A DNA stretch of 64,000 nt from the IMG/VR virus record IMGVR_UViG_3300027985_000843, positions 1 to 64,000 of that record; one strand, written 5' to 3'. This document shows, piece after piece, positions 1-64,000 of this stretch. Every line of letters begins with the position of its first letter. Position 1 is the first letter of the stretch. Under the pieces are notes generated by a model. It made no database searches and was not told the origin of the DNA. It worked only from the letters and a program-made list of their open reading frames with translations. A program made the position numbers and the translations under genes.

Positions 1-1
1 A

Positions 2-148
2 AAAGATTCCTCTTTGGGGTACACCCTCGAAAACTGTGTGCCGTGTTGTGGAACCTGTAACGTAGCGAAGTTGCACAGGCCCTACGATGATTTCATCAAC
101 GACATCAAGAGAAGATACGAGCATCTTAAAAACAAGGGTATCTTGTGA
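2..148 (+). CDS. HNH endonuclease, C-terminal fragment (5' end outside window)
   Basis: Frame 2 reads KDSSLGYTLENCVPCCGTCNVAK...KGIL*, the DSSxGY-x-N-CVPCC-xx-CN-xx-K signature of phage HNH nucleases. Confidence 0.8.
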   Translation, partial: KDSSLGYTLENCVPCCGTCNVAKLHRPYDDFINDIKRRYEHLKNKGIL

Positions 149-461
149 GAAACTTTACCTTGTCACTAGAAAAGACCTATTGCCTGGATACCAGGCGGTT
201 CAAGCATGCCACGCTATGGCCCAGTTTCAGGTAGACTTCCCCGAGGTTGCCAAGTTTTGGTACGAACAATCGAACTACCTCGCCCTCCTCGCGGCCCCTG
301 ACGAGGAGGCCCTCACGCAGCTCCTAGAACGGGCCTCGTGGCGAGGCATCCCCGCCGTGGGGTTCAGGGAGCCGGACCTCGACAACGCCCTCACAGCGGT
401 CGCTCTAGCTCCCGCAGGTAAGGGTTTGGTCCGGAGGCTCCCCCTGGCCCTGGCCGGCTGA
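87..461 (+). CDS. Peptidyl-tRNA hydrolase, PTH2-like
   Basis: KLYLVTRKDL..G..AVQACHA...FREPDLDNALTAVALAP motifs; start uncertain because it overlaps the HNH ORF. Confidence 0.8.
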   Translation: MISSTTSREDTSILKTRVSCEKLYLVTRKDLLPGYQAVQACHAMAQFQVDFPEVAKFWYEQSNYLALLAAPDEEALTQLLERASWRGIPAVGFREPDLDNALTAVALAPAGKGLVRRLPLALAG

Positions 462-536
462 CCTTGGTGTATGCTCCATGCCATGCGAGTAGACGAGCGT
501 TTTCTCAGGGCCGAAGCGGCCGCCCTGATCGGTTGA

Positions 537-546
537 TCTACCTATG
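537..546 (+). promoter_or_regulatory. Class III (putative late) promoter motif
   Basis: TCTACCTATG, 13 nt before ATG 560. Confidence 0.65.
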
Positions 547-559
547 CCGCCGTGATGGC

Positions 560-1309
560 ATGGAGTCGATCATCGCAAAAGCTGTCAATCGGTACCTCGT
601 GGCGAAAGTCATCAACCGCTACCTCGACCGAATTGGGAGGGCGCCCTTCCAGATGTCCATGGGCGGATGGGACGGAGTCGACCACTACTGGCCGACCTTC
701 AAGGACTTCGAGAACTGGTCCGAGAAGCGTGACCGTTGGGGCCACACCTACGAGGCCATGTACCAATACGACAGCACGAGCGAGAGCGGCTTCGGTCCCA
801 CGCTCAACCTGTTCGTCGACTTCGACGCCGCCAAGTACGTCGACACGAGCGGCAGCCAACCGATCAAGTGGGAAGCCACCTTCCACGGATCATCCAAGAA
901 GGGCACGGTTCGGAAGGTCGAGGACATCCGAGGGCTGATGGACAACCTGATCCGGGAAGCCAAGAAGGTCCGCGACAAGATCCAGGACCAGCTCAGCAGC
1001 GCAGGCGGCACCAACTGGGACACGCACTTCGATGGGTACGAGCTTTCGGCTCAGTTCCACAGCCCTCATCCTGAGAGCGAAGCCAGCATGACCGTGGTCT
1101 TCGACGAGCCCGACGAGGTCCTGTTCGGGACCAGCGGCGAGAAGGGGAATGCCCGCATCTGGTTCTCACTCGGATCCGATTACGAAGGACACTTTGGCAA
1201 GAAAGAAGTCACCAAGTCCTACAAGACCACAGGTGACGTCGAAAAGGTCCTCAAGGAAGCCGAAAAGCTCTTCGATAAGTGGTACCAGGAAGCCCAGCCG
1301 AAAGACTGA
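560..1309 (+). CDS. Hypothetical protein, putative virion-associated, with two N-terminal xV(I)NRYL motifs
   Basis: MESIIAKAVNRYLVAKVINRYL; start reassigned to 560 from class III motif spacing. Confidence 0.7.
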   Translation: MESIIAKAVNRYLVAKVINRYLDRIGRAPFQMSMGGWDGVDHYWPTFKDFENWSEKRDRWGHTYEAMYQYDSTSESGFGPTLNLFVDFDAAKYVDTSGSQPIKWEATFHGSSKKGTVRKVEDIRGLMDNLIREAKKVRDKIQDQLSSAGGTNWDTHFDGYELSAQFHSPHPESEASMTVVFDEPDEVLFGTSGEKGNARIWFSLGSDYEGHFGKKEVTKSYKTTGDVEKVLKEAEKLFDKWYQEAQPKD

Positions 1310-1336
1310 CTCGGCCTCCACCCCTTCCCAGCCAAC

Positions 1337-1343
1337 CGGTGTA
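1337..1343 (+). promoter_or_regulatory. Class II promoter motif upstream of tRNA
   Basis: CGGTGTA, 11 nt before tRNA 5' end. Confidence 0.65.
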
Positions 1344-1354
1344 TGTTCTGACCT

Positions 1355-1430
1355 GGGTCCGTCGTCCAGTGGTTAGGGCAGCGAATTTTAATCTCGCCTA
1401 TCGGGGGTTCGAATCCCCTCGGACCCGCCA
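1355..1430 (+). tRNA. tRNA with apparent TTA anticodon (ochre suppressor); Glu/Gln-like body; encoded CCA
   Basis: Acceptor GGGTCCG/CGGACCC, D arm GTCC-AGTGGTTA-GGGC, anticodon arm GCGAA-TTTTAAT-CTCGC, T arm GGGGG-TTCGAAT-CCCCT, 3' GCCA. The tRNA call is firm; the anticodon register is less so. Confidence 0.88.
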
Positions 1431-1449
1431 GAGCGAAAGGGTGGTTACC

Positions 1450-2349
1450 ATGGCAACGTTCGAAGACAGGGCACGGCTCCTGGACAGTATCGACATACAG
1501 TACATCCAGGCGTCTAAGTGGAAAGACAAGCGACGTCAGGACCTGGAGCTGTTCGAATCGGTCGAGCTGCCCCTGGACCCCGACCACTGGTGTAGCCTGT
1601 GCATGAGCGAGGGAGCCTCCTACGTCGGAGGCTGCTGCGGGACCATGTCCCACGTCCAGGACCTGCTCGAACATGTCTTCCGCATGGGTAACGGATACAT
1701 CCGGATGAATCAGTTCGCCAATCTCGTCGAAGCCATCCTCGATCACGGCGACTTCGAAGGGAAGATCCGGTTCGACAAGTTGGATCGGTCCATCGAAGAC
1801 ATCGCGGCAGAAGCCAAGGACTGTAGCGTGTGGGAGAGCTACAGCCCCTGGGATCTCATCGCCCTCACCTGGCACCTGACCAAGGACTTCTACTCCCCCA
1901 AGACGCCTACTCCGTACAACCAAGACTTCTCCGAGGTCGAGAAGGCCATCCACACCCTGCATCACGGGGCGTCGACCCTGAGCTGGGCCCTTCTGTGTCA
2001 AAAAACCAGTACCCCCGACGGCGAGTTCGATCTGGCGAGCCAGAGCCGGGGCAACCGTTCCGTGCTGCTGTACCGGCTCATCCCCGCCCTCAGGACGCTG
2101 TTCAATCGAATCGACGAGCTTGACGCTGGCCCCTTCGATGGCGTGGCACTCGTGGACACAGAGATCGACCGCAACGCCATCGCCCACAACAACCTCGGGC
2201 TGTGCATCTTCGGTTCGGAAGAAGACGCTCGCAAGCTCGTTGCCTTGTTGGACGAGGACGAAGCCAAGAAGATCGAACTGCGCCCCGTACAGGTCTCGAA
2301 AGAAAACGGCGTCGTTTTCAAAGATTCTTCCGAACCTGCCAAGCTCTAG
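1450..2349 (+). CDS. Hypothetical protein
   Basis: Long ORF; ATG 1450 follows the tRNA with an AAAGGG SD-like element. Confidence 0.7.
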   Translation: MATFEDRARLLDSIDIQYIQASKWKDKRRQDLELFESVELPLDPDHWCSLCMSEGASYVGGCCGTMSHVQDLLEHVFRMGNGYIRMNQFANLVEAILDHGDFEGKIRFDKLDRSIEDIAAEAKDCSVWESYSPWDLIALTWHLTKDFYSPKTPTPYNQDFSEVEKAIHTLHHGASTLSWALLCQKTSTPDGEFDLASQSRGNRSVLLYRLIPALRTLFNRIDELDAGPFDGVALVDTEIDRNAIAHNNLGLCIFGSEEDARKLVALLDEDEAKKIELRPVQVSKENGVVFKDSSEPAKL

Positions 2350-2364
2350 CCCCGTAGTAGGGGC
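2330..2364 (+). promoter_or_regulatory. Class I (putative early) promoter
   Basis: CCGAAC-N17-CGTAGTA-N5-ATG(2365); only copy with a 17-nt spacer. Confidence 0.8.
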
Positions 2365-2877
2365 ATGACTACCTCAAACACCGAAATCAAGGTTGGCGAC
2401 TACGTCCGAAGCTTCGACTTTGCGAATCCTCGCGATGCTGAAGAAAACCGCGACCTGACCGGCCCGAACGCCTCCTACGTCGAGGGTACCGTCGTCGAAA
2501 TCGGCAAGGGCGACCCCGACGAGAACCCTGCGGGCTACACCTGCTACAAGATTCTCGTCCAAAAGTGGGTCTTGCATGGTAAGCCCATGAAGACCGGCGG
2601 CCACGTGTACCCGCCCGTCAACGGAACCCCCTCTTGGCTCGGTGGCTTCACTAATGGTGTCGAGAAGATCACCGTCACTCCGGTCACCGTCGAGCTGGGC
2701 GCCTACAATGGCAGCCCTTCCATCATCGCCAAAATGGAAGAAACCCTCAAATACATCGAGGATGGAGCCAAGTCGTGGGCCGGGACCCAAGAGGAATACG
2801 AAAAGTGGGCCCTGGACATCGCCAGCGGCATGCTCGTCTCAATCTCCACCAAGCTCGTGACGAAGGCAGCAAAATGA
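2365..2877 (+). CDS. Hypothetical early protein
   Basis: ORF directly after class I motif; N-terminal SH3-like IKVGDYV pattern. Confidence 0.75.
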   Translation: MTTSNTEIKVGDYVRSFDFANPRDAEENRDLTGPNASYVEGTVVEIGKGDPDENPAGYTCYKILVQKWVLHGKPMKTGGHVYPPVNGTPSWLGGFTNGVEKITVTPVTVELGAYNGSPSIIAKMEETLKYIEDGAKSWAGTQEEYEKWALDIASGMLVSISTKLVTKAAK

Positions 2878-3044
2878 GCAGCAATCAGCAAGCTCTGAGG
2901 TCCTTTGACGCCTACTGCGACTCCCTTCCGTCCAAGAAGAGAGCCGCCGTCCGACAAGCCTACGAGAAGGCTCGGGAGACGCACAACATCGCGGAGTCCA
3001 TCCGCATTGCCCTCAACTCCCCAGAAGCACAGACCAAACGATGA
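2874..3044 (+). CDS. Small hypothetical protein
   Basis: ATGA overlaps at both ends. Confidence 0.55.
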   Translation: MSSNQQALRSFDAYCDSLPSKKRAAVRQAYEKARETHNIAESIRIALNSPEAQTKR

Positions 3045-3262
3045 CCCAAGAAGAGCTGGAACAAGCCGCCAAGGAATTCTTGGCGGACAAGGACGGCTAT
3101 TCCCTGTGGTGTATAGCCACTGGGGGCCTTAGTTTCACGACGTACGAAGACGAGCTGGAGGCCAAGTACGGTGAGAGTGAACTTCAAGCCGTAAAGAACG
3201 CGATCTATCGAGAGGTGGATCGCATGAAGAATTCTCCGAACTCTTCTGAGCCGGGAGCGTAG
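3041..3262 (+). CDS. Small hypothetical protein
   Basis: ATGA overlap with upstream ORF. Confidence 0.6.
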   Translation: MTQEELEQAAKEFLADKDGYSLWCIATGGLSFTTYEDELEAKYGESELQAVKNAIYREVDRMKNSPNSSEPGA

Positions 3263-3269
3263 TAGGGAC
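3236..3269 (+). promoter_or_regulatory. Class I promoter
   Basis: CCGAAC-N16-CGTAGTA-GGGAC-ATG(3270). Confidence 0.85.
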
Positions 3270-3629
3270 ATGGCTACCCTCCTCGTCACTGACAAAAGCG
3301 GACTGGTTATCGGGCGCGTGTCGGCGAAAGCCGGAATGGTCACCCGCCACTGCGGAACCGTCACCCGATCGACGGCCATGGCCGTGTGGACTGACAAGCC
3401 GTCCTCACGCCTTCATGGCATGCATCGGCCCATCGCGTGTACCGTGAACTACACCAAGGAAATCGCGAACGATTCCACATTCGTTCCGTGCGGCTTCCTC
3501 AGTCAGAGGTCGGCGGACGAGCTTCGCGGGCAGCTCGCCAAGGGGCTGAGTGTTCGCGAAATCGCACGCAATTACGCGACCTACGTCGATACCGTCAAGC
3601 TGGTGCTCAACAGCTACCCCGCCAACTGA
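3270..3629 (+). CDS. Hypothetical protein, possible C-terminal HTH
   Basis: KGLSVREIARNYATYVDTVK resembles an HTH. Confidence 0.65.
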   Translation: MATLLVTDKSGLVIGRVSAKAGMVTRHCGTVTRSTAMAVWTDKPSSRLHGMHRPIACTVNYTKEIANDSTFVPCGFLSQRSADELRGQLAKGLSVREIARNYATYVDTVKLVLNSYPAN

Positions 3630-3682
3630 ATGAAGGGGGTGCGATCGTTCTCAGGGCCGACTCAACCAAGACACCGAAAATT

Positions 3683-3716
3683 CCGAACCTCTTCCGAGAT
3701 GGAGCGTAGTAGGGAC
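3683..3716 (+). promoter_or_regulatory. Class I promoter
   Basis: CCGAAC-N16-CGTAGTA-GGGAC-ATG(3717). Confidence 0.85.
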
Positions 3717-4259
3717 ATGAGCATCGAATTCACCTCTGACTGCCCCACCACCGAAACCACGAAGCCTGAGCCCTGCCTCTGTGCCCAGATGGCGGAACGG
3801 TGGATCGATGCCATGGATGGCGACTGGTCCGAGGCCGTCAAGGTCAACCTCAAGGCGGAAGCCAACCCCGCGTGCCCCTTCTGCAAGGGCACGGGTATTG
3901 AGGGATTCACCCGCGACGACCGCCCCCACATCAACTGGGCGAACGACAACGGTGTCCGCGTCCTCGCGACCCTGGGCATTGTTGGCGAAGATGCCCCCTA
4001 CGGCGAGATGACCATTGCGGAGGCCAGAAGGGCCGTCATGCGGGCCCGCTCTCGCTCCGACCTCTCTGCCTACACCCGGGAGGAAGAAGTTCGCCACGGG
4101 GCCCCCAGGGCCGACGAGAACGGTGTAGTAGAGCTGAAGCCCCTTCGGGTCTACAGCCCCTCCCTGGACGAGAACTCTATCCAGGATCGTATCGAGCAGT
4201 TCGCTCACTTCGTCGAGGAGTCTGCCGCCCGAGGAGCCACCCTCGTTCGTTGGGGTTAA
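3717..4259 (+). CDS. Hypothetical protein with CxxCxGxG zinc motif
   Basis: CPFCKGTG; start reassigned from class I motif. Confidence 0.7.
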   Translation: MSIEFTSDCPTTETTKPEPCLCAQMAERWIDAMDGDWSEAVKVNLKAEANPACPFCKGTGIEGFTRDDRPHINWANDNGVRVLATLGIVGEDAPYGEMTIAEARRAVMRARSRSDLSAYTREEEVRHGAPRADENGVVELKPLRVYSPSLDENSIQDRIEQFAHFVEESAARGATLVRWG

Positions 4260-4262
4260 GCC

Positions 4263-4484
4263 ATGAACAAGACACATCGAGCCGGAGTTCGGTACTCAGA
4301 CGGAAAGCAATGGTTCGCTCGCGGCAACTATCGGTCCTTCCTGACTGCGGAAGCTGCCGCAACCCGGTTGGCAAGGCCCACAGGGTCCCTGCCTCTCGTG
4401 AAGACCCCAGAGGGCAGCATCTTCTCTATCTGGGGCCCCGATCTGCCTTCGTACTGTTTCGGGTTGAAAGTTCCGAACCCTTGA
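4263..4484 (+). CDS. Small hypothetical protein
   Basis: ORF 3 nt after the upstream TAA, in frame with it. Confidence 0.55.
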   Translation: MNKTHRAGVRYSDGKQWFARGNYRSFLTAEAAATRLARPTGSLPLVKTPEGSIFSIWGPDLPSYCFGLKVPNP

Positions 4485-4506
4485 CGGCCGGGAGCGTAGT
4501 AGAAGC
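4473..4506 (+). promoter_or_regulatory. Class I promoter
   Basis: CCGAAC-N16-CGTAGTA-GAAGC-ATG(4507). Confidence 0.85.
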
Positions 4507-4788
4507 ATGAACACCAACAGCGAACTGCGGGCCATTGTCGAGAACCTCTGCACCAATCTCTCTACCAACAAGGTCCCCTGCAAGACCAACCACGTCGTTC
4601 TGAGCTTCGGCTGTGCCAATGGTGAATGGGCCTGGGGTATCGTGGTTGCAGCCGTCGGGAGCGTCGCCTCCAAGCATAAGGGCTACCGCCCTCGCCTCTG
4701 CGGAGAGGGTGAGACTCCTTCGGCAGCCATCGACGACATGCTGTCCGCACCGGCCTACGGTCGATGGCGTAAGGACCTCGCAAAATAA
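4507..4788 (+). CDS. Hypothetical early protein
   Basis: ORF directly after class I motif. Confidence 0.65.
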   Translation: MNTNSELRAIVENLCTNLSTNKVPCKTNHVVLSFGCANGEWAWGIVVAAVGSVASKHKGYRPRLCGEGETPSAAIDDMLSAPAYGRWRKDLAK

Positions 4789-4790
4789 TT

Positions 4791-4824
4791 CCGAACCCTT
4801 GACCTCCGGGAGCGTAGTAGAGAC
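4791..4824 (+). promoter_or_regulatory. Class I promoter
   Basis: CCGAAC-N16-CGTAGTA-GAGAC-ATG(4825). Confidence 0.85.
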
Positions 4825-4959
4825 ATGACGACCTCAACCAACCCCACCTACACCGCTGCCCAACGCCGCTTCTGGGCCCCCAAGGGACAGCGGAACTACT
4901 ACCAGCATGCTGTCGCCCGTTACCGCCGTCCTTCCGATGCGGCTGTCCTTCTTTCGTAA
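4825..4959 (+). CDS. 44-aa early microprotein (absent from ORF track)
   Basis: MTTSTNPTYTAAQRRFWAPKGQRNYYQHAVARYRRPSDAAVLLS*, ATG at exact class I spacing. Confidence 0.6.
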   Translation: MTTSTNPTYTAAQRRFWAPKGQRNYYQHAVARYRRPSDAAVLLS

Positions 4960-5257
4960 GCTGTTTCGTAACCCGTACCGAGTTCCGGCAGAGCAGGCCG
5001 TAACGCCCGAGCCCCCTCCCGTGGTTCACGCAAGGACAAGCAAGGATCGAGAACACGTTACCGAGTTCGAGATGACTCTCTTTCAGGCCAACAAGTGCCC
5101 AGACTGCGAGCAGGAAGGGTTCCTGGAAGGGCCTCACGGTGGGCTGTGCGTCAACTTCAAGTGTGCCAACCCTCAGTGCGGGAGCCGGTTCAACCACATG
5201 GGCCCCTTTGGGATCGATCGCATCTCCGATGCCAGCCCAGACAAGGTATCTCAGTGA
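4937..5257 (+). CDS. Zinc-ribbon protein
   Basis: CPDC...EGPHGG...C..PQCGSRFN. Confidence 0.6.
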   Translation: MRLSFFRKLFRNPYRVPAEQAVTPEPPPVVHARTSKDREHVTEFEMTLFQANKCPDCEQEGFLEGPHGGLCVNFKCANPQCGSRFNHMGPFGIDRISDASPDKVSQ

Positions 5258-5448
5258 ACTACTACGTCGCGTGCCGAGACGACCGCCGACCTGACGGCAC
5301 CAAAGGCCGTTATGTTATGTCCTCTCGCACATTCACTCAACTTCGAGACGCTGTTGAGTACAAGAAAAGCATTTCTCCCTCGCGGGAGCCCATGATCCTC
5401 GTCGAGGTCAAAGTGTCCGACGAGAATGTTCAGGAGTTCGTCGGATGA
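5254..5448 (+). CDS. Small hypothetical protein
   Basis: GTGA/ATGA overlaps with neighbours. Confidence 0.5.
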   Translation: MNYYVACRDDRRPDGTKGRYVMSSRTFTQLRDAVEYKKSISPSREPMILVEVKVSDENVQEFVG

Positions 5449-5990
5449 CCACCCTCAAGCCTCCGTACCGATTCCGAGACATTCCATGCTTCACGCCCTT
5501 CACGGGCTATTCGGTGGACGTCTCGTGGCAGCATTTGGAGTCTCACATCAAGGCTGAGACGGAAGGGGCCAACGTCGACTTCAACCCCGACTTCCAGCGG
5601 GGCCATGTGTGGCCGATGAGCAAGCGGATCGCCTATGTCGAGTTCGTTCTGCGAGGTGGCAACTCAGCCAACAACCTGTACTTCAATTGCGGATCGTATC
5701 AGTTGGTGAGCGGGCCGCCCCGGGAGTACGTCCTTGTGGACGGCAAACAACGGCTGACCAGCGTCCGGATGTTCCTCAACGATGAGGTACCCATCTTCGG
5801 TGGCCTCGTCCGCAGTGACTTCGTGGACAGGCCCGACTTCCTCAAGGCCCGGTTCCGGTGGAACGTCAACAGTCTCCAGACGCGGGCAGAGATCCTCCAA
5901 TGGTACCTCGATCTCAACACCGGTGGTGTAGTCCATACGGACGCAGAGATCGAGCGGGTCCGCAAGCTGCTGGAAGCGGAGAAGGCGTGA
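5445..5990 (+). CDS. DUF262 (GmrSD N-terminal, ParB/Srx-like) domain protein
   Basis: NPDFQRGHVW and VLVDGKQRLTSV motifs, LNTGG. Confidence 0.85.
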   Translation: MTTLKPPYRFRDIPCFTPFTGYSVDVSWQHLESHIKAETEGANVDFNPDFQRGHVWPMSKRIAYVEFVLRGGNSANNLYFNCGSYQLVSGPPREYVLVDGKQRLTSVRMFLNDEVPIFGGLVRSDFVDRPDFLKARFRWNVNSLQTRAEILQWYLDLNTGGVVHTDAEIERVRKLLEAEKA

Positions 5991-6042
5991 TGACCCCAAA
6001 GGTGGCCCACAACCTATTGAATGGTGGGACTACGAGGCAGCC

Positions 6043-6351
6043 ATGAGCACACCACACCACCCAACCTTCGTTGTGTTTGACGACCGCGAGCCCGATGGGC
6101 TCGGGCGCCGCGCCTTCACCCTCTTCTGGCTCTCGGACGGGATCTTCCGTCCGGAGCTGCATAAGGACGGCAAGCCCGTCGGGTACCGCCGAGCCCAGTG
6201 CTTCTGTACACAGCCTGATCGGTTCCTCAAGGATGGGGCCGAGGTCGTGACAGAACCAGAGGCCGAGTCGCAAATGGCTGAGCTACACGAGGAGCTGATT
6301 CATGCTCGTGACGCATACCGAGCCGCACGAGGAGATGATTCATGCCCGTGA
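6043..6351 (+). CDS. Hypothetical protein
   Basis: ORF with GAGG SD, in operon. Confidence 0.55.
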   Translation: MSTPHHPTFVVFDDREPDGLGRRAFTLFWLSDGIFRPELHKDGKPVGYRRAQCFCTQPDRFLKDGAEVVTEPEAESQMAELHEELIHARDAYRAARGDDSCP

Positions 6352-7646
6352 CACATCATGAGCTGAGGTGGCGTTGCTCAATCTCGACCTGTTGTCACGA
6401 AAACCGTGGTCGGGACAAGAATTGCCGGAACTGTGGCAAGCCAAAGGAAGGGGAGGTGTTCTACGACCCCGAAGAGGGCGAGGGCCCCGCCCTCACGGAT
6501 GCGGTCCTCATCCAGCAAGCAACAGCTGGAACTGACTGGCAGTGCACTTTCTGTGGCTCGCATCAACGACGCAGCAGCGGAGAGTGCGCCAACTGCGGAG
6601 CTGAGCAAGCCATGAGCCGCGACCAGGCGACCAAGTGGGACGATGGTCACGTGGGTGAGGGTGGCCTAAGCCCGGCAGAAGAGGAACGTGTCGAGGCCCT
6701 GCTGAAGGCTGCGAAGCGTGTCGAGGCCCTGCCCAAGCCCAAGCGTCGCCCCAAGCTGACAGATGAGGACGTCGAGGAGATCTGCTCGGAAGACCCCTCC
6801 CCATCTTCCACTGTCATTGCAACCCCGGTGCCCGTCTACCGGCGAAACTATCGGCCTTTGGCCCTTGGCAGTGCCTTGTTCTTCGGAATTCTACTTCTTG
6901 GGGCCCTGGTCTTCTTCTTAGTTCGGCCTGTGGAAGTGGATGCCCGTGTTCAGGGCGTCTCATGGAAATACACGGTCCAGGTGGAGCGGGAGAAGACTGT
7001 GCACGAGGAAGGGTTCGACGCTCCCATCGGGGCCTTCGATGTGCTTCCCATGGGGGAGAGGCATCACCACTACCGACAGGTGCCGGACGGCTTCAGGACG
7101 GTGAGCTACCTGGAGGAATACCAGTGTGGGACTATTCCTCGGACCTGTACGCGCACACCCAGGACCTGCACACGCACGCCTCGAACCTGCACGAACAACC
7201 AAAACGGTTTCAAGACGTGCATGGGTGGGGATGAAATATGCTCGGGAGGACAGGAGAGTTGCACCGGCGGCGGCCCAAGGTATTGCACTCGCCCGGCCAC
7301 AAGGCAGGAGCCCAAGTTCCGGGACGAGTCGGTCACGGCCATGTGGTACTCGTGGAACGTGTGGCGATGGGTCCTGGACCGGCAGGTGAAGGCAGAGGGC
7401 TCAACAGACAAGCCTCATTGGCCGTCAGCCGAGAAGATTGCCCTCAACAAGAATCTGCCCAATGGTGTCCGGGCGGAGAGGGAGGAAAGGGTCACGAGCT
7501 ATACGGTGACCTTCCGGGATGACGAAGGAGAGAGCTACACGTACCACCCGAAAGAGATTGGCGAGTTCGAGAGCTTCCACGCTGGTGAGCCCCAGCTCAT
7601 CAAGGTCAACAAGCTGGGCAGTGTCGAGATTGTGAGGGCCCAGTGA
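6342..7646 (+). CDS. Zinc-finger, single-TM, Cys-rich membrane protein
   Basis: Two N-terminal W-x-C..C..N..C..CG fingers, TM LALGSALFFGILLLGALVFFLV, Cys-rich distal region. Confidence 0.75.
   Translation: MPVTHHELRWRCSISTCCHENRGRDKNCRNCGKPKEGEVFYDPEEGEGPALTDAVLIQQATAGTDWQCTFCGSHQRRSSGECANCGAEQAMSRDQATKWDDGHVGEGGLSPAEEERVEALLKAAKRVEALPKPKRRPKLTDEDVEEICSEDPSPSSTVIATPVPVYRRNYRPLALGSALFFGILLLGALVFFLVRPVEVDARVQGVSWKYTVQVEREKTVHEEGFDAPIGAFDVLPMGERHHHYRQVPDGFRTVSYLEEYQCGTIPRTCTRTPRTCTRTPRTCTNNQNGFKTCMGGDEICSGGQESCTGGGPRYCTRPATRQEPKFRDESVTAMWYSWNVWRWVLDRQVKAEGSTDKPHWPSAEKIALNKNLPNGVRAEREERVTSYTVTFRDDEGESYTYHPKEIGEFESFHAGEPQLIKVNKLGSVEIVRAQ
7137..7193 (+). repeat. Degenerate 21-nt tandem repeat encoding (PRTCTRT)x~3
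   Basis: Protein reads PRTCTRTPRTCTRTPRTCT with synonymous divergence between units. Confidence 0.8.
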
Positions 7647-7954
7647 CTCCCGCTGAATTCTACGGTAAATGCTGGAACATCCTCGTGGAGCACGCAGGGG
7701 CAAACCCGAAGCCGATCGCTAAAAAGGACTTCGTTCTCAGCATGTTGGGATCTTGCCACGAGTATCGGTTTTGCGGCAGCCTCGGATTCGGAGGTAAATT
7801 TTATCGATTCAGCCCAGACTTCTACGTCCAGTGCTACCCTGAGGACGTGACCCCTGAGCGGCAGAAAGCGATCGACAAGGTCAACCATTTGCTCAAGGCA
7901 TTGGTGGGTGACCTGGTACACGAACAAGGCCCGAATGACCGCCAGCGTCTTTGA
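7643..7954 (+). CDS. Hypothetical protein
   Basis: GTGA overlap; EYRFCGSLGFGGKF. Confidence 0.6.
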   Translation: MTPAEFYGKCWNILVEHAGANPKPIAKKDFVLSMLGSCHEYRFCGSLGFGGKFYRFSPDFYVQCYPEDVTPERQKAIDKVNHLLKALVGDLVHEQGPNDRQRL

Positions 7955-8270
7955 CGTCGCCCTCGCCATCCTCCAGAAGCATGGCCCCATGACGGCCATG
8001 AAGCTCCAAAAGCTCGTCTACTACTGCCAAGCCTGGCACCTCGTGTGGGAGGGTCGGCCCATGTTCCGCGAACGCATCGAGGCATGGGCAAGTGGCCCTG
8101 TTGTGCCTGAGCTGTACGAGGCTCATCGAGGCAAATTCATGGTGAGCTTCGATGACATCCTTCTGTATTGCGTCGATCACCACTGGGATGCCATCATCGA
8201 GGCTTACGACCGGTACCGCAGGGAGCTGACAGGTATCCCTTCCGGGACACAGATGCTCCTGTTCCCCTAG
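7935..8270 (+). CDS. Panacea/DUF4065 (SocA/GepA-like) antitoxin-domain protein
   Basis: VFDVA...MTAMKLQKLVYYCQAWHL...IEAWASGPVVPELY; C-terminus appears shortened. Confidence 0.85.
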   Translation: MTASVFDVALAILQKHGPMTAMKLQKLVYYCQAWHLVWEGRPMFRERIEAWASGPVVPELYEAHRGKFMVSFDDILLYCVDHHWDAIIEAYDRYRRELTGIPSGTQMLLFP

Positions 8271-8987
8271 CTCTTTTTTGGCAGGTCATCAACGGTCGGC
8301 GATTCCGGGGCCCACAGGGCCTTCTCAACACGCACGAAGCTTGGACGGGACCCGTGCTCCGATCCGTCTGAGAAGAGCCTCCAGGCCCCTTCCCGGGCTG
8401 TTATGACGGTGATCAGGTCGGGCTCGCCACCCTTGTCTCCCTCAAAGTCCAAAATGAGTCTGCGGATTCCCGACATCGTCAGGAACGTCACCACCTTGCC
8501 ACCTACTATGTACCGGTTCATGGTACCGGAGCGAGGGCATAAAAAGACTTGCACTCTATCCAAATTCGGATTCATACTACACCTGAAGCAGCAATCTCCG
8601 CGAGAAGGGCGGCACTTCGCACAACCTAGGAGATAGTCATGGTCATCAGTACAATTCCAGGCCAACCTTCCGTTCTACCCGACAACGCCGAGGTCCAGCT
8701 TATTCGTGGGGCCTATAATCCGGACGGCTTCCTTGACAGCACCCTCTTGGAGATTTGGGTGCAAGTGCCTAAGGGGTCTGTGCCTTCCTCGGCTTGTGGG
8801 GTGTACGGGCCCAAATACAACTACTGCCAGCTTCAAACGTTTGGAAGCCTCAGGGTTAAGGTTGTCGATCGTGAAGTGATCGTCCGCGCACGCAAGACTG
8901 GAGAGGTCCAGGTTGATGGCGTCACCGTGACGCATTGCCGAGCCGCTGTAAAAGGCGAGGCGAGTGCAGATTTTGCTGTCGCTCAAT

Positions 8988-9923
8988 CTACTCGGCGTCC
9001 TGTCTTGCGCCCTGTGCGATCAGAGCCCATGGCTCAAGCATGAAGGTAGGGTCGTCCAAAGCCTTCTTAATGACCTCCACGCAGTCGGCCACCCTCTCAC
9101 GAAGGTCGTGCTCCCAGAACCGAAAGATTCTCCACCCAGGAGCGTGGGCTAGGTTCCTCTCGTGTTTGGTTCTGGTGACGGCTCTCCGTTTCTTGTAGCG
9201 GCTGGCGTGCTCTGGGCAACCGTGCCAAAAGCACCCGTCTACCTCGATGGCAATCTGCTTTTCTGGATGAGCTTCATCCACGAAATACAAGAGCTGGTAC
9301 TCCGTCTGGAACCCGTCGTATAGGCGGGCTTCTTGAAGAGCTGCGATCAAGTCACGGTGTGGCTTGGTGAGGGTGTAGATCGGCTGTAGTCGTCCCTCTC
9401 GGTGCATCTTGGTCGTGGCTGCACTGATCTTGGCTCGAACCTCCAATCGACTCTGTGGGGCAACGTAGCCAGGTTGGGCTCGTAGTTGAGCGAGGGCTTC
9501 TTGTGAAGCTTGCACCATACAAGCCACATCCTCTCGGGCTTTCGGTGTCTTCTGGTACCCCTCTTTTCGGGTGGCTCCGCACTTCTGATGATCGATCTGC
9601 TGCCGTGCCGTGTCCAGTTGAGCACGCCCTTCTGGAGTCGAAGCTCTAGCTTTTGCCGATCGACTCAGTTTTGCCCGAACCTCGGGGCGTTTCATGTGGT
9701 GCTTGTCCCCCTTGGCCCGTTGTGCTCGGGAGACTCCAGCCCCCACCTTCTGGCGGATCTCCTCACTTCTCTCGATGGGGGCTAGGTAGTCCGGAGCCTT
9801 GAGGGATGACTTCCCGAACCTCTCAGCGTACTCCTCTCGGGTCAACCCGTGTTCCCGCTGGAGGTGTTTCCTGGTGATGTACTGGCCGAAGGGCTTACCG
9901 CATAGCTGACAGATTGCTGGCAT
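8988..9923 (-). CDS. Vsr/DUF559-like putative homing endonuclease with N-terminal zinc finger and NUMOD3-like repeats
   Basis: CQLCGK..KHLQREHG; repeated EVRAKIS/EVRAKLS; IAIEVDGCFWHGCPEH...GWRIFRFWEHD. Confidence 0.8.
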   Translation of the reverse strand: MPAICQLCGKPFGQYITRKHLQREHGLTREEYAERFGKSSLKAPDYLAPIERSEEIRQKVGAGVSRAQRAKGDKHHMKRPEVRAKLSRSAKARASTPEGRAQLDTARQQIDHQKCGATRKEGYQKTPKAREDVACMVQASQEALAQLRAQPGYVAPQSRLEVRAKISAATTKMHREGRLQPIYTLTKPHRDLIAALQEARLYDGFQTEYQLLYFVDEAHPEKQIAIEVDGCFWHGCPEHASRYKKRRAVTRTKHERNLAHAPGWRIFRFWEHDLRERVADCVEVIKKALDDPTFMLEPWALIAQGARQDAE

Positions 9924-9966
9924 AACCTACCGTTACATGAGAAGATTCCCATGTCAAGTCGGCAAG

Positions 9967-10842
9967 TCAGACCGTCGCCACCAACTCATCAGGCTGTTGA
10001 ACACCCATCCTCTCCCATCGAACCCGAAGCCCTTTACCTGGAATCCATTCCAAGTAGTGGTTCGCCACGAGCCACATGATTCGGAGGATGATTGTGACGG
10101 GGAGAGCCCCATAGCCAAGCCCCATCATCGACAGTAGAAGGCCGATGCCTGACTCCGGCAGGGAGGTCAGAAGCTCCGTGAAACTGATGGCCCCTGTGAA
10201 GCCTTGTAACAAACTTTCAATGTCCCAGGAAATCTCTGCCACATTTGCCCACACAAAAATGAAGATGGCCGCGAGAAGGGGCCTCTTCAACGTCGGCAGG
10301 TACTTGTGAAGCCACGCGTCTACCTTCTGTGCCCCGCCCTTGATCTTCTGGACGGCGGCCCAGATGCGCGGCGACTGCTTGGCGATTCGCACCATGAGGT
10401 CTGTGAGGCTCGGAGCCTTATGCTTGGCGACGAAGTAGATGCTGAGGGGAAAGGTCTCCTGGATCTTCTTGCCGAGCCATTGAATACCCTGCAACCCTGT
10501 CTTGGCGAGTTCCTTGGCTCGGGTGGCGATGATCTTGGCCTTCTCCATCAGGGACATGTTGCTCATATCTGGCAGGCCCAGAGCACGACTCAAGACTTCC
10601 CATGCCCGCCCAGGGGCGGCCTTGAACAGGTCCAGGAGCCGCTTGACGCCCCGGAGGATACCGAGGGCCGCCTCACGGTCGGAGCTGCCCTCACGGGTTT
10701 GCCAGAAGCCTTGGGCGAGGGCTTCCACACACTCCATGGGCGGGGCCCAGGACGCAGTTCGAACGCCGTGATCGGTGTACTGTTCCTCAACTGCCAAACG
10801 GATGAGGTACCGGTCCCGGACTCGTAGGGCGAGATCGCTCAT
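9967..10842 (-). CDS. Membrane protein with N-terminal RVRDRYL motif (putative late)
   Basis: MSDLALRVRDRYL; hydrophobic C-terminal helices; class III motif TTCTCTTGTC (10856-10865) 13 nt upstream. Confidence 0.7.
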   Translation of the reverse strand: MSDLALRVRDRYLIRLAVEEQYTDHGVRTASWAPPMECVEALAQGFWQTREGSSDREAALGILRGVKRLLDLFKAAPGRAWEVLSRALGLPDMSNMSLMEKAKIIATRAKELAKTGLQGIQWLGKKIQETFPLSIYFVAKHKAPSLTDLMVRIAKQSPRIWAAVQKIKGGAQKVDAWLHKYLPTLKRPLLAAIFIFVWANVAEISWDIESLLQGFTGAISFTELLTSLPESGIGLLLSMMGLGYGALPVTIILRIMWLVANHYLEWIPGKGLRVRWERMGVQQPDELVATV

Positions 10843-10855
10843 ACTTTCCGCAACA

Positions 10856-10903
10856 GACAAGAGAAAAAGCCGAACTCTGCCGGCCGGCGACCGTAGTAGA
10901 GGC
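10856..10903. promoter_or_regulatory. Divergent class III (-) and class I (+) promoters
   Basis: Minus: TTCTCTTGTC-N13-ATG(10842). Plus: CCGAAC(10870)-N16-CGTAGTA-GAGGC-ATG(10904). Confidence 0.8.
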
Positions 10904-11155
10904 ATGAGAACACGACTCGGAACCAAGCCTTTTCAGGCAGCAGCCGTGCTGTTGCTGAACCTTCGCGTATCTCGGAACACGTGTAACCCCTTTGTCAAGG
11001 CAGGCTTCACCTTGCTCGAAAAACGTGGCCTGGTTGAACTACGAAAAGGGGTGTACCGCCCAGCAGGGAACTTCTTTGATGTGTGCGAAGAAGTGGGGTT
11101 GACTTCCGACGGGTACGCCACTGATGAGGCCAAAAACGAGGCCAAGAAGAGCTAA
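10904..11155 (+). CDS. Hypothetical early protein
   Basis: Start reassigned from class I motif. Confidence 0.65.
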   Translation: MRTRLGTKPFQAAAVLLLNLRVSRNTCNPFVKAGFTLLEKRGLVELRKGVYRPAGNFFDVCEEVGLTSDGYATDEAKNEAKKS

Positions 11156-11157
11156 AA

Positions 11158-11337
11158 ATGGGCAAAAAAGCTGCCGTGGACAAGTTGCTGCACCTGCTGC
11201 ACCTGTATACAGGGCACAAGGTCGACTCCCGTGGCCCTTATGGCCTCATCCTGGACACCATCGAGGAATTGAACCCGAAGGTCGCCAAGGGTCTTCGGAA
11301 CGGCGAACCCCCTGACAAGTTCATGAAGAAAGAGTGA
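11158..11337 (+). CDS. 59-aa hypothetical protein (absent from ORF track)
   Basis: MGKKAAVDKLLHLLHLYTGH...KKE*, fills the gap before class II motif at 11339. Confidence 0.55.
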   Translation: MGKKAAVDKLLHLLHLYTGHKVDSRGPYGLILDTIEELNPKVAKGLRNGEPPDKFMKKE

Positions 11338-11444
11338 GCGGTGTATGTTCTTCGGATGAAGATTCGCATCCGAAGGGAAGACATCACCCGGGCGGGCTAC
11401 CAGCTCCCCGGCGGGGGAAGCGTCCTCAACACCGGAGACATCGA

Positions 11445-11903
11445 ATGGACCTCTTGAACTGCTGCGAGTGCGGCAAGGACTACCCTCCCTACGTGTTGAG
11501 CAAGCGGACGAGCAAGCGAGTGGGAAACGCCGGACCTACGTGTCCATTCTGTCTGTCGGAGTTGCTCGGTCGATACCTCACCTCCGAGGATTTTGACCTT
11601 CAGAGTCCTGTCAACATGCTCATCACCGTCGGCACCTTCATAGGGATTTCGAACCGAAACCGTATCCCTACCTTCGCGGTCTGGGCAAACAACGACTCGT
11701 CTGTGAGCTATGACTATGACGAGAACGAGGTGTCGACCGCAACGCATGCTGCCCTGAAGTTCCACCAAACCCATGACCTCCGGGACGGGTCGGTCATCCG
11801 TGTGCAAGGCAGCGCAGAGGGAGGAATCATCCACCTCTACCACCTGTTGGACGGCCGATTGTCGGCCATCGGACACTCCACCAGCGGAGGCCGCAATGGC
11901 TGA
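11445..11903 (+). CDS. Zinc-binding hypothetical protein
   Basis: CCECGK...CPFC. Confidence 0.6.
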   Translation: MDLLNCCECGKDYPPYVLSKRTSKRVGNAGPTCPFCLSELLGRYLTSEDFDLQSPVNMLITVGTFIGISNRNRIPTFAVWANNDSSVSYDYDENEVSTATHAALKFHQTHDLRDGSVIRVQGSAEGGIIHLYHLLDGRLSAIGHSTSGGRNG

Positions 11904-12648
11904 CCGAACGAATCTCCGCAAGGTGTACATCCGCTATCGAGAGGATCTGCCCGAGAGCGAAATGATGTTTTCCGCCCTCGAAGGCTTTCAGTTACGTGGC
12001 GCCGAGACCGCCCCCTTCTTTGGGTTTGGCGACATTCAAGACATTCAAGACCTCGGTCCGGACGTCGGGATCGTGGGGTATATCGGCGACGTGTGGCGGG
12101 CCATGCGTAAGCTCGGCCTGCCCAAGCCCGAACCCCTCGACTACCCCGAACCCCTGCGCTATTTGCTCGGGCGGTACGTCGAGCGGGCCGTGTTGGAAGA
12201 CGTTCGCAACCGCGTCAACCCCGGGATCTTCGTCAAACCGGTCAACCACAAGGTGTTCACCGGCTTCGTGATGACCGGTTCGTTCGACGACGCCATCACT
12301 CTCGCCCCCTATCCACCAGATACGGAGGTGTGGCTCAGTCAGGCCGTGACGTTCATCTCCGAATACCGTTGCTTCGTCCTAGACAGGGGCATCCTGGACG
12401 TCAGACTCTACAAGGGGGACTGGTCCGTGGCCCCAGACCGAAAGGTCGTAGAAGGGGCCGTCAAGGCGTGGGAAGAGCAGCCCGTGGCCTGGACCCTCGA
12501 CGTCGGTATCACCCCCGAGGGCCAAACCCTCTTGGTCGAGGTGAACGACGGCTATTCGTTCGGGGGCTACGGTCTTCTGTCAACCTCTTACGCCCAGATG
12601 ATCGAAGCCCGATGGCAGGAACTGATTCGACCTCCCATGTTCGGATGA
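11896..12648 (+). CDS. ATP-grasp domain protein (DUF4343/R2K-type)
   Basis: FVKP...KVFTG, SEYRCFV, WTLDVG...LLVEVNDGYSFG. Confidence 0.85.
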   Translation: MADRTNLRKVYIRYREDLPESEMMFSALEGFQLRGAETAPFFGFGDIQDIQDLGPDVGIVGYIGDVWRAMRKLGLPKPEPLDYPEPLRYLLGRYVERAVLEDVRNRVNPGIFVKPVNHKVFTGFVMTGSFDDAITLAPYPPDTEVWLSQAVTFISEYRCFVLDRGILDVRLYKGDWSVAPDRKVVEGAVKAWEEQPVAWTLDVGITPEGQTLLVEVNDGYSFGGYGLLSTSYAQMIEARWQELIRPPMFG

Positions 12649-13010
12649 TCGCAGGAGCTGATTCGATGAAAAAAGCAGTGTGGAAGGCATACGCGCAGAA
12701 GCTGGAGCACAAGCTCCACCAGACCAAGACGGAAAGCAAAGCGCAACTGTTCCGCCTGAGAGCTTCTCAGGAATCCGTCGATCAGGCAACATCCGCCATG
12801 ACTGCCATTCGGGCCGAGGTTGCTCACCAGGCTGTCGGCCTCGGAGGTGTCACCGGTTGCGGCGTGACCTTCCAAACCATCCTGGACATCGTCGACAAGT
12901 TCGAGGCGAACCTCGCCAAGAGGAAACAGGAGCCGCCCAGCTCCGACTCCGACAAGCCCTGCGCCTTCTGCGGCGAGCCAGGGTGCAACAAATTCCGGCA
13001 CCGCGTGTGA
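12645..13010 (+). CDS. Coiled-coil hypothetical protein
   Basis: ATGA overlap; C-terminal CAFCGEPGC. Confidence 0.55.
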   Translation: MIAGADSMKKAVWKAYAQKLEHKLHQTKTESKAQLFRLRASQESVDQATSAMTAIRAEVAHQAVGLGGVTGCGVTFQTILDIVDKFEANLAKRKQEPPSSDSDKPCAFCGEPGCNKFRHRV

Positions 13011-13015
13011 TTCTT

Positions 13016-13049
13016 CCGAACCCGTTCGCTCGGGGAGCGTAGTACAGGC
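13016..13049 (+). promoter_or_regulatory. Class I promoter
   Basis: CCGAAC-N16-CGTAGTA-CAGGC-ATG(13050). Confidence 0.85.
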
Positions 13050-13322
13050 ATGAGTATGGACGATTGGCTCGAAGAGCAGATCATGGATCGCTTCCCTGAC
13101 GACGTGCCGGACATCGGGGCTGGCCGCCTGAGGGTGCGTATCTTCAAGCTTTGCCACGACCTTCTGGCAAAGGCCCTCCCGAGCAAGCTGCCCAACCGCA
13201 GTGCCCGTTCCCGTCGTTGTGCCATAGCCTTGCGGCGTTCCCTTGCGATCCTTGCCATCTCTGGAAGGGACTCGGGCAGGGCGCGGATGAACTCAGGCGT
13301 CACCACGGTCATTCGACCTTGA
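13050..13322 (+). CDS. Hypothetical early protein
   Basis: ORF directly after class I motif. Confidence 0.55.
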   Translation: MSMDDWLEEQIMDRFPDDVPDIGAGRLRVRIFKLCHDLLAKALPSKLPNRSARSRRCAIALRRSLAILAISGRDSGRARMNSGVTTVIRP

Positions 13323-13605
13323 CCAACCTTCCAAACACCTGACGAGTCCATCCGTTCACATGACCATGTGCATTTGAGATCTGCACGGCTCCGTCCTCCC
13401 GCCTACCCGTGCACAGGTGCAAGTAGTAGCTGCCCCGAACTCGGCAGAAGACGGCATCACCCACCTTCACGTCCTCGATCTTGACGGGCTCCACCGTCAC
13501 CTTCTGCCCGCTGCGGACAATCGGAGTCATCGAGTTGCCGTGAGGGCGGTAGGACACCGTCTCCCCGCGACTCAGCTGTTCTGCTATCAGTGTATTGCGT
13601 CCCAT
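13309..13605 (-). CDS. Peptidase S24/S26-like protein
   Basis: HGNSMTP...SG..V.V..P...KVGDAVF...YYLH. Confidence 0.75.
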   Translation of the reverse strand: MGRNTLIAEQLSRGETVSYRPHGNSMTPIVRSGQKVTVEPVKIEDVKVGDAVFCRVRGSYYLHLCTGRREDGAVQISNAHGHVNGWTRQVFGRLVKVE

Positions 13606-14102
13606 TAGAATGGTATGTCGTCGATGTCCTCGGAGGCGTAGACCACCTCACCGCCCATTTCGGTGTGTCGGCCCGGAGGCATACGATCCAGTTGGAGGTT
13701 GGCCCAGTTCAAGTCCTTGCGCAGGTCGGATAGATTACGATTGACACGATTCAGCTCTTGCTGGAGATCGTAGGCTTTCTGTACGAGCTTGACCTCTTCC
13801 TGGTTGAGGGCACCCCGGAAGGCCCAGAGGGCTTTCATGAAGTGTTCCTCAGCCTCTTCACAGGTCTTGAAGACTCCAGGCGTGTCTGGCTTCACGGTGT
13901 CCGGGGTGGAGTGGACCTCTCGGCCTCGAACGGAAGAGTGACTGGGGGTTATCCAGTTGCCATCGTTGTCGACTCCCTTGACGCCCATCTTGACGACAGC
14001 GATGTTACTGACACTGGAACCAATCACCAACCATACGTTCTCTGGAACGGGTTGGGGGCGGATCATCCTCCAGTCAGCTTCCAGGTCCCACTCGTCAGTC
14101 AT
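13605..14102 (-). CDS. Hypothetical protein with SSB-like DDIPF tail
   Basis: Ends EDIDDIPF; N-terminus DEWDLEADWRMIRPQP; coiled coil. Confidence 0.7.
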   Translation of the reverse strand: MTDEWDLEADWRMIRPQPVPENVWLVIGSSVSNIAVVKMGVKGVDNDGNWITPSHSSVRGREVHSTPDTVKPDTPGVFKTCEEAEEHFMKALWAFRGALNQEEVKLVQKAYDLQQELNRVNRNLSDLRKDLNWANLQLDRMPPGRHTEMGGEVVYASEDIDDIPF

Positions 14103-14111
14103 GCTGGACTC

Positions 14112-14306
14112 CTAGAGCCAGCCGCGTTGCTCGGCCAGCCAATCAGTGACGATCAAGGCTCCCTTGTCCCCCTTCTTCCAGACCTCGCTCTCATCCGTGA
14201 TCTGGGACTGAGGGATGAAGGTTCTCTCGCTCAGATCAGCGGCCTCCACCCAGATGCCCTTGTCCGTCTCGCTCACTGCCTCGGCACCTTCGATTTCGTA
14301 GCTCAT
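14112..14306 (-). CDS. Small hypothetical protein
   Basis: ETDKGI...FIPQSQI...VTDWLA; class II motif (14317-14323) 10 nt upstream. Confidence 0.7.
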   Translation of the reverse strand: MSYEIEGAEAVSETDKGIWVEAADLSERTFIPQSQITDESEVWKKGDKGALIVTDWLAEQRGWL

Positions 14307-14584
14307 CCTGCCACCATACACCGGGCGCCGTCGCGAACCTCACCTGTACAGTGTTGCCCCTTGGAAGAATCGAGCCGTTCGAAGTACACCTCTCCTGCGA
14401 GCCCATAGAAGTCGATCATGCCTTGGGCAACCTTCTCAGCCCCTTCCTTGAGACGAGGATCTTCGCTGGTGGCCCGCGATCCTTGAATGCTGTCGACCCA
14501 CAGGTCCACAAGCATCGAGGCCCGGTCCATCACCTCGTGAAACTCCCCGTCGTTCACAATGTCCTCGTCCCAGTGCGTCGTCAT
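14303..14584 (-). CDS. Hypothetical protein
   Basis: ORF in minus-strand operon with ATGA overlaps. Confidence 0.55.
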   Translation of the reverse strand: MTTHWDEDIVNDGEFHEVMDRASMLVDLWVDSIQGSRATSEDPRLKEGAEKVAQGMIDFYGLAGEVYFERLDSSKGQHCTGEVRDGARCMVAG

Positions 14585-15192
14585 TCTCTCCAGCTCCGTT
14601 CTAGACAGAGGGTGCAAGAAACCTCGGCTATGTCTGTCGTCAGCAGAGGGAAGTCACTCCGAACCGTCGGGTTGTCCACACACAGTCGCTGCCCGTCGCA
14701 GTCCTGGTAGTGCACCTTTTTCGAAGTGTGCACGCCTATCAGGCGCATGTTCAGCAGACATCTGACGCAGGTAACCTCTTCGACAACGTTCGTGTACAGA
14801 GGCTCTTTCCCGTGAGAGATTCCGCAAGGCTTCTCCCGATAATGCACCTTCTGGGTGGGCATCACCGGGACCTCGAACAGAGGGCGGCTGTATCGAGGTT
14901 TGAGAAGGATAGGGGGAGGCTCTTTCCCGTTGGCCTTGAGATAGTCCAACGCGAGACGCCGCTTGCCCTCCAGCAAGGCTTCCTTGGCGTTGTCGATAGC
15001 GAGGACCTCGATGAGCCGCAACTCGGGGACTGCTTCCCTACGCTCCACGCCACACACAGGGCACTTGCGAAAGGTCGACTTGACCCACTTGTACCGCTGA
15101 TAAAGGGCGTGGTTGCATTCCAACACATCAAAGGTGCGCCCTTGATGGTCGTAAACCGTCTGTATGACCTTCCGAACAACTCCGGGTCGCAC
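14581..15192 (-). CDS. Cys/His-rich zinc-binding protein with duplicated KVHY..C..EV[TS]CxxCL module
   Basis: Two internal repeats, KVHY...C...EVTCVRCL and KVHY...C...EVSCTLCL. Confidence 0.6.
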   Translation of the reverse strand: MRPGVVRKVIQTVYDHQGRTFDVLECNHALYQRYKWVKSTFRKCPVCGVERREAVPELRLIEVLAIDNAKEALLEGKRRLALDYLKANGKEPPPILLKPRYSRPLFEVPVMPTQKVHYREKPCGISHGKEPLYTNVVEEVTCVRCLLNMRLIGVHTSKKVHYQDCDGQRLCVDNPTVRSDFPLLTTDIAEVSCTLCLERSWRE

Positions 15193-15193
15193 G

Positions 15194-15694
15194 TCAATCT
15201 TCCATGTCTATGTCGAGGAATGGTATTCGGCGAGCCCCGGGAGAAGCAGCAGGAGCAACGGGCTTCGCTCCGAGCTTCTGCCGGCCCGGCCGCAACGTCG
15301 CCCAAGCCTCCTCCAGGGTGCCACTCTCGTATTCGTAGAATGTGGGGAATTCCTTGAGGGCCTGCTCAGCTCGGCACCGTAGGCACACGACCCCTCCCGG
15401 GGCGCAATCACACCCGATCCGATCAGCTATCGCAGACAGCAGCATGTGTAGGTCCTGAAAGGTCTCCTCACGGCTCACGCGGACTTCAGTTCGGTCCCCC
15501 GCTCGAAGCTCCTCCCCCACCACGATCTTCCGCCCTGTTGGGTACAGTTCGTGATGGCATCGGGGACAGTCTTCGAATCCCACATCGTCGTCTCGAACCC
15601 ATACCCGACCGCAGCCCGGGCAGTGCACCACCTCGGCCGGTAGTGTCTTGGTGGGAGACTTGGAGCGGCGAGCAACCACTTTCATGTCAGGCAT
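15194..15694 (-). CDS. Zinc-ribbon hypothetical protein
   Basis: HCPGCG...DCPRC; class II motif (15705-15711) 10 nt upstream. Confidence 0.65.
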   Translation of the reverse strand: MPDMKVVARRSKSPTKTLPAEVVHCPGCGRVWVRDDDVGFEDCPRCHHELYPTGRKIVVGEELRAGDRTEVRVSREETFQDLHMLLSAIADRIGCDCAPGGVVCLRCRAEQALKEFPTFYEYESGTLEEAWATLRPGRQKLGAKPVAPAASPGARRIPFLDIDMED

Positions 15695-16082
15695 CTTCAA
15701 TGTCTACACCACCGAGCCGGCTCCAGAAGGAAGAAACTTTGGCCTTGTGCGCCTCTTCCAGCTGCTGCATCCACTCAGGCAGGTTAATCACCCCGAAAGA
15801 ACACAGGCTGCTATCCCGACTCCGAACGATTCCGAGTTGGATGCTGCCCACATCGTTTGGCGCCCACATGACCAGGACGTGCTGGCGTGGGTTGGAACGG
15901 GCGGCCGCCCGCACCCTCTCGCGGGCAATCGCGGGAGGGTCCCCCGACCCGAGCCACCCACCCCGCCGCCCTGTGTAGGATGGCAGGATCGTGCACCACT
16001 CGTCGCCCCGAGCACTCAGTCGCTCAGTGCCCGCAGGCAAGTCGTCGACGGTCCCCTCGTAGAACGACAGGCTCAGAGGCAT
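15687..16082 (-). CDS. Hypothetical protein with C-terminal SFWSRL..VD motif
   Basis: Ends SSFWSRLGGVDIEDA. Confidence 0.6.
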   Translation of the reverse strand: MPLSLSFYEGTVDDLPAGTERLSARGDEWCTILPSYTGRRGGWLGSGDPPAIARERVRAAARSNPRQHVLVMWAPNDVGSIQLGIVRSRDSSLCSFGVINLPEWMQQLEEAHKAKVSSFWSRLGGVDIEDA

Positions 16083-16549
16083 GGCAGCCTCTCAGGCAGG
16101 CTTCGCTGAATTCGATGGCGAATATCAGGGGTCGTGTGCATCAGCCAGGGAATTCGCTCGGGGATGTCCTTCCACGAAGGGAACTCCACGAGAGGTGAGG
16201 TCGGTCCCCTATGCCGGTAGTGGGCCAGCCCCAAGTTGAAGGTCAGTTCGTTGTAGAACACTTCGATCTTGACCAGCGCGAGATACTCGCCGCCCGAACG
16301 GGGAAGCTGAAGGGCCCGCCGTCGGAGGAATGCTTTCGCTCCGCCCTCCTTGATGAGGGCGTAGCTCGCGTAGGGGAAGCTGAGGTGCCCCGCACCCTTC
16401 CTCAGGTGCGGAACCCACCCCTTGGGCGGGTCGTTCGGGAAATACTTGTCCGGACCCGGTCGCCAAAACATGAAGTTGGAGGAGTTGAGGAGGTCGGCCA
16501 AGGGCAAATCCCCCGCCGTTGTCAACCAATACCGTACTGGGATCATCAT
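16073..16549 (-). CDS. Hypothetical protein
   Basis: ORF in minus-strand operon. Confidence 0.55.
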   Translation of the reverse strand: MMIPVRYWLTTAGDLPLADLLNSSNFMFWRPGPDKYFPNDPPKGWVPHLRKGAGHLSFPYASYALIKEGGAKAFLRRRALQLPRSGGEYLALVKIEVFYNELTFNLGLAHYRHRGPTSPLVEFPSWKDIPERIPWLMHTTPDIRHRIQRSLPERLPCL

Positions 16550-16965
16550 GGCACCACCCGATAGCGAGAGGACCCTCCACACACTCGATTGCGGACGCTA
16601 GGGCGCCCGCCAAGCCCCCTTTTGGATTCCAGGGGTGTCCGAGGTCGTAGAGGGCTGTCGTCGCCCCTGAGGGCCGCCTGAGCGTCGAGAGTGTCGAACA
16701 GACTTCGGAGCTTCAGAATCTCTCGGTCATGATCATGGGAGGGCCGTTCACCTTTGAGCCAGAAGATCTGTTCGGGAGGGCTGCATCGGGAACACGGGCA
16801 GGGACGGCCGCCCCTTCTCTCGTGCCACCTGCCGTCAACCGTCTGCCAGATCTCATCCCCCGTCACGTCGTGTCTGATGGTGACGATGACGGGGTCGGTG
16901 ATGGTGGCCGACGTCGTGCTGGTGATGACGGTCGACGTTGTGTTCGTGGCGCTGTAGGGAATCAT
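16546..16965 (-). CDS. Hypothetical protein
   Basis: Thr-rich N-terminus, CPCSRC. Confidence 0.5.
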   Translation of the reverse strand: MIPYSATNTTSTVITSTTSATITDPVIVTIRHDVTGDEIWQTVDGRWHERRGGRPCPCSRCSPPEQIFWLKGERPSHDHDREILKLRSLFDTLDAQAALRGDDSPLRPRTPLESKRGLGGRPSVRNRVCGGSSRYRVVP

Positions 16966-16986
16966 TCGCGTTCTTCCAGAGCTAGG

Positions 16987-17343
16987 TCAGCCATACTTCC
17001 CCACAGGGTAGCAGCCGGTGACGTAGTGGTACGCGCGGAACAGCTTGCCGTTTTGCTCGTTGCTGTTGAGGTACTCTCGCAACCTCTCTTCGGTCACGCC
17101 GGCATACTCGGCCACGTCTTTGATGGCACGATCGGACATGGACACGAAGCTCAGCGAGACGAGTTTGAAGTCAGAGATTTCCTTAACCCTTTCCTTGACT
17201 TCTTCCGGCACAGGGGTGCCACCAGATTCGGAGCATCGAGGACAGAGGGCGTGCTGGATTTGGCAGCCCATGCTCAACCTGGCGAAAAAGGGGCTGTCCG
17301 GATCGAATGGGGCTAGGTCTAGAGGAAGATGCTTCTTGGGCAT
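16987..17343 (-). CDS. Hypothetical protein, possible HTH
   Basis: IKDVAEYAGVTEERLREYL; class II motif (17355-17361) 11 nt upstream. Confidence 0.6.
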   Translation of the reverse strand: MPKKHLPLDLAPFDPDSPFFARLSMGCQIQHALCPRCSESGGTPVPEEVKERVKEISDFKLVSLSFVSMSDRAIKDVAEYAGVTEERLREYLNSNEQNGKLFRAYHYVTGCYPVGKYG

Positions 17344-17348
17344 GCCCC

Positions 17349-17645
17349 CTATTCTACACCGTATCGCTCGCGTTGTCGGGCTCGACGTTCCTGGAGGCTC
17401 GTTCCATGGTGGCGTCGGGTGCGACTGCACATCATGCAGGAGCACGGACAGCAGTGGGTCGATGCGAAGAGGCCAACCAGCTTCTTTGAGGGGTCGTACC
17501 ACTTCCCGAGGCCCACACCGTTGCGGGACTGGTTGGGGCCAGACCCGTTCGTGCTGGCAGCCGTGAGCCACACCTTGCCAAGGAATTGGTGGGCCTTGAC
17601 CTTCATGCGCCTGGCATGGTGTCGTCTGAACGCTCGGCTCCTCAT
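17349..17645 (-). CDS. Basic hypothetical protein
   Basis: RAFRRHH...CPCSCMMC. Confidence 0.55.
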   Translation of the reverse strand: MRSRAFRRHHARRMKVKAHQFLGKVWLTAASTNGSGPNQSRNGVGLGKWYDPSKKLVGLFASTHCCPCSCMMCSRTRRHHGTSLQERRARQRERYGVE

Positions 17646-17820
17646 GTCACGCCTGGAGTTCGGCCTTCTTGGGCTTCTCGAACTTCACGCCACGCTGACT
17701 GTCCTTGGCCTTGGCCGCACACGTCGAGCACAAGGGTAGGGTTCCGTTGGAGGTGGTTGCTGGGCGCTGCCCGCAACCGAAACACATCTGTCTGTCCTTC
17801 GTCGCCATACCACAGAGTCC

Positions 17821-18393
17821 TCACAAGAAGATGGACGGATCTTCGCACAGTTGCTTGAGTTGTTCAACCTTCCACGGGTCCACGTCTTCCGCCGCCGGCA
17901 ATGGGGGCATCAGGAAGGGGCCCGCCGCCCGAGCGACAACGACCTCTTGAGCTGCGGCGCCTTGGTCCGATGTGGGAAACACCAGGGTATTCTTGAGCCC
18001 GGACACCTCCAGCATGTACTTGAGGTGCTCCTCGTCCTGTTCGCTGCCCGTCGGCCACCCCTCGTCGCGAGGCCACACACGGCCGTCCCACCCGTAGCGG
18101 TCCAGGGCGGCCACGATGTTGTTGAGCGTCTCCTCGAAGACGGGCAGCTCGACTTGCAAGGTACCCCCCGGCTTCGAATCGACGGGATTTTTGGGCAGGA
18201 GCAAGACGGACAGCATCACGAGAGGTGTTTCCGTGGCCTCTCTGACCCCAATCCACCCAAAGAGGGGGAGCGACAGGAATGTTCCCTTGACCGGCTCGGA
18301 CAGAACTTTGCCCACGGGCAGCATTCGGTGATCGACGCCGGTCGCACCCGTGGGACGGGCCATCTTGTTTTTTCGCTTGTCACTGATCTTCAT
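17821..18393 (-). CDS. Hypothetical protein
   Basis: Class II motif (18405-18411) 11 nt upstream. Confidence 0.65.
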   Translation of the reverse strand: MKISDKRKNKMARPTGATGVDHRMLPVGKVLSEPVKGTFLSLPLFGWIGVREATETPLVMLSVLLLPKNPVDSKPGGTLQVELPVFEETLNNIVAALDRYGWDGRVWPRDEGWPTGSEQDEEHLKYMLEVSGLKNTLVFPTSDQGAAAQEVVVARAAGPFLMPPLPAAEDVDPWKVEQLKQLCEDPSIFL

Positions 18394-18414
18394 GGGGCCT
18401 TCTATACACCGGTC

Positions 18415-19011
18415 TCAGTCGAAGTCGAAGTCGTCTTTACCCAACCGGTTCCAAGCTGTTTTAGGTTCGGGATTGACGCTCTGGTAAGTCGGGCGAGAAG
18501 CCAGACCGTTCAATGGAACCGAACCCCTGGGAGGTATCATTACCCCTCCGATGTACAAGGTCTGACCTGTCAGATTCTGAAGGTTCAGACCGTCGAAGCT
18601 TGTGGCCGCCGTGCCGTTGGCGATAGCCATCTGGGCTTCTGATATGTGCACCACGACTGGAGTGCTGTCGTTGGAGGCGGGAGTATCGCGATAGGGGTGG
18701 GATGAAGATACGTGAAAGACAGTGTCAGGCTCAGGGTCCCTGTCGTAGATGGGGCGAGCCCCATCAGGCAGCGAAGGGATGCCACCGGGTACGGGCCTGG
18801 GCCTGGGCCTGGGCTGGGTCTGACGACTATTTTCGACCTCGACAACGTGCCTCATGTGCTGTTGGCAGGCGAAACAGAAGTCGCCTCCAAACCTTCCGGT
18901 GGCATGAAGCGCCAGCGCTTCGGTGCCGTGTGTGCTCAGCCTGCTCCGGCATATGTCGCAGACGACATAGTACCTAACCGTGCCGTCTAGTGTCGCAGTC
19001 TCGATCGCCAT
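18415..19011 (-). CDS. Zinc-binding protein with C-terminal TAWxRL motif
   Basis: CDIC..CFAC, PRPRPRP linker, ends KTAWNRLGKDDFDFD. Confidence 0.65.
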   Translation of the reverse strand: MAIETATLDGTVRYYVVCDICRSRLSTHGTEALALHATGRFGGDFCFACQQHMRHVVEVENSRQTQPRPRPRPVPGGIPSLPDGARPIYDRDPEPDTVFHVSSSHPYRDTPASNDSTPVVVHISEAQMAIANGTAATSFDGLNLQNLTGQTLYIGGVMIPPRGSVPLNGLASRPTYQSVNPEPKTAWNRLGKDDFDFD

Positions 19012-19023
19012 TTGATCTGAGCA

Positions 19024-19040
19024 TACACCAAATCGGTGTA
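19024..19040. promoter_or_regulatory. Back-to-back class II promoters
   Basis: TACACCA-aat-CGGTGTA; 12 nt to ATG 19011(-), 10 nt to ATG 19051(+). Confidence 0.8.
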
Positions 19041-19050
19041 GAATCTAAGC

Positions 19051-19479
19051 ATGACGCAACACGTACAAGCGAGGCTCATCGATGATGCCCGGCGTGCTTT
19101 TCTTAATTCTCCTGCTCGTGGTGGACGACATCTACAACAACCAACGACACAAGTGAGCAACATGACCATCGAATGTGTCTTCAGCGGGCACAGCCTTCGA
19201 GAAGGCTTGTGCGACGGCAAGGCGACATCGTTCTTTCGCAGTGCCAAGGGGACCGTTTGGGCGCTGTGTACCTCCTGCGCTGATCAACACAAGCGGGTGA
19301 GCATCGGTCTGGCGAAGCAAGGCCGGTTGGCGATCAAGCCCCTCGCGGGAGCCACCTTCGACATACCCTTGGACGACCCCGAGACCCTCGCCATCTGGGA
19401 GAGTCAGGGACCGGAGACCGTCCAGGGTATCATCCAAGCTGTGGACTACGTGACCAAGCGGTCGGTGACCAAAGGCTAG
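19051..19479 (+). CDS. Hypothetical protein
   Basis: ORF after class II motif. Confidence 0.65.
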   Translation: MTQHVQARLIDDARRAFLNSPARGGRHLQQPTTQVSNMTIECVFSGHSLREGLCDGKATSFFRSAKGTVWALCTSCADQHKRVSIGLAKQGRLAIKPLAGATFDIPLDDPETLAIWESQGPETVQGIIQAVDYVTKRSVTKG

Positions 19480-19790
19480 CGGTCAGCCGCTGCCGCCGCG
19501 ACCAACAGCATCGCCTTGTTCTCGGCGATCTCTCGATCTACCTTCTCAATCTCGTCCCGAAGTGCCCGACCCGTCTTGCCGATGGCAGCCAGCTCGTTGC
19601 CGGCCACTCCCCGGGCCCGCCCCCGAAGCGCCTTGTTGGCTTCCTTCTTCAGGGCGTACGCCTTGCGAAGCGCGTCTAGCTCGACCTTGGCCTGCTCCAG
19701 GACCTTGGCACTCACAGTAGTGCCCCAGCAATGAGGGCACAGCACCATCTTGATTCTGCCGGCCTCACAATGTCCGCAAGTGTTCCGCAT
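19476..19790 (-). CDS. Zinc-finger coiled-coil early protein
   Basis: CGHC...CPHCWG; class I motif upstream. Confidence 0.7.
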   Translation of the reverse strand: MRNTCGHCEAGRIKMVLCPHCWGTTVSAKVLEQAKVELDALRKAYALKKEANKALRGRARGVAGNELAAIGKTGRALRDEIEKVDREIAENKAMLLVAAAAADR

Positions 19791-19837
19791 GTCCCTACTA
19801 CGATCGTTCTGGACGATAGTTCGGAAAAATCGGTGTA
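19791..19837. promoter_or_regulatory. Divergent class I (-) and class II (+) promoters
   Basis: Minus: CCGAAC(19824)-N16-CGTAGTA-GGGAC-ATG(19790). Plus: CGGTGTA(19831)-N10-ATG(19848). Confidence 0.85.
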
Positions 19838-19847
19838 CCTAGCCAAC

Positions 19848-20108
19848 ATGAGGGAAGACATCATCATCGCCCAAGAACTTGAGGCCATGCGGAACGTGCA
19901 CGGAATGGACACTGCCCAGGCACTTCTCAAGGCCAATGGCTTCATCCTGCTTGCTTTCGGTCCCCGAAAGGTCACCTTCTACCCCGAGGACACGAAGATG
20001 ACCGACCGAGGCAGAATTCCACGAGAGGCCATCATCACCCAGACAGGCGTTCAATACCAAGAGTTCGCCAAAACTCTGAAAAAACCGGCCAAGAAGACGA
20101 GCAAATGA
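19848..20108 (+). CDS. Hypothetical protein
   Basis: Start reassigned from class II spacing. Confidence 0.6.
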   Translation: MREDIIIAQELEAMRNVHGMDTAQALLKANGFILLAFGPRKVTFYPEDTKMTDRGRIPREAIITQTGVQYQEFAKTLKKPAKKTSK

Positions 20109-20614
20109 TCTATTTCGCTGGGGGATTCAATAACCAGGGCAAGATGCTTGCCGTCGCCATTGGATCCAGCGACGACCCTGAACGCGCAGTTGAGAGACTC
20201 CGAGAGACGGCCCCATTCAAGACGCGCCTGCTTGCTGTCGAGGACGGCTCCGGAGAGGCTCTTGAGCGGCTCAGGAATCGATTCCGCACGGCCAGGCTAC
20301 AAGGACCCTGGTTCAAAGGCACGGAGGCCCTCACGGCCTACCTGGACGCCCTGCCACCCCTCTCTGTGTCGGGGAAGACCACCCGCATCTCCCTCGACGT
20401 AACAGCTCGGGAGTTCCAGCAGATCGAATCGGCCAGGTTGATGCTAGGAGTCAAGACCAAGGCCAAGTTCATCCGCCGAGCCATACGCTTCTTCGTCAGG
20501 GTTGTCACTCTCCAGAGCCAGGGCTTCTTGATTCAGGCAATCAAGGACGGGACCCTCTACCAGTTCCAGGACCTCGACCACGACCCCACACGCCCCGACG
20601 CACACCCCAAATAG
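20105..20614 (+). CDS. Degenerate GIY-YIG/T5orf172-like domain plus RHH-like C-terminus
   Basis: MIYF...AIGSSDDPE.....L.....R..GPWF; TTRISLDV...KAKFIRRAI. Confidence 0.6.
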   Translation: MIYFAGGFNNQGKMLAVAIGSSDDPERAVERLRETAPFKTRLLAVEDGSGEALERLRNRFRTARLQGPWFKGTEALTAYLDALPPLSVSGKTTRISLDVTAREFQQIESARLMLGVKTKAKFIRRAIRFFVRVVTLQSQGFLIQAIKDGTLYQFQDLDHDPTRPDAHPK

Positions 20615-20619
20615 GACGA

Positions 20620-20644
20620 CCCCGTGGGGAAGGAACCCACGGGG
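20620..20644. terminator. GC hairpin between convergent genes
   Basis: CCCCGTGGG-gaaggaa-CCCACGGGG perfect 9-bp stem; no clear U-tract. Confidence 0.5.
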
Positions 20645-20695
20645 CCATGGAGGAAACGGGACCTACCTAAACCATTCCACAGTTAGGGTGGATGG

Positions 20696-21154
20696 TCAAG
20701 GGGTCATATCAAAGGGGTCATTGTCCAAGAGACGGCCCCAAGCTGTGCGGTCCCCTTGGAAGTCGTACTTGGGGTTGTAGTCCGACAGGACGGCCGCGAA
20801 CTTCGTACTGTGTCCGTCTTCTGTCAGGTGAACGGTGACTTCCCACAACCCTCGGTCCTGTCGGTGGAAAAGGGACACGCCCCCTTCGCGCCTTGTGACC
20901 AACTTGACCCGCTGGTTATGGTCGAGGGCCACTGTGGATCCCACCTGGAAAGACGCGACCCTTCGATCGTCGAATGGTCGAAGCAAGTACAGTTGCCAGT
21001 CCCGGTGCATGTCCAGCTTCTCGACCAGCCCCTCTGTCTCGTCCGTCGGACGTACGAGGTCCTTCGAGTCTCGATGAAGGATGACCACCCCAAGGGCACA
21101 CCTCAGGGAGGTGCTGTCCAAGCGGACGTACGCGGGCGATAGCTCAATCAGCAT
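20696..21154 (-). CDS. Hypothetical protein with C-terminal TAWxRL motif
   Basis: Ends RTAWGRLLDNDPFDMTP. Confidence 0.65.
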   Translation of the reverse strand: MLIELSPAYVRLDSTSLRCALGVVILHRDSKDLVRPTDETEGLVEKLDMHRDWQLYLLRPFDDRRVASFQVGSTVALDHNQRVKLVTRREGGVSLFHRQDRGLWEVTVHLTEDGHSTKFAAVLSDYNPKYDFQGDRTAWGRLLDNDPFDMTP

Positions 21155-21767
21155 CAGGACTCCGAATGAAGTCAGATCGTGTGAAGAGGGACCGAACAGT
21201 AAGCCCCGTCTCCGTTGTGATGCGGCCCACGCCGCCCTCCTTGCGGTCGACCACAACGCACACCCCCACGACATTGTGGCCGGCCTCACGCAGAGCTTGA
21301 ATGGCCCGAATGGTCGAGCCTCCCGTGGTGACCACATCCTCCAGGAGCACGACACGTGCACACGTGACATTTCCTTCCTCGTCCGCTCCGTACGGGAAAG
21401 GAGCTTCCACGATTTTACCCATGCCGTGCCCCTTTGGAGCTTTCCGGATGTAGAAGGCGGGTAGCAGCGGGATGTTCTGGGGGCCCCCGAGTTCACCCGT
21501 CAGAACACGATCGAGAGCTGACGTGTAGGATACAGCACTCGCGAGCGGGCACCCTCCCAGCTCCACGCCCGCAATAGCTTGAACGTTGTCGAACGTCTTG
21601 ACCATCTCGTACAGCAGACGCCCCAGCTTCCAGTGCCCATCAGCAGACAGGGCCACCGGCCGAACGTCGATGTAGAAGTCACTGGTCTTGCCAGAGGCAA
21701 GAGTGAACTCCCCTCGCTTGAACCCCCACAGCTTGAGCATCCCCAGAAGCGATTGTTTCATCTTCAT
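21144..21767 (-). CDS. pyrE: Orotate phosphoribosyltransferase
   Basis: GEFTLASGKTSDFYID, RKAPKGHG, PRPP-binding LLEDVVTTGGS, VVDR. Confidence 0.93.
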   Translation of the reverse strand: MKMKQSLLGMLKLWGFKRGEFTLASGKTSDFYIDVRPVALSADGHWKLGRLLYEMVKTFDNVQAIAGVELGGCPLASAVSYTSALDRVLTGELGGPQNIPLLPAFYIRKAPKGHGMGKIVEAPFPYGADEEGNVTCARVVLLEDVVTTGGSTIRAIQALREAGHNVVGVCVVVDRKEGGVGRITTETGLTVRSLFTRSDFIRSPDAD

Positions 21768-21783
21768 CTCCTTGCCTATCTGG

Positions 21784-21819
21784 TACACCGGGTCGGGTGC
21801 CGTGGGCAATCTTCTTGTG
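21784..21819. promoter_or_regulatory. Divergent class II (-) and class III (+) promoters
   Basis: TACACCG (21784-21790) toward pyrE; TCTTCTTGTG(21810)-N13-ATG(21833). Confidence 0.7.
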
Positions 21820-21832
21820 ACTTTCCCCAAGC

Positions 21833-22489
21833 ATGGATTCCGTTGGACGCGTCATCCGCATTTTTCTGGCTACGAGAACTCACTACAAGGTGGACTTTCG
21901 CAAGCTCAGGGAAATGAACAGCCCCGCCTTCCGCCAAGAGCAGATGCGGATGGAGGGGGGCTACAACAAGTGGCGCGTTGAACTCGTCCCCATCCGAGAC
22001 ATCCGGGTGCCCAAGGTCTGGAACCCCGGCCGGTTCGACCAAGCCAAGAAGCTCATCGACAAGGGCACGCCCCTCGACCCCATCCGAGCCACGAAGGTCG
22101 GGGGTAAGTGGGAGATCGATGACGGCATCCACCGAACCAACGTGAGCATCGCCAAAGGATACACGCACGTTCCGGTTTTGGTGCCCGAGTGGGTCGCAAC
22201 CCCCGAAGCATACGAAGCTCCCGAACCAGAAAAGAAGCAACTTACCAAGGGCACATGGATCAAGCTGCGCGAGCCCTTCGACGGCCGGTCCGTCGGATGG
22301 GTGGACGAACAGCTTGGAAGCAACCAACCACGAGGCGTCCGCCGATGGCGCTATGGGCTCGCCCTCATCGGCCCCGGCGAAGACTGGCCCGACACAGGGG
22401 ACTTCTCTGATGATGAGCTGGACGTCAGATCCCCGCCTCCGTGGGCCATCGAAGCTCGTCTAAAGGCCGAAGCGGCGGGCTGGGCTTAG
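21833..22489 (+). CDS. ParB/Srx-like domain protein with N-terminal RVIRIFL motif
   Basis: LDPI...WEIDDGIHR...GYTHVPV. Confidence 0.75.
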   Translation: MDSVGRVIRIFLATRTHYKVDFRKLREMNSPAFRQEQMRMEGGYNKWRVELVPIRDIRVPKVWNPGRFDQAKKLIDKGTPLDPIRATKVGGKWEIDDGIHRTNVSIAKGYTHVPVLVPEWVATPEAYEAPEPEKKQLTKGTWIKLREPFDGRSVGWVDEQLGSNQPRGVRRWRYGLALIGPGEDWPDTGDFSDDELDVRSPPPWAIEARLKAEAAGWA

Positions 22490-22647
22490 TTCCAGCAGGG
22501 CTTCGAAGGCTTGGTTGCGTTCAGATCGAACAGAGGGAGCAGACGCCCCAGCTCCTGCAACCGGTCCACCACCATCTCGGTGTTCTCGACGATCTGAAGG
22601 GTCGGGAGGTCTTCGATGCTGGGGGGCGGGTTGCTCTTGGTGCTCAT
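22486..22647 (-). CDS. 53-aa early microprotein (absent from ORF track)
   Basis: MSTKSNPPPSIEDLPTLQIV...CWN*, ATG at exact class I spacing. Confidence 0.6.
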   Translation of the reverse strand: MSTKSNPPPSIEDLPTLQIVENTEMVVDRLQELGRLLPLFDLNATKPSKPCWN

Positions 22648-22681
22648 GGCTCTACTACGTCAGGAACTAGGAGGAGTTCGG
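22648..22681 (-). promoter_or_regulatory. Class I promoter
   Basis: CCGAAC-N16-CGTAGTA-GAGCC-ATG(22647). Confidence 0.85.
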
Positions 22682-22978
22682 AAAGAGTTGCTTCTGGTAG
22701 GAGTGGAACACTTCGAGGACTTCCCGGGCCGATAGCGACTCGTCCACCTCGAAGCTCACCGACTTGGTTGCTACGACCACCGCGTAGCCCCTGCCGATCC
22801 ATACACCGGAAGTGACCTCCGGCCCAAGACGAACACGATGCAGCTCCTGAGCTGACAGGCCCATCCTGTACAGCTCAAGCTCGAACTTCACCCGGAACGC
22901 ATGGTGCTCCTGGATCCACTCGACGAGGGGTAGGCGATTCGAGATAGGTATTGTAGCCATTATCAATTCTTTGGTCAT
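22667..22978 (-). CDS. Hypothetical protein
   Basis: ATGA overlap with upstream ORF. Confidence 0.55.
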   Translation of the reverse strand: MTKELIMATIPISNRLPLVEWIQEHHAFRVKFELELYRMGLSAQELHRVRLGPEVTSGVWIGRGYAVVVATKSVSFEVDESLSAREVLEVFHSYQKQLFPNSS

Positions 22979-23472
22979 GGTTCATCTGGCTCCCCCTCAA
23001 TAATGTCCTCGGTTAAGCGTTCGAACGCCGTCGGGACGTGGTCGGGGATGTCGATGGGCTCCCACAGGATGTCCATCTGATCGGCGGCACACACGTACTG
23101 ACCTTCCAGGCCCGGCCGGCGAACGTTCTGGATGGTGATCTGCCCCCTGTGGGACTGCACCACCCGACCCTCTACATCTCGGTTGTCGTCTCCGACACCA
23201 ATGACCCATGAGCCTACGCTGAAAGGATCCTGTCCAGCCTCCAGAGTACCGTGAGATGCGAACCGCCTCAGGATCGGCAAAAGCTCCTGAGCATGGTCCC
23301 GCGTCAAGTGCATCCGGCCGTGCTGAATCTCCTCGCCCTCAAAGCTCACATCTACGCCAAGCCACACACAATCTTCCCCAGGAATGGAGGACTCCTGAAG
23401 ACTGCACAGGGCGCCATAGCGGTCTTGAAACTCAGCTCGCAGGAGCCCCTTCTTCGTCGGCTTGAACAACAT
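22975..23472 (-). CDS. Hypothetical phage protein with C-terminal TAFxRL motif
   Basis: F.DRYG..CSLQESS...CVWLG...RMHLTR; ends PTAFERLTEDIIEGEPDEP. Confidence 0.7.
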   Translation of the reverse strand: MLFKPTKKGLLRAEFQDRYGALCSLQESSIPGEDCVWLGVDVSFEGEEIQHGRMHLTRDHAQELLPILRRFASHGTLEAGQDPFSVGSWVIGVGDDNRDVEGRVVQSHRGQITIQNVRRPGLEGQYVCAADQMDILWEPIDIPDHVPTAFERLTEDIIEGEPDEP

Positions 23473-23526
23473 CTGCCAAAGATGTTCAAGAAGAACATCT
23501 TCGATAGAGAATTCGGGAAAGTACGA

Positions 23527-23934
23527 CTATCCCGACAGGGATTGTTTCGGCGCCGGCAATCGCCACACCATTGGCGTGACGTTCAGGCTTCGACAGGCTA
23601 CGAGGCACAGATTGCCCGTCATGAGGTAGGGCCTGCCAGGCTCCGCCCTGTCGAGGACCACGGGAGCTGGCAAAGTAGCTTCCCTGGACAGTGCTAGCGT
23701 TACAACACTCAGGTCCTCCCCGAGTCGTGCCGCGACCCTCTCGGCCTCTACCAAGCTGAACGTGTCGTTGGAGTCCGTGTTATCCAGCCGGCACCAAGTG
23801 TATCCGTCGAGGCGTTCCAGCTTGCCTCTGTCCAGATAAGAGTTCAGCTCGTCCAGAGACATCCGGAAGTCGAAGGCTGCTCTCTCGAACGACTTTCGGT
23901 CGTCGGCCACATTCGGACGTCGCCACTTTGCCAT
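23527..23934 (-). CDS. ParB/Srx-like protein (degenerate)
   Basis: LPAPVVL...PYLMTGNLCL. Confidence 0.5.
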   Translation of the reverse strand: MAKWRRPNVADDRKSFERAAFDFRMSLDELNSYLDRGKLERLDGYTWCRLDNTDSNDTFSLVEAERVAARLGEDLSVVTLALSREATLPAPVVLDRAEPGRPYLMTGNLCLVACRSLNVTPMVWRLPAPKQSLSG

Positions 23935-23967
23935 GATACCCTCCCCCTGATAAGTTGGTATGTTGGA

Positions 23968-26175
23968 TCAATCGATGATGAGGGACCACACCGCCGTCGG
24001 GTTGGCCTCCCAACTCTTGCATCGACGAACCTCGTATACACCGGCGGGCATGTCTTGGATTGGATCATGCTCCGGATGGTCGACCATGAAACTGCTCTCG
24101 CACCGAATGAATCCGAGGCGGTTCTTCACGCTCTTGGCCGTGTTCTGGACGAGCTTGATGGGGGCACCCCCAGTAGGCACGAACGCGTGGCTCTCGAAGT
24201 CCTTCACGCTCTGACCTTCCGCGTCCCAGTCGAAGGTCTGCGTCGTGTTCTGAATGAAGATGAGATCACCCTGCTGAGCAAAGATCTCCTCCGCTCGGAT
24301 GTTGCCCGCCATGTAGCGGTACCCCTCTTGGATGAGTCGGTTGGCCGGAGTGGGAACGCCGTTCTTGCTTCGGCACGGATGCACACGGTGGAAGTGCACG
24401 CGGGTGCGATAGCTCCCCAGCCGCTCGAAGATGATCAGGAACGCCGGGTACCCTTGGTTCATGGCCGAACCCGTGAGGGTGTAGTACATCATTCCGTAAT
24501 CGTCCCGACCGTTGAGCCCCTTCTCCAGTTCGTTGACGACGGGGCTGCTCGACTGAAGATCGATCGTGTTCGCCTCGAACACCTGGTACAGGTGTGAGTA
24601 GCAATAGGTCGTGGAGTACCCCTGCACGGCCATCGACACATAGGGGACCTCGACGGTCCGCGTCTCATTGTCCACGATAGGCGTCAGCGCACTTCGACGC
24701 TTCGAGGTCCCCTCTTCCGTCGCCTCGTCCATCTCCAGTTCCCACTGTGACTGCACGAACTTCGGCACGCACTTCCACTGGGGAAGCTTCGAGCCTTTCG
24801 GCCCGCGCTTCGGCGTGTTGCGGTTGAGGTACTCTTCCAGTCGGGGGAGGAAAGAGATGAAAGGCGTCACGGCCCGGCTGTACTGTTTGCGGCCCCCTGC
24901 CGACTGAGCGATCTCGCAAAGCGTGTCGCCCCATCCACGAGCGAACGCGTCTTCCCACAGGTCGAACTCGGTGTTGATCAGGTGCGTCTTCTCTGCTGAG
25001 TCGTGGAACACCGAGAAGGGGATCTTGCCCTCTTCGATGGCGGCGAACAGCTTCTTGTGCTTGCTGGGGTCGATACCCAGGCCCTCGGCCTTCGCCTTGT
25101 TGCCTTTGCGATAGCTCCAGTCCTTCTTGGCCTTCTTCTCGTTGAACTGCTCAACCGCTTCGGGCAGCTTGTAGCACAGGTTCCGGTGGTGCAGGCCCCA
25201 GTCGGCCTCGTGGTAGTAGCCCCCTGGCTCGTCGGACTTATCGACGAGCATAGCTGCCCGAAGACCTGCAACCAGCTTGTCGTAGTCGACACCGTCCTTC
25301 TTGAGGAAGGCTGCGACGAGTTGGTTGTTGCTCACGCCTTCGCGTACCTTGTCGTCTTGGAGCCAAGAGAGGAAGCGGAACAAGAGCGGCTCTTCCTTCT
25401 CCAGACGATCGAGGTTGGGCTTGATGTCCTTGCGGTTCTTGACGCTCTTGATGCCCTTTTCACCGCCTGTGGGCTGATCGTCGAAGAACGCGTTCCACAG
25501 AGCGTCGACGTCGTCGATCTCGTAGTGCGTGAGAAGGTTCCACAGGTTGTGCCAACCGTCCTGCTCGTGGCCGCTGCCGTGCCTGTCAATGAGGGGGACG
25601 TCCCACTCGTACGCCATGCCGAACACTTCGGCCTCGACATGAGGAGTACCGTGCCTCAACGTCACCTTCCCCGCGTTGGGGCGACAGAACCGCAGCTCCG
25701 CGTCCTCGGACTTGCCACCACACTTCACACGGACCTTGAGGTAGGCATATGGAACCAGGATCGTGTCCACGTTCCGATAGTGATAGTAGTTGTAGTAGCG
25801 AGGATCGTACGAGTCGATTTCCTGGTAGGTCCGTACCCTTCCCCCGCCTTGCCAGTAATACTGCCTGTCCTCGCGGGTGACCTTTTTCGTACGAGCCACC
25901 TCGCCCTCGATGGGCTCGACTTCGAAGAAGGGCTCGTCGACCTCTTCCGTAGTCGCCTGTCGGGAGTAGATGTAGGAGTTGGTGTGATCTTCGCCAATGA
26001 CGATGAGGTTGTCACCCCACAGCCAACCGTGGACAACGAGCCCTTTCAACTCGACGGAGCACTTCAGAACAGCCGTCTCGGCAGGCGGGTGCCTGTCCTC
26101 AGGTACGATGTTGTTGATGTAGTTTAGGGTGTTGCCGTTCTCGTCAAGGGCTCTGTAGAAATGGATATCCTGCAT
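23968..26175 (-). CDS. Large hypothetical protein
   Basis: 735-aa ORF; C-terminal QQGDLIF..SH..HPEH..GVYEVRR His-cluster domain; class II motif 10 nt upstream. Confidence 0.85.
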   Translation of the reverse strand: MQDIHFYRALDENGNTLNYINNIVPEDRHPPAETAVLKCSVELKGLVVHGWLWGDNLIVIGEDHTNSYIYSRQATTEEVDEPFFEVEPIEGEVARTKKVTREDRQYYWQGGGRVRTYQEIDSYDPRYYNYYHYRNVDTILVPYAYLKVRVKCGGKSEDAELRFCRPNAGKVTLRHGTPHVEAEVFGMAYEWDVPLIDRHGSGHEQDGWHNLWNLLTHYEIDDVDALWNAFFDDQPTGGEKGIKSVKNRKDIKPNLDRLEKEEPLLFRFLSWLQDDKVREGVSNNQLVAAFLKKDGVDYDKLVAGLRAAMLVDKSDEPGGYYHEADWGLHHRNLCYKLPEAVEQFNEKKAKKDWSYRKGNKAKAEGLGIDPSKHKKLFAAIEEGKIPFSVFHDSAEKTHLINTEFDLWEDAFARGWGDTLCEIAQSAGGRKQYSRAVTPFISFLPRLEEYLNRNTPKRGPKGSKLPQWKCVPKFVQSQWELEMDEATEEGTSKRRSALTPIVDNETRTVEVPYVSMAVQGYSTTYCYSHLYQVFEANTIDLQSSSPVVNELEKGLNGRDDYGMMYYTLTGSAMNQGYPAFLIIFERLGSYRTRVHFHRVHPCRSKNGVPTPANRLIQEGYRYMAGNIRAEEIFAQQGDLIFIQNTTQTFDWDAEGQSVKDFESHAFVPTGGAPIKLVQNTAKSVKNRLGFIRCESSFMVDHPEHDPIQDMPAGVYEVRRCKSWEANPTAVWSLIID

Positions 26176-26185
26176 GCCATGAACC

Positions 26186-26207
26186 TACACCGGAGACCCC
26201 CGGTGTA
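26186..26207. promoter_or_regulatory. Back-to-back class II promoters
   Basis: TACACCG-N8-CGGTGTA. Confidence 0.8.
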
Positions 26208-26701
26208 TGATCGATTTCGTGCCTCTCACTTCCAATCAGATCACGGCCATCTATGCCCTAGATTGGCTGCTCGACGTGAGCGAAGACCGTCGCCGTTCGG
26301 GTCGCTCACTTGCGTGGGGCGCGGCCCTCATCAGACAAGCCCTGCGCCACCCAGGCAGACGTATCGCCTACTGTGACCACATCACCTCGATGGGCGGGGA
26401 GGAAGGGTACGAAAACCAACGCCGTATCATGTACCATGTCGTGCGCAACCTCATAGCCAGACACCCGGAACTCGACAGGCTCCAATGGGAGTTCCCCAAC
26501 ATGCGGTATTTTTGGCTGGCGTCTGATCAACTTGTGGACACCGACTGGATGCCGATGCCCCACGGCACAATGGACCCTGTCGTGTTGGGTCCCGAACCCG
26601 AGCCCCCACCTGAACCCGAGCTATCCGAACCGGCGTTCCCGGCCCCTACCTGCTGGGAGAGACTACTCGCGGAGAAAAAGGGCGACAACCCGTTCGATTG
26701 A
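26207..26701 (+). CDS. Hypothetical protein with C-terminal TCWxRL motif (likely GTG start at 26219)
   Basis: RRSGRS P-loop-like stretch, Pro-rich linker, ends PTCWERLLAEKKGDNPFD. Confidence 0.65.
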   Translation: MIDFVPLTSNQITAIYALDWLLDVSEDRRRSGRSLAWGAALIRQALRHPGRRIAYCDHITSMGGEEGYENQRRIMYHVVRNLIARHPELDRLQWEFPNMRYFWLASDQLVDTDWMPMPHGTMDPVVLGPEPEPPPEPELSEPAFPAPTCWERLLAEKKGDNPFD

Positions 26702-26863
26702 TGCCTTCTTGGGCTTGCCGTTCTCCGTCTTGAACTCGTAATCCGGCTTCATTTTCTTGTAGATCCCCATGATGAAGTCGTATTCCTCAGCACGACCCTG
26801 CTCCTTGGCGATCTCCTTGGCCTTCTGCCACTTCTCTTCGTCTCGCTTGGTCTTCGTCGGCAT
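26663..26863 (-). CDS. Small putative late protein with C-terminal RVVALFL motif
   Basis: DEEKWQKAK...IMGIYKKM...ASIERVVALFL; class III motif TTCTCTTGTG (26877-26886) 13 nt upstream. Confidence 0.7.
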   Translation of the reverse strand: MPTKTKRDEEKWQKAKEIAKEQGRAEEYDFIMGIYKKMKPDYEFKTENGKPKKASIERVVALFLRE

Positions 26864-26873
26864 ATCTCTGGCG

Positions 26874-27215
26874 TCACACAAGAGAACTAGGCGGCATGGC
26901 CTCCAGCTGTACTACGTGGATACCCTCCCGACCCTCCCGCCAAGCTCGAATCAACCGATGACACCCGTCGCCAATGAATCCCTCTGGTGTCAGAATGATG
27001 GGGTAGCTCAAGTCCGCATTCTCGATGCGGTTCAAGTGATCAAGGATCTCACGCACAGACAGAGGACCTGCCGACCAGGTGTGGCTGTCTAGCAGCTCCT
27101 CGATGTCGACCACTTCGTCAAGCGACAACCATACGGGCTCGATACCCTCAGCAGCCGCCCACAGGTCTTTCACATCCCACGTCTCTTCGCCGTTGCTGTA
27201 GGTGTGGGGTTCCAT
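26874..27215 (-). CDS. ParB/Srx-like domain protein
   Basis: ADLSYPIIL...IGDGCHRLIRA. Confidence 0.8.
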   Translation of the reverse strand: MEPHTYSNGEETWDVKDLWAAAEGIEPVWLSLDEVVDIEELLDSHTWSAGPLSVREILDHLNRIENADLSYPIILTPEGFIGDGCHRLIRAWREGREGIHVVQLEAMPPSSLV

Positions 27216-27505
27216 CAGAACGACCCTCGCAGAACGATCTTGGCTATCGCAGCCCTGGCTTCCTCAGGACAGACTCCGATGATGACAGTCACAAGGCACA
27301 CGCACCGACCGAAGTTGTCGACCTCCTCCAGTAGCTTCGGTGGCATGAGCACGCACTCGGGCAAGAGGCCCGTCAAGTGCGAGCCCAGCTCCTCTGCCCT
27401 GTCGAGAACCGACGCCTCCGTGGGGGCCGCGACCTTGATATTGGCCCGCTGAAGGGCCGTCTGGTACGTCACGCCCAGGACCGTCTTGCGCATCTCTGCT
27501 CGCAT
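27215..27505 (-). CDS. Hypothetical protein
   Basis: Class II-like AGGTGTA 11 nt upstream. Confidence 0.55.
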   Translation of the reverse strand: MRAEMRKTVLGVTYQTALQRANIKVAAPTEASVLDRAEELGSHLTGLLPECVLMPPKLLEEVDNFGRCVCLVTVIIGVCPEEARAAIAKIVLRGSF

Positions 27506-27516
27506 GTCATTTACCC

Positions 27517-27540
27517 TACACCTGCCGGCCCGCCGGTGTA
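27517..27540. promoter_or_regulatory. Back-to-back class II promoters
   Basis: TACACCT-N10-CGGTGTA. Confidence 0.75.
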
Positions 27541-27549
27541 AGGAGGAAC

Positions 27550-27912
27550 ATGGACAAGAAATGCGACGGCAAGGATTACTTGGTCCTCGGCAGTGTCGAT
27601 GAGACCGGCGGCCGCCGGTGCGTCATTCATCGGGCCGACCATCGGATAGAACAGGGCCGCGTCTTTCCGCTCCGAGATGGACAGCCCGTCCAACACGCCC
27701 TGGTGGTCAACGCGCCCGATGAGCACGGGCGGTTGGAAGTAGTGGCTGAGATCATCACCAATGGCCCTCCCAAGGTCGTATCCAACAAGTACCGCGAAGG
27801 CTGGGATCGAATCTTCGGCGCACCCGAGGAACCTTCCGACGACATCACCTCGATGATGATCAATCCCTGCTGCCATTACGGTCCCGACCTCGATCCGAAG
27901 GACATGAACTGA
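27550..27912 (+). CDS. Hypothetical protein
   Basis: AGGAGG SD; GPPKVVSNKYREGWDRIFG. Confidence 0.7.
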   Translation: MDKKCDGKDYLVLGSVDETGGRRCVIHRADHRIEQGRVFPLRDGQPVQHALVVNAPDEHGRLEVVAEIITNGPPKVVSNKYREGWDRIFGAPEEPSDDITSMMINPCCHYGPDLDPKDMN

Positions 27913-28442
27913 TGAAATGGCGAAAGGGCGACCTCGGACGGTTCGAATCCGAAGACAGGAACCTGCCTCGATTCGAAGTCATTCGAGCTGTGAAGGATGA
28001 GCACGTCGAGGTGTGGTACGGTGGGACCGATAAGACCACGCTCGTGCCGTGGAGCATCTTTTTCAAGGAGTGCACCAACCTGTGGAATTGGAAGCTCGAT
28101 GTGACCATCCCCCCATGGTTGGCCCCTGGTAGGGAGTTCACGGCCATGGGAAGCTTCAAGCAGGCGCTCATCAAATACAGTGTCGGACACCACATCGGGC
28201 ACAAGGTGTTCTACGGTACGTCGGAGCACGAGCACCTGTACGAGGCGGACAACGCCCGCCTCCTGGTTCGGAACATCCGGCACGACCATGCATCATGCCT
28301 CGTGCTCCCTGAGGGTCCTCTCGTGCTCGTGAGTATCGAAGATGCTGTTCGGTTTCGTCGAACCACTGCATGGTCCCGCCTGCTGGATACCAACGACATC
28401 TTCGAAGAGGAAGTTGACGATCTGGCGGAGATCTTTGGCTAG
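27912..28442 (+). CDS. Hypothetical protein with C-terminal TAWxRL motif
   Basis: Ends TTAWSRLLDTNDIFEEEVDDLAEIFG. Confidence 0.7.
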   Translation: MKWRKGDLGRFESEDRNLPRFEVIRAVKDEHVEVWYGGTDKTTLVPWSIFFKECTNLWNWKLDVTIPPWLAPGREFTAMGSFKQALIKYSVGHHIGHKVFYGTSEHEHLYEADNARLLVRNIRHDHASCLVLPEGPLVLVSIEDAVRFRRTTAWSRLLDTNDIFEEEVDDLAEIFG

Positions 28443-28633
28443 GCGTCCTTCAGTCTCTGAGCCCACGTCATGGGCTTCTTGCTCTCCTCCAGCTCAGCTT
28501 TCAACGACTGGTTTTCTTCTCGCAGGGCGCGGTTCTCCGCTTCCAAGGCGCGAACCCTGGTACGCAGGGCTTCGATCTGAGGTTGGAGATCCCTGCCGTC
28601 TTGCGGCCACAGGTCTAGGTCAACACAGGTCAT
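28439..28633 (-). CDS. Short coiled-coil protein with C-terminal TWAQRL motif
   Basis: Heptad repeats; ends KPMTWAQRLKDA. Confidence 0.65.
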   Translation of the reverse strand: MTCVDLDLWPQDGRDLQPQIEALRTRVRALEAENRALREENQSLKAELEESKKPMTWAQRLKDA

Positions 28634-28643
28634 GTTGTGAAAA

Positions 28644-28660
28644 TACACCGACTCGGTGTA
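28644..28660. promoter_or_regulatory. Back-to-back class II promoters (perfect palindrome)
   Basis: TACACCG-act-CGGTGTA. Confidence 0.8.
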
Positions 28661-28710
28661 TGCTTAGGGGAGGGAGACTCAGTATCGAGCCCCGCATCAG
28701 GAGAAGAGAG

Positions 28711-28869
28711 TTGGATCTAGACTTCGGAAAGCTGACATCGCAAGACCTCAAGGCACTGTCCAAGGCTGTGGACACAGAACGCAAGAGGCGCGGGAAGCGC
28801 AGTCCGGACAACCATGAACCACCCCGGTGGGCCGTCCCGAAGGCAGTCCTGGTGAACCCCAAGGACTGA
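28711..28869 (+). CDS. Small hypothetical protein
   Basis: TTG start after AGGAG; LTSQDLKALSKAVDTERKRR. Confidence 0.5.
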   Translation: MDLDFGKLTSQDLKALSKAVDTERKRRGKRSPDNHEPPRWAVPKAVLVNPKD

Positions 28870-28870
28870 C

Positions 28871-29728
28871 TCAGCTTTTCTGGAATCGACTGTAGTTCGC
28901 TTGGATCTCGCTCGGTGTGAGGATCTTGGCGACCTCGAAGTGCATACCGTCGAGGCGGTCGTACTTCGGAGGCCACCCCCAACCTCCCCACCAGAAGCCC
29001 CAGCGAGCTGCAATGGGGACGATCTCTCGGACGCTGTTATCTGCCCCCACGAGGGCGGGACGCTGCCCGAGATAGTTGCCGTGCGTGTTGATGTCGAACG
29101 CCGTCCCCCACGCGTGGTTGCTCAGAGTCGTTCGAGACCCTCGAACGAAACGAGGAGCCCAGCTGCCACCCCACTGGTGGATGAGGACGGTTAGGTTCTC
29201 GTGTTCAATCTCCTCGAAGAGACCCAGGAGCTGGTCCTTGACCTTCGCGTTCCAGTAGATACGGCCGCTGGCCGGGAACCCGTTGATCATCGTACCTTTG
29301 AGAGTCGGAAGAACCATCTGGGTCAGGTTCTGACGCTTCCACTCAGCAGAGATGCTCACGCCCTCGGGGTTTGCCTTCGTTGGTGTCGGCGTGTGGGGGA
29401 TGTCGCCGAAAAGGGTGATACGACGCTGCCAGGTGGCCGGCTTCATGTCCGTGGGCATCGGGGGCCATGCAGGACCTTCCTTGTCGTTGTTCCCGGGCCC
29501 GACAATGACGAGGCCGTCAGCCATGGCCGAGCCCCACGTCTGGTTGCCCACGATCCCGTCCACGGGCTCCAGGTACGACTGTCTCTGGTAGGACATGGTC
29601 GCTTGGCGGGTCTTGTCTCCGAAGCTACCGTCGACGGCTCCGGCATAATAGCCAAGCCCCAGCAGGAAATTCTGCCACTTGCGTACGAGGGGGCCTCTGG
29701 ACCCCTTCATGATGGGTTCTAGTGTCAT
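28871..29728 (-). CDS. Endolysin-like protein: PG-binding domain plus M15 peptidase
   Basis: GSRGPLVRKWQ..L..LGY..VDGSFG..T..A...YQ..VDGIVG; R..SNHAWGTAFDIN...DGMHFE. Confidence 0.9.
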   Translation of the reverse strand: MTLEPIMKGSRGPLVRKWQNFLLGLGYYAGAVDGSFGDKTRQATMSYQRQSYLEPVDGIVGNQTWGSAMADGLVIVGPGNNDKEGPAWPPMPTDMKPATWQRRITLFGDIPHTPTPTKANPEGVSISAEWKRQNLTQMVLPTLKGTMINGFPASGRIYWNAKVKDQLLGLFEEIEHENLTVLIHQWGGSWAPRFVRGSRTTLSNHAWGTAFDINTHGNYLGQRPALVGADNSVREIVPIAARWGFWWGGWGWPPKYDRLDGMHFEVAKILTPSEIQANYSRFQKS

Positions 29729-29809
29729 TTCACTTTCCTTCGTTGATTTGTGCCACCTGAAGCCGCTGGCCGGTGTCTTTTACTACATCGACTATACACC
29801 ACGGGAACC

Positions 29810-30136
29810 ATGACAACAGACGACCACAAACCAGAAGCACCCCTGAGTAGTCCACCTGTGTCCCAGACGATTTTGAGGCTACGGCAGCAAATCGAAGAAG
29901 CTCGAACCCCAGAGGAGAAGATGGCGTTGATGCTGACCCTCGCGGCTCAGTTCGACCTTGAGCACAGCCTTCTCGACGACGGCTACAACGAGAACTACCA
30001 CAGCTACTTCGAAGAATACGAAGAAGCCCGCATGCACTTCCAGCATACGGCCCTTCGCCTCGCACGCCTGGCCCTCAGCGTGATCGATGACGAAGTGCCG
30101 AACACCTCGCCGCCTCCCCCCAAGAACGTCAACTAG
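29810..30136 (+). CDS. Hypothetical protein
   Basis: Helical acidic ORF. Confidence 0.55.
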   Translation: MTTDDHKPEAPLSSPPVSQTILRLRQQIEEARTPEEKMALMLTLAAQFDLEHSLLDDGYNENYHSYFEEYEEARMHFQHTALRLARLALSVIDDEVPNTSPPPPKNVN

Positions 30137-31020
30137 AAGTCATCGAAATCTCGACCGAGACGAGAGAAAGCCGTCGGTGCCGGCCCTCTGGGGGGCTCTG
30201 GCGGGGCCGGGCGCCTCGCAGGGGGCTCTGGCCGTCTCGGAGTCGAAGCGGGCCGTGTAGGGGGCTCTACGGCTCGAATAGGCCGAACAGCAGCGACCCT
30301 GGTCCCAGTGGCGTGGAACCTTCCGTCCTCACCCCTTTGACTGACCACGGTACCCCCGCCCCCGAAGCTCCCGCCGTATCGGCGGCCGTAATTCGGAGAG
30401 TCGTCGATGTCGATGTCCGGCATCGGCAGTTGGAATGGGCTGCCGGCACCCAGGGCTTCTTGGGCCTGCAAAGCTTCCCGGTTCATGAACAGGGACGACA
30501 GATCGGGGCTGGGAACAGAAGCAAGGTCATCAGCAAAGTTCGCATCCCCTCCAAGTTCCCAATCATCGTCGGTCGAGGTCGAGGTCGAAACCCCCGCTTG
30601 CTGCAACCGGGCGGCCCGATTCGCTATCGCAATGGCACGGGCGTCATGCTGCTCTACAATGGCAGCCGTGACCCGTTGTGTCGCCTGCGACAGAGCGTTG
30701 GCAACACTCTCGATGTTCGGTGTAAAGTCAATGTTGATGTCATCGGCGGCGAACGTAGTGAACTCCACCTCGAAGGGGACCTGCGCTTGTGATGCCTCAA
30801 CCTCGGCCAAAGGTTCGTAGGTGGGCATCTTGGGCCTGCCAAAGGTGGACGCGAATTGGGAGGACTGGACAGCCCTCATTTCCCTCACTGCGCCCGCAGA
30901 CAAGAGCATCTCCGGAGTGAGATCAGGGAGGACAGCTTCTCTGGCAGCACTGCCGTTCCGCTGACGCTCTGCCTCGACAAGTTCTTGGAGTCGTTTTTCG
31001 AGTTCGGAAGCCATGGTCAC
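30133..31020 (-). CDS. Low-complexity protein with C-terminal TAFxRL motif
   Basis: Pro/Arg-rich linker, ends PTAFSRLGRDFDDF. Confidence 0.7.
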   Translation of the reverse strand: MTMASELEKRLQELVEAERQRNGSAAREAVLPDLTPEMLLSAGAVREMRAVQSSQFASTFGRPKMPTYEPLAEVEASQAQVPFEVEFTTFAADDINIDFTPNIESVANALSQATQRVTAAIVEQHDARAIAIANRAARLQQAGVSTSTSTDDDWELGGDANFADDLASVPSPDLSSLFMNREALQAQEALGAGSPFQLPMPDIDIDDSPNYGRRYGGSFGGGGTVVSQRGEDGRFHATGTRVAAVRPIRAVEPPTRPASTPRRPEPPARRPAPPEPPRGPAPTAFSRLGRDFDDF

Positions 31021-31049
31021 ACAGTAGAGATCTAATCAGAGGATTTTCG

Positions 31050-31493
31050 ATGGGTTACCTGATAGACGATCAGTCAGTACCTCCCGTGAGAGATCGGAAA
31101 TGGCGGATATGGTCCGCCCCGGTGTACCGGTTTCTGAGCAAACCCAGATCCTGGTCTGAACTCAAGCAGTGGTCACGACAGATGAAGGTCATGAGCATCC
31201 CACGGATGACTCAGTGCCTGGCTTGGCTGGACCACATGAAGGTGGCCTACACGACCGGCCACGAGGTGAGGGACATTCGGTGGGTGTCAGTCGTCACGGA
31301 CATGTTTGACAGTGTTCCGGACGTCCTCTCCCACGAAAAAGCCGAGGATGATGGTGAAGGCGCCGGTGGTGAGAGCGACGCCCAAGGGCCCCTTGATGAA
31401 GAGGTAGATGGTGGCGGAGAAGAAGAGGACGAGCAGGATGACGGTGATGATCTTGGCGACGACTTTCACGATCTGCTCTCCAGGAACCGTTGA
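31050..31493 (+). CDS. Hypothetical protein (3' part overlaps an opposite-strand ORF)
   Basis: Plausible N-terminal domain; acidic tail is antisense to 31287-31469. Confidence 0.4.
   Translation: MGYLIDDQSVPPVRDRKWRIWSAPVYRFLSKPRSWSELKQWSRQMKVMSIPRMTQCLAWLDHMKVAYTTGHEVRDIRWVSVVTDMFDSVPDVLSHEKAEDDGEGAGGESDAQGPLDEEVDGGGEEEDEQDDGDDLGDDFHDLLSRNR
31287..31469 (-). CDS. Small 2-TM membrane protein (holin-like topology)
   Basis: Two hydrophobic helices, charged C-terminus, GTGA overlap with the 2H gene. Confidence 0.6.
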   Translation of the reverse strand: MKVVAKIITVILLVLFFSATIYLFIKGPLGVALTTGAFTIILGFFVGEDVRNTVKHVRDD

Positions 31494-32014
31494 ACCACTC
31501 GGGCAGCCTTCGTTGTCAGCACGAACGGGAAGGACACCACGAGCTTGTCATCCCCTGAGTTGCCTCCCCACAGCACCAGCTCGTGGGCGCCCCACTCGAC
31601 AGTGGGAATGCTCCGGTCCGAGAAATCCTCACCGCTGTCATCGTAGGCCAACGTCACGTGCGGCTTGAACTCGGGGTGGCGCTGGCTGTATTCGACGCCC
31701 TCTTCGTCGAACACCTTGCGGATGCGTTCCCGCAGAGCATGCAGCTCATCGGATTCCACCCGGCAGATGATGGGCTTGTTGCCGTCACTGGGGAAGCTCG
31801 TAACCAACGAGGTACCCACGGTGAATGGCTTCGTCTGTGAGGTCACTCCGAACGCCACCCGAATAATCTCGGCCAACTCGTTGATGTCCAAGTCGTCGCC
31901 GAAGAAAAACAGGGTCACATGGAAGTGTGACGTGGGCTCTCTGTCACCCGGTACATCGATCCCGCCGAGCAGACGGGCCGTTTCGTGCGGCACAGCCAAA
32001 CCAAGAAATGCCAT
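31466..32014 (-). CDS. 2H phosphoesterase (ThpR/Acb1-like) with C-terminal RVVQRFL motif
   Basis: Two HxT motifs, FHVTL and FKPHVTLAY. Confidence 0.88.
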   Translation of the reverse strand: MAFLGLAVPHETARLLGGIDVPGDREPTSHFHVTLFFFGDDLDINELAEIIRVAFGVTSQTKPFTVGTSLVTSFPSDGNKPIICRVESDELHALRERIRKVFDEEGVEYSQRHPEFKPHVTLAYDDSGEDFSDRSIPTVEWGAHELVLWGGNSGDDKLVVSFPFVLTTKAARVVQRFLESRS

Positions 32015-32021
32015 CAGTTCC

Positions 32022-33278
32022 TCACTTCCACATGATCTCGGGCTGGTAGCTCAAGAGCATCGCCTGAAGGGCTCGCTCGTAGTTGCCAGCGATCCTGTGG
32101 TTCTCGTAGATCTTGCGCTTGATGCCCATGGCCGGACTCTTGGCGTAGGCCACCAGGTCCACGCCCTTCGAGGGGTCGTACTTGAAGACGAGCTGCAAGG
32201 ACGACAACACAGGCTTCTTGCCCTCTTGGACAGGAATGGCCTTCGGGAACTCGTAGCCGATCCAAGCTTCGGCATCCCACTCCCCGTCACGACCGGCTCG
32301 GGCCCGGAAGCTTTCGAGATGCACGGGGAAGTCCTTCACCTTGCGCTTGGTCAGGGTCTTGAGGATGTCCCTGAGCGTGGCCGGGTCGAGTCCGGTGCTC
32401 ACATCTCGGCCGCCTGCCCCCATCATTGTCTCGAACGTGCTCACGATGGCGGAGTCCCAGCTGCCCTCTTGGCCCATGTGCCCGATGGCGAACAGTTCTG
32501 CGAACACTCTTCGAGGATCCTGGGCCCGGTCGGAGGCGTACTTGGTCACCTGCCACTTGGGGTCACTGAAGTCAGCTCGGCAGCCATGCAGGACGTCGTA
32601 CCGTCGACCCAGCTCTCGCAGCACCTGGTAGGTGGCGGACCCGTACTTGTCCGGGGCCAGAAGGCTGATGCTGGCCTTGACGTAAATGGTGTCGTCTGAC
32701 TCTCGATAGATGGCCGTCAGAGGGGCCTCTTGTGGGCGCACTAGGGCAATCTTCAGGCTTCCTGACAGAGCCTTGGTCCTCCACCCCTGAAGGCTGTCGA
32801 GCAGCGTGTTGAGGCGGGCAGCGTACCGGTCCAGGGTGTACTGTGAGAACCCTGCCTCGTTGAGGTAGGTCCTCGTGCACACGTCTTCTTGGAGCTTCGG
32901 GCCGCCCACCCACAGCTGGTAGCCTCCAGAGGTGCCGGCCTTGCGTGCCAACCCCTGGGCTTCGAGCTTTGCCATGCCCTCGTGTTCGGCGTCGGTCTTC
33001 GTTGAAGCGACTCCGCCGGCCCGGAGAATCTGAAGTTGTTGATCCATTCCCGTACGTCTCCAATTGCCGCCGAACCCGTTGTATTGCTTGACTGCCCAAG
33101 CAGACGCAGGTGGCGACGGCCATATGTACTTGTCCGCCGGCCTGTGGATGGTCCTTCCACCAACGGTCAGTTCCTCGACATCCCCCCGCGCGACTTCCTT
33201 GACCCTCTCCCAAAGAGCAGGGTTCGTCGGCTCGTACTCATCCGTCAGATGAGGGTAGGACGGGGCGTTCTTGGTCAT
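32022..33278 (-). CDS. Multi-domain putative late protein with degenerate zincin-like region
   Basis: PALW.RVK...WPS..AS.WAVKQY..GG.W N-terminal module; RELGR in place of HELGH followed by YA...FAELFA. Confidence 0.65.
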   Translation of the reverse strand: MTKNAPSYPHLTDEYEPTNPALWERVKEVARGDVEELTVGGRTIHRPADKYIWPSPPASAWAVKQYNGFGGNWRRTGMDQQLQILRAGGVASTKTDAEHEGMAKLEAQGLARKAGTSGGYQLWVGGPKLQEDVCTRTYLNEAGFSQYTLDRYAARLNTLLDSLQGWRTKALSGSLKIALVRPQEAPLTAIYRESDDTIYVKASISLLAPDKYGSATYQVLRELGRRYDVLHGCRADFSDPKWQVTKYASDRAQDPRRVFAELFAIGHMGQEGSWDSAIVSTFETMMGAGGRDVSTGLDPATLRDILKTLTKRKVKDFPVHLESFRARAGRDGEWDAEAWIGYEFPKAIPVQEGKKPVLSSLQLVFKYDPSKGVDLVAYAKSPAMGIKRKIYENHRIAGNYERALQAMLLSYQPEIMWK

Positions 33279-33281
33279 GAC

Positions 33282-33467
33282 CTAGTCCTTCCCGCGATTC
33301 CTGGACTTGGTGAGGTCCAGGAACAACTTGGGGACACAGACCTTCTCCCCGGTCTTCTTGCGCACGACCACGCCTCCGTCGGGCAGCTCATGCGTGACCT
33401 CCAGAGGTTCTCCCCCGAGGGCTCCTGTACGCAACCACTTGTCGGCTTCAAGATCGCTTGTGCTCAC
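33282..33467 (-). CDS. Small hypothetical protein, first gene of putative late operon
   Basis: GTG 33467 lies 13 nt from TCTTCTTGAA (33481-33490). Confidence 0.55.
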   Translation of the reverse strand: MSTSDLEADKWLRTGALGGEPLEVTHELPDGGVVVRKKTGEKVCVPKLFLDLTKSRNRGKD

Positions 33468-33490
33468 ACAGGAGCCGAAATTCAAGAAGA

Positions 33491-34174
33491 TTAGCTCTTT
33501 AGAATGGCGTGAATTCGTCGGAAGCGGCTGCGAGAGACGTTCCGGAGCTTCGTAAGGTCCAAGGGCCGAACTGGTTGGTCAAGCCACTCCTGAACTGTGT
33601 TCGGAGCCTTCACCCTCCCGAGATGCAGGTAGTGCGGCTTGGCCGGGAGAAGCTCCCGCACGAGGGCCTTGTTGTGGGTCACCACGAAGATGCCCATCGT
33701 CTTCTTGGGCGGATCGAGAGCGAAGTCTCGAATGTACTGGCCCATCCCAGCTGCCCAGCTGTCGGACAGCCCAAGGTCGGGCTCATCCCAGAAAATGGCG
33801 TGCTTGTGCTCACGTCCCCGACACGTGCGAACCCCTGCTATCACCGTGACGGTGGAGTTCTCCCCCGTCGCCTGCCATTGCTCGTTGCCGTAGACCATGC
33901 TCCGCAGCGCGTTGTACCCGTCAACCCGGCCTTGCATGCTCGGGTCCATGCATTCGATCTTGCTGTTCCTGTATGCCTGGCCGACGATCCGACGAAAGAA
34001 AGACTTGCCCCCAGCGTTGTCACCAACCACGATCACGAGCTTGCCCTTGCCAGGGGTCCAGACAGCTGGAATGGCCGGGAGGCCGCCGTCCTCCGGGTTG
34101 AAGTATTCGAGACCGTCCAGCAGATCTTCTACGAGAGCCTGGGGGCTGGAACAATCGAATTTGATGTTCGACAT
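33491..34174 (-). CDS. ABC-type ATPase
   Basis: Walker A GDNAGGKS, ATGE signature-like, Walker B/D-loop WDEPDLGLS, H-loop VVTHN. Confidence 0.85.
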   Translation of the reverse strand: MSNIKFDCSSPQALVEDLLDGLEYFNPEDGGLPAIPAVWTPGKGKLVIVVGDNAGGKSFFRRIVGQAYRNSKIECMDPSMQGRVDGYNALRSMVYGNEQWQATGENSTVTVIAGVRTCRGREHKHAIFWDEPDLGLSDSWAAGMGQYIRDFALDPPKKTMGIFVVTHNKALVRELLPAKPHYLHLGRVKAPNTVQEWLDQPVRPLDLTKLRNVSRSRFRRIHAILKS

Positions 34175-34184
34175 GCTCTAGAAC

Positions 34185-34210
34185 TACACCGGGGAGGCCG
34201 CTTCGGTGTA
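34185..34210. promoter_or_regulatory. Back-to-back class II promoters
   Basis: TACACCG-N12-CGGTGTA, each exactly 10 nt from an ATG (34174, 34221). Confidence 0.85.
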
Positions 34211-34220
34211 GAGTTTTCGC

Positions 34221-35021
34221 ATGACTCCGGAGACTGCTGCTCTAGCGACCCTTGCCGTCATCATAGGCCCTGCGCTGCTCCTGCCCGCCTATCGTATGAT
34301 CAAGCGTCGACAAAAGGCACGTCGGGCAGCTCAGAAGGTCGAACCCCCGAAAGAGGTTCCCAAGAAATCACCCGAGGTGTCGCTTGAGCCTATCGGGGGT
34401 ATCTACTACACCCGCCAGCAGATTTCTTTGGCCCACAGGGTCGTACCCTCGGCATGCATCGTCGGGATCGAAGGGCTGTCCCTTTATCTATCGGAGGGCC
34501 CTGGAACTATGGAAGTCACCCCCACAGACATCAATCTTCTCCGAACGGCCGTGTCGAACGGGTGGCTCACCAAGATCGACTCGGATTTGCCTCCACAACA
34601 AGTACCTGGAATTCGAGCCAGGCTGTCTGAAATAGGCGAAACCTTCCGACGTCGAATTGACGCCTTCCAGCGTCAATTCGATAGCGGATTGGATGCATTG
34701 CGTCGGGCTGAATCTCTGTCGGACGTGGAGCACATTGTCTACACTCCTGGAGAGGCACGCATCTACCGGGCAACCCGGGACTTCGCGCTTCGATCCGTGG
34801 AAGGCGCTACAGTGCACATTCAGAAGGGCGAGCTTCTCCGGTTCGACGGTATGACGGTCACCACTCAACACCATCAGCAAGACGCTCCGGGCCTTCGAGG
34901 GGCCGTACGCAATGGGTGGATCCGGCTTGAACCCGAAGCTGTGTCGATTCGTCAGCCGGCTCAGCCATCTCGAACAGCGACCCAGCGACTCCTCGATGAC
35001 GACGTGTGGGAGGATGCATGA
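34221..35021 (+). CDS. N-terminal TM protein with C-terminal TATxRL motif
   Basis: TM, duplicated LRxAVxNGW[LI] module, ends RTATQRLLDDDVWEDA. Confidence 0.7.
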   Translation: MTPETAALATLAVIIGPALLLPAYRMIKRRQKARRAAQKVEPPKEVPKKSPEVSLEPIGGIYYTRQQISLAHRVVPSACIVGIEGLSLYLSEGPGTMEVTPTDINLLRTAVSNGWLTKIDSDLPPQQVPGIRARLSEIGETFRRRIDAFQRQFDSGLDALRRAESLSDVEHIVYTPGEARIYRATRDFALRSVEGATVHIQKGELLRFDGMTVTTQHHQQDAPGLRGAVRNGWIRLEPEAVSIRQPAQPSRTATQRLLDDDVWEDA

Positions 35022-35371
35022 GCGACCTGATTTTTGGCTTCTTGATCGCAGTCATGGGCTTCCTATTCCTCGCAGCCGTGGTCAGGTGCGTTCTGCTGAC
35101 CCGGCAAAACCTGCTACAAGCGCAGCAGATGGATAAGCTTCGGGATGAAAACCAGCGGCTTCAAGAGTCAGCTGAGCAGCTACGAGACTCAAACGATCGG
35201 CTGAGGAGTCGCATGTTCGATCTTCGCCGCCGAAGTCGTGATCTGGCAACCAAACCGTGTACAGGGGGCGACGCGATGAAGTATCCGTCCGTCGAGACGG
35301 TCCAGCTGAAGCCGAAGCCCATCAAAACAGCCACTGCCCGCCTCCTAGATGGTGATGTGTGGGCGAAATGA
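35018..35371 (+). CDS. TM plus coiled-coil protein with C-terminal TATxRL motif
   Basis: Ends KTATARLLDGDVWAK. Confidence 0.7.
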   Translation: MSDLIFGFLIAVMGFLFLAAVVRCVLLTRQNLLQAQQMDKLRDENQRLQESAEQLRDSNDRLRSRMFDLRRRSRDLATKPCTGGDAMKYPSVETVQLKPKPIKTATARLLDGDVWAK

Positions 35372-35826
35372 ACCCTGATATCCTCGTGGATGCCCTGGCT
35401 GTGTTCGTCCTTTTGGCGGCCTTTGCCGTAGTGAAGTGGTCTCGCAAGTGGCTCAATCAAATCACCAGCCTTAATAACCAAGTCGGCGGTCTTGAGAGCC
35501 AGATTAGGATCCTCAAGGAAACGGTCCGCAGCAGGGAACAAGATCTCAACATCCTCAAAGAGGTCTCTGAGCATCGATGCTCCGAGTTCGAAGCCCGGCG
35601 GGCCGATCAAGCAGTGGAAAACGATCGACTGCGAAGGTACATTGCGTCTTTGCAGCGAGAAATTCAATCATTAAAGCGAGTCGACCAACACCAGATGAAT
35701 GTGCGGCACGACGCAAACGTGCCTCGCGAACCCCAACCACCCTCCGAACCACCACCGTCAGTCTTTCAACGTCTCGAACGCGATGATATATGGGACGCTG
35801 GCCCATGGGACACCGATCCGTCATGA
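35368..35826 (+). CDS. TM plus coiled-coil protein with C-terminal SVFxRL motif
   Basis: Ends PPSVFQRLERDDIWDAGPWDTDPS. Confidence 0.7.
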   Translation: MNPDILVDALAVFVLLAAFAVVKWSRKWLNQITSLNNQVGGLESQIRILKETVRSREQDLNILKEVSEHRCSEFEARRADQAVENDRLRRYIASLQREIQSLKRVDQHQMNVRHDANVPREPQPPSEPPPSVFQRLERDDIWDAGPWDTDPS

Positions 35827-37514
35827 AAAAGCGTATTCTTGCTGCCGTAGCAGTCTTTGCTTCTATCTCAGCTGCTGTCGTCTATGCACCCGACGCCGTT
35901 CGCTGGTACATCGAGGACACCTATCCCGACGTCGACCTTCATGGGGACGTTCACCTCGTGTGGGGCGGCGTGGAACTGACCAATGTCGCGGTCCATCGGC
36001 CGGGGCTCGACGCCACGCTGGACCGCGTGCACGTCAGTGCCGAGAAACGGGTCACTGTGCGTGGTGGAAGGGTCGCCCTGAACCTGGACACCCTTGAGGG
36101 CGGAGAAGGCCAGGAAGGGGTACCAGGGGGCGGGCATGAGGGCGTTTCAATCACCGCCTCCGAACTCAATGTCGAAGCGAAGCGAGGGGACATCCACGCC
36201 CGGCTCACAGACGTCGACGTGAATCCCTCTCGCGTGTGCTTTCGCGTCGGTGCTGTGTTCCGAGGCGACCTTCTTGCGAACGTGTGGCAAGGGTGCATGC
36301 CTCGGGACAGGTCGAAGCTGACAGCATGGCGGGTAGAAGTCCCGGTGAAGCTGCCCTTTGATGTTCCCCGAGTCGACACTCAACAGGTCGTTCGCGTGTC
36401 GAATGCGGAAGTCGTCTTGGCGGACAAGCTCGTGAGGTTCGCTTCCGCCTCCATGGGGCCATTCACAGTGATCGGGCCCGCCACGGTCAAGCTGTCGGAC
36501 GACACCGTGTTCTTCGATGCCCCACAGATTTCTGTCGATCACCCGTGGGTGTCCCCCACCCTCGCCACGTTCGACCACGCGTCTCTCACAGCACCCCTCA
36601 GCCTGTTCCAAACGGGGAAGGGGGCCTTCCGAGTTCGGATTGGGAACGCCACCATCCATCTCGACCCGGAGACTCATTCCGTGCGAGGCGACGAGGCTTG
36701 CGGAGATTGGCTGGACATCCTACCGCACCCCCTGCCCGAGGCCATGGACGACATGCAAGAGCACTTCCACGGCCGTCTGAGGTTCGAGGTGGGGGCCAAG
36801 CCCACGCCCTACCTCAACATCAAGCACAACTGCACTTACGATTGCAGTGCCCAGCCGATTGCGGACATTCGAAAAGGGTCCACAAGCTACATGGCCTACG
36901 GCTCGGACGGATCGCTCTTTGAGCGGCGTGTCGGGCGAAACACCCCAGGATGGGTTCGGATAGCGGACCTACCCCCTCATGTGCCCCGCGCGTTCATTCT
37001 GCTGGAGGACCCCGGGTTCCAAAGCCATCACGGGATTCACGTCATGGCCCTCCAGAACAGCCTGATCGCTAACCTTGAGAAGGGCGAGTTCGTAAAGGGC
37101 GGGTCCACCATCTCGATGCAGCTCTCGAAGAACCTGTGGCTTCGCCGGCACAAGACCGTCGGCCGCAAGGCTCATGAAGCCCTGCTCACAGTCGCTCTGG
37201 AATCGTGTCTCAGCAAGGCAGACATCCTGGAGTGGTACGTCAACGTGGTCGAATACGGTCCGGACCTGTACGGGCTAGGGCCCGCCGCGAAGCATTACTT
37301 CGACAAGTCTGCGCAGAACCTCGAACCCGACGAGGCATTCTACCTCGCCAGTCTTCTGCCCCGGCCTTCTCGGGCAGTCCCTCCGAAGCAAGGTGGGCTC
37401 GCCCGAGCCCACCGCCTCATGAGGATGCTCGCTCGCAGTGGCTTCATTTCTGAACATCTCATCCCAATTGAGCCCGGCGAAGTCAACGCTACTGGCTGGG
37501 AGGTGAATGAGTAA
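35823..37514 (+). CDS. Peptidoglycan transglycosylase (GT51, monofunctional/MtgA-like)
   Basis: EDPGFQSHHG, GGSTISMQLSKNL, RKAHE, KADILEWYVN, LASLLP motifs; N-terminal signal anchor. Confidence 0.9.
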   Translation: MKKRILAAVAVFASISAAVVYAPDAVRWYIEDTYPDVDLHGDVHLVWGGVELTNVAVHRPGLDATLDRVHVSAEKRVTVRGGRVALNLDTLEGGEGQEGVPGGGHEGVSITASELNVEAKRGDIHARLTDVDVNPSRVCFRVGAVFRGDLLANVWQGCMPRDRSKLTAWRVEVPVKLPFDVPRVDTQQVVRVSNAEVVLADKLVRFASASMGPFTVIGPATVKLSDDTVFFDAPQISVDHPWVSPTLATFDHASLTAPLSLFQTGKGAFRVRIGNATIHLDPETHSVRGDEACGDWLDILPHPLPEAMDDMQEHFHGRLRFEVGAKPTPYLNIKHNCTYDCSAQPIADIRKGSTSYMAYGSDGSLFERRVGRNTPGWVRIADLPPHVPRAFILLEDPGFQSHHGIHVMALQNSLIANLEKGEFVKGGSTISMQLSKNLWLRRHKTVGRKAHEALLTVALESCLSKADILEWYVNVVEYGPDLYGLGPAAKHYFDKSAQNLEPDEAFYLASLLPRPSRAVPPKQGGLARAHRLMRMLARSGFISEHLIPIEPGEVNATGWEVNE

Positions 37515-37878
37515 CTGGATAGATCTCACCGGTCAGAGATTCGGGCACCTTCGAGTGATCCGGCACCTAGACCAAAGGAACGGCCAGACCCTGTGGGTTT
37601 GCTGCTGTGACTGCGGAAGGATTGTGCACCGAGCCTCTCACAGTTTGCAGATAGGCAACGAGAACACGGCCTGCGAACACTGCCATCGGTCAGAGGGTCG
37701 CCTCGTCGGATGGCAGCTCCTGTACCGAAAGCAGAAAGGGCAGACAATACAGGCTCTAGAGGTGCAAGCTTTCCTGGAAGCCCTCGAAAACGAGAGCTTC
37801 GACAATGAGCAGGTCGACCCTTCTTGGACAGAACAGCCGGATCTGATCTTTCAGATGATCTGGGAAATGGACGACTAG
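37507..37878 (+). CDS. HNH-associated N-terminal domain protein (no nuclease domain seen)
   Basis: IDLTGQRFGHLRVI...WVCCCDCG. Confidence 0.65.
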   Translation: MSNWIDLTGQRFGHLRVIRHLDQRNGQTLWVCCCDCGRIVHRASHSLQIGNENTACEHCHRSEGRLVGWQLLYRKQKGQTIQALEVQAFLEALENESFDNEQVDPSWTEQPDLIFQMIWEMDD

Positions 37879-38273
37879 GTCGAGGACGTGATCTGCGTAG
37901 CGGCTTCGTAGAGCTGTTCGACGACTTCTCGCGTTCGGTGTGCGTCACACAGGTTGAGGACCTTGTACTGCACGGAAGCCGTCCCTCCCGTGAACTCCTC
38001 ACAGTCAGGGTGCTCACACACCCGGAGCACCCGCGCACCTTCCCCGGCATCGAATCTCAGGTGATTGTCGAGCTGGTACTGCCTGTAGCACTCGGCAGCT
38101 TCCTCGGCGGTCGCATGCCCGCCGTCGTGGTACTTGTCGGCGTGCTCCCCCTTGGCTTGACACCATACTTGGCCGCCCGCGCAGTAGCCCACAGGAAAGA
38201 TTCGACCGTCGTTTTTGCAGGTAAAATCCCATCGAAGGGAGTCCTTGCGTTGTCGCGCCATGTAGTAGTTCAT
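37875..38273 (-). CDS. Cys/His-rich hypothetical protein
   Basis: PVGYC..GHATAEEA.ECY..C..C..LCDAH. Confidence 0.65.
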   Translation of the reverse strand: MNYYMARQRKDSLRWDFTCKNDGRIFPVGYCAGGQVWCQAKGEHADKYHDGGHATAEEAAECYRQYQLDNHLRFDAGEGARVLRVCEHPDCEEFTGGTASVQYKVLNLCDAHRTREVVEQLYEAATQITSST

Positions 38274-38291
38274 CGTTAGACCTCGGTCTGT

Positions 38292-39143
38292 ATGATTGAT
38301 GTCGTACAACTAGTCAGGGATGGGCACGGGTACTTCGAGTGGGTTGAGGTGGTGAGCGAGTACCAGGGCTATCAGCTGCACATCAGCGTCATGCGGGACG
38401 CGTTGAAGTTCGACACCATACCTGCCCTGAATTACAAAAGGGTTCCTATTTCAGGGGACTCTCGCGTGTTCAATGGCGTGCGCCTCCCAGCCACGGCTCA
38501 CGAGATGCAACAGATCGCCGACCTCCTCGGGTGCCTGCTGATGACCCCCAAGGTCATCGACCTCGTGTGGCTCAATGCGGGCCTGCGGTTCGACTCTATC
38601 GTCAACGTGAAGGGGCAGATCGTCGCCACCAGCAACATCCACGACGTGCACGAGGCCATCGAAGCCGCCATTGCCAAGATGGGCGGGGACGACGGCACCA
38701 AGCTCGTGTCATGCGTCGGCAAATACTGGTGCCTCATGGAGCTGCTGGCCCTCAAGGGCATGGTTCAGGGGGACTACGCCGCGTGCAACTACGGGTGGTT
38801 CGCCGTGAAGGCGAGCGGGCCCGGCCTCACCCCAGGGACCCAGTGCTGGCAGAGACCAGGCTACGCCCACAACAAGCAACACGTCGACCCTTCCCAGACG
38901 ATCCGGCTCATGAGCCGGTACGCCGTGCTGACCCACCCCGACGGGTCAGAGGAGAATGTCGACCTGCTGGACATCCTCCAGAGCGACCAGCTCTGTCCGC
39001 TGCTCACCCACGATGGCAAGCCCATGACCTATCTGCGTCAAGCGGGAGTCCCCGAGGAATCGCCCATCGAATACAGTGCCCCCATCGTGTTGCCCGAGAT
39101 TGTGGTCAACGGCTACCGACAGGCAAAGCTCCCCTACGTCTAA
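38292..39143 (+). CDS. Hypothetical protein
   Basis: 283-aa ORF; QQIAD.LGCLL.TPKV.D...GKYW...NYGW...H...HVD.SQ. Confidence 0.7.
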   Translation: MIDVVQLVRDGHGYFEWVEVVSEYQGYQLHISVMRDALKFDTIPALNYKRVPISGDSRVFNGVRLPATAHEMQQIADLLGCLLMTPKVIDLVWLNAGLRFDSIVNVKGQIVATSNIHDVHEAIEAAIAKMGGDDGTKLVSCVGKYWCLMELLALKGMVQGDYAACNYGWFAVKASGPGLTPGTQCWQRPGYAHNKQHVDPSQTIRLMSRYAVLTHPDGSEENVDLLDILQSDQLCPLLTHDGKPMTYLRQAGVPEESPIEYSAPIVLPEIVVNGYRQAKLPYV

Positions 39144-39154
39144 CGGAGAATCAC

Positions 39155-39397
39155 ATGAACAAGAGCACCATCGTCTACATCGTCATCGCCACTGTCATAT
39201 CAACCGTCCTCGGGCTGGTCGCGTGGACCATCTTCAAGACCGACCCCTACGCCGAGACGGTGGAGGCCGCTTGCTACCCGGACCTCGTCAAGACTTGGCG
39301 GAAGGAACAGCCGGGCAACCACCTGTACGTGACGTGCATGGATTCCAAGGGCAACGTCACCAAAGAGGTCGAGGTCGAGCACAAGTCCGGCATGTAA
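39155..39397 (+). CDS. Small single-TM protein
   Basis: GGAG SD; hydrophobic N-terminus. Confidence 0.65.
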   Translation: MNKSTIVYIVIATVISTVLGLVAWTIFKTDPYAETVEAACYPDLVKTWRKEQPGNHLYVTCMDSKGNVTKEVEVEHKSGM

Positions 39398-39417
39398 CCT
39401 GGTGTATGGTACGGGGC

Positions 39418-39663
39418 ATGATCAACAGCCATACTGAAGAAGAAATGGTCGAGAAGGTCGTCGTCGATGACATCGTCTGCAACAAGTGCGGCGGTACCTG
39501 CAAAGACGAGTCCGACATGAACTTCGAGGGTCTCCTGGAAGTCACCGTGTGCGGTGGCTACGCGTCCCTTCTCGGAGACGGGAAGGCCCACACGTTCTCG
39601 ATCTGCGAATACTGCCTCCGGGACATGTTCAAGACCTTCAAGTTTCCTCCGAAAATAGGATGA
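39418..39663 (+). CDS. Zinc-binding small protein
   Basis: CNKCG...ICEYC; class II motif TGGTGTA(39400) 11 nt upstream. Confidence 0.65.
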   Translation: MINSHTEEEMVEKVVVDDIVCNKCGGTCKDESDMNFEGLLEVTVCGGYASLLGDGKAHTFSICEYCLRDMFKTFKFPPKIG

Positions 39664-39786
39664 AAGCACAGCTGCGAAGAGACTACATCCCCGTCGCGAC
39701 ATACAAGCTCCGCAACCCATGCAGAGTGGGGGCGCGATCCAAGAAGTGGTGGAAGCGACACCACCGACGAAAATGGAGACATCACC

Positions 39787-40923
39787 ATGGTGACACCTAG
39801 CGATATCGGCTGGGGCAAGTACAGCCAGTATGAAGGCCCCTACTTCAGAGGTACCCGCAAGTTCCAGCTCCCGGCCAAGCCCTCCGAGGAGCACAGACTG
39901 CTGGCGGTCATCACGAGCACCGAAGGCGGCTCCTTCGACGCCATCAACATGTACGATCGATGCATCTTGAGCACCGGCTTGCTTCAGTGGTGCGAGGCGA
40001 AATACTTCCTCACGTCGAACCTGCTCGGCGCCATTGCGGCCGCAGACCCCTCCCTTCTTCAGCCATTGCAGGCAGCCCTCCAGGCCGCCGATGCCCAGTT
40101 CGTCGAGAAGAGCCCAGGCAAGTGGCGGTTCTTCTGGCGGGAACCCCGCAATGAGGTCGACGATGCGGTAGAGCAGGCGAAGCTTTTCCTTCTCGACTCG
40201 TCCGGCCACCAAGGGAGCTGGAACGAGACGTCGAAGCACTACGCCAACCTGTGGGCCGCCAAAATTGCCAGCGTGCTCGCCCAGGATGCCGCGATCGAGA
40301 TCCAGACTCAGTACACGGCCAACCGAGTCAAGATGTTCGCCACCCCGGCCGCCTCCAGAATCCTCTTCGATGGTACCCCGTCCACGGGCTGGACGGGGGC
40401 CACACGGGCCATCTACCTGTCCTTTGCTGCCAACCTCCCTGCCGCCGCCTCGACGCAATTGCAGGCCGCTGTAGCCGAGACAGGAGCCGCCAAGTGGAGC
40501 AAGGAGTGGTGCATCCACATCTCCCGCCGCCTGACCTTCGGCCCGAACATCTCCATCTACCCTCACCGGTACAACGCCATCCGGCCCGTCGTCGAGAAGC
40601 TCTACGGCGTCGATCTGCCGGACATGGCCGGGGAGCTTCAGGTGTGGAAGGGCGAGCAGGGACTCGGGGACGTGTCCGACGAAGATATCCTGAGCGAGGA
40701 ACTGCACGAGCCGACCTTCACGACCGTCAAGGAGGTCCAGCGGCTCCTCGTCGACATGGGCTACGACCTCGGGCCCGCCGGGGCCGACGGGGTCATGGGT
40801 CGCAAGACGAAGGAAGCCCTCCTGGTCTTTCAGGGGAACGCAGGGCTGAAGGCTGACGGATTGATTGGGCCCAAGACGCGGGCCGCGATGGTCACGGCGT
40901 GGCGGGACAAGGTGTGCGCCTAG
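39787..40923 (+). CDS. Lysozyme-like domain plus C-terminal PG-binding domain (endolysin-like)
   Basis: TEGGSFDAINMYD...GLLQW; VKEVQRLL..GY...ADGVMG..T..A...FQ...LKADGLIGPKT. Confidence 0.8.
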   Translation: MVTPSDIGWGKYSQYEGPYFRGTRKFQLPAKPSEEHRLLAVITSTEGGSFDAINMYDRCILSTGLLQWCEAKYFLTSNLLGAIAAADPSLLQPLQAALQAADAQFVEKSPGKWRFFWREPRNEVDDAVEQAKLFLLDSSGHQGSWNETSKHYANLWAAKIASVLAQDAAIEIQTQYTANRVKMFATPAASRILFDGTPSTGWTGATRAIYLSFAANLPAAASTQLQAAVAETGAAKWSKEWCIHISRRLTFGPNISIYPHRYNAIRPVVEKLYGVDLPDMAGELQVWKGEQGLGDVSDEDILSEELHEPTFTTVKEVQRLLVDMGYDLGPAGADGVMGRKTKEALLVFQGNAGLKADGLIGPKTRAAMVTAWRDKVCA

Positions 40924-40929
40924 CAGGGC

Positions 40930-43506
40930 TCAGACGGAGACGGGGACGTCTGCCTTGGCTTTCTCGATGTCGCGGTGCTTGAGTGCGAGCCCTCGTGCGG
41001 CTCGCACGACGTATTGCAGTGTGGCTGCGTACTTCTTGTGCACCTGCTGTTTCAACGTCTTGCTGGCTTCCGCGTCGTCGATGTATTCCTCTTCGATTTG
41101 CCCGCGAGCCATATCACAGGCGGCACAGAAAGTGATCTCTTGGTCGAAGATCTTCTGGAACACTTCGTGCAAGCCCTTGTTCCGCATCTCGTTCAAGGTG
41201 TCAGCAAACGCCTTGATGTCGCTGTTGTAGCGGACCCAGAACTTATTGCGAGTCCGGTCTGTCACGAGAAAGTAACCCTCGCTCTCGGTATCCTGGCCCC
41301 AATCCATCATCGACCAGTTCTCGTCGTTCAAACGGACAGCCTCCGGAGCGTCAGGCCGCATACCCGACAAGACCGTGGTGACGGTGGTCTCAACCGTGCG
41401 CCCACCATTGATCTTCTTTCCCTTCGGGCATGGAGTCCGTTCTCGCTGGGCCTCCACTTCCACCGTCAACGTGGCCGTGCTGATGATATCGCCATCATCC
41501 GAGTAGAGAGTCAAGAAGACCTCTCGGTACTCCCCCACCACCGCATCCTCGGGACACAGAATCCGACACTTCACCCGCTGATTCTGCATCTCTTCCCGGC
41601 TCTTCACAACGAGCCCGTTCGTGGAGACCACGATCTTGCTCTTCGGACGCATACCGCTGATGTCCCAGTATCGAGGAGTGGCGTCCGTTTCGAAGAACCA
41701 CGTGTACGACTGTCCCGGATACAGACGGACCCTGGCATTAAAGGGGTCCTTCGTCATCTCGTTGTGGATGGCCCACCTGATGAAGGTGGGCACGTCCGAA
41801 GCCTTGATCTTGTCCAGCTTCTCGGGGCCCCTCGGAATCATTCGGTGCGTGGCCACCTCGACCAGGTTGTCCGAGAGGATGCCCGCCTTCATCAGCTGGT
41901 CAGTCATCTCTTTCTCGAAACCCTTGTCCTCCTTGGTTCGAGGCGGTCGGTTGTACTCGCTATCCCACTTTGCGAGGATAGTGTCCTGCTTGAGGCAGTG
42001 TACGATCGCATTGAAGATCTCCTTCTGCACAGGAGTCGCCTTCATCCGATCTCGGGTCGACGTGAACAGCTCGTGACGCGCCATCGGATGCAGGTCATCA
42101 CAGATAACCTGCACCATCATCCACCCACCAACAGCGTAGAGACCCGCGCCTTCAGTCTGGTTGGTCAGCCAGGCCCTGGGCCCTTCGGCGTGGTTCTGCC
42201 CATCCAGGTTGAAGTGGATGGGGAGTTCCTGGTGCATGTAATTCTTCACGGCATCCTTCACGGCAGCCCGTTCAGTATCCTTGAGTTCGTTCTTTCGATC
42301 CCTCTGATCTCGTCCGATGACCCAGACCTTGATCTTGATGGTCCCCATCTTGTCAACCATGTCGTCCGGGTTGGGACCGAACCTGTGCGGGTCCAGCGTG
42401 TACTCATAGCCGTGCGAATACACGACGGTGATGCCTTCGTCGGGAGCCAACCGACTCCGGTCGAGCTGCACGAAGGCCCCCTTGACGGTGTGCGGTGTCG
42501 GATGATACGCGGCGTACTTCTTATCGGAATTCTTCTTGCCGCCGGACTGGAAACAAGCCTCCGTCCGGAAAGGCATCACGCATTCCCCGAGCATACGGTT
42601 GCCGAGAGCATAGGTGCTCTTCCGGCCGTTCCACTCCTTCGCATAGGAGTTGTCGTAGCCGATATGCCGGATGAACGTTCCGTGGGTGAAGCCCTTCGGC
42701 GCCTTCATGCGAGGGATCTTGCCATCGACCGTCATGTACAAGAAGACAGGAAGGGTCTTCGTGCTCCCGTCGGGGTTTTTCTCCCAGACCTTCTTCACGA
42801 CAGTGAACCCCACCTCATCAGAGTCGACGTGCCGAGTGGCAATGACCGTGAGTTTACTGTAGTTGAAGGTGGCAGAAGCCCCGTACCCGTGTTTACCGAT
42901 GAGATAGGGCTTCTGGGCCTTATTCCCCTTATGCAAAGAGAGAATGGTCTTAGCCATGTTGTCCGGGAGAATTCCGATTCCGTGGTCGCGGATGTCGTAG
43001 ATGCCAACATCCCATGACCGGACCAACAGATTCTTCGACACTTCCAGAAGGTGGTCATCGCAAGCCTTGTCCCGCATGGCTTCCGGAGTGACCCCGAAGT
43101 ATCGTTTGACGGCCTCAGCAGGAGACGCCGGGACAGGGTCACCCGACTTGTCCTGGTACACCTTCAGCTCGATATTGGCATCCATGCCATTCGTAAACCT
43201 CTCGGCCAGTGCTCGCCCGGCGCAAGCGTTTGAGGCAACGGCTGACTCGTTGTTGGGGTTGTCGTCGAGAGGAACCCACTTGACATTGGGATGGTGGTTG
43301 ATGAAGTAGTCCAGTCGATTGGACCCGACCTCCCATGCCGCCGCGAGTTCCTTTTCGGTGGGCTTTTTAGGCGGGGTGGTCCACTGCGGGAAAGGGTGGA
43401 TAGCGTCCACCACTGTCTTCCCCCTCGTGTTCTTCTTGGTGATCACGTGAGGGGTGGCGATGGCAGCAAACAGATCTTCGATAGTGGTGGGGTGAGTTAC
43501 GCTCAT
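40930..43506 (-). CDS. GHKL (HATPase-fold) ATPase, 858 aa
   Basis: ERFTNGMDA (ExxxNxxDA), IRDHGIGI (DxGxG), GKHGYGASA, GTFI. Confidence 0.85.
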   Translation of the reverse strand: MSVTHPTTIEDLFAAIATPHVITKKNTRGKTVVDAIHPFPQWTTPPKKPTEKELAAAWEVGSNRLDYFINHHPNVKWVPLDDNPNNESAVASNACAGRALAERFTNGMDANIELKVYQDKSGDPVPASPAEAVKRYFGVTPEAMRDKACDDHLLEVSKNLLVRSWDVGIYDIRDHGIGILPDNMAKTILSLHKGNKAQKPYLIGKHGYGASATFNYSKLTVIATRHVDSDEVGFTVVKKVWEKNPDGSTKTLPVFLYMTVDGKIPRMKAPKGFTHGTFIRHIGYDNSYAKEWNGRKSTYALGNRMLGECVMPFRTEACFQSGGKKNSDKKYAAYHPTPHTVKGAFVQLDRSRLAPDEGITVVYSHGYEYTLDPHRFGPNPDDMVDKMGTIKIKVWVIGRDQRDRKNELKDTERAAVKDAVKNYMHQELPIHFNLDGQNHAEGPRAWLTNQTEGAGLYAVGGWMMVQVICDDLHPMARHELFTSTRDRMKATPVQKEIFNAIVHCLKQDTILAKWDSEYNRPPRTKEDKGFEKEMTDQLMKAGILSDNLVEVATHRMIPRGPEKLDKIKASDVPTFIRWAIHNEMTKDPFNARVRLYPGQSYTWFFETDATPRYWDISGMRPKSKIVVSTNGLVVKSREEMQNQRVKCRILCPEDAVVGEYREVFLTLYSDDGDIISTATLTVEVEAQRERTPCPKGKKINGGRTVETTVTTVLSGMRPDAPEAVRLNDENWSMMDWGQDTESEGYFLVTDRTRNKFWVRYNSDIKAFADTLNEMRNKGLHEVFQKIFDQEITFCAACDMARGQIEEEYIDDAEASKTLKQQVHKKYAATLQYVVRAARGLALKHRDIEKAKADVPVSV

Positions 43507-43544
43507 GGTATGTGCCTCTCTGGGCGTGCCAGCCCAGTAAAGGG

Positions 43545-43596
43545 GCCGCCGGACAGGCGGCCATCCTCAGTTACTGCCGCCGGACAGGCGGCCATC
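43545..43596. repeat. Two identical 21-bp direct repeats, each a hairpin
   Basis: GCCGCCGGACAGGCGGCCATC at 43545-43565 and 43576-43596; stem GCCGCC/GGCGGC. Confidence 0.9.
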
Positions 43597-43602
43597 TCTC
43601 TA

Positions 43603-43639
43603 TACACCGGTACTACGTCCGTCCGGTCAACAAGTTCGG
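43603..43639 (-). promoter_or_regulatory. Tandem class I plus class II promoters
   Basis: CCGAAC-N16-CGTAGTA-c-CGGTGTA on minus strand, upstream of the GHKL gene. Confidence 0.8.
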
Positions 43640-43644
43640 AAAAA

Positions 43645-44199
43645 TTATGTCTTGGTCTTCCACAGGACTTCTCTGACCCGCTCCTCCACGTCGCCGCAGT
43701 CCAGCGGCAGCGTCAGGAAGCTTCTGGGGCAAAATCTGTCCAGCAGCCCCGTCAGGACGATCTCGTAGATGTCGTGGTAGGTCCGCTCCTGGATACGGTG
43801 CGAGTCCCCGCTCGTGTCACAGAAGCTGTTGACGGAGAAGAAGAAGACGTGTGTGTACCGACCCATGCCGACCTCCACCTGACTGAGGAGGTCTTCATCC
43901 ACGGCCGAGATGTCATGGAGGACCGTGTAGCACAGGTTGTCGACGGTAGTTCGGTCCGAGACGAAGGCTTCGCGGGTGGTCTCCCAAGCCATCTTCTCGG
44001 TCACCAGACGTTTTTGGAACTCAGCCCGCTTACCCGCCTTGTCGACGTCGTACGGGTTCTCGAAGCCCATGCTACGGGCCACGGTTCTGCTGCCCACTGG
44101 ATTGAGGGGGAGCCCGAGGATGTCTGAGATACGTTTGGCGACGGTGGTTTTGCCGGTACCGGAGGCTCCGGCGAATGCGATTCTGACAGGGGTTTTCAT
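43645..44199 (-). CDS. AAA_28/NadR-Ttd14-like nucleotide kinase
   Basis: IAFAGASGTGKTT, FVSDRT.VD; class II motif (44210-44216) 10 nt upstream. Confidence 0.82.
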   Translation of the reverse strand: MKTPVRIAFAGASGTGKTTVAKRISDILGLPLNPVGSRTVARSMGFENPYDVDKAGKRAEFQKRLVTEKMAWETTREAFVSDRTTVDNLCYTVLHDISAVDEDLLSQVEVGMGRYTHVFFFSVNSFCDTSGDSHRIQERTYHDIYEIVLTGLLDRFCPRSFLTLPLDCGDVEERVREVLWKTKT

Positions 44200-44226
44200 G
44201 CCCCCAACATACACCGGACAGCTAGA

Positions 44227-44712
44227 TCAGCTGTGCTCTTCGTCGTAGTTGTACAAGGCGGCGATCAGCTCGTCCTTGCTCATGTTCGACCGGCCAGAGA
44301 TGCTGCGAGCCCTCGCTTCGGCGTACAGTTCCTTGGTGTCCCACTCTTCGTAGGGGGGCAGCTCTGGTTCGGGTTCAGGTTCTGGCTCCGTGACCTCGGG
44401 CTCCACAACTTCTGGTTCGGGCTCAGGCACCACCACGGGCTCGACGACCACGACCGGTTCCACAACCACGACGGGCTCGGGAGCAGGGCCGGGGGGCGCC
44501 TTGCCCGCTCGTTGGGCGAGAGCTTCCTCTACGAGATACAAGAGGTGCTGCGTCGAGCCCTTCCGAACACCGTCAGGGGCCTTGTTGGTCCGCGTCTCCG
44601 CCATGAGCTGAACGATCATGGTGGCTTCGTGGGCGATGATGTGCCCATACCCGACGGCCCGGATGCAGCGGCTCCGCAAGGTCTTGAGGTCGGCGTCGGT
44701 GTAGTTATCCAT
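44227..44712 (-). CDS. Protein with Rho N-terminal-like domain
   Basis: PE/VVEP-rich linker; YEEWDTKELYAEARARSISGRSNMSKDELIAAL. Confidence 0.8.
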   Translation of the reverse strand: MDNYTDADLKTLRSRCIRAVGYGHIIAHEATMIVQLMAETRTNKAPDGVRKGSTQHLLYLVEEALAQRAGKAPPGPAPEPVVVVEPVVVVEPVVVPEPEPEVVEPEVTEPEPEPEPELPPYEEWDTKELYAEARARSISGRSNMSKDELIAALYNYDEEHS

Positions 44713-44756
44713 GGTGGTCTCCTGTTGTCTGCTACCAGAAGACCACCATAAGTAGA
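44711..44756 (-). promoter_or_regulatory. Class III promoter overlapping an RBS-sequestering hairpin
   Basis: TCTACTTATG; stem ATGGTGGTCTTCTG/CAGGAGACCACCAT (14 bp, one G-U) covers AGGAG and the AUG. Confidence 0.75.
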
Positions 44757-44759
44757 TGA

Positions 44760-45515
44760 TCAATCCACGGATTCAGCCTTGCCGGCTGGAACCAAGGCAG
44801 ACCGCTCGTCGGCCTTGACAACAGGTTGGGAGGGCGGCCCGTTCTGAAGGGCTGCCTGGACGAGCTTCGAGATGCCAGCGTCCGTGAACGTCCGCTGAGG
44901 GGCCGAGTTGTGGAACCATCTGATAGCAGTGCCCATCCTCGCGGTGCTCCCCTCGGCTCCGGCTGTGCACTTGCCCGACGCGTAGACGCGCAACCGTTGA
45001 TCCAAAGGAAGGCCCATCCCATTGCAGGAAGAGAACGAGACCCTCAGCACCTTGAGCCCCTCGGCGATGCACTTCTTGCGGTCGTCCACCAACTCTTGGC
45101 CTGTGTACCCATCGGAGATGTCCGCCGGGTCATCCCCCCATCTGGGCAGACGATCGTGAGCGGTGTTCCATTTGAGGGTCCGACCACTTCCCACGTTGAT
45201 CTGCATCAGGCACCACGAGTTGCCCTTGTCGCCCCTCGCGTACTTGCCCACACCATAGTCGACGTTCTTCATGAACCCCGACTCGTGCAGCATGATCGAC
45301 AGAATGACAGAGACTGTCCGACTCCGACCATTGTCGCCTCGGAACAAGGGTTTGACCGACGGGTCGTAGACAACCTCGACGACGTCTTCTGCAATGCTCT
45401 TGTAGCGGGCTGTGGCCTCTACCTCTGTCTCTTGGGCTTCCTCATAGAAGGTCGTGCGGCCCGGCGGGGCTACGGCCACCATGAAGGCTAGAATCCAAGC
45501 AATAACAGGTTCCAT
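44760..45515 (-). CDS. Secreted lysozyme-fold/lytic transglycosylase-like protein
   Basis: Signal peptide; HESGF...GDKGNSWCLMQI...YASG; AAGGAG SD; class II motif at 45644-45650. Confidence 0.7.
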   Translation of the reverse strand: MEPVIAWILAFMVAVAPPGRTTFYEEAQETEVEATARYKSIAEDVVEVVYDPSVKPLFRGDNGRSRTVSVILSIMLHESGFMKNVDYGVGKYARGDKGNSWCLMQINVGSGRTLKWNTAHDRLPRWGDDPADISDGYTGQELVDDRKKCIAEGLKVLRVSFSSCNGMGLPLDQRLRVYASGKCTAGAEGSTARMGTAIRWFHNSAPQRTFTDAGISKLVQAALQNGPPSQPVVKADERSALVPAGKAESVD

Positions 45516-45593
45516 GACTTTCTCCTTGGAAGGGGACGTTACTAGAGGCCCGCTCAGCGTGCAAGTTTTTGAGCCTTGGTGTATGTAGCAGGT

Positions 45594-46055
45594 ATGCACC
45601 CACTTTCGTTGCACCATGGCCTTCTAGGTCGTGACCCCAAACATACACCGGAGAGTTATCAAGTCACTCCCCGCCAAAATAAGCTGTATTCTCTCTATCC
45701 CAAGGTCCATGGCATCGCCCAAACAGAGCAGAGCCACGAGGACTTTCTCGCAACCCTCATTCTGCTTCTGGTTCAGACTGACTACCAGAAAGCTCGGCAT
45801 GTTCTGCTATTCACCCCAAAGGCCATGCGGCCGTGGGTCGTGCAGCAAGTGGCAGAGGTGTTTCGGTATACCGTCCGGTGCCGAAAGGGCGACAAGGCCA
45901 ACCTGAAGATTCTCAAGGACGTGTTCGAGCAGATCTCCCTCAGCCACCAATTCCTCCAGGTGCCCAAAGAGCCTGACTACTGGGTGGCCTTCGGCCTAGG
46001 GCGCAACGCCGCCCTCCCCCAATGGCTCAACGCAGGACTGACAGATGACCTCTGA
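45594..46055 (+). CDS. Hypothetical protein
   Basis: TGGTGTA(45577)-N10-ATG. Confidence 0.6.
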   Translation: MHPLSLHHGLLGRDPKHTPESYQVTPRQNKLYSLYPKVHGIAQTEQSHEDFLATLILLLVQTDYQKARHVLLFTPKAMRPWVVQQVAEVFRYTVRCRKGDKANLKILKDVFEQISLSHQFLQVPKEPDYWVAFGLGRNAALPQWLNAGLTDDL

Positions 46056-46593
46056 CGACGGGTTCGACCTGGAGTCCGATTGGCAGCTGGTTCGGCCCCA
46101 GCCCCAAGCCACACCCCGGCCGGACATCTTCCAACGGACTCTCGCGGAGGCCCAGCAACGGGCCTTGGCCCGTATCAGCGAAAAGTACCAGGGGAAGGCA
46201 GCCACCGACGGATACCTCGTCGACAGCGTCCAGATCTTCATGGATGAGTGGTTCCAGTGCCTCCGCAGTCAGGACAGGGCGGGCCTCGTGGAAGCCATCA
46301 TCGAGGGGCAGAACATGTCATCCTCGGAGATACGAGGATTCGTCCGAGCCCTGCCCATGACCTTTCTCGTCAGGGTGTCTGAGGCGGCCCTCTCCGGGGC
46401 CAAGGGCATTCACGCTCTGCTTTCGGTGGAGTGCAACCGGCGGACAGGAGTGGTTCGGGACTACGAAATCAAGAGGATCGGTGATCGCATTCGCGTAGAT
46501 GTCTTCACGGGCGACCAAAAGACGTTTCACTTTTTCCTCGATGATGACTTTCAAGTAGACAACACCGACACAGATGATTCAGCCAACCCCTGA
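46045..46593 (+). CDS. Hypothetical protein with N-terminal DLExDWxxxRPQP motif
   Basis: MTSDDGFDLESDWQLVRPQP. Confidence 0.65.
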   Translation: MTSDDGFDLESDWQLVRPQPQATPRPDIFQRTLAEAQQRALARISEKYQGKAATDGYLVDSVQIFMDEWFQCLRSQDRAGLVEAIIEGQNMSSSEIRGFVRALPMTFLVRVSEAALSGAKGIHALLSVECNRRTGVVRDYEIKRIGDRIRVDVFTGDQKTFHFFLDDDFQVDNTDTDDSANP

Positions 46594-47248
46594 CAACCCT
46601 GTGCTGGTTTTCCAGCATGCCCACGCGGAAGTCCTGGACCACTTCCAAGCCCAAGGCGCCTACGGTCGCGAGGGCTGGCTCAGCATCGGAGCTGTCGAGA
46701 ACTTCGTTTTCCACGCCAGTCGGCTGAACGGTAACTGGGGTGTCGTATGGGGGCTCCTCGACACGGAGTACCTCGTGCTCGATGAGCCCCTTCGATCCAT
46801 GGTCGATTCGGGCAAGTACATCGACCTCTTCAGAGCCATATGGGAAGTCCGCTTCCAGCTCAGTGAGGGCGCCGACGTGCGACGTCTCGTCGATGATATC
46901 GCCCAGTGGCTCAACACAGGGGACCCCTGCCCACAACTCGGACTCGGGCAGCTCACCCAACAGCAACAACTCGACAACCTCCTGTTCCTACTCACCCTCG
47001 CTGCTCAGAACGAGCTGGTTCGGCCAGCCATGTTCGTCTACGCACGTATTGACCGGGCCGCTGAACAAGAAGACAAGGTGTTCAAAAAACGCCTTCTAAA
47101 CGGCTTACTTACCCTCATTAAGCTTATTGAACGCTGGGCCCCTTTGGGGAGTCCAGCATCTTTGCTGCTGAGCCTCTCTGACACGCACAAGCTCGATAGC
47201 CGCCTGCGAGCCAAGATCGAGTCTCTTCTTGTGCCCCCGGAAGTGTGA
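46574..47248 (+). CDS. Hypothetical protein
   Basis: 224-aa ORF in operon. Confidence 0.65.
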   Translation: MIQPTPDNPVLVFQHAHAEVLDHFQAQGAYGREGWLSIGAVENFVFHASRLNGNWGVVWGLLDTEYLVLDEPLRSMVDSGKYIDLFRAIWEVRFQLSEGADVRRLVDDIAQWLNTGDPCPQLGLGQLTQQQQLDNLLFLLTLAAQNELVRPAMFVYARIDRAAEQEDKVFKKRLLNGLLTLIKLIERWAPLGSPASLLLSLSDTHKLDSRLRAKIESLLVPPEV

Positions 47249-47249
47249 C

Positions 47250-47771
47250 ATGCCGGAGATTCTACGAACCAGGGACGTCGTGCTCTTTACGAAGGGTGCG
47301 ACGATGACCGTTGCTGCCAGCTCTGCCATGATCTCTCAAGGATGGGCTGGAGGACAAGGGGTCGCGTGGGCCGATTCGCCAAGCGACGAATTCATGGTGA
47401 CATTCGCCGATGGCGGGCGCGGGGCCGGGTACGTCCTGTGGGGCCACGATGAGGTGTCCGACCGGTACACGGCCATCACCGGACAGCAGGTGGCCTACGG
47501 CTATGTGACCATCGTGGCAGGCTCCAGCATCATGTCCACCGTGACCTACGAGAGGTACACCTATGCCAGCAGGCTGGCCGGCCCCCTTGTCGAGATCGAC
47601 TACACGCCCCCCGTCAAGCTTTACTGGTCCCTCCGAGGCTACTTCACGACCGAGGACGAGTGGACCTTGTCGGGCGACCCCCGCGCACCAAACGTGGATC
47701 CTGTTGGCTTCGTGACGCAGAAGCCCACGGCCTTGACCAATTACTTCCTCACCTTGCAGACGACACTATGA
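47250..47771 (+). CDS. Putative virion structural protein (decoration-like)
   Basis: Gly/Thr/aromatic beta-rich composition; class III motif TCTTCTTGTG (47224-47233) 16 nt upstream. Confidence 0.55.
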   Translation: MPEILRTRDVVLFTKGATMTVAASSAMISQGWAGGQGVAWADSPSDEFMVTFADGGRGAGYVLWGHDEVSDRYTAITGQQVAYGYVTIVAGSSIMSTVTYERYTYASRLAGPLVEIDYTPPVKLYWSLRGYFTTEDEWTLSGDPRAPNVDPVGFVTQKPTALTNYFLTLQTTL

Positions 47772-48412
47772 ATCAAGACACCCGCTTCGTGTTGGCAATC
47801 TGGATCGCCGCCCTCCCCATCCTCATTCCGAGCCTCGTTCTGTCGGCCTGTGGTGCCCCTCAGACGCCCTCAGATGCTCCCTATGGGGTCGAGGCCCCTC
47901 CGGAGTATGACCGGGCTTCCTGGGGCCGCTGGGTCGACCAGGACGGGGATTGCCAAGACACCCGACAGGAGGTTCTCATTCGAGACAGTCAAATTCCAGT
48001 CACTTTGGACGAAAGTGGTTGCAAAGTCTTGACAGGGAAGTGGATCTGCCCATACACTGGTGTTGAATTTTCTGAGCCAGACGATTTGGATATCGACCAC
48101 ACAGTAGCTTTGAAGGAAGCCCATGAGAGCGGTGGGTATGCTTGGGACACCTCCGAAAAGAAGGTGTACTTCAACGATCTTGGAGAGCTGCATCTTCAAG
48201 CGGTGTCACGATCAGCCAACCGTTCCAAAGGATCGAGGAACCCAAGTGCTTGGCTCCCACCTCGAAAAGCTGCCCGATGTGCGTACATTCACACTTGGGT
48301 TAGGCTAAAGGACCGGTGGCACCTTGAGACGGACCTCATCGAAGATGCTGTCATCACATACATGCTCAAGATCTGCGAAAAAGGGGGGATCCCAGTCACG
48401 CCGCAAGACTGA
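47768..48412 (+). CDS. Secreted/lipoprotein HNH-fold nuclease (DUF1524-like)
   Basis: Lipobox LSAC; DCQDTRQEVL.RDS, W.CPYTG, DIDHTVAL.EA..SG, NRSKG. Confidence 0.85.
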   Translation: MNQDTRFVLAIWIAALPILIPSLVLSACGAPQTPSDAPYGVEAPPEYDRASWGRWVDQDGDCQDTRQEVLIRDSQIPVTLDESGCKVLTGKWICPYTGVEFSEPDDLDIDHTVALKEAHESGGYAWDTSEKKVYFNDLGELHLQAVSRSANRSKGSRNPSAWLPPRKAARCAYIHTWVRLKDRWHLETDLIEDAVITYMLKICEKGGIPVTPQD

Positions 48413-49157
48413 GCCCATTTCCAGCCACCCTGTATTTGCAGAGTGGGACCACGCCAAAAACCAATTGGCTGGCCTTGATCCTGAAAAGATCACCAAAGCG
48501 TCGCAGACCCCTTGTTTTTGGGTCTGTTCTGTATGCGACCATAGGTGGAAGACAGCTCCCCACGCCCGTACCCGACAAACAAAAACAGCAGGCTGCCCCG
48601 AGTGTGCCAGGATAGCTAGAATCAAGGATATTCCTCCCGGGGCAAAGTTTGGGTCTTGGACAGTGCTATCACGAGATGATTCGAAGAAGGGTCTCGTGGG
48701 TATGGTCTACTGGCAGGTACAATGTGAGTGTGGGACGGTTTCCTCTATCCCTGGCACGCACTTGAGGGGCGGCCAGTCCACACGGTGTCGAATCTGTGCT
48801 GGCAAAGCTCAAAGAGTCACACAACAGATCACGGGTCTTCAGTGGCGATCAATGATAAACGGGGCTAAAGAAAGAGGTCTGGACTTCGAAGTCACCAAAG
48901 AAGAAGTGTTCCAGCTTTTTGAGGCTCAAGGAAGACGATGCTCTCTGTCAGGAGTTTCTATCACTCTGGCCTCGACTTACGAGGACCACCGTAATGGGGG
49001 GACAACCGCATCATTGGATCGGATTGACAGCTCCAAGGGCTACATCCTGGGCAATGTGCAGTGGGTGCACGTCGCCATCAACATGATGAAGGGACCGTTG
49101 ACGGACGAAGACTTTGTACGGTGGTGCCGAAAGGTTGTGCTGCACGCACCAGACTAG
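48324..49157 (+). CDS. HNH homing endonuclease with zinc-ribbon modules
   Basis: EWD..KN...W.CS.C.H.W...GCPEC; WQVQCECG; SLDRIDSSKGYILGNVQWVH..INMMK; lower GC; start uncertain. Confidence 0.85.
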   Translation: MRRTSSKMLSSHTCSRSAKKGGSQSRRKTEPISSHPVFAEWDHAKNQLAGLDPEKITKASQTPCFWVCSVCDHRWKTAPHARTRQTKTAGCPECARIARIKDIPPGAKFGSWTVLSRDDSKKGLVGMVYWQVQCECGTVSSIPGTHLRGGQSTRCRICAGKAQRVTQQITGLQWRSMINGAKERGLDFEVTKEEVFQLFEAQGRRCSLSGVSITLASTYEDHRNGGTTASLDRIDSSKGYILGNVQWVHVAINMMKGPLTDEDFVRWCRKVVLHAPD

Positions 49158-49348
49158 AGGAGCAGTGCCTCATCCCACGCTTCGTCAGTTCCCTTGAAAG
49201 CGTCGAAGTCGAACTCAACCCCTCGCTCACTCAAGTGCCGCATGAGTTCCCCGTAGAACAAGATCCTGTCCGGGATGCCCGGAACCTGTTCGGCTACCGT
49301 ATCCATGAGGGCCAGGATGGTATCGTTCACGTCTTTCGAGTTGCTCAC
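49154..49348 (-). CDS. Small hypothetical protein
   Basis: GTGA overlap in minus operon. Confidence 0.55.
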   Translation of the reverse strand: MSNSKDVNDTILALMDTVAEQVPGIPDRILFYGELMRHLSERGVEFDFDAFKGTDEAWDEALLL

Positions 49349-49635
49349 GGTTTCACCTCGTAGTGGCTCTCGTCCTCAAGGGGCTGGCCGCATCGGTCAC
49401 ATTGGAAATGGTGAGCCCCTGCCTCCCAGTCTTCCCTCTCGACCCAGGTAGTGCCCCCGCCGGGGCACTCATCTGACTCGTAGGTGTCGACGTTCTGCCA
49501 ATAGGGCTGGCCCACAGCGAGCCCACAGGACCACTCGACCTTTACCGGGTCGACCAGCTCGTTGGGGTCTGCACAGAGGGGCTCGGGGAGGTAAGGCGGG
49601 TCCTCAGGTTCTTCGAACGCTGTGAATTCGGTCAT
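49345..49635 (-). CDS. Zinc-binding small protein
   Basis: CPG...CDRCG. Confidence 0.6.
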   Translation of the reverse strand: MTEFTAFEEPEDPPYLPEPLCADPNELVDPVKVEWSCGLAVGQPYWQNVDTYESDECPGGGTTWVEREDWEAGAHHFQCDRCGQPLEDESHYEVKP

Positions 49636-49636
49636 G

Positions 49637-49996
49637 TCAGGTCAATCCTAGCTCGGCACGAATACGCCGAAGAAGGTCGATTTCCGTGTCGGAAGCACTG
49701 ACTTTCCTGCCCAACAGGTCGGCAACCTCCGTCAGCAGACTTCGTCGAGTGCTCTCTCGCTTGTTCCTGGCGCAGTCGCTGCACATGTCGCTGTCGTCGC
49801 CAGCGTAGATGTCCTCCATGAAGTCGCCACAGCCAGGGCAGGGATAGTGCCCGAACTCCCCGGGCTGCAACTTCTTGAAGGCTTTGATCTCGTCAACCGA
49901 CGCCTGCATGCAGAATTCCGAACAGAAGCCGAAGGTGTCTACCTTGAACCCGCAGTCAGGGCAATTTCCCTCGTCAGTTTTTCCCTTGATCGCCAT
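49637..49996 (-). CDS. Double zinc-finger protein
   Basis: CPDCG..FCSEFC, CPGCG..CSDC. Confidence 0.6.
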   Translation of the reverse strand: MAIKGKTDEGNCPDCGFKVDTFGFCSEFCMQASVDEIKAFKKLQPGEFGHYPCPGCGDFMEDIYAGDDSDMCSDCARNKRESTRRSLLTEVADLLGRKVSASDTEIDLLRRIRAELGLT

Positions 49997-50591
49997 CCTC
50001 GTCCTCGTCTTCCGGCAAGGGCTCATCGACGTCCTCTCCGACGCCTTCCTGCCCCTTGTAGTCGCTGTGCTCCGCTTCTTGGACCGACGTGGGTATCTCG
50101 CCCGGGAAGGCCGGCATGGGCACGCCTGGCCGGCGTATCAGGGCACGACCCAGCTCGATGGCCTCGTTCGCCACACGAGTCACTCGATTCACCGCCTCGA
50201 TAGCTCGGCGTTCGGCCTCCATGTCCGTCGGGCTGTTGGCTGCGATACGACGCGCACTCTCAGCTCGAATGTCTGCATCTCCAAGACGTGTGAGGACGGC
50301 TTCCATGTGATGGATCAACAACAGACGGTCCTCCATCTGAAGCCGGCGGCGGCCCATCTCCTCCCAGAACACCACGGCCGCCTCATTGGGTCGATACTCC
50401 GGCCCGTACTCCAGCGTACCGTCCGCGTGCACGATCACAAGAATGCGCTCTTTCGAGGTCCCGATGACCAGGTCCCCGGGGCGCACTCGGTCCCGCATGC
50501 TCATCTCGTGCGTGATGAATCGCCTGTGAGGCGCCACGCGGGCGTCATCCCAGAACAGCTTCATCACGTCGTCTTTCTTGTCGTCTGCCAT
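49974..50591 (-). CDS. Hypothetical protein
   Basis: Class II motif 10 nt upstream. Confidence 0.7.
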   Translation of the reverse strand: MADDKKDDVMKLFWDDARVAPHRRFITHEMSMRDRVRPGDLVIGTSKERILVIVHADGTLEYGPEYRPNEAAVVFWEEMGRRRLQMEDRLLLIHHMEAVLTRLGDADIRAESARRIAANSPTDMEAERRAIEAVNRVTRVANEAIELGRALIRRPGVPMPAFPGEIPTSVQEAEHSDYKGQEGVGEDVDEPLPEDEDEDGDQGKN

Positions 50592-50601
50592 GCGAGGAAC
50601 T

Positions 50602-50618
50602 TACACCAGACCGGTGTA
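50602..50618. promoter_or_regulatory. Back-to-back class II promoters
   Basis: TACACCA-gac-CGGTGTA, each 10 nt from an ATG (50591, 50629). Confidence 0.85.
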
Positions 50619-50628
50619 GGATCCCACC

Positions 50629-50802
50629 ATGCATATCGCTCACGTGGACGAAGTAAACAAGCGTCTCCTCTTGGTCGACGAATTCGAGACGGAGACAGAC
50701 GACGGCGGAACCGTGCTGGCGGAGCACCATATGGAGGTGGATCTCAAGGACTTGGAAGGGTGGGCCAACGCTCTAGGGTACCGTCTGGTAGGTAACCCGT
50801 GA
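50629..50802 (+). CDS. 57-aa protein (absent from ORF track)
   Basis: MHIAHVDEVNKRLLLVDEF...GYRLVGNP*, exact class II spacing, GTGA overlap with next ORF. Confidence 0.65.
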   Translation: MHIAHVDEVNKRLLLVDEFETETDDGGTVLAEHHMEVDLKDLEGWANALGYRLVGNP

Positions 50803-51083
50803 GGCCCTCCAAACCAAACGACCTCATAGAGGCCGCCGAACACTGGGAAAAACAGGCCGAAGAGGCCGAATGTATGGCAAAGTGGGACCGCGACCACGGA
50901 ATCGACATGTCTCAGCCGGGCCAGTCTGCTGGGGATCACAAGGCCGCAACATACCGCAAGGTCGCTCGAACACTTCGCCTTGAGGCCGCCACCGGCGAAC
51001 CTCATTGCCACTGCCACGAAAAACCAGTTCGCCAGTGCCCTTCCTCCGGGATGGGGGCTCGGATACCAGGAGTCAACGCGTGA
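50799..51083 (+). CDS. Hypothetical protein
   Basis: GEPHCHCH; operon overlaps. Confidence 0.6.
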   Translation: MRPSKPNDLIEAAEHWEKQAEEAECMAKWDRDHGIDMSQPGQSAGDHKAATYRKVARTLRLEAATGEPHCHCHEKPVRQCPSSGMGARIPGVNA

Positions 51084-51427
51084 AACGTCGAGCTTTTCTT
51101 CAGGTGCTTGCTGTCACAGCAGTGCCGCTGGTGGGGTCTTTCCAAGGCGACACTGAGGACGCCTACATTCAGCTCTACGACGGCGACAAGGCGGTGACCA
51201 AGCCGCTACCCACCAAGTTCAGGTGGAACAGCAAGATGACGGTCACGGTCCAACCCTCACAACCTATCCGAGTGACCCGTGCTGTCCTGTACTCCCCCAA
51301 GGTGGGCCGAAGGAATCACGACATCGACCCCCTCATCATCAAGCCTTCGACTGAATTAACGGTGACTTGGGAGATCGGCGCGGTTTCCTCAAAAGATTTT
51401 CCGAACTCCTCCCGACGGCGAGCGTAG
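51080..51427 (+). CDS. Putative Tat-exported protein
   Basis: GTG start after AGGAG: MKRRAFLQVLAVTAVPLVG, a twin-arginine RRxFL signal. Confidence 0.6.
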   Translation: MKRRAFLQVLAVTAVPLVGSFQGDTEDAYIQLYDGDKAVTKPLPTKFRWNSKMTVTVQPSQPIRVTRAVLYSPKVGRRNHDIDPLIIKPSTELTVTWEIGAVSSKDFPNSSRRRA

Positions 51428-51434
51428 TAGGGAC
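51401..51434 (+). promoter_or_regulatory. Class I promoter
   Basis: CCGAAC-N16-CGTAGTA-GGGAC-ATG(51435). Confidence 0.85.
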
Positions 51435-51812
51435 ATGGCGTGGATTGATACACTCAAGGTTGGGGACAAGGTGATCGTTGACCATGGCGGGTGGCCTAGC
51501 ACTTCACACCTGCGCACGGTTACGCGTCTGACGAAGACGCAGATCATCTTGAACAACGACGCGAAGTACAACCGAAAAACCGGTCATAAGGTCGGGACGG
51601 GGATCTACTACTCCTCATCCCTCCGGGAAGCCACGCCGGAAGCCCTCAAGGAAATGCAGCAGCTCAGGGCTCTCACGAAGGCCAAGCGAGAGCTTTGGGA
51701 CTTCGCGGAGAAGATCAACAGGATGTCAGTGCATGAGATCCATCGAGACGAGGCCCTGTCGAGCAAGCTGCAACAGATCACCGACAGCATCAGGGAAGGA
51801 TCGGAATCATGA
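51435..51812 (+). CDS. Hypothetical early protein
   Basis: LKVGDKV...VTRLTKTQI. Confidence 0.7.
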   Translation: MAWIDTLKVGDKVIVDHGGWPSTSHLRTVTRLTKTQIILNNDAKYNRKTGHKVGTGIYYSSSLREATPEALKEMQQLRALTKAKRELWDFAEKINRMSVHEIHRDEALSSKLQQITDSIREGSES

Positions 51813-52774
51813 CAGCCGAAGTCGAAACCATGTTCAGCGTTCGAGACGTCCCGTGGCACGGTATGGGGGTCATCCTCGACAACCCGCCGACCCCCGCTGA
51901 AGCCATCCGCCTCGCCGGCCTCGACTGGGAAGTTGCCAAGCAGCCCCTCTACTGCAAGCTGGAGGGACAGGAGAAGTCCGCCCCCGCTTACGCAACCGTG
52001 CGCCTGACGGATCAAAGCATTCTCGGGATCGTCGGGCCCTCCTACACAGTGGTCCAGAACGCCAAGGCGTTCGACTTCTTCCAACCCTTCATCGACTCCG
52101 GTGCCGTCACCATCGAAACGGCCGGAAGCCTCAAAGAAGGTCGCCGGGTCTGGATTCTCGCCCGGATCAAGGAAGATCCCGTTGAAATCCTGAAGAACGA
52201 CCCCGTCAAGCGCTACATGCTCCTGAGCAACAGCCACGACGGGACGCTCGCAGTACGTGCCGGATTCACCGGGATTCGAGTGGTGTGCTCGAACACCCTA
52301 CAGTGGGCCCACAAGGAAGGCGCAATCCTGCGCATCCGGCACAGCCGCAACGTGCACGACGCTCTCAGCCTCGTGCAGAACGTGATGGACGTCGCCAACC
52401 GCGAGTTTGCCGGGACCGTCGAGCAGATGAAGGCCATGGTCCGCAAGGGTGTCGTCGACGTGGACATCGCTAAGTACGTCCGCGAGGTCTTCCGCCCCAA
52501 GGTCTTCGTCACCAAGGGGGAGGAAGAGCGGTACGACAAGGAAGGCGCCGGCCAGATCATCGCCAAGGTGCTCCCTCTCTTCCAAGAGGAGAATGAGCGG
52601 ATGCCGGCGGCGAGTGGTACCGCCTGGACGATGTACAACGCCGTGACGGCCTTCCTTACCCACCAGCGGGGCCGAGATCAGTCCTCGCGGCTCGACTCCC
52701 AGTGGTACGGAGACTCGGCTGTCAAGAGCCGCAAGGCCCTCACGGTCGCCACCAAGTTCGCCGCTTTCGGGTGA
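51809..52774 (+). CDS. DUF932/DUF945 (phage/plasmid-like TIGR03299) protein
   Basis: PWHGMG, AGLDWEV, YTVVQN..AF.F, ETAGSL.EGRRVW, LSNSHDG, IRVVCSNTL, IRHS, GTAW..YNAVT. Confidence 0.9.
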   Translation: MTAEVETMFSVRDVPWHGMGVILDNPPTPAEAIRLAGLDWEVAKQPLYCKLEGQEKSAPAYATVRLTDQSILGIVGPSYTVVQNAKAFDFFQPFIDSGAVTIETAGSLKEGRRVWILARIKEDPVEILKNDPVKRYMLLSNSHDGTLAVRAGFTGIRVVCSNTLQWAHKEGAILRIRHSRNVHDALSLVQNVMDVANREFAGTVEQMKAMVRKGVVDVDIAKYVREVFRPKVFVTKGEEERYDKEGAGQIIAKVLPLFQEENERMPAASGTAWTMYNAVTAFLTHQRGRDQSSRLDSQWYGDSAVKSRKALTVATKFAAFG

Positions 52775-52792
52775 TTCGCCTCGGGGGAAACG

Positions 52793-53014
52793 ATGCGCGG
52801 TATCCTGCTTCTCCTCGCCATCAGCCTGTCGGCCCTGCCGACGGGCTCCCCCAAGGCCCACTGCCATTCCGCTTGCTACCAGTGCAGGGTTCGCTGCAAG
52901 CAACGTGCTCCGGACCCCACCACGTGTGTCCACGCCTGCCTGGAGGCCAAGCGTAGCTGCTGCGCCTCCTGCGGGCTTGGCCCCGGACCCCTAACCACCT
53001 GCGATTGCACATGA
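52793..53014 (+). CDS. Small secreted Cys-rich protein
   Basis: Signal peptide then CxxxCxxCxxxC...CxxxCxxxxxxCCxxC...CxC. Confidence 0.65.
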   Translation: MRGILLLLAISLSALPTGSPKAHCHSACYQCRVRCKQRAPDPTTCVHACLEAKRSCCASCGLGPGPLTTCDCT

Positions 53015-55188
53015 GCAAGAAAAACAAGAAGAAGCAGCCGAAGAGGGCCGGCCTCGATCCTGAGACGGAACGGCGTCTCAGCTTCCTCCGGGGCTTGCCC
53101 AACGGACTCATGGACCGCAGCACCTCCAAGGCGATCCGGCTGCGTCTGTGCGAGCTGAAGCTGGCCGGCACAACGGACACCCAAGAAGAAGCCGTCAGGT
53201 ACCTAGAGGACCATGGCGAGTTCACTCCGACCCAGATCAACATGTTCCACCGGGAGGACGTCGAAAGCCTGACCCTCCGGGACATCCGAGCCGAGGTCAG
53301 GCAGAAGATCATCGAGGGGCAGGCCATCGAGACCGTGACTCAGTGGGCCCTCAAGCAACCCCACCCCCTCATGACCAGCAAACAGCGGCAGGAGCATCAC
53401 TACCGCATCCTCAGGCTGGTCGCTCTGGAGAACACTCGCATCCAGGACTACGAGGGAGAAGTGCTGCTCGACATCCGGCGGGTTGCGTCATACGAAGACG
53501 ACGCAACCCCCGAGAAGGTCGAGCAACGTGTCGTGGATGCTCGACGCAAGCACTTCCTGGTCCTTGGAACCGTCGAAGAGGCCCCGTCCTTGAACCTGGT
53601 CCAGCGGTTTTTCAAGGAGGACGTGGGGGCTCTCGACATCGAAGAAGCTATCGAGAAGGCCATTCTCTACCTTCGCGACCAAACCAGGCAAGGCACCCCG
53701 GAGGTGGAAGCTCTCAAGGAGGCTATTGAGACCTTCGCGGATGACGTACAGGTCCGAATCTTCGACAAGGCCCTGGCAAAGCCGGACGTGTTCAAGAACT
53801 CCAAGCACACGGAGCTTCGGCAGATGCGGTTCCAGGACCCCGACGTCCAGAACCGACTCAAGGCCATCAGCTCGACCCTGCCCCTCGAAGAGCGCCTGCG
53901 CTACCTCTTGCACCTGAACATGACGGTAGATTCCTCTGTCGACGACAGCATCGACATGGACATGTTGGAGGACCGCTATCGGTCGAGGAATCGATCGGGC
54001 ACCTCTTGGGTCGTGGACTTCGCCAACATCCGTCGAAACCCCAAGGCGACCGATGAAGAGAAGACTGTCGAAATCTACATGACAGCCATGTCGATAGTCT
54101 TCTTCCTGTCGCGGCACGGGGAGAACAAGAAGGGGACCATCCACCTGTGGCGCCTTCTCCAAGAAGCTAAGATCTTTCACTTCGACCCCCAGACCTACCT
54201 CGGAATCCACAGGGAAGCTGATCGCTACACCACCGAGTCGCTGGCCGGCCTCAACTATCTGTCATCTGGTGTGGGGCACCCCACCGAGGACGAGACAAGC
54301 CACCTACTTGACACGATCTACTACGGGGCGAAGAAGGTACCCTTCCCCGAGAAGCTCCCCTTCCCCGTTGTGTTCTTCGGTTACGGAGACGGGCTAGATC
54401 TGTCCCAAGAGGCGCTTTCAATGAAGGCCCCTCCCGAACTCAAGGCCAAGGTGGTGCGAGGGAGTTTCGTCGGCCATCTGCTGTCCGACACAGGGCATGC
54501 ATTTGTGTTTCATATCGTCACTATTCACGATGAACGCGGGGCGCGGGAATCGTTCTGGGTCGAGAGCTGCCGGACGGACGACAGCCGCTTCTGGGTACCC
54601 TCTGACGTCGCACTGGAACCCTGGATCCTGACGTCCCTAGTCGACATCATCAACGATCACCGTACCTTTATGCTGGAATCCTATGTCACCGGACAGCAGC
54701 GGGCTCGGTACAAGGACGAGCGCAAGACGATGGGGCTCAAACCAAACTCCCCTGCCTACACGCCCCCGCCCTTCTATAAGCTCAAGCTGACCTCGAAGGT
54801 GATTCAGGAAAAGGTCCGCCTGGGATTCAGTCGCCCCCGCCTGCCCGTCTCCTATCGAACCGACGTGCGAGCCCACGAGCGGTGCCGGATTCGTCGGGGC
54901 ATCCTGCCAATCGATCCGGAAGTGGCCGCTGACCTCACCAAGCGGGGCTACCGCATCTTCGGGAACAACCCCCTGGACGCGGACACCCTCCGGCGTCTCT
55001 ACGAGCGTGGCGTGCCCTTCAAGCGGTCGGACGAGTGGCTCGCCATCAAGGTGTCGTGGGTCAGGGAACACTTCACGAGCAATGACCCGAACCTGCCCTA
55101 CGTCCCCGCTACTCGGGTATGTGGAAAAGTCCGGGTCAAAGCGAAGAACATCGACAGCAGTTGGCGGTTCGATCCCGCCTCAACATGA
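53011..55188 (+). CDS. Large hypothetical protein
   Basis: 725-aa ORF; C-terminal VRAH.R...WVREH motif. Confidence 0.8.
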   Translation: MSKKNKKKQPKRAGLDPETERRLSFLRGLPNGLMDRSTSKAIRLRLCELKLAGTTDTQEEAVRYLEDHGEFTPTQINMFHREDVESLTLRDIRAEVRQKIIEGQAIETVTQWALKQPHPLMTSKQRQEHHYRILRLVALENTRIQDYEGEVLLDIRRVASYEDDATPEKVEQRVVDARRKHFLVLGTVEEAPSLNLVQRFFKEDVGALDIEEAIEKAILYLRDQTRQGTPEVEALKEAIETFADDVQVRIFDKALAKPDVFKNSKHTELRQMRFQDPDVQNRLKAISSTLPLEERLRYLLHLNMTVDSSVDDSIDMDMLEDRYRSRNRSGTSWVVDFANIRRNPKATDEEKTVEIYMTAMSIVFFLSRHGENKKGTIHLWRLLQEAKIFHFDPQTYLGIHREADRYTTESLAGLNYLSSGVGHPTEDETSHLLDTIYYGAKKVPFPEKLPFPVVFFGYGDGLDLSQEALSMKAPPELKAKVVRGSFVGHLLSDTGHAFVFHIVTIHDERGARESFWVESCRTDDSRFWVPSDVALEPWILTSLVDIINDHRTFMLESYVTGQQRARYKDERKTMGLKPNSPAYTPPPFYKLKLTSKVIQEKVRLGFSRPRLPVSYRTDVRAHERCRIRRGILPIDPEVAADLTKRGYRIFGNNPLDADTLRRLYERGVPFKRSDEWLAIKVSWVREHFTSNDPNLPYVPATRVCGKVRVKAKNIDSSWRFDPAST

Positions 55189-55195
55189 GGACATT

Positions 55196-55603
55196 ATGAA
55201 CGAACAAGACATCCGCCGAGAAGCCGCTGAGAAGGCTCTGCCGAAGTTTGAGCGAGCCCTGGATAAGCTACGTGATGAAGAACATGTCCTGGTGGACTAT
55301 CGCCTCTTCAAGCTGATTCCCCAAGACGAAGTCATCGAATCCGTCGACAAGCAAGCCGCCGAACTGGGAAAGAGCTTCCAAGGAGCCATCTACTTCTGCA
55401 AGGAGAACTTCGACGCTCTTCGGGAAGGGCAGACCGCGCACCTGTCCTTCTATGGGTTGGGCGTACGGGACTCGGCCTCCCTCGGCCACCTTATCGTCAA
55501 GTATCTCTACGAGGAGGGTTTGAACGTCAAGTGGCCGGGAGACCCCTGCTTCACGATCAACGTGGACCCGTGCCCACAGCTCAACCAGACGGACGAGAAC
55601 TAG
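55196..55603 (+). CDS. Hypothetical protein (DUF6891-like)
   Basis: LG..IV..L..EGL.V.W.GD....I.V. Confidence 0.55.
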   Translation: MNEQDIRREAAEKALPKFERALDKLRDEEHVLVDYRLFKLIPQDEVIESVDKQAAELGKSFQGAIYFCKENFDALREGQTAHLSFYGLGVRDSASLGHLIVKYLYEEGLNVKWPGDPCFTINVDPCPQLNQTDEN

Positions 55604-56208
55604 TCTTCCTCGCCCTCGTCCATCAGCTCAAAGGCTGCGTCTTGAAGAGCTTCGTCCAGCTTCCTCGCCGCTGGGCCAGTCTTGCTCGCCACGTACTTCG
55701 ACAGGTCGCGAATGGTGAATCGAGGATCCACGAACAGCACGTCCCAGTCACCATCCCATGTGCCCACGCCCGCTCCCTGGTGTTCCATGTAGTACAGGAA
55801 GCCGGCGCCGCCGCGCAGGTCCATCATCACCTCGACCACGTGCTCTGGCTTCTTGGCACTGCGGAGAGGGCCGACGCCCATCTTGAACAGGCCGATGTTC
55901 TTCTTCACCCAGTCGAGGAGCGCCTTCTCCACGGTCTTCTCGTAGGCTTCGGCGGCGGCCTCCACCTCATGAGGGACATCGGGGCTCCGAGCATCGCCGC
56001 CAACGGACATGACCTCTGTCTCCAGCAGACCCGTGAGCGTAGCGTTGTCAGACAGCTTGGCCGTTCGATCCAACTTGCCTTCGACCATGTAGGCGAGACG
56101 GATGAGGTTGCGGGCGACAGCTTTCCGGCTCGTGGGCTGACTGCGCTGGAAGGCGAGCATGCGAGCAAGTTGGCCCTGAACCTCGTCGATAGAAGCGACT
56201 TTGTGCAT
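55600..56208 (-). CDS. Putative late protein with MHKVAS leader
   Basis: N-terminus similar to 63363-63761; class III-like TCTGTTTATG (56233-56242) and GAGG SD. Confidence 0.7.
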   Translation of the reverse strand: MHKVASIDEVQGQLARMLAFQRSQPTSRKAVARNLIRLAYMVEGKLDRTAKLSDNATLTGLLETEVMSVGGDARSPDVPHEVEAAAEAYEKTVEKALLDWVKKNIGLFKMGVGPLRSAKKPEHVVEVMMDLRGGAGFLYYMEHQGAGVGTWDGDWDVLFVDPRFTIRDLSKYVASKTGPAARKLDEALQDAAFELMDEGEED

Positions 56209-56384
56209 GAGGGTTCCTCTCCGACCACGAACCATAAACAGAAAGTTGGCCGTCTCGTCTCAGGAGCCTATCGTGGCGGCATGATGATCCAAATCACACT
56301 GCCCGCCGACGCCACCGCGCTCGAAGTCATGTACCTCAAAAATTCCCTGCCGCTTGGTTGGCGACTCCGGTGTATCCCTGAGGT

Positions 56385-56756
56385 ATGTGGGACCAAGGCA
56401 CCCTGGAACGAACAACCAAAGCAGCTGACTTCAGGGCTTCCTTGTGGGCCAACGCCACAGGGTGCAAACCCGTCCGGTTGAGGTTCCGTAGCAGTTTCCT
56501 CGCCTTTGTGCACGGCTACGGAGGCACCTTCAACCCACCAGAGGAAAACGTCATTGTCATCGACAGCCTCGACAGCCAGTCGATGAAGGTGGGCAGGAAG
56601 GCGGGCATGTCGACCTTGGAGGCGTCCAAGATGGCTTTCGCGGTGTTCGGCGACAAGCTCGGGCGCACCAAAGCGATAAACGAAGCGTTCAAGCTCATCT
56701 ACGGCACACCGCGAGAACACCCTCTGCACCTCATCGAGAACCCCCATGGCACTTGA
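56385..56756 (+). CDS. Hypothetical protein
   Basis: CGGTGTA(56368)-N10-ATG. Confidence 0.6.
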   Translation: MWDQGTLERTTKAADFRASLWANATGCKPVRLRFRSSFLAFVHGYGGTFNPPEENVIVIDSLDSQSMKVGRKAGMSTLEASKMAFAVFGDKLGRTKAINEAFKLIYGTPREHPLHLIENPHGT

Positions 56757-57156
56757 AGACACTGCGAAAGAATACACCTCCGTTCAGACCGTGAAGGCCG
56801 TCCACATCGAGAAGAAGGGGACTTGCGCCATCTACGGGACCAAGATCGAGATCACTGCCGACGACATGTTCGTCTTTCAGCTGGATGGGCAGGTCTACGT
56901 CATGCCAGGGGAGCGGTTCCGGAGGCGATTCCAAAGCTCTCCCCAAGAACGACCGCAGGATTTCCGAGCCCTCCGAGACTGCGTGTCCGTCATCAAAGGG
57001 GATTCGGAGATCAACGAGTGCTACTACGAGGTCCACGTGGCAAACCGCCGGATTTGGGACAAGGGTGGCCTCCGGAGTGTCGTGCCCGACGAGGCCCAAG
57101 CAGTTGCTGAGAACATCCGCAACGACCTGGTGAGGGCTGCCATGAGGCAATCATGA
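56746..57156 (+). CDS. Hypothetical protein
   Basis: Operon overlaps. Confidence 0.6.
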   Translation: MALEDTAKEYTSVQTVKAVHIEKKGTCAIYGTKIEITADDMFVFQLDGQVYVMPGERFRRRFQSSPQERPQDFRALRDCVSVIKGDSEINECYYEVHVANRRIWDKGGLRSVVPDEAQAVAENIRNDLVRAAMRQS

Positions 57157-57869
57157 AGCCGCAGAACATCAAGGACGCGGACAAGACCATCCAGTCCGTC
57201 AACGCGTACATCCAAGAGCACGAGATCAAGTTCGTCCTCGGCGTCGACGAGGCAGGCCGAGGAACGTGGGCCGGCCCCCTCGTGGCGGCCGCCGTCGCAG
57301 TGCAGCCGAACTGGACCCCGCCGGCCGGCCTCGGAGACTCCAAGGGACTCACCCGCGCCACCATCAGCAAGCTGTGGCAGAAATACTACCGCACCACGCG
57401 GCATGGTATTGGGGTGGTGCACGCCCCCGAAGTCGATTCCATGGGCCTCAACCCTGCCCAGGCACACGCGCAGGGACAAGCTATCCAAGAGGCTCTCAAG
57501 CACACACCCTCTTGGGTGCTGACCCGGGAGATCCTCGTGGTGGTCGACGGCAATCTACCGCCCGTTCTCGACAAGAGCCGAATTGGCAAGCTCATGCTCA
57601 TCCCCAAGGCAGACGCCCTCATCCCAGCCGTCTCTCTTGCGTCGGTCTTCGCCAAGATGACGCAGCTCAACTTCATGACGGAGTATGACGACAAATACCC
57701 GCAATACGGCTTCGGCCAGCATGCGGGCTACGGAGGCAGTCAGAAACATCGAGATGCCCTTGAGCAGTTCGGTGTATGTGACATTCATCGCCGAAGCTTT
57801 GGCCCGATCAAGAAGATCCTCGCCAAGGCTCAAAACCCCGAAAGGTCGTGGGAGCTGCTAGACGACTAA
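57153..57869 (+). CDS. rnhB: Ribonuclease HII
   Basis: GVDEAGRG.WAGP, DSK.L, VDGN, KAD...AVS.ASV.AK, YGF..H.GY, HRRSF. Confidence 0.95.
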   Translation: MKPQNIKDADKTIQSVNAYIQEHEIKFVLGVDEAGRGTWAGPLVAAAVAVQPNWTPPAGLGDSKGLTRATISKLWQKYYRTTRHGIGVVHAPEVDSMGLNPAQAHAQGQAIQEALKHTPSWVLTREILVVVDGNLPPVLDKSRIGKLMLIPKADALIPAVSLASVFAKMTQLNFMTEYDDKYPQYGFGQHAGYGGSQKHRDALEQFGVCDIHRRSFGPIKKILAKAQNPERSWELLDD

Positions 57870-57903
57870 CCAAGCCCTTCTCGCCACGATCTAGGAGACA
57901 CAC

Positions 57904-59031
57904 ATGGTTGCTTTCGAGCTATCCCAGAGTTTCGAGATGCCGGACGTCCTGCAAGCCGGGCGCCCCGACACCCGGCCCATCAGACGGGCGATCGACTTGT
58001 TCCGCCACCACTCCTCCAAGGATGAGTGGGACAAGCTATGCCAGTACACCGTCGAGGCCCTTTCCCGGAGCACGTCCCAAAAGGACGACCGCAAAATCAT
58101 GAGCATCCAAGCGATGCTCCTCGGAGACTGGGACAACATCAAGTCCACCGAAGGGAACAAGCGGATACAGGAGGGACGGTACAAGGTCTGGGTCGTCTGG
58201 GTGCAGACCGTCGCCCCGCACTGGTACAAGAACCTGCTCCGGTGCCACCTGGAGATGTGGAGCCTCCAGGTGCCCGAAGGGCCGGACCAAAACAACATCC
58301 GCAAGCTGTATCAGACGTTCGCCGTCGACTGCGGGTCCCTGCTGTGGGGATGGGACAACCACAACAACGCGGAGAGTCGGATCGCCGAACTCCAAAACCT
58401 CATCCTCCAAATCGAAACCCCTCAGCAGAGCTGGATAATGGAAGAACGCCACGTCTTCCAGTACAACTACGAAGTTTCCTTCATTTCTCGCTTGACAGAG
58501 GTTCCCCCCACCCCTGTCAACTCCACCAATACCCCCTACGCCGCTGAGCCGCCCTCTCGGCGAGAAGCTCGCAACGCCATCGAAGAAGCTGCCTACGACT
58601 ACGTCCTGAACCTGTTCCCCAACATCGACAACGCCGACGTGACAGCGTGGCCGATCGAACCCTGTTGGGTCTTGCTCCGGGCAGACGGGCAGATCCAGCG
58701 GCTTCTCATGGTGTTTCGCTACAACCAGGCATTCTCGCGAATCCCTAGGGTCGTGACGGCCTTCGGGGGCATGAACGTCATGGGACTCGTCAACGAGGAG
58801 GAATGCGATTCTAGCCACCCTCTGTTCGCCGGAGAGCTGCAATTCGCTGGCACCCGCCGAGTCGTGCTATTCAACCTCAAGGGAGCGAATACCACACTCG
58901 TTCGTACGTGGGTGAGTCGGTCGGTCCCCGCGAAAGAAGACATCGTCAAAGAGTTCTACCTTGCCAATGGCGATGGTATGCGTAAGGTCCGGCCCGACGT
59001 GTACGCGAAGGCGAAGAGTCTCAAGAAATGA
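57904..59031 (+). CDS. Hypothetical protein
   Basis: 375-aa ORF with AGGAG SD. Confidence 0.75.
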   Translation: MVAFELSQSFEMPDVLQAGRPDTRPIRRAIDLFRHHSSKDEWDKLCQYTVEALSRSTSQKDDRKIMSIQAMLLGDWDNIKSTEGNKRIQEGRYKVWVVWVQTVAPHWYKNLLRCHLEMWSLQVPEGPDQNNIRKLYQTFAVDCGSLLWGWDNHNNAESRIAELQNLILQIETPQQSWIMEERHVFQYNYEVSFISRLTEVPPTPVNSTNTPYAAEPPSRREARNAIEEAAYDYVLNLFPNIDNADVTAWPIEPCWVLLRADGQIQRLLMVFRYNQAFSRIPRVVTAFGGMNVMGLVNEEECDSSHPLFAGELQFAGTRRVVLFNLKGANTTLVRTWVSRSVPAKEDIVKEFYLANGDGMRKVRPDVYAKAKSLKK

Positions 59032-60011
59032 CCACAGCCCGTCCCTTTCTCAAGTGGGCCGGCGGCAAGCACCAGCTCTTGCCGCAACTCCTGAATATCT
59101 TCCCCAGACAATGCGGGACCTACTACGAGCCCTTTGTCGGGGGAGGGTCAGTGTTCTTCGAGGTAGCGTCCCGCAAGAGAATCAATTTCGGCCGGGCTGT
59201 CCTCAATGATGCCAACCAGGAGCTGATCGACTGCTATCAGGCGGTCAGAAGCTTCCCTCGCGATCTGATCCTCCAGCTCAAGAGGTGGGAAGTCAACAAG
59301 GAAACGTTCCATCGCGTCAGATCCATGCAACCTGAAGACCTGAGCCCAGCTCGCCGGGCCGCTCGCATGATCTATCTCAACAAGGTGTGCTTCAACGGGC
59401 TGTACCGCGTCAACAAGCAGGGGCAGTTCAACTCCCCCTTCGGTAGGTGGCCCCGGCCGCCCCGGCCCCTTGATGCCCCCAACCTACTGAGCTGCTCCGC
59501 TGTCCTCAATCGATACGCGGCCTTGTACAACCAGGACTTCGCACAGGCCGTGCTGGACGCCCAAGAGGACGACCTCGTCTACTTCGACCCGCCGTACGTC
59601 CCCCTCAACCCAACCTCGAACTTCACCAGCTACACCAAGGACGGGTTCTATCAGCAGGACCAGGAGCGCCTCGCGCTGCTCTTCCGGCAACTCGTGGCCC
59701 GAGGGGTGAAGGTGATACTCTCGAACTCCGATACGCCTCTAGTTCGAGAGCTGTACCACGGGTTCGAGATGCACGAGGTTCTGGTTCGGAGAAGCATCAA
59801 CTCCAAAGGGACGCAACGGGGAGGAGTTCCCGAGCTTATCGTTGTGGGCCGGCCCGAACTGTTGGTCGACCCCTACCCCGAATGGCTCGGCGGCCGCCCG
59901 CCCTCGCACGAACAAGTCGACTACGCCGCCTACATGGCCTCCCTCGAAGAGGCGGGCGAGCTGCGGGACGGCGACGAGTTCACCCTGAGCGACTTGGACG
60001 CACTTTTCTGA
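59028..60011 (+). CDS. dam: DNA adenine methyltransferase (Dam/D12 class)
   Basis: PFLKWAGGK, YYEPFVGGGSV, FNGLYRVN..G.FN.PFG, YFDPPY. Confidence 0.93.
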   Translation: MTTARPFLKWAGGKHQLLPQLLNIFPRQCGTYYEPFVGGGSVFFEVASRKRINFGRAVLNDANQELIDCYQAVRSFPRDLILQLKRWEVNKETFHRVRSMQPEDLSPARRAARMIYLNKVCFNGLYRVNKQGQFNSPFGRWPRPPRPLDAPNLLSCSAVLNRYAALYNQDFAQAVLDAQEDDLVYFDPPYVPLNPTSNFTSYTKDGFYQQDQERLALLFRQLVARGVKVILSNSDTPLVRELYHGFEMHEVLVRRSINSKGTQRGGVPELIVVGRPELLVDPYPEWLGGRPPSHEQVDYAAYMASLEEAGELRDGDEFTLSDLDALF

Positions 60012-60019
60012 GAGAATCC

Positions 60020-60053
60020 CCGAACTTCTTCCGTCGGCGGTCGTAGTACGACC
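60020..60053 (+). promoter_or_regulatory. Class I promoter
   Basis: CCGAAC-N16-CGTAGTA-CGACC-ATG(60054). Confidence 0.85.
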
Positions 60054-60617
60054 ATGCAGACCCCTCAAGATGCTCTTCAGCACGCCTGGATCAGCACCAC
60101 GCAAATCGTGCTCATCGCCGAGAAAGGCACGCGTTCGTTCCCAGCAAAGGCGTTCGACGCCTCCGGCAACTTCCATGATGCCGAAGTGATGAAGCGAGCC
60201 ACCAAGGAAGCGCTTGAAGCCCTGGAGGGGCCCGACGAGTTGGTGGGCCGGCTCCTCGGATACGCCACCTTCGGCACCCGTGGAATGACCTCGTACATGT
60301 TCACGGTGTATACCATCGTGAACGGCAGGGTCGTGGAGACCGGCCATGCACGGTACATCGACGAGGTTGAGCAGATGGTCGAGAGCCAGCACGCCCAGCT
60401 CCAGGGCACTGAGGATGAGCTGGCCGCCCGCCTCGACACAGAGCTGGGCCGCCACGACTGGTACGCCCACATGGCTGAGGGCTCCGCTTGGGCGGGGGCC
60501 GACAGCCACCTGATAGGGGTCATCAGGCCCCTGCTCGCAGCCCTGCCCGAAGAGCGCGGCTTGGCTATCTGGCAGAAGCACGCCCCCGAAGGCTACTCAA
60601 GGAACCCCTACGCATGA
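60054..60617 (+). CDS. Hypothetical early protein
   Basis: L..HDWY...W.KHAP. Confidence 0.7.
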   Translation: MQTPQDALQHAWISTTQIVLIAEKGTRSFPAKAFDASGNFHDAEVMKRATKEALEALEGPDELVGRLLGYATFGTRGMTSYMFTVYTIVNGRVVETGHARYIDEVEQMVESQHAQLQGTEDELAARLDTELGRHDWYAHMAEGSAWAGADSHLIGVIRPLLAALPEERGLAIWQKHAPEGYSRNPYA

Positions 60618-62911
60618 GCATCATCCGCCGAAGCGACATCCTGGACTCCTCCGATGAGGTCCTCGTCGGACAATGGTACTGGGTCAATAGCGAGGACGGC
60701 CGATGGCTCGGATGCGTCATCCGTCTGGGCTCGAACTTTGTTGCATTGGAAGGTCCGGGCACTTGGAGCGTCCGGATCCTCAACGATGACTTCTGGAAGT
60801 GTTGTGAACGGGAATACGACCCCGACAAGGTCATCCACAGCGAGATCAACAAATACCGCAACCAAGTAGCCGAACTCACCGGCCAGGTGCGCGAGCTGAC
60901 AGCCCAGCTTTCCGTCGCTCCCTCCGACATGCTCCCTGAGAACGGAGGGGAGACCTGCGCCCTCGCCAAGATCGGCATGGGGCAGGACATCCACCAGTAC
61001 AAGGCAGACCTCATCAAAGCCAAAAACGAGACTCTGCCCGACCTGTTTTCGAAGATCAAGAAGGCCACTGAAGGGATGGCCCATTGGATGGAGGCCAAGC
61101 TCATCCCCCTCAAGGCGGAGACGTCCGCCATGCAGTCGAGCATCGACCACATCAAAGAGCGAATCTTCCATGTCCAGCTCTATGCCGGCCTCACCGAAGA
61201 CATCGCCCTGATTCAGGACGGAAACCCTGCACCGACCGAGACCCCGATCCACCTCATGCAGCGGCGCTGCTACATGGATGAGGAATGCCTGCTGGACTAC
61301 AAGGCGGGCGGCATGGAGTTCAAAAATATCGGCGAGTTCGATGCGTGGCTCACCAAGCCCGGCAACCTCAACCGTATCTTGCCGTTCCCTCGCACCGTCG
61401 TGTCCTTTCGCGTCCGTCGAATACGCAAAGAGCACGAGATCAACGCAATCAGCGACATCATCCGGGTAGGCGACCTCATCCAAGCCGACTGCGCAACGTT
61501 CCTGTACATCCGGAACGGCGAGCAGGTCTTTCGGATGAACACAAGCATCGACTTTGGGCCGAGGCTCTTCCCGGACCTCAACGACCGGCAGCTCAAGGGA
61601 GACAAACTGTGGGCCAAGATGTGGAGTGAGGGTAACGTCGACCGTCTGATCACGGATCGCGAGTACCAGGCCATCTACGAGAGTGACCACAAGGAATTGG
61701 CCGAATGGGAGGTCCTCCGGAAAGAAGACGCACGCAATAGGGCCCAGTGGGAGGCCGACAAGGCCGCCGGCAAAAACGTGCCCAAACGGTTCGAGGGTAA
61801 TCATCGGGCATGGTTCGCCCCACACACGTCATACCAGGACTACAAGCCCTTCAACAAGTCGCACGTCTACTACGATGACATCTGCGAGAAGGTTGCTAGC
61901 GACATCAAAGAGCACAACCGGATCGTGCTCATCCTCCAGGGGCTGCTCGACCGTTCCCCCGTCTTCCAACCCCACCCCAAGTGGGAGCTGTGGACTGCCA
62001 GCGGATTCGAGGCAGCCTTCACCCTCGTTCTAGATGACACCCGCACACTGCCTGCTGGCGAGAAGCCCGACTTCGAAGCCTACCGCCGCAAGTGCAATGC
62101 CTCCCTTAAGGACGGATCGATCACCGTAGGGCAGGAATACATGTGGGAAAAGGAAGAGGCGAGGAAGGAAAACGACAAGATGGCTGGCCGAGGTTATCGT
62201 GACCGGAGCATCGGCTACCACCGGTACCGCCCCTACGGCAACCCCGGGCCGGGCCTCGTTGCCCGCGTTGCCAAGCACACTCGGTCAGGCAAGTGCACCT
62301 ACGCTTGGATGAAGGAGAAGAGTACCAGGGAGGGCACGATTCGTTGCACCTTCACGTGCAGCCAGAAGCATGTGCTCAACGTCGAAGCCTACAAGCCGGG
62401 GGACTACCACATCTTCTTCGACGATCCCCGCACACGGCAGGAATACCTCCAGTGGGCCCCTTTGCTTCTGACCGCAGAGGACTATCACGCGGAACTCCTG
62501 AAGGTGAAGGACGTCCCCGATCCCCAACCAAAGAAGCAAAGTTCCTGGGAGGGCAAGGAACGCTACCGCTACCGGAAGCTTCACAAGGAACTCAGCGGTA
62601 AGGTGGTGCAGCTTGTAAACGACATCGAGATGAAGAACGGCCGCGTTTACAAGGCCGGAACCGTTTGGCGGGTCAGGGAGGGTGGGAGCGGGCGAGACTT
62701 CAGCCTCTCAGGCATCGATACAGACGGCGAGCATCTCGCACGTTGGATCAACGGTGCCCAGGTGTACGACTTCAAGGTCGTCGACGATCTACAGAAAGCC
62801 CTCGGAGAGATTCCGGAGTGCCAAGTAGAGGATCCCCCCGAAGGGGAGGAGACTGAGGAAAAGGTATACGATGACGATGAGGAGGACGACATTGGTCTTC
62901 ACCTGCCGTAG
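60614..62911 (+). CDS. Large hypothetical protein (765 aa)
   Basis: ATGA overlap; long ORF with typical codon usage. Confidence 0.8.
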   Translation: MSIIRRSDILDSSDEVLVGQWYWVNSEDGRWLGCVIRLGSNFVALEGPGTWSVRILNDDFWKCCEREYDPDKVIHSEINKYRNQVAELTGQVRELTAQLSVAPSDMLPENGGETCALAKIGMGQDIHQYKADLIKAKNETLPDLFSKIKKATEGMAHWMEAKLIPLKAETSAMQSSIDHIKERIFHVQLYAGLTEDIALIQDGNPAPTETPIHLMQRRCYMDEECLLDYKAGGMEFKNIGEFDAWLTKPGNLNRILPFPRTVVSFRVRRIRKEHEINAISDIIRVGDLIQADCATFLYIRNGEQVFRMNTSIDFGPRLFPDLNDRQLKGDKLWAKMWSEGNVDRLITDREYQAIYESDHKELAEWEVLRKEDARNRAQWEADKAAGKNVPKRFEGNHRAWFAPHTSYQDYKPFNKSHVYYDDICEKVASDIKEHNRIVLILQGLLDRSPVFQPHPKWELWTASGFEAAFTLVLDDTRTLPAGEKPDFEAYRRKCNASLKDGSITVGQEYMWEKEEARKENDKMAGRGYRDRSIGYHRYRPYGNPGPGLVARVAKHTRSGKCTYAWMKEKSTREGTIRCTFTCSQKHVLNVEAYKPGDYHIFFDDPRTRQEYLQWAPLLLTAEDYHAELLKVKDVPDPQPKKQSSWEGKERYRYRKLHKELSGKVVQLVNDIEMKNGRVYKAGTVWRVREGGSGRDFSLSGIDTDGEHLARWINGAQVYDFKVVDDLQKALGEIPECQVEDPPEGEETEEKVYDDDEEDDIGLHLP

Positions 62912-62976
62912 GGGCAGGGGGTAGCCGTGGCACTGAACCCACATGACCGCTAGGTCCCGCCGGTACTGTTCAAGGC

Positions 62977-63360
62977 TTACTCCTTCGGGTCTTCGTGGTG
63001 GCCTAAATCCCATGACTCGACATCATACACCGAACCGCCCTCCCGCACGCCCAGCTCTTCCTCACTGAGGTATTCGGGGTGCCACCCGGCATGCACCTCT
63101 TGGTGGCAGTTGGAGCACAGCAGCACGCACTTGCTCAGCTCGGGCTCGATGGCCTGCCACGACAGCCGAGAGCTGATTTCGAAGTCCTTCTCCCGTGGGT
63201 CCATGTGATGGAACACCATGGCTGCCGGGCACTTGTCGTAGCCGCAGATACGGCACTTGCCACCGAGGTGAGCGATGGCCCTGTCTTTGACCTCTCGACG
63301 CCGCTGGGCTGCCTCGAAGTTTCGCTGCCAGCGGGCGTCAAGTTTCTCTGCGATCGTCAC
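62977..63360 (-). CDS. HNH endonuclease
   Basis: GGKCRICGY.KC.AA..FHH.DP..KDF...ELSKCVLLCSNCH.EVH. Confidence 0.88.
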   Translation of the reverse strand: MTIAEKLDARWQRNFEAAQRRREVKDRAIAHLGGKCRICGYDKCPAAMVFHHMDPREKDFEISSRLSWQAIEPELSKCVLLCSNCHQEVHAGWHPEYLSEEELGVREGGSVYDVESWDLGHHEDPKE

Positions 63361-63362
63361 TG

Positions 63363-63761
63363 CTAGCGAGCTGCCTTGTCGATTCGCTCTTCGGCTCCCT
63401 TGCTAGGAGCTTGCGGCATTGTCGTGCGGAGACGCTCGCCTGCCCACTTGGCTAGGAGCTGGAAGTCCGTGTAACCATCGAGACCATGCTTATCAGCAGC
63501 CCGACCGAGCCAGTAGTCTGCCGGCTTCTCCCGGTCGTCGCCCATCATCTTGATAGCTTCCGATCGAATCTTCTGGAACAGCTGCTTGTACTTCGCCTTG
63601 GGAAGTTGACCCCCGGCACCTGCAACCCGATCGGCGATGTCCCGCAGCTTACCTGCTAGGACGTCGCGGTCGGGCTTGCCGCCGGGGCCGTGGCCCTGGA
63701 TGAAGGCCATCAGGGAGCGGAGTTCCGCTTGCAGCTCCTGGGGAGACGCGATCTTCTGCAT
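63363..63761 (-). CDS. Putative late protein with MQKIAS leader
   Basis: TCTTCCTATG-N13-ATG; N-terminus similar to 55600-56208. Confidence 0.7.
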   Translation of the reverse strand: MQKIASPQELQAELRSLMAFIQGHGPGGKPDRDVLAGKLRDIADRVAGAGGQLPKAKYKQLFQKIRSEAIKMMGDDREKPADYWLGRAADKHGLDGYTDFQLLAKWAGERLRTTMPQAPSKGAEERIDKAAR

Positions 63762-63774
63762 AGCCATGGTACGG

Positions 63775-63795
63775 CATAGGAAGATCCTCGGTGTA
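63775..63795. promoter_or_regulatory. Divergent class III (-) and class II (+) promoters
   Basis: CATAGGAAGA-tcct-CGGTGTA-N10-ATG(63806). Confidence 0.8.
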
Positions 63796-63805
63796 TGATC
63801 TCCCC

Positions 63806-64000
63806 ATGGACCCAAACGAATGCCTTGCTCAGTTGCGGGAACTGGCCGCTAAGACGGTCGGCGAGCAACACCCCAACCTGGACGCTGAGGCCGCGTCAGC
63901 TTACCGCATGGCCGAACTGTTCGAAGGGCTCGACCAGTGGATCAAGCGGGGCGGTTTCCTCCCCGACGATTGGAAGCAGAAGCCCGACCAAGACGTGTCC
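63806..64000 (+). CDS. Small phage hypothetical protein (runs off window)
   Basis: MDPNECL...AELFEGLDQWIKRGGFLPDDW. Confidence 0.7.
   Translation, partial: MDPNECLAQLRELAAKTVGEQHPNLDAEAASAYRMAELFEGLDQWIKRGGFLPDDWKQKPDQDVS

What the first reader, a model, noticed from the sequence alone, without database searches (positions are those of the whole stretch)
44711..44756. RBS-occluding hairpin whose 5' arm overlaps the class III promoter (T4-style translational timing switch)
Seen on the minus strand: ATGGTGGTCTTCTG-N11-CAGGAGACCACCAT forms 14 bp that bury AGGAG and the AUG of the Rho-N gene. The 5' arm starts inside the TCTACTTATG box. Read-through mRNA from the class II promoter at 45650 would fold and be silent, while a transcript starting downstream of the class III box lacks most of the arm. 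Established: T4 genes e and soc and I-TevI use this logic. It supports class III being a promoter and implies the Rho-N protein must be held back until late.
Basis: partly seen in the sequence, partly recalled or inferred. Interest (0 to 1): 0.68.

Follow-up and report, generated by a model that had tools for sequence, protein, structure and literature searches.

The report
Promoter-embedded hairpin hiding a ribosome site
In an uncultured giant phage, a strong RNA hairpin hides the ribosome-binding site of one gene on read-through messages. A conserved promoter-like box sits in the hairpin's first arm and is predicted to start a shorter message that lacks the arm, the same logic phage T4 uses for its lysozyme gene, though no transcript start has been mapped here.

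Summary
On the minus strand, 44749-44736 pairs with 44724-44711 (14 bp, 16 with two extra G-U pairs; -25.7 kcal/mol, z -4.3) and buries AGGAG and the AUG of the 161-aa gene.

The window is the first 64 kb of a 372-kb virus record from a hydrothermal-vent metagenome.

The "class III box" is real. It is kept at the same place in related metagenomic phages. A matrix built only from relatives ranks this site 7th best in the genome.

Many box copies are followed at exactly 17-18 nt by start codons without a Shine-Dalgarno sequence. That points to a transcript start about 17 nt after the T of TAT, here 44733, inside the hairpin loop. Such a transcript lacks the whole 5' arm. The predicted cost of opening the ribosome site falls from 12-18 to 2.6 kcal/mol.

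Relatives keep an SD-burying helix next to the box while the loop varies from 11 to 92 nt. A second locus (172.6 kb) has the same design.

Not shown: any mapped transcript start, promoter activity, or that class III is "late". Formal covariation is absent.

Verdict: a likely new example of the T4 e/soc/I-TevI logic, using a different promoter type.

The parts
44743..44762 (-). Class III promoter-like box. The core TCTACTTATG is 44756-44747 and the T of TAT is 44750.
   Evidence: A matrix trained only on relatives' other locus scores this 20-mer 14.5 bits, 7th best in the genome. CTACTTATG is kept at the orthologous site in L001, L004, L011 and L007.
44736..44751 (-). 5' arm of the hairpin: 14 nt at 44749-44736, plus two U-G extension pairs.
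   Evidence: It overlaps the box and lies wholly upstream of the inferred transcript start.
44725..44735 (-). Hairpin loop (11 nt). It contains the inferred class III transcript start at 44733 (A) or 44732.
   Evidence: The T+17/18 spacing of leaderless class III genes, applied to T = 44750. This is inference, not mapping.
44709..44724 (-). 3' arm of the hairpin. It carries the Shine-Dalgarno AGGAG (44723-44719) and the start codon (44712-44710).
   Evidence: The start agrees with the N-termini of homologues.
44227..44712 (-). 161-aa gene with an N-terminal domain, a Pro/Glu/Val-rich linker and a C-terminal Rho_N/SAP-like helix-extended-helix motif.
   Evidence: Pfam Rho_N at E 0.0012, below the cut-off. 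There are three homologues, one carrying Rho_N and one SAP in precomputed hits.
44760..45515 (-). Upstream 251-aa gene of unknown family. It supplies the read-through transcripts. Its stop TGA (44762-44760) lies 8 nt before the helix.
   Evidence: It is 61% identical to L001:3952-4860. No Pfam, NCBIfam or PDB match.
45643..45650 (-).
   Evidence: The motif is enriched upstream of genes.
44209..44215 (-). Class B promoter GGTGTAT for the next gene (a P-loop kinase-like protein whose leaderless ATG is at 44199). It marks the end of the unit served by the hairpin.

Best explanation
The hairpin is a translational insulator built around an internal promoter.

Long transcripts start at the GGTGTATG promoter at 45650 and run through the 251-aa gene. 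They contain both arms, fold, and hide the SD and AUG of the 161-aa gene, so little protein is made from them.

The conserved box at 44756-44747 is a third promoter class of this phage lineage. Its transcripts start about 17 nt after the T of TAT, at about 44733 in the loop. They carry only the 3' arm, leave the ribosome site open, and are translated.

Expression of the 161-aa protein therefore follows the class III promoter and not upstream transcription.

Shown: the structure, its rarity, the conservation of the box and of the SD-burying helix, and the fixed spacing of leaderless genes from the box.

Inferred: promoter activity, the start position, read-through, and the effect on translation.
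For: Structure
- 16-bp helix, -25.7 kcal/mol, z -4.3.
- Rare in the genome and sitting on a ribosome site.
- Opening energy ranks 7th of 467 genes.

The box
- CT.YTTATR occurs 10 times in the genome, 8 of them oriented within 90 nt upstream of a gene start.
- It is the only recognisable promoter motif I saw before the head-of-unit genes at 56208 and 218018.
- The same box follows the stop of the orthologous upstream gene in L001, L004, L011 and L007.
- A pyrimidine-rich CTT[A/G]T box lies 17-35 nt before a conserved 450-aa structural gene in about 40 distinct huge-phage contigs of 38-64% GC.

Start position
- A matrix trained on relatives finds 119 sites in this genome. The offset of ATG codons downstream of them peaks at T+17 (12 sites) and T+18 (6 sites), against about 2 at other offsets. 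Those ATGs open long ORFs without an SD.
- In relatives L143 and L145 the structural gene starts at T+17. In L005 the homologue of the 161-aa gene starts at T+18 of a box that abuts the upstream stop.
- No relative has its AUG closer than T+17.

The switch
- Window: opening energy 12.3-18.2 kcal/mol for long leaders against 2.6 from T+17.
- L007: 14.0-14.8 against 4.2. L001: 17.5-18.9 against 6.5. L011: 12.2-14.6 against 3.5.
- The 5' arm ends at T+14 (window), T+19 (L001, L007) and T+18 (L025). It stays next to the box while the loop is 11, 26 or 88-92 nt.
- AGGAG:CUUCU in the window becomes AGGAAG:CUUCCU in relatives, a one-base-pair insertion present in both arms.

Second instance
- At 172608 (minus strand), a 10-bp helix joins the box to the SD. 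The opening energy is 11-16 kcal/mol long against 4.8 short.
- Across 43 relatives of that locus the native upstream part occludes the ribosome site more than shuffled versions do (12.2 against 9.0 kcal/mol, Wilcoxon 4e-5).

Other
- The U-G pairs work only on the sense-strand RNA.
- The phage encodes at least two sigma-like proteins that could read extra promoter classes.
Against: - No transcript 5' ends, no RNA data and no cultured relative. Promoter activity and the T+17 start are inferences from sequence statistics.
- Formal covariation is not above column-shuffle controls, because both arms are sequence-constrained. Only two distinct stem versions exist at the orthologous locus.
- The box is pyrimidine-rich and so naturally complementary to an SD. 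Part of the pairing could be a by-product.
- Only about half of the SD-led class III sites in this genome show strong occlusion.
- In the relatives' loci the T+17/18 peak is weak.
- Timing of class III is unknown.
- Gene calls come from my own crude caller.
Confidence: 0.6

Rival explanations
1. The hairpin acts mainly at the transcript level. It would be a U-tract-less terminator or processing/stability element that ends or cuts the message of the upstream 251-aa gene. Ribosome-site occlusion would be secondary.
For: It begins 8 nt after the upstream stop codon. Other long perfect hairpins in this genome also lack a T run, for example 362356-362393.
Against: There is no T run after the stem, and the terminator scan does not report it. 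The 3' arm is the SD plus the AUG of the next gene, which a plain terminator does not need. In L001-type relatives the arms are about 90 nt apart, which is unlike a terminator. The position of the arm tracks the box.
Confidence: 0.13
2. The hairpin is a constitutive translational attenuator or operator present in all transcripts. This would require the box not to be a promoter, or its start to lie upstream of the arm. The structure would be opened by ribosomes finishing the upstream gene (coupling), by a leaderless mini-ORF (MVVFW, 44749-44732), or by a trans-acting protein.
For: In distant relatives the two genes abut or overlap, which suggests ancestral coupling (L009, L018). The ATG in the box opens short ORFs that cross the 5' arm in the window, L001 and L007. 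If the start were at the G of TATG the site would stay closed (14.2 kcal/mol).
Against: The upstream stop is 8 nt or more before the helix base and 25 nt or more before the SD-pairing part. A terminating ribosome would therefore melt at most a pair or two. That footprint is taken from established knowledge and was not tested here. The mini-ORF is not conserved in length, frame or sequence, and it has no SD. The fixed T+17/18 spacing of leaderless genes argues that transcripts start downstream of the arm.
Confidence: 0.12
3. The pairing is a by-product. The pyrimidine-rich box is complementary to any strong SD, and CCATGG at the start is self-complementary, so the helix is not itself selected.
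For: The box consensus is CT-rich. There is no covariation beyond column composition. Several class III sites have no strong helix.
Against: Box:SD complementarity plus UAUGG:CCAUG accounts for only about 10 of the 16 pairs. The middle UGGU:ACCA pairs are extra. A 16-bp helix is expected 1.4 times per genome, and about 0.006 times on a ribosome site (own arithmetic). In L001 and L007 the SD-pairing arm is not the box at all, yet the helix is kept across loops of 26-92 nt.
Confidence: 0.1
4. It is a DNA-level inverted repeat, bound by a dimeric regulator that represses the class III promoter.
For: The repeat spans roughly -1 to +41 relative to the T of the box's TAT, that is, across the inferred start at T+17.
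Against: The arms pair through U-G wobbles, which would be A-C mismatches on the other strand. Fourteen-nt arms and a spacer that varies from 11 to 92 nt in relatives are unlike operators.
Confidence: 0.03

Closest known systems
Phage T4 gene e (lysozyme) leader: a late promoter inside a hairpin that sequesters the ribosome site
   Same: Long transcripts from upstream promoters fold a helix over the SD and AUG. A promoter lies in the DNA that encodes the 5' strand, so its transcripts lack that strand and are translated (PMC3014915, section 29). Related phages likewise keep a promoter in the 5'-strand region.
   Different: The promoter here is not TATAAATA read by gp55. It is a pyrimidine-rich CTT[A/G]T box with its start about 17 nt downstream, in an uncultured 59% GC huge phage. 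The regulated gene is not a lysozyme. Nothing has been mapped or measured here.
Phage T4 soc, gene 49 and intron-encoded I-TevI
   Same: They use the same sequestration logic for genes embedded in earlier transcription units (PMC3014915, section 29).
   Different: I-TevI sits in a group I intron, where delayed translation protects splicing. No intron or comparable rationale is visible here.
Leaderless mRNAs (a 5'-terminal AUG translated only when it is at the 5' end)
   Same: In the same lineage, L005 places the homologous gene's AUG at T+18 of the box with no SD. That also ties translation to the gene's own promoter. The hairpin version and the leaderless version look like two solutions to one problem.
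   Different: The window's gene has a 21-nt leader with a canonical SD and needs the hairpin to silence read-through copies.
Long-range ribosome-site occlusion with translational coupling (RNA coliphages MS2 and Q-beta)
   Same: A ribosome site is closed by pairing with upstream sequence.
   Different: In those phages, opening depends on ribosomes translating the upstream cistron. Here the upstream stop lies before the helix and the arm tracks a promoter box.

Membership tests
T4-type promoter-embedded hairpin that sequesters a ribosome site (e, soc, 49, I-TevI) | The SD and/or AUG is paired in transcripts that come from upstream | tested here: met
   Predicted 16-bp helix over AGGAG and the AUG. 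Opening energy is 12-18 kcal/mol in contexts of 100-300 nt. This is prediction only.
T4-type promoter-embedded hairpin that sequesters a ribosome site (e, soc, 49, I-TevI) | [quoted passage not shown] | tested here: inconclusive
   The box overlaps the arm. It is conserved, orientation-specific, stands at heads of units, and ranks 7th genome-wide with an independent matrix. Promoter activity was not measured.
T4-type promoter-embedded hairpin that sequesters a ribosome site (e, soc, 49, I-TevI) | That promoter's transcript start lies within or after the 5' strand, so short transcripts cannot fold | tested here: inconclusive
   The start is inferred at T+17/18 from leaderless genes. That gives 44733, in the loop, with an opening energy of 2.6 kcal/mol. 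No 5'-end data exist.
T4-type promoter-embedded hairpin that sequesters a ribosome site (e, soc, 49, I-TevI) | Read-through transcripts from an earlier promoter actually reach the gene | not testable with these tools
   GGTGTATG lies at 45650 and no terminator-like site was found between it and the hairpin. No RNA data.
T4-type promoter-embedded hairpin that sequesters a ribosome site (e, soc, 49, I-TevI) | The internal promoter belongs to a later temporal class | tested here: inconclusive
   Class III makes up 5 of 9 recognisable promoters in the 100-225 kb structural block, where class A is absent. It precedes head and baseplate-like genes. It also drives genes in other regions.
Intrinsic (factor-independent) terminator | A G+C-rich stem followed by a run of U | tested here: not met
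   GGAUAACUAC follows the stem, and the scan does not report it.
Rho_N (PF07498) domain protein | A score above the Pfam gathering threshold | tested here: not met
   19.2 bits against a cut-off of 24.9, at residues 126-154. Homologue P0002 carries a faint Rho_N hit and P0003 a weak SAP hit. Best described as a Rho_N/SAP-like C-terminal motif.

The most novel reading that the evidence does not exclude
The class III box may be a dual-use element across a whole clade of huge phages. As DNA it would be a promoter. When transcribed by read-through it would act as a built-in anti-Shine-Dalgarno, since it resembles the 3' end of 16S rRNA. Every internal class III gene would then be shielded from translation on foreign transcripts. 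The lineage would switch freely between this hairpin solution and a leaderless solution for the same gene.
Probability: 0.25. Interest if true: 0.7.

Novelty: new member of a known kind. Interest (0 to 1): 0.5.

Why it matters
If correct, the T4 trick of making translation depend on which promoter made the message is not confined to T-even phages. It has arisen, or been kept, in an uncultured lineage of 200-600-kb phages that uses a different promoter type.

The work also yields a usable promoter grammar for that lineage. There are three motif classes, each with a start position inferred from leaderless genes. This could help annotate gene starts and transcription units in hundreds of huge-phage contigs that currently have almost no functional annotation.

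Finally, it gives a concrete, testable coordinate (44733 +/- 2) for any future metatranscriptome or in-vitro transcription experiment.

Tried and rejected
- Public phage records. Megablast of 43000-47000 and tblastn of the 858-aa neighbour found nothing.
- IMG/VR scans with the 161-aa and the 251-aa proteins found no relatives.
- A scan of IMG/VR for CCTAGNCTACTTATG gave 30 hits. All lie in unrelated contigs, nearly all of low GC, and are chance matches.
- Contigs of homologues P0002 and P0003 could not be fetched because the sample files are too large.
- The closest relative found through the structural gene (L092, 83% identity) lies on a 241-kb fragment that lacks the 251-aa gene.
- Sequencing runs. 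Only DNA runs hold this stretch. It could not have shown a transcript start.
- MAFFT misaligned the window's 5' arm against the relatives, so covariation at the orthologous locus was judged by eye.
- The formal count at the second locus shows 81% of cells paired, against 42-66% when slid, but no covariation above the shuffles.
- A search for a T7-like single-subunit RNA polymerase (PF00940) found nothing. The control rang nowhere either, so this says little.
- The idea that the box resembles a T7-type promoter with its start at the G of TATG was dropped, because leaderless genes sit at T+17/18 and not at the box.
- The sigma-70 and terminator consensus scan found nothing at the hairpin.
- No family or structure was found for the 251-aa protein. 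Its ES...LMQIN motif looks like a lytic transglycosylase only from memory.

Full report
**Where the window lies.** The window is the first 64 kb of a single 371,739-bp virus record (59.4% GC) that IMG/VR estimates as 78% complete. The only runs holding more than a twentieth of the sampled words are two DNA runs, one labelled hydrothermal vent metagenome, and both may be the source of this DNA. No RNA run holds it. The genome encodes DNA polymerase A, a UvrD-like helicase, a topoisomerase, a baseplate-J protein and a Gp80-like head protein, among mostly unknown genes. It has no close relative among deposited phages.

**The observation.** On the minus strand, 44749-44736 pairs with 44724-44711. 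That is 14 pairs, one of them U-G, and two further U-G pairs make 16. The loop is 11 nt.
- The 3' arm holds AGGAG (44723-44719) and the A and U of the start codon at 44712-44710.
- The 5' arm begins inside TCTACTTATG (44756-44747).
- The stretch folds at -25.7 kcal/mol, with z -4.3 and none of 200 shuffles as good. The helix survives in a 201-nt context.
- The genome has ten uninterrupted hairpins of 16 bp or more, against 1.4 in Markov-shuffled genomes. This one lies on a real ribosome site. By my arithmetic the chance expectation of that is about 0.006 per genome.
- The energy to open -14..+3 of this start is 17.0 kcal/mol, 7th of 467 called genes (median 7.8). Several of the higher-ranked starts are leaderless, where upstream sequence is not part of the mRNA.

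**Gene context** (my own codon-bias gene caller).
- A GGTGTATG motif lies at 45650-45643 on the minus strand.
- Next is a 251-aa gene (45515-44760). It has an SD and belongs to no known family.
- Then come the box and hairpin in a 47-nt spacer, followed by the 161-aa gene (44712-44227).
- Next is another GGTGTAT at 44215 with a leaderless ATG at 44199, for a P-loop kinase-like gene.
- Last is a CCGAAC...CGTAGTAC motif at 43617, before an 858-aa gene.
- No terminator-like site lies between 45650 and the hairpin.
- The 161-aa protein has a sub-threshold Rho_N hit at its C-terminus.

**Promoter grammar of the genome.** K-mer enrichment in upstream regions gives two clear classes.
- Class A is TTCCGAAC, about 15 nt, CGTAGTAC, 4 nt, then ATG.
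- Class B is GGTGTAT, 9-10 nt, then ATG.
- In both, start codons without an SD sit at a fixed distance. This is the signature of leaderless mRNAs and it locates the transcript start.
- Class B recurs in related contigs.
- The phage has at least two sigma-like genes. One scores above the NCBIfam cut-off for the sigma-70/ECF superfamily.

**Is the class III box real?**
- The exact 10-mer is unique in the window.
- The looser CT.YTTATR occurs ten times in the genome, eight of them oriented within 90 nt upstream of a gene start. That category makes up 2% of positions.
- It is the only recognisable motif I saw before the head-of-unit genes at 56208 and 218018.

Relatives give the stronger test.
- A metagenome scan with the 251-aa protein returned 36 loci.
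- In L001, L004, L011 and L007 the upstream protein is 57-61% identical, and the homologue of the 161-aa gene follows it. CTACTTATG sits right after the upstream stop codon in all four.
- A second box-plus-hairpin lies at 172608 (minus strand), before a 450-aa protein that has more than 1,300 homologues on contigs of up to 620 kb.
- In about 40 distinct relatives of 38-64% GC, a pyrimidine-rich CTT[A/G]T box lies 17-35 nt before that gene.
- A matrix built only from those relatives, excluding this genome, scores the window site 14.5 bits, 7th best of about 743,000 positions.

**Where would class III transcripts start?**
- Among 119 matrix hits in this genome, the offset from the T of T[A/G]T to the ATG codons downstream of it peaks at 17 (12 sites) and 18 (6 sites). 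Other offsets hold about two each.
- Those ATGs open ORFs of 50-420 codons and have no SD. Window examples are T543 to 560 (+), T10859 to 10842 (-) and T21816 to 21833 (+).
- In L143 and L145 the structural gene starts at T+17 of CTACTTATG. In L005 the homologue of the 161-aa gene starts at T+18 of a box that abuts the upstream stop.
- No relative has its AUG closer than T+17.
- Class III is therefore a third leaderless-type promoter whose start is at about T+17. For the finding, T is 44750 and the start is 44733, an A in the loop.

**The switch, computed.**

| Locus | Long leader (kcal/mol) | From T+17 (kcal/mol) |
|---|---|---|
| Window | 12.3-18.2 | 2.6 |
| L007 | 14.0-14.8 | 4.2 |
| L001 | 17.5-18.9 | 6.5 |
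| L011 | 12.2-14.6 | 3.5 |
| 172608 locus | 11-16 | 4.8 |

All values are the energy to open -14..+3. If the window's start were at the G of TATG, the site would stay closed at 14.2 kcal/mol.

**Conservation of the structure.**
- L001-type and L007 sequences keep an 11-bp helix (GCUUCCUGUAG with CUACAGGAAGC) over the SD.
- The loop is 88-92 nt in the L001 type and 26 nt in L007, against 11 nt in the window.
- L007 also pairs UUAUGG of the box with CCAUGG at the start, as the window does.
- The SD pairing changes from CUUCU:AGGAG to CUUCCU:AGGAAG, one extra base pair present in both arms.
- The 5' arm ends at T+14 (window), T+19 (L001, L007) and T+18 (L025). It stays next to the box and not next to the SD.
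- Across 43 relatives of the 172608 locus, the native upstream part occludes the ribosome site more than shuffled versions (12.2 against 9.0 kcal/mol; Wilcoxon 4e-5).
- Formal covariation is not above column shuffles: 81% of cells pair, against 42-66% when the partner is slid. Both arms are sequence-constrained, so covariation cannot settle the matter.

**What is not shown.**
- There is no transcript start, promoter activity, read-through or translation measurement.
- 'Late' is only suggested. Class III supplies 5 of 9 recognisable promoters in the 100-225 kb structural block, where class A is absent. It also drives genes elsewhere.
- In the more distant relatives L009 and L018 the two genes abut or overlap with no box. 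Holding this protein back is therefore not a general need.

**Rivals.**
- A terminator is unlikely. There is no U run, the arms are about 90 nt apart in relatives, and the 3' arm is the SD.
- Coupling to the upstream gene is unlikely, because its stop lies 8 nt or more before the base of the helix.
- The MVVFW mini-ORF is not conserved.
- A compositional by-product explains part of the pairing but not the central pairs, nor the relatives in which the arm is not the box.
- A DNA operator fits poorly with the U-G pairs and the variable spacer.

**Comparison with the known.** The logic is that of T4 genes e, soc, 49 and I-TevI (PMC3014915, section 29). Membership rests on a mapped start inside the helix, which cannot be tested here. 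I therefore file this as a probable new member of that kind, with a different promoter, at a confidence of about 0.6.

Noticed in passing
window 13038(+), 43617(-), 60042(+); 36 copies of CGTAGTAC genome-wide: Class A promoter: TTCCGAAC, about 15 nt, CGTAGTAC, 4 nt, then a start codon with no SD. It is ECF-sigma-like and leaderless. One copy precedes the phage's own sigma-like gene at about 283.9 kb.
   Followed up: partly
window 44215(-), 45578(+), 45650(-) and others; 103 copies of GGTGTAT genome-wide: Class B promoter: GGTGTAT(G), then a leaderless ATG 9-10 nt later. The same arrangement is present in related contigs L001, L003, L007, L008 and L011.
   Followed up: partly
window 45578-45650: Two class B promoters face each other: 45578 (+), with its ATG at 45594, and 45650 (-). 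Their transcripts would overlap by about 40 nt at the 5' ends, so antisense interference is possible.
   Followed up: no
window 538-560(+), 10842-10871(-), 17808-17837(-), 21804-21833(+), 63761-63790(-): These are further class III boxes, each with a leaderless ATG exactly 17 nt after the T of T[A/G]T. The gene at 560-1309 has a box (GATCTACCTATG) very like the one in the finding.
   Followed up: yes
G000 172577-172620(-) (L045:8577-8620): A second box-plus-SD hairpin (CUCCUUAUGG, 6 nt, CCAUGAGGAG) lies before a 450-aa protein. That protein is conserved at 44-83% identity in more than 1,300 metagenomic proteins on contigs of up to 620 kb. It is distantly similar to a 'minor tail protein' of Tunturiibacter phage Tunturi_5 and to gp175 of Bacillus phage G.
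   Followed up: yes
L005:3190-3220: In this relative the homologue of the 161-aa gene has no SD and no hairpin. Its ATG sits at T+18 of a box (GATCCTTTTAT) that abuts the upstream stop. This is a leaderless version of the same promoter-dependent translation.
   Followed up: partly
window 44743-44762(-) and class III boxes generally: The box (GATCAYCTMCTTA-like, with consensus TTCCCCTTAT in relatives) resembles the 3' end of 16S rRNA (GATCACCTCCTTA, recalled from memory). That would make it a natural anti-SD when transcribed.
   Followed up: no
G000 218309-218983(-) and about 283.0-283.9 kb(-): There are two phage-encoded sigma-like genes. The first scores above the NCBIfam cut-off for the sigma-70/ECF superfamily, and a class III box (218059) lies just downstream of it.
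   Followed up: partly
window 44732-44749(-): The ATG of the box opens a 5-codon ORF (MVVFW) across the 5' arm. In L001 it is 16 codons and in L007 it is in frame with the main gene. It is not conserved, has no SD, and is probably meaningless.
   Followed up: yes
G000 362356-362393: A perfect 17-bp palindromic hairpin without a flanking T run. It may be a bidirectional U-tract-less terminator, which bears on the terminator rival.
   Followed up: no
window 44350-44500(-): The 161-aa protein has a roughly 45-residue Pro/Glu/Val repeat linker (PVVVVE and PEPE runs) between its N-terminal domain and the C-terminal Rho_N/SAP-like motif.
   Followed up: no
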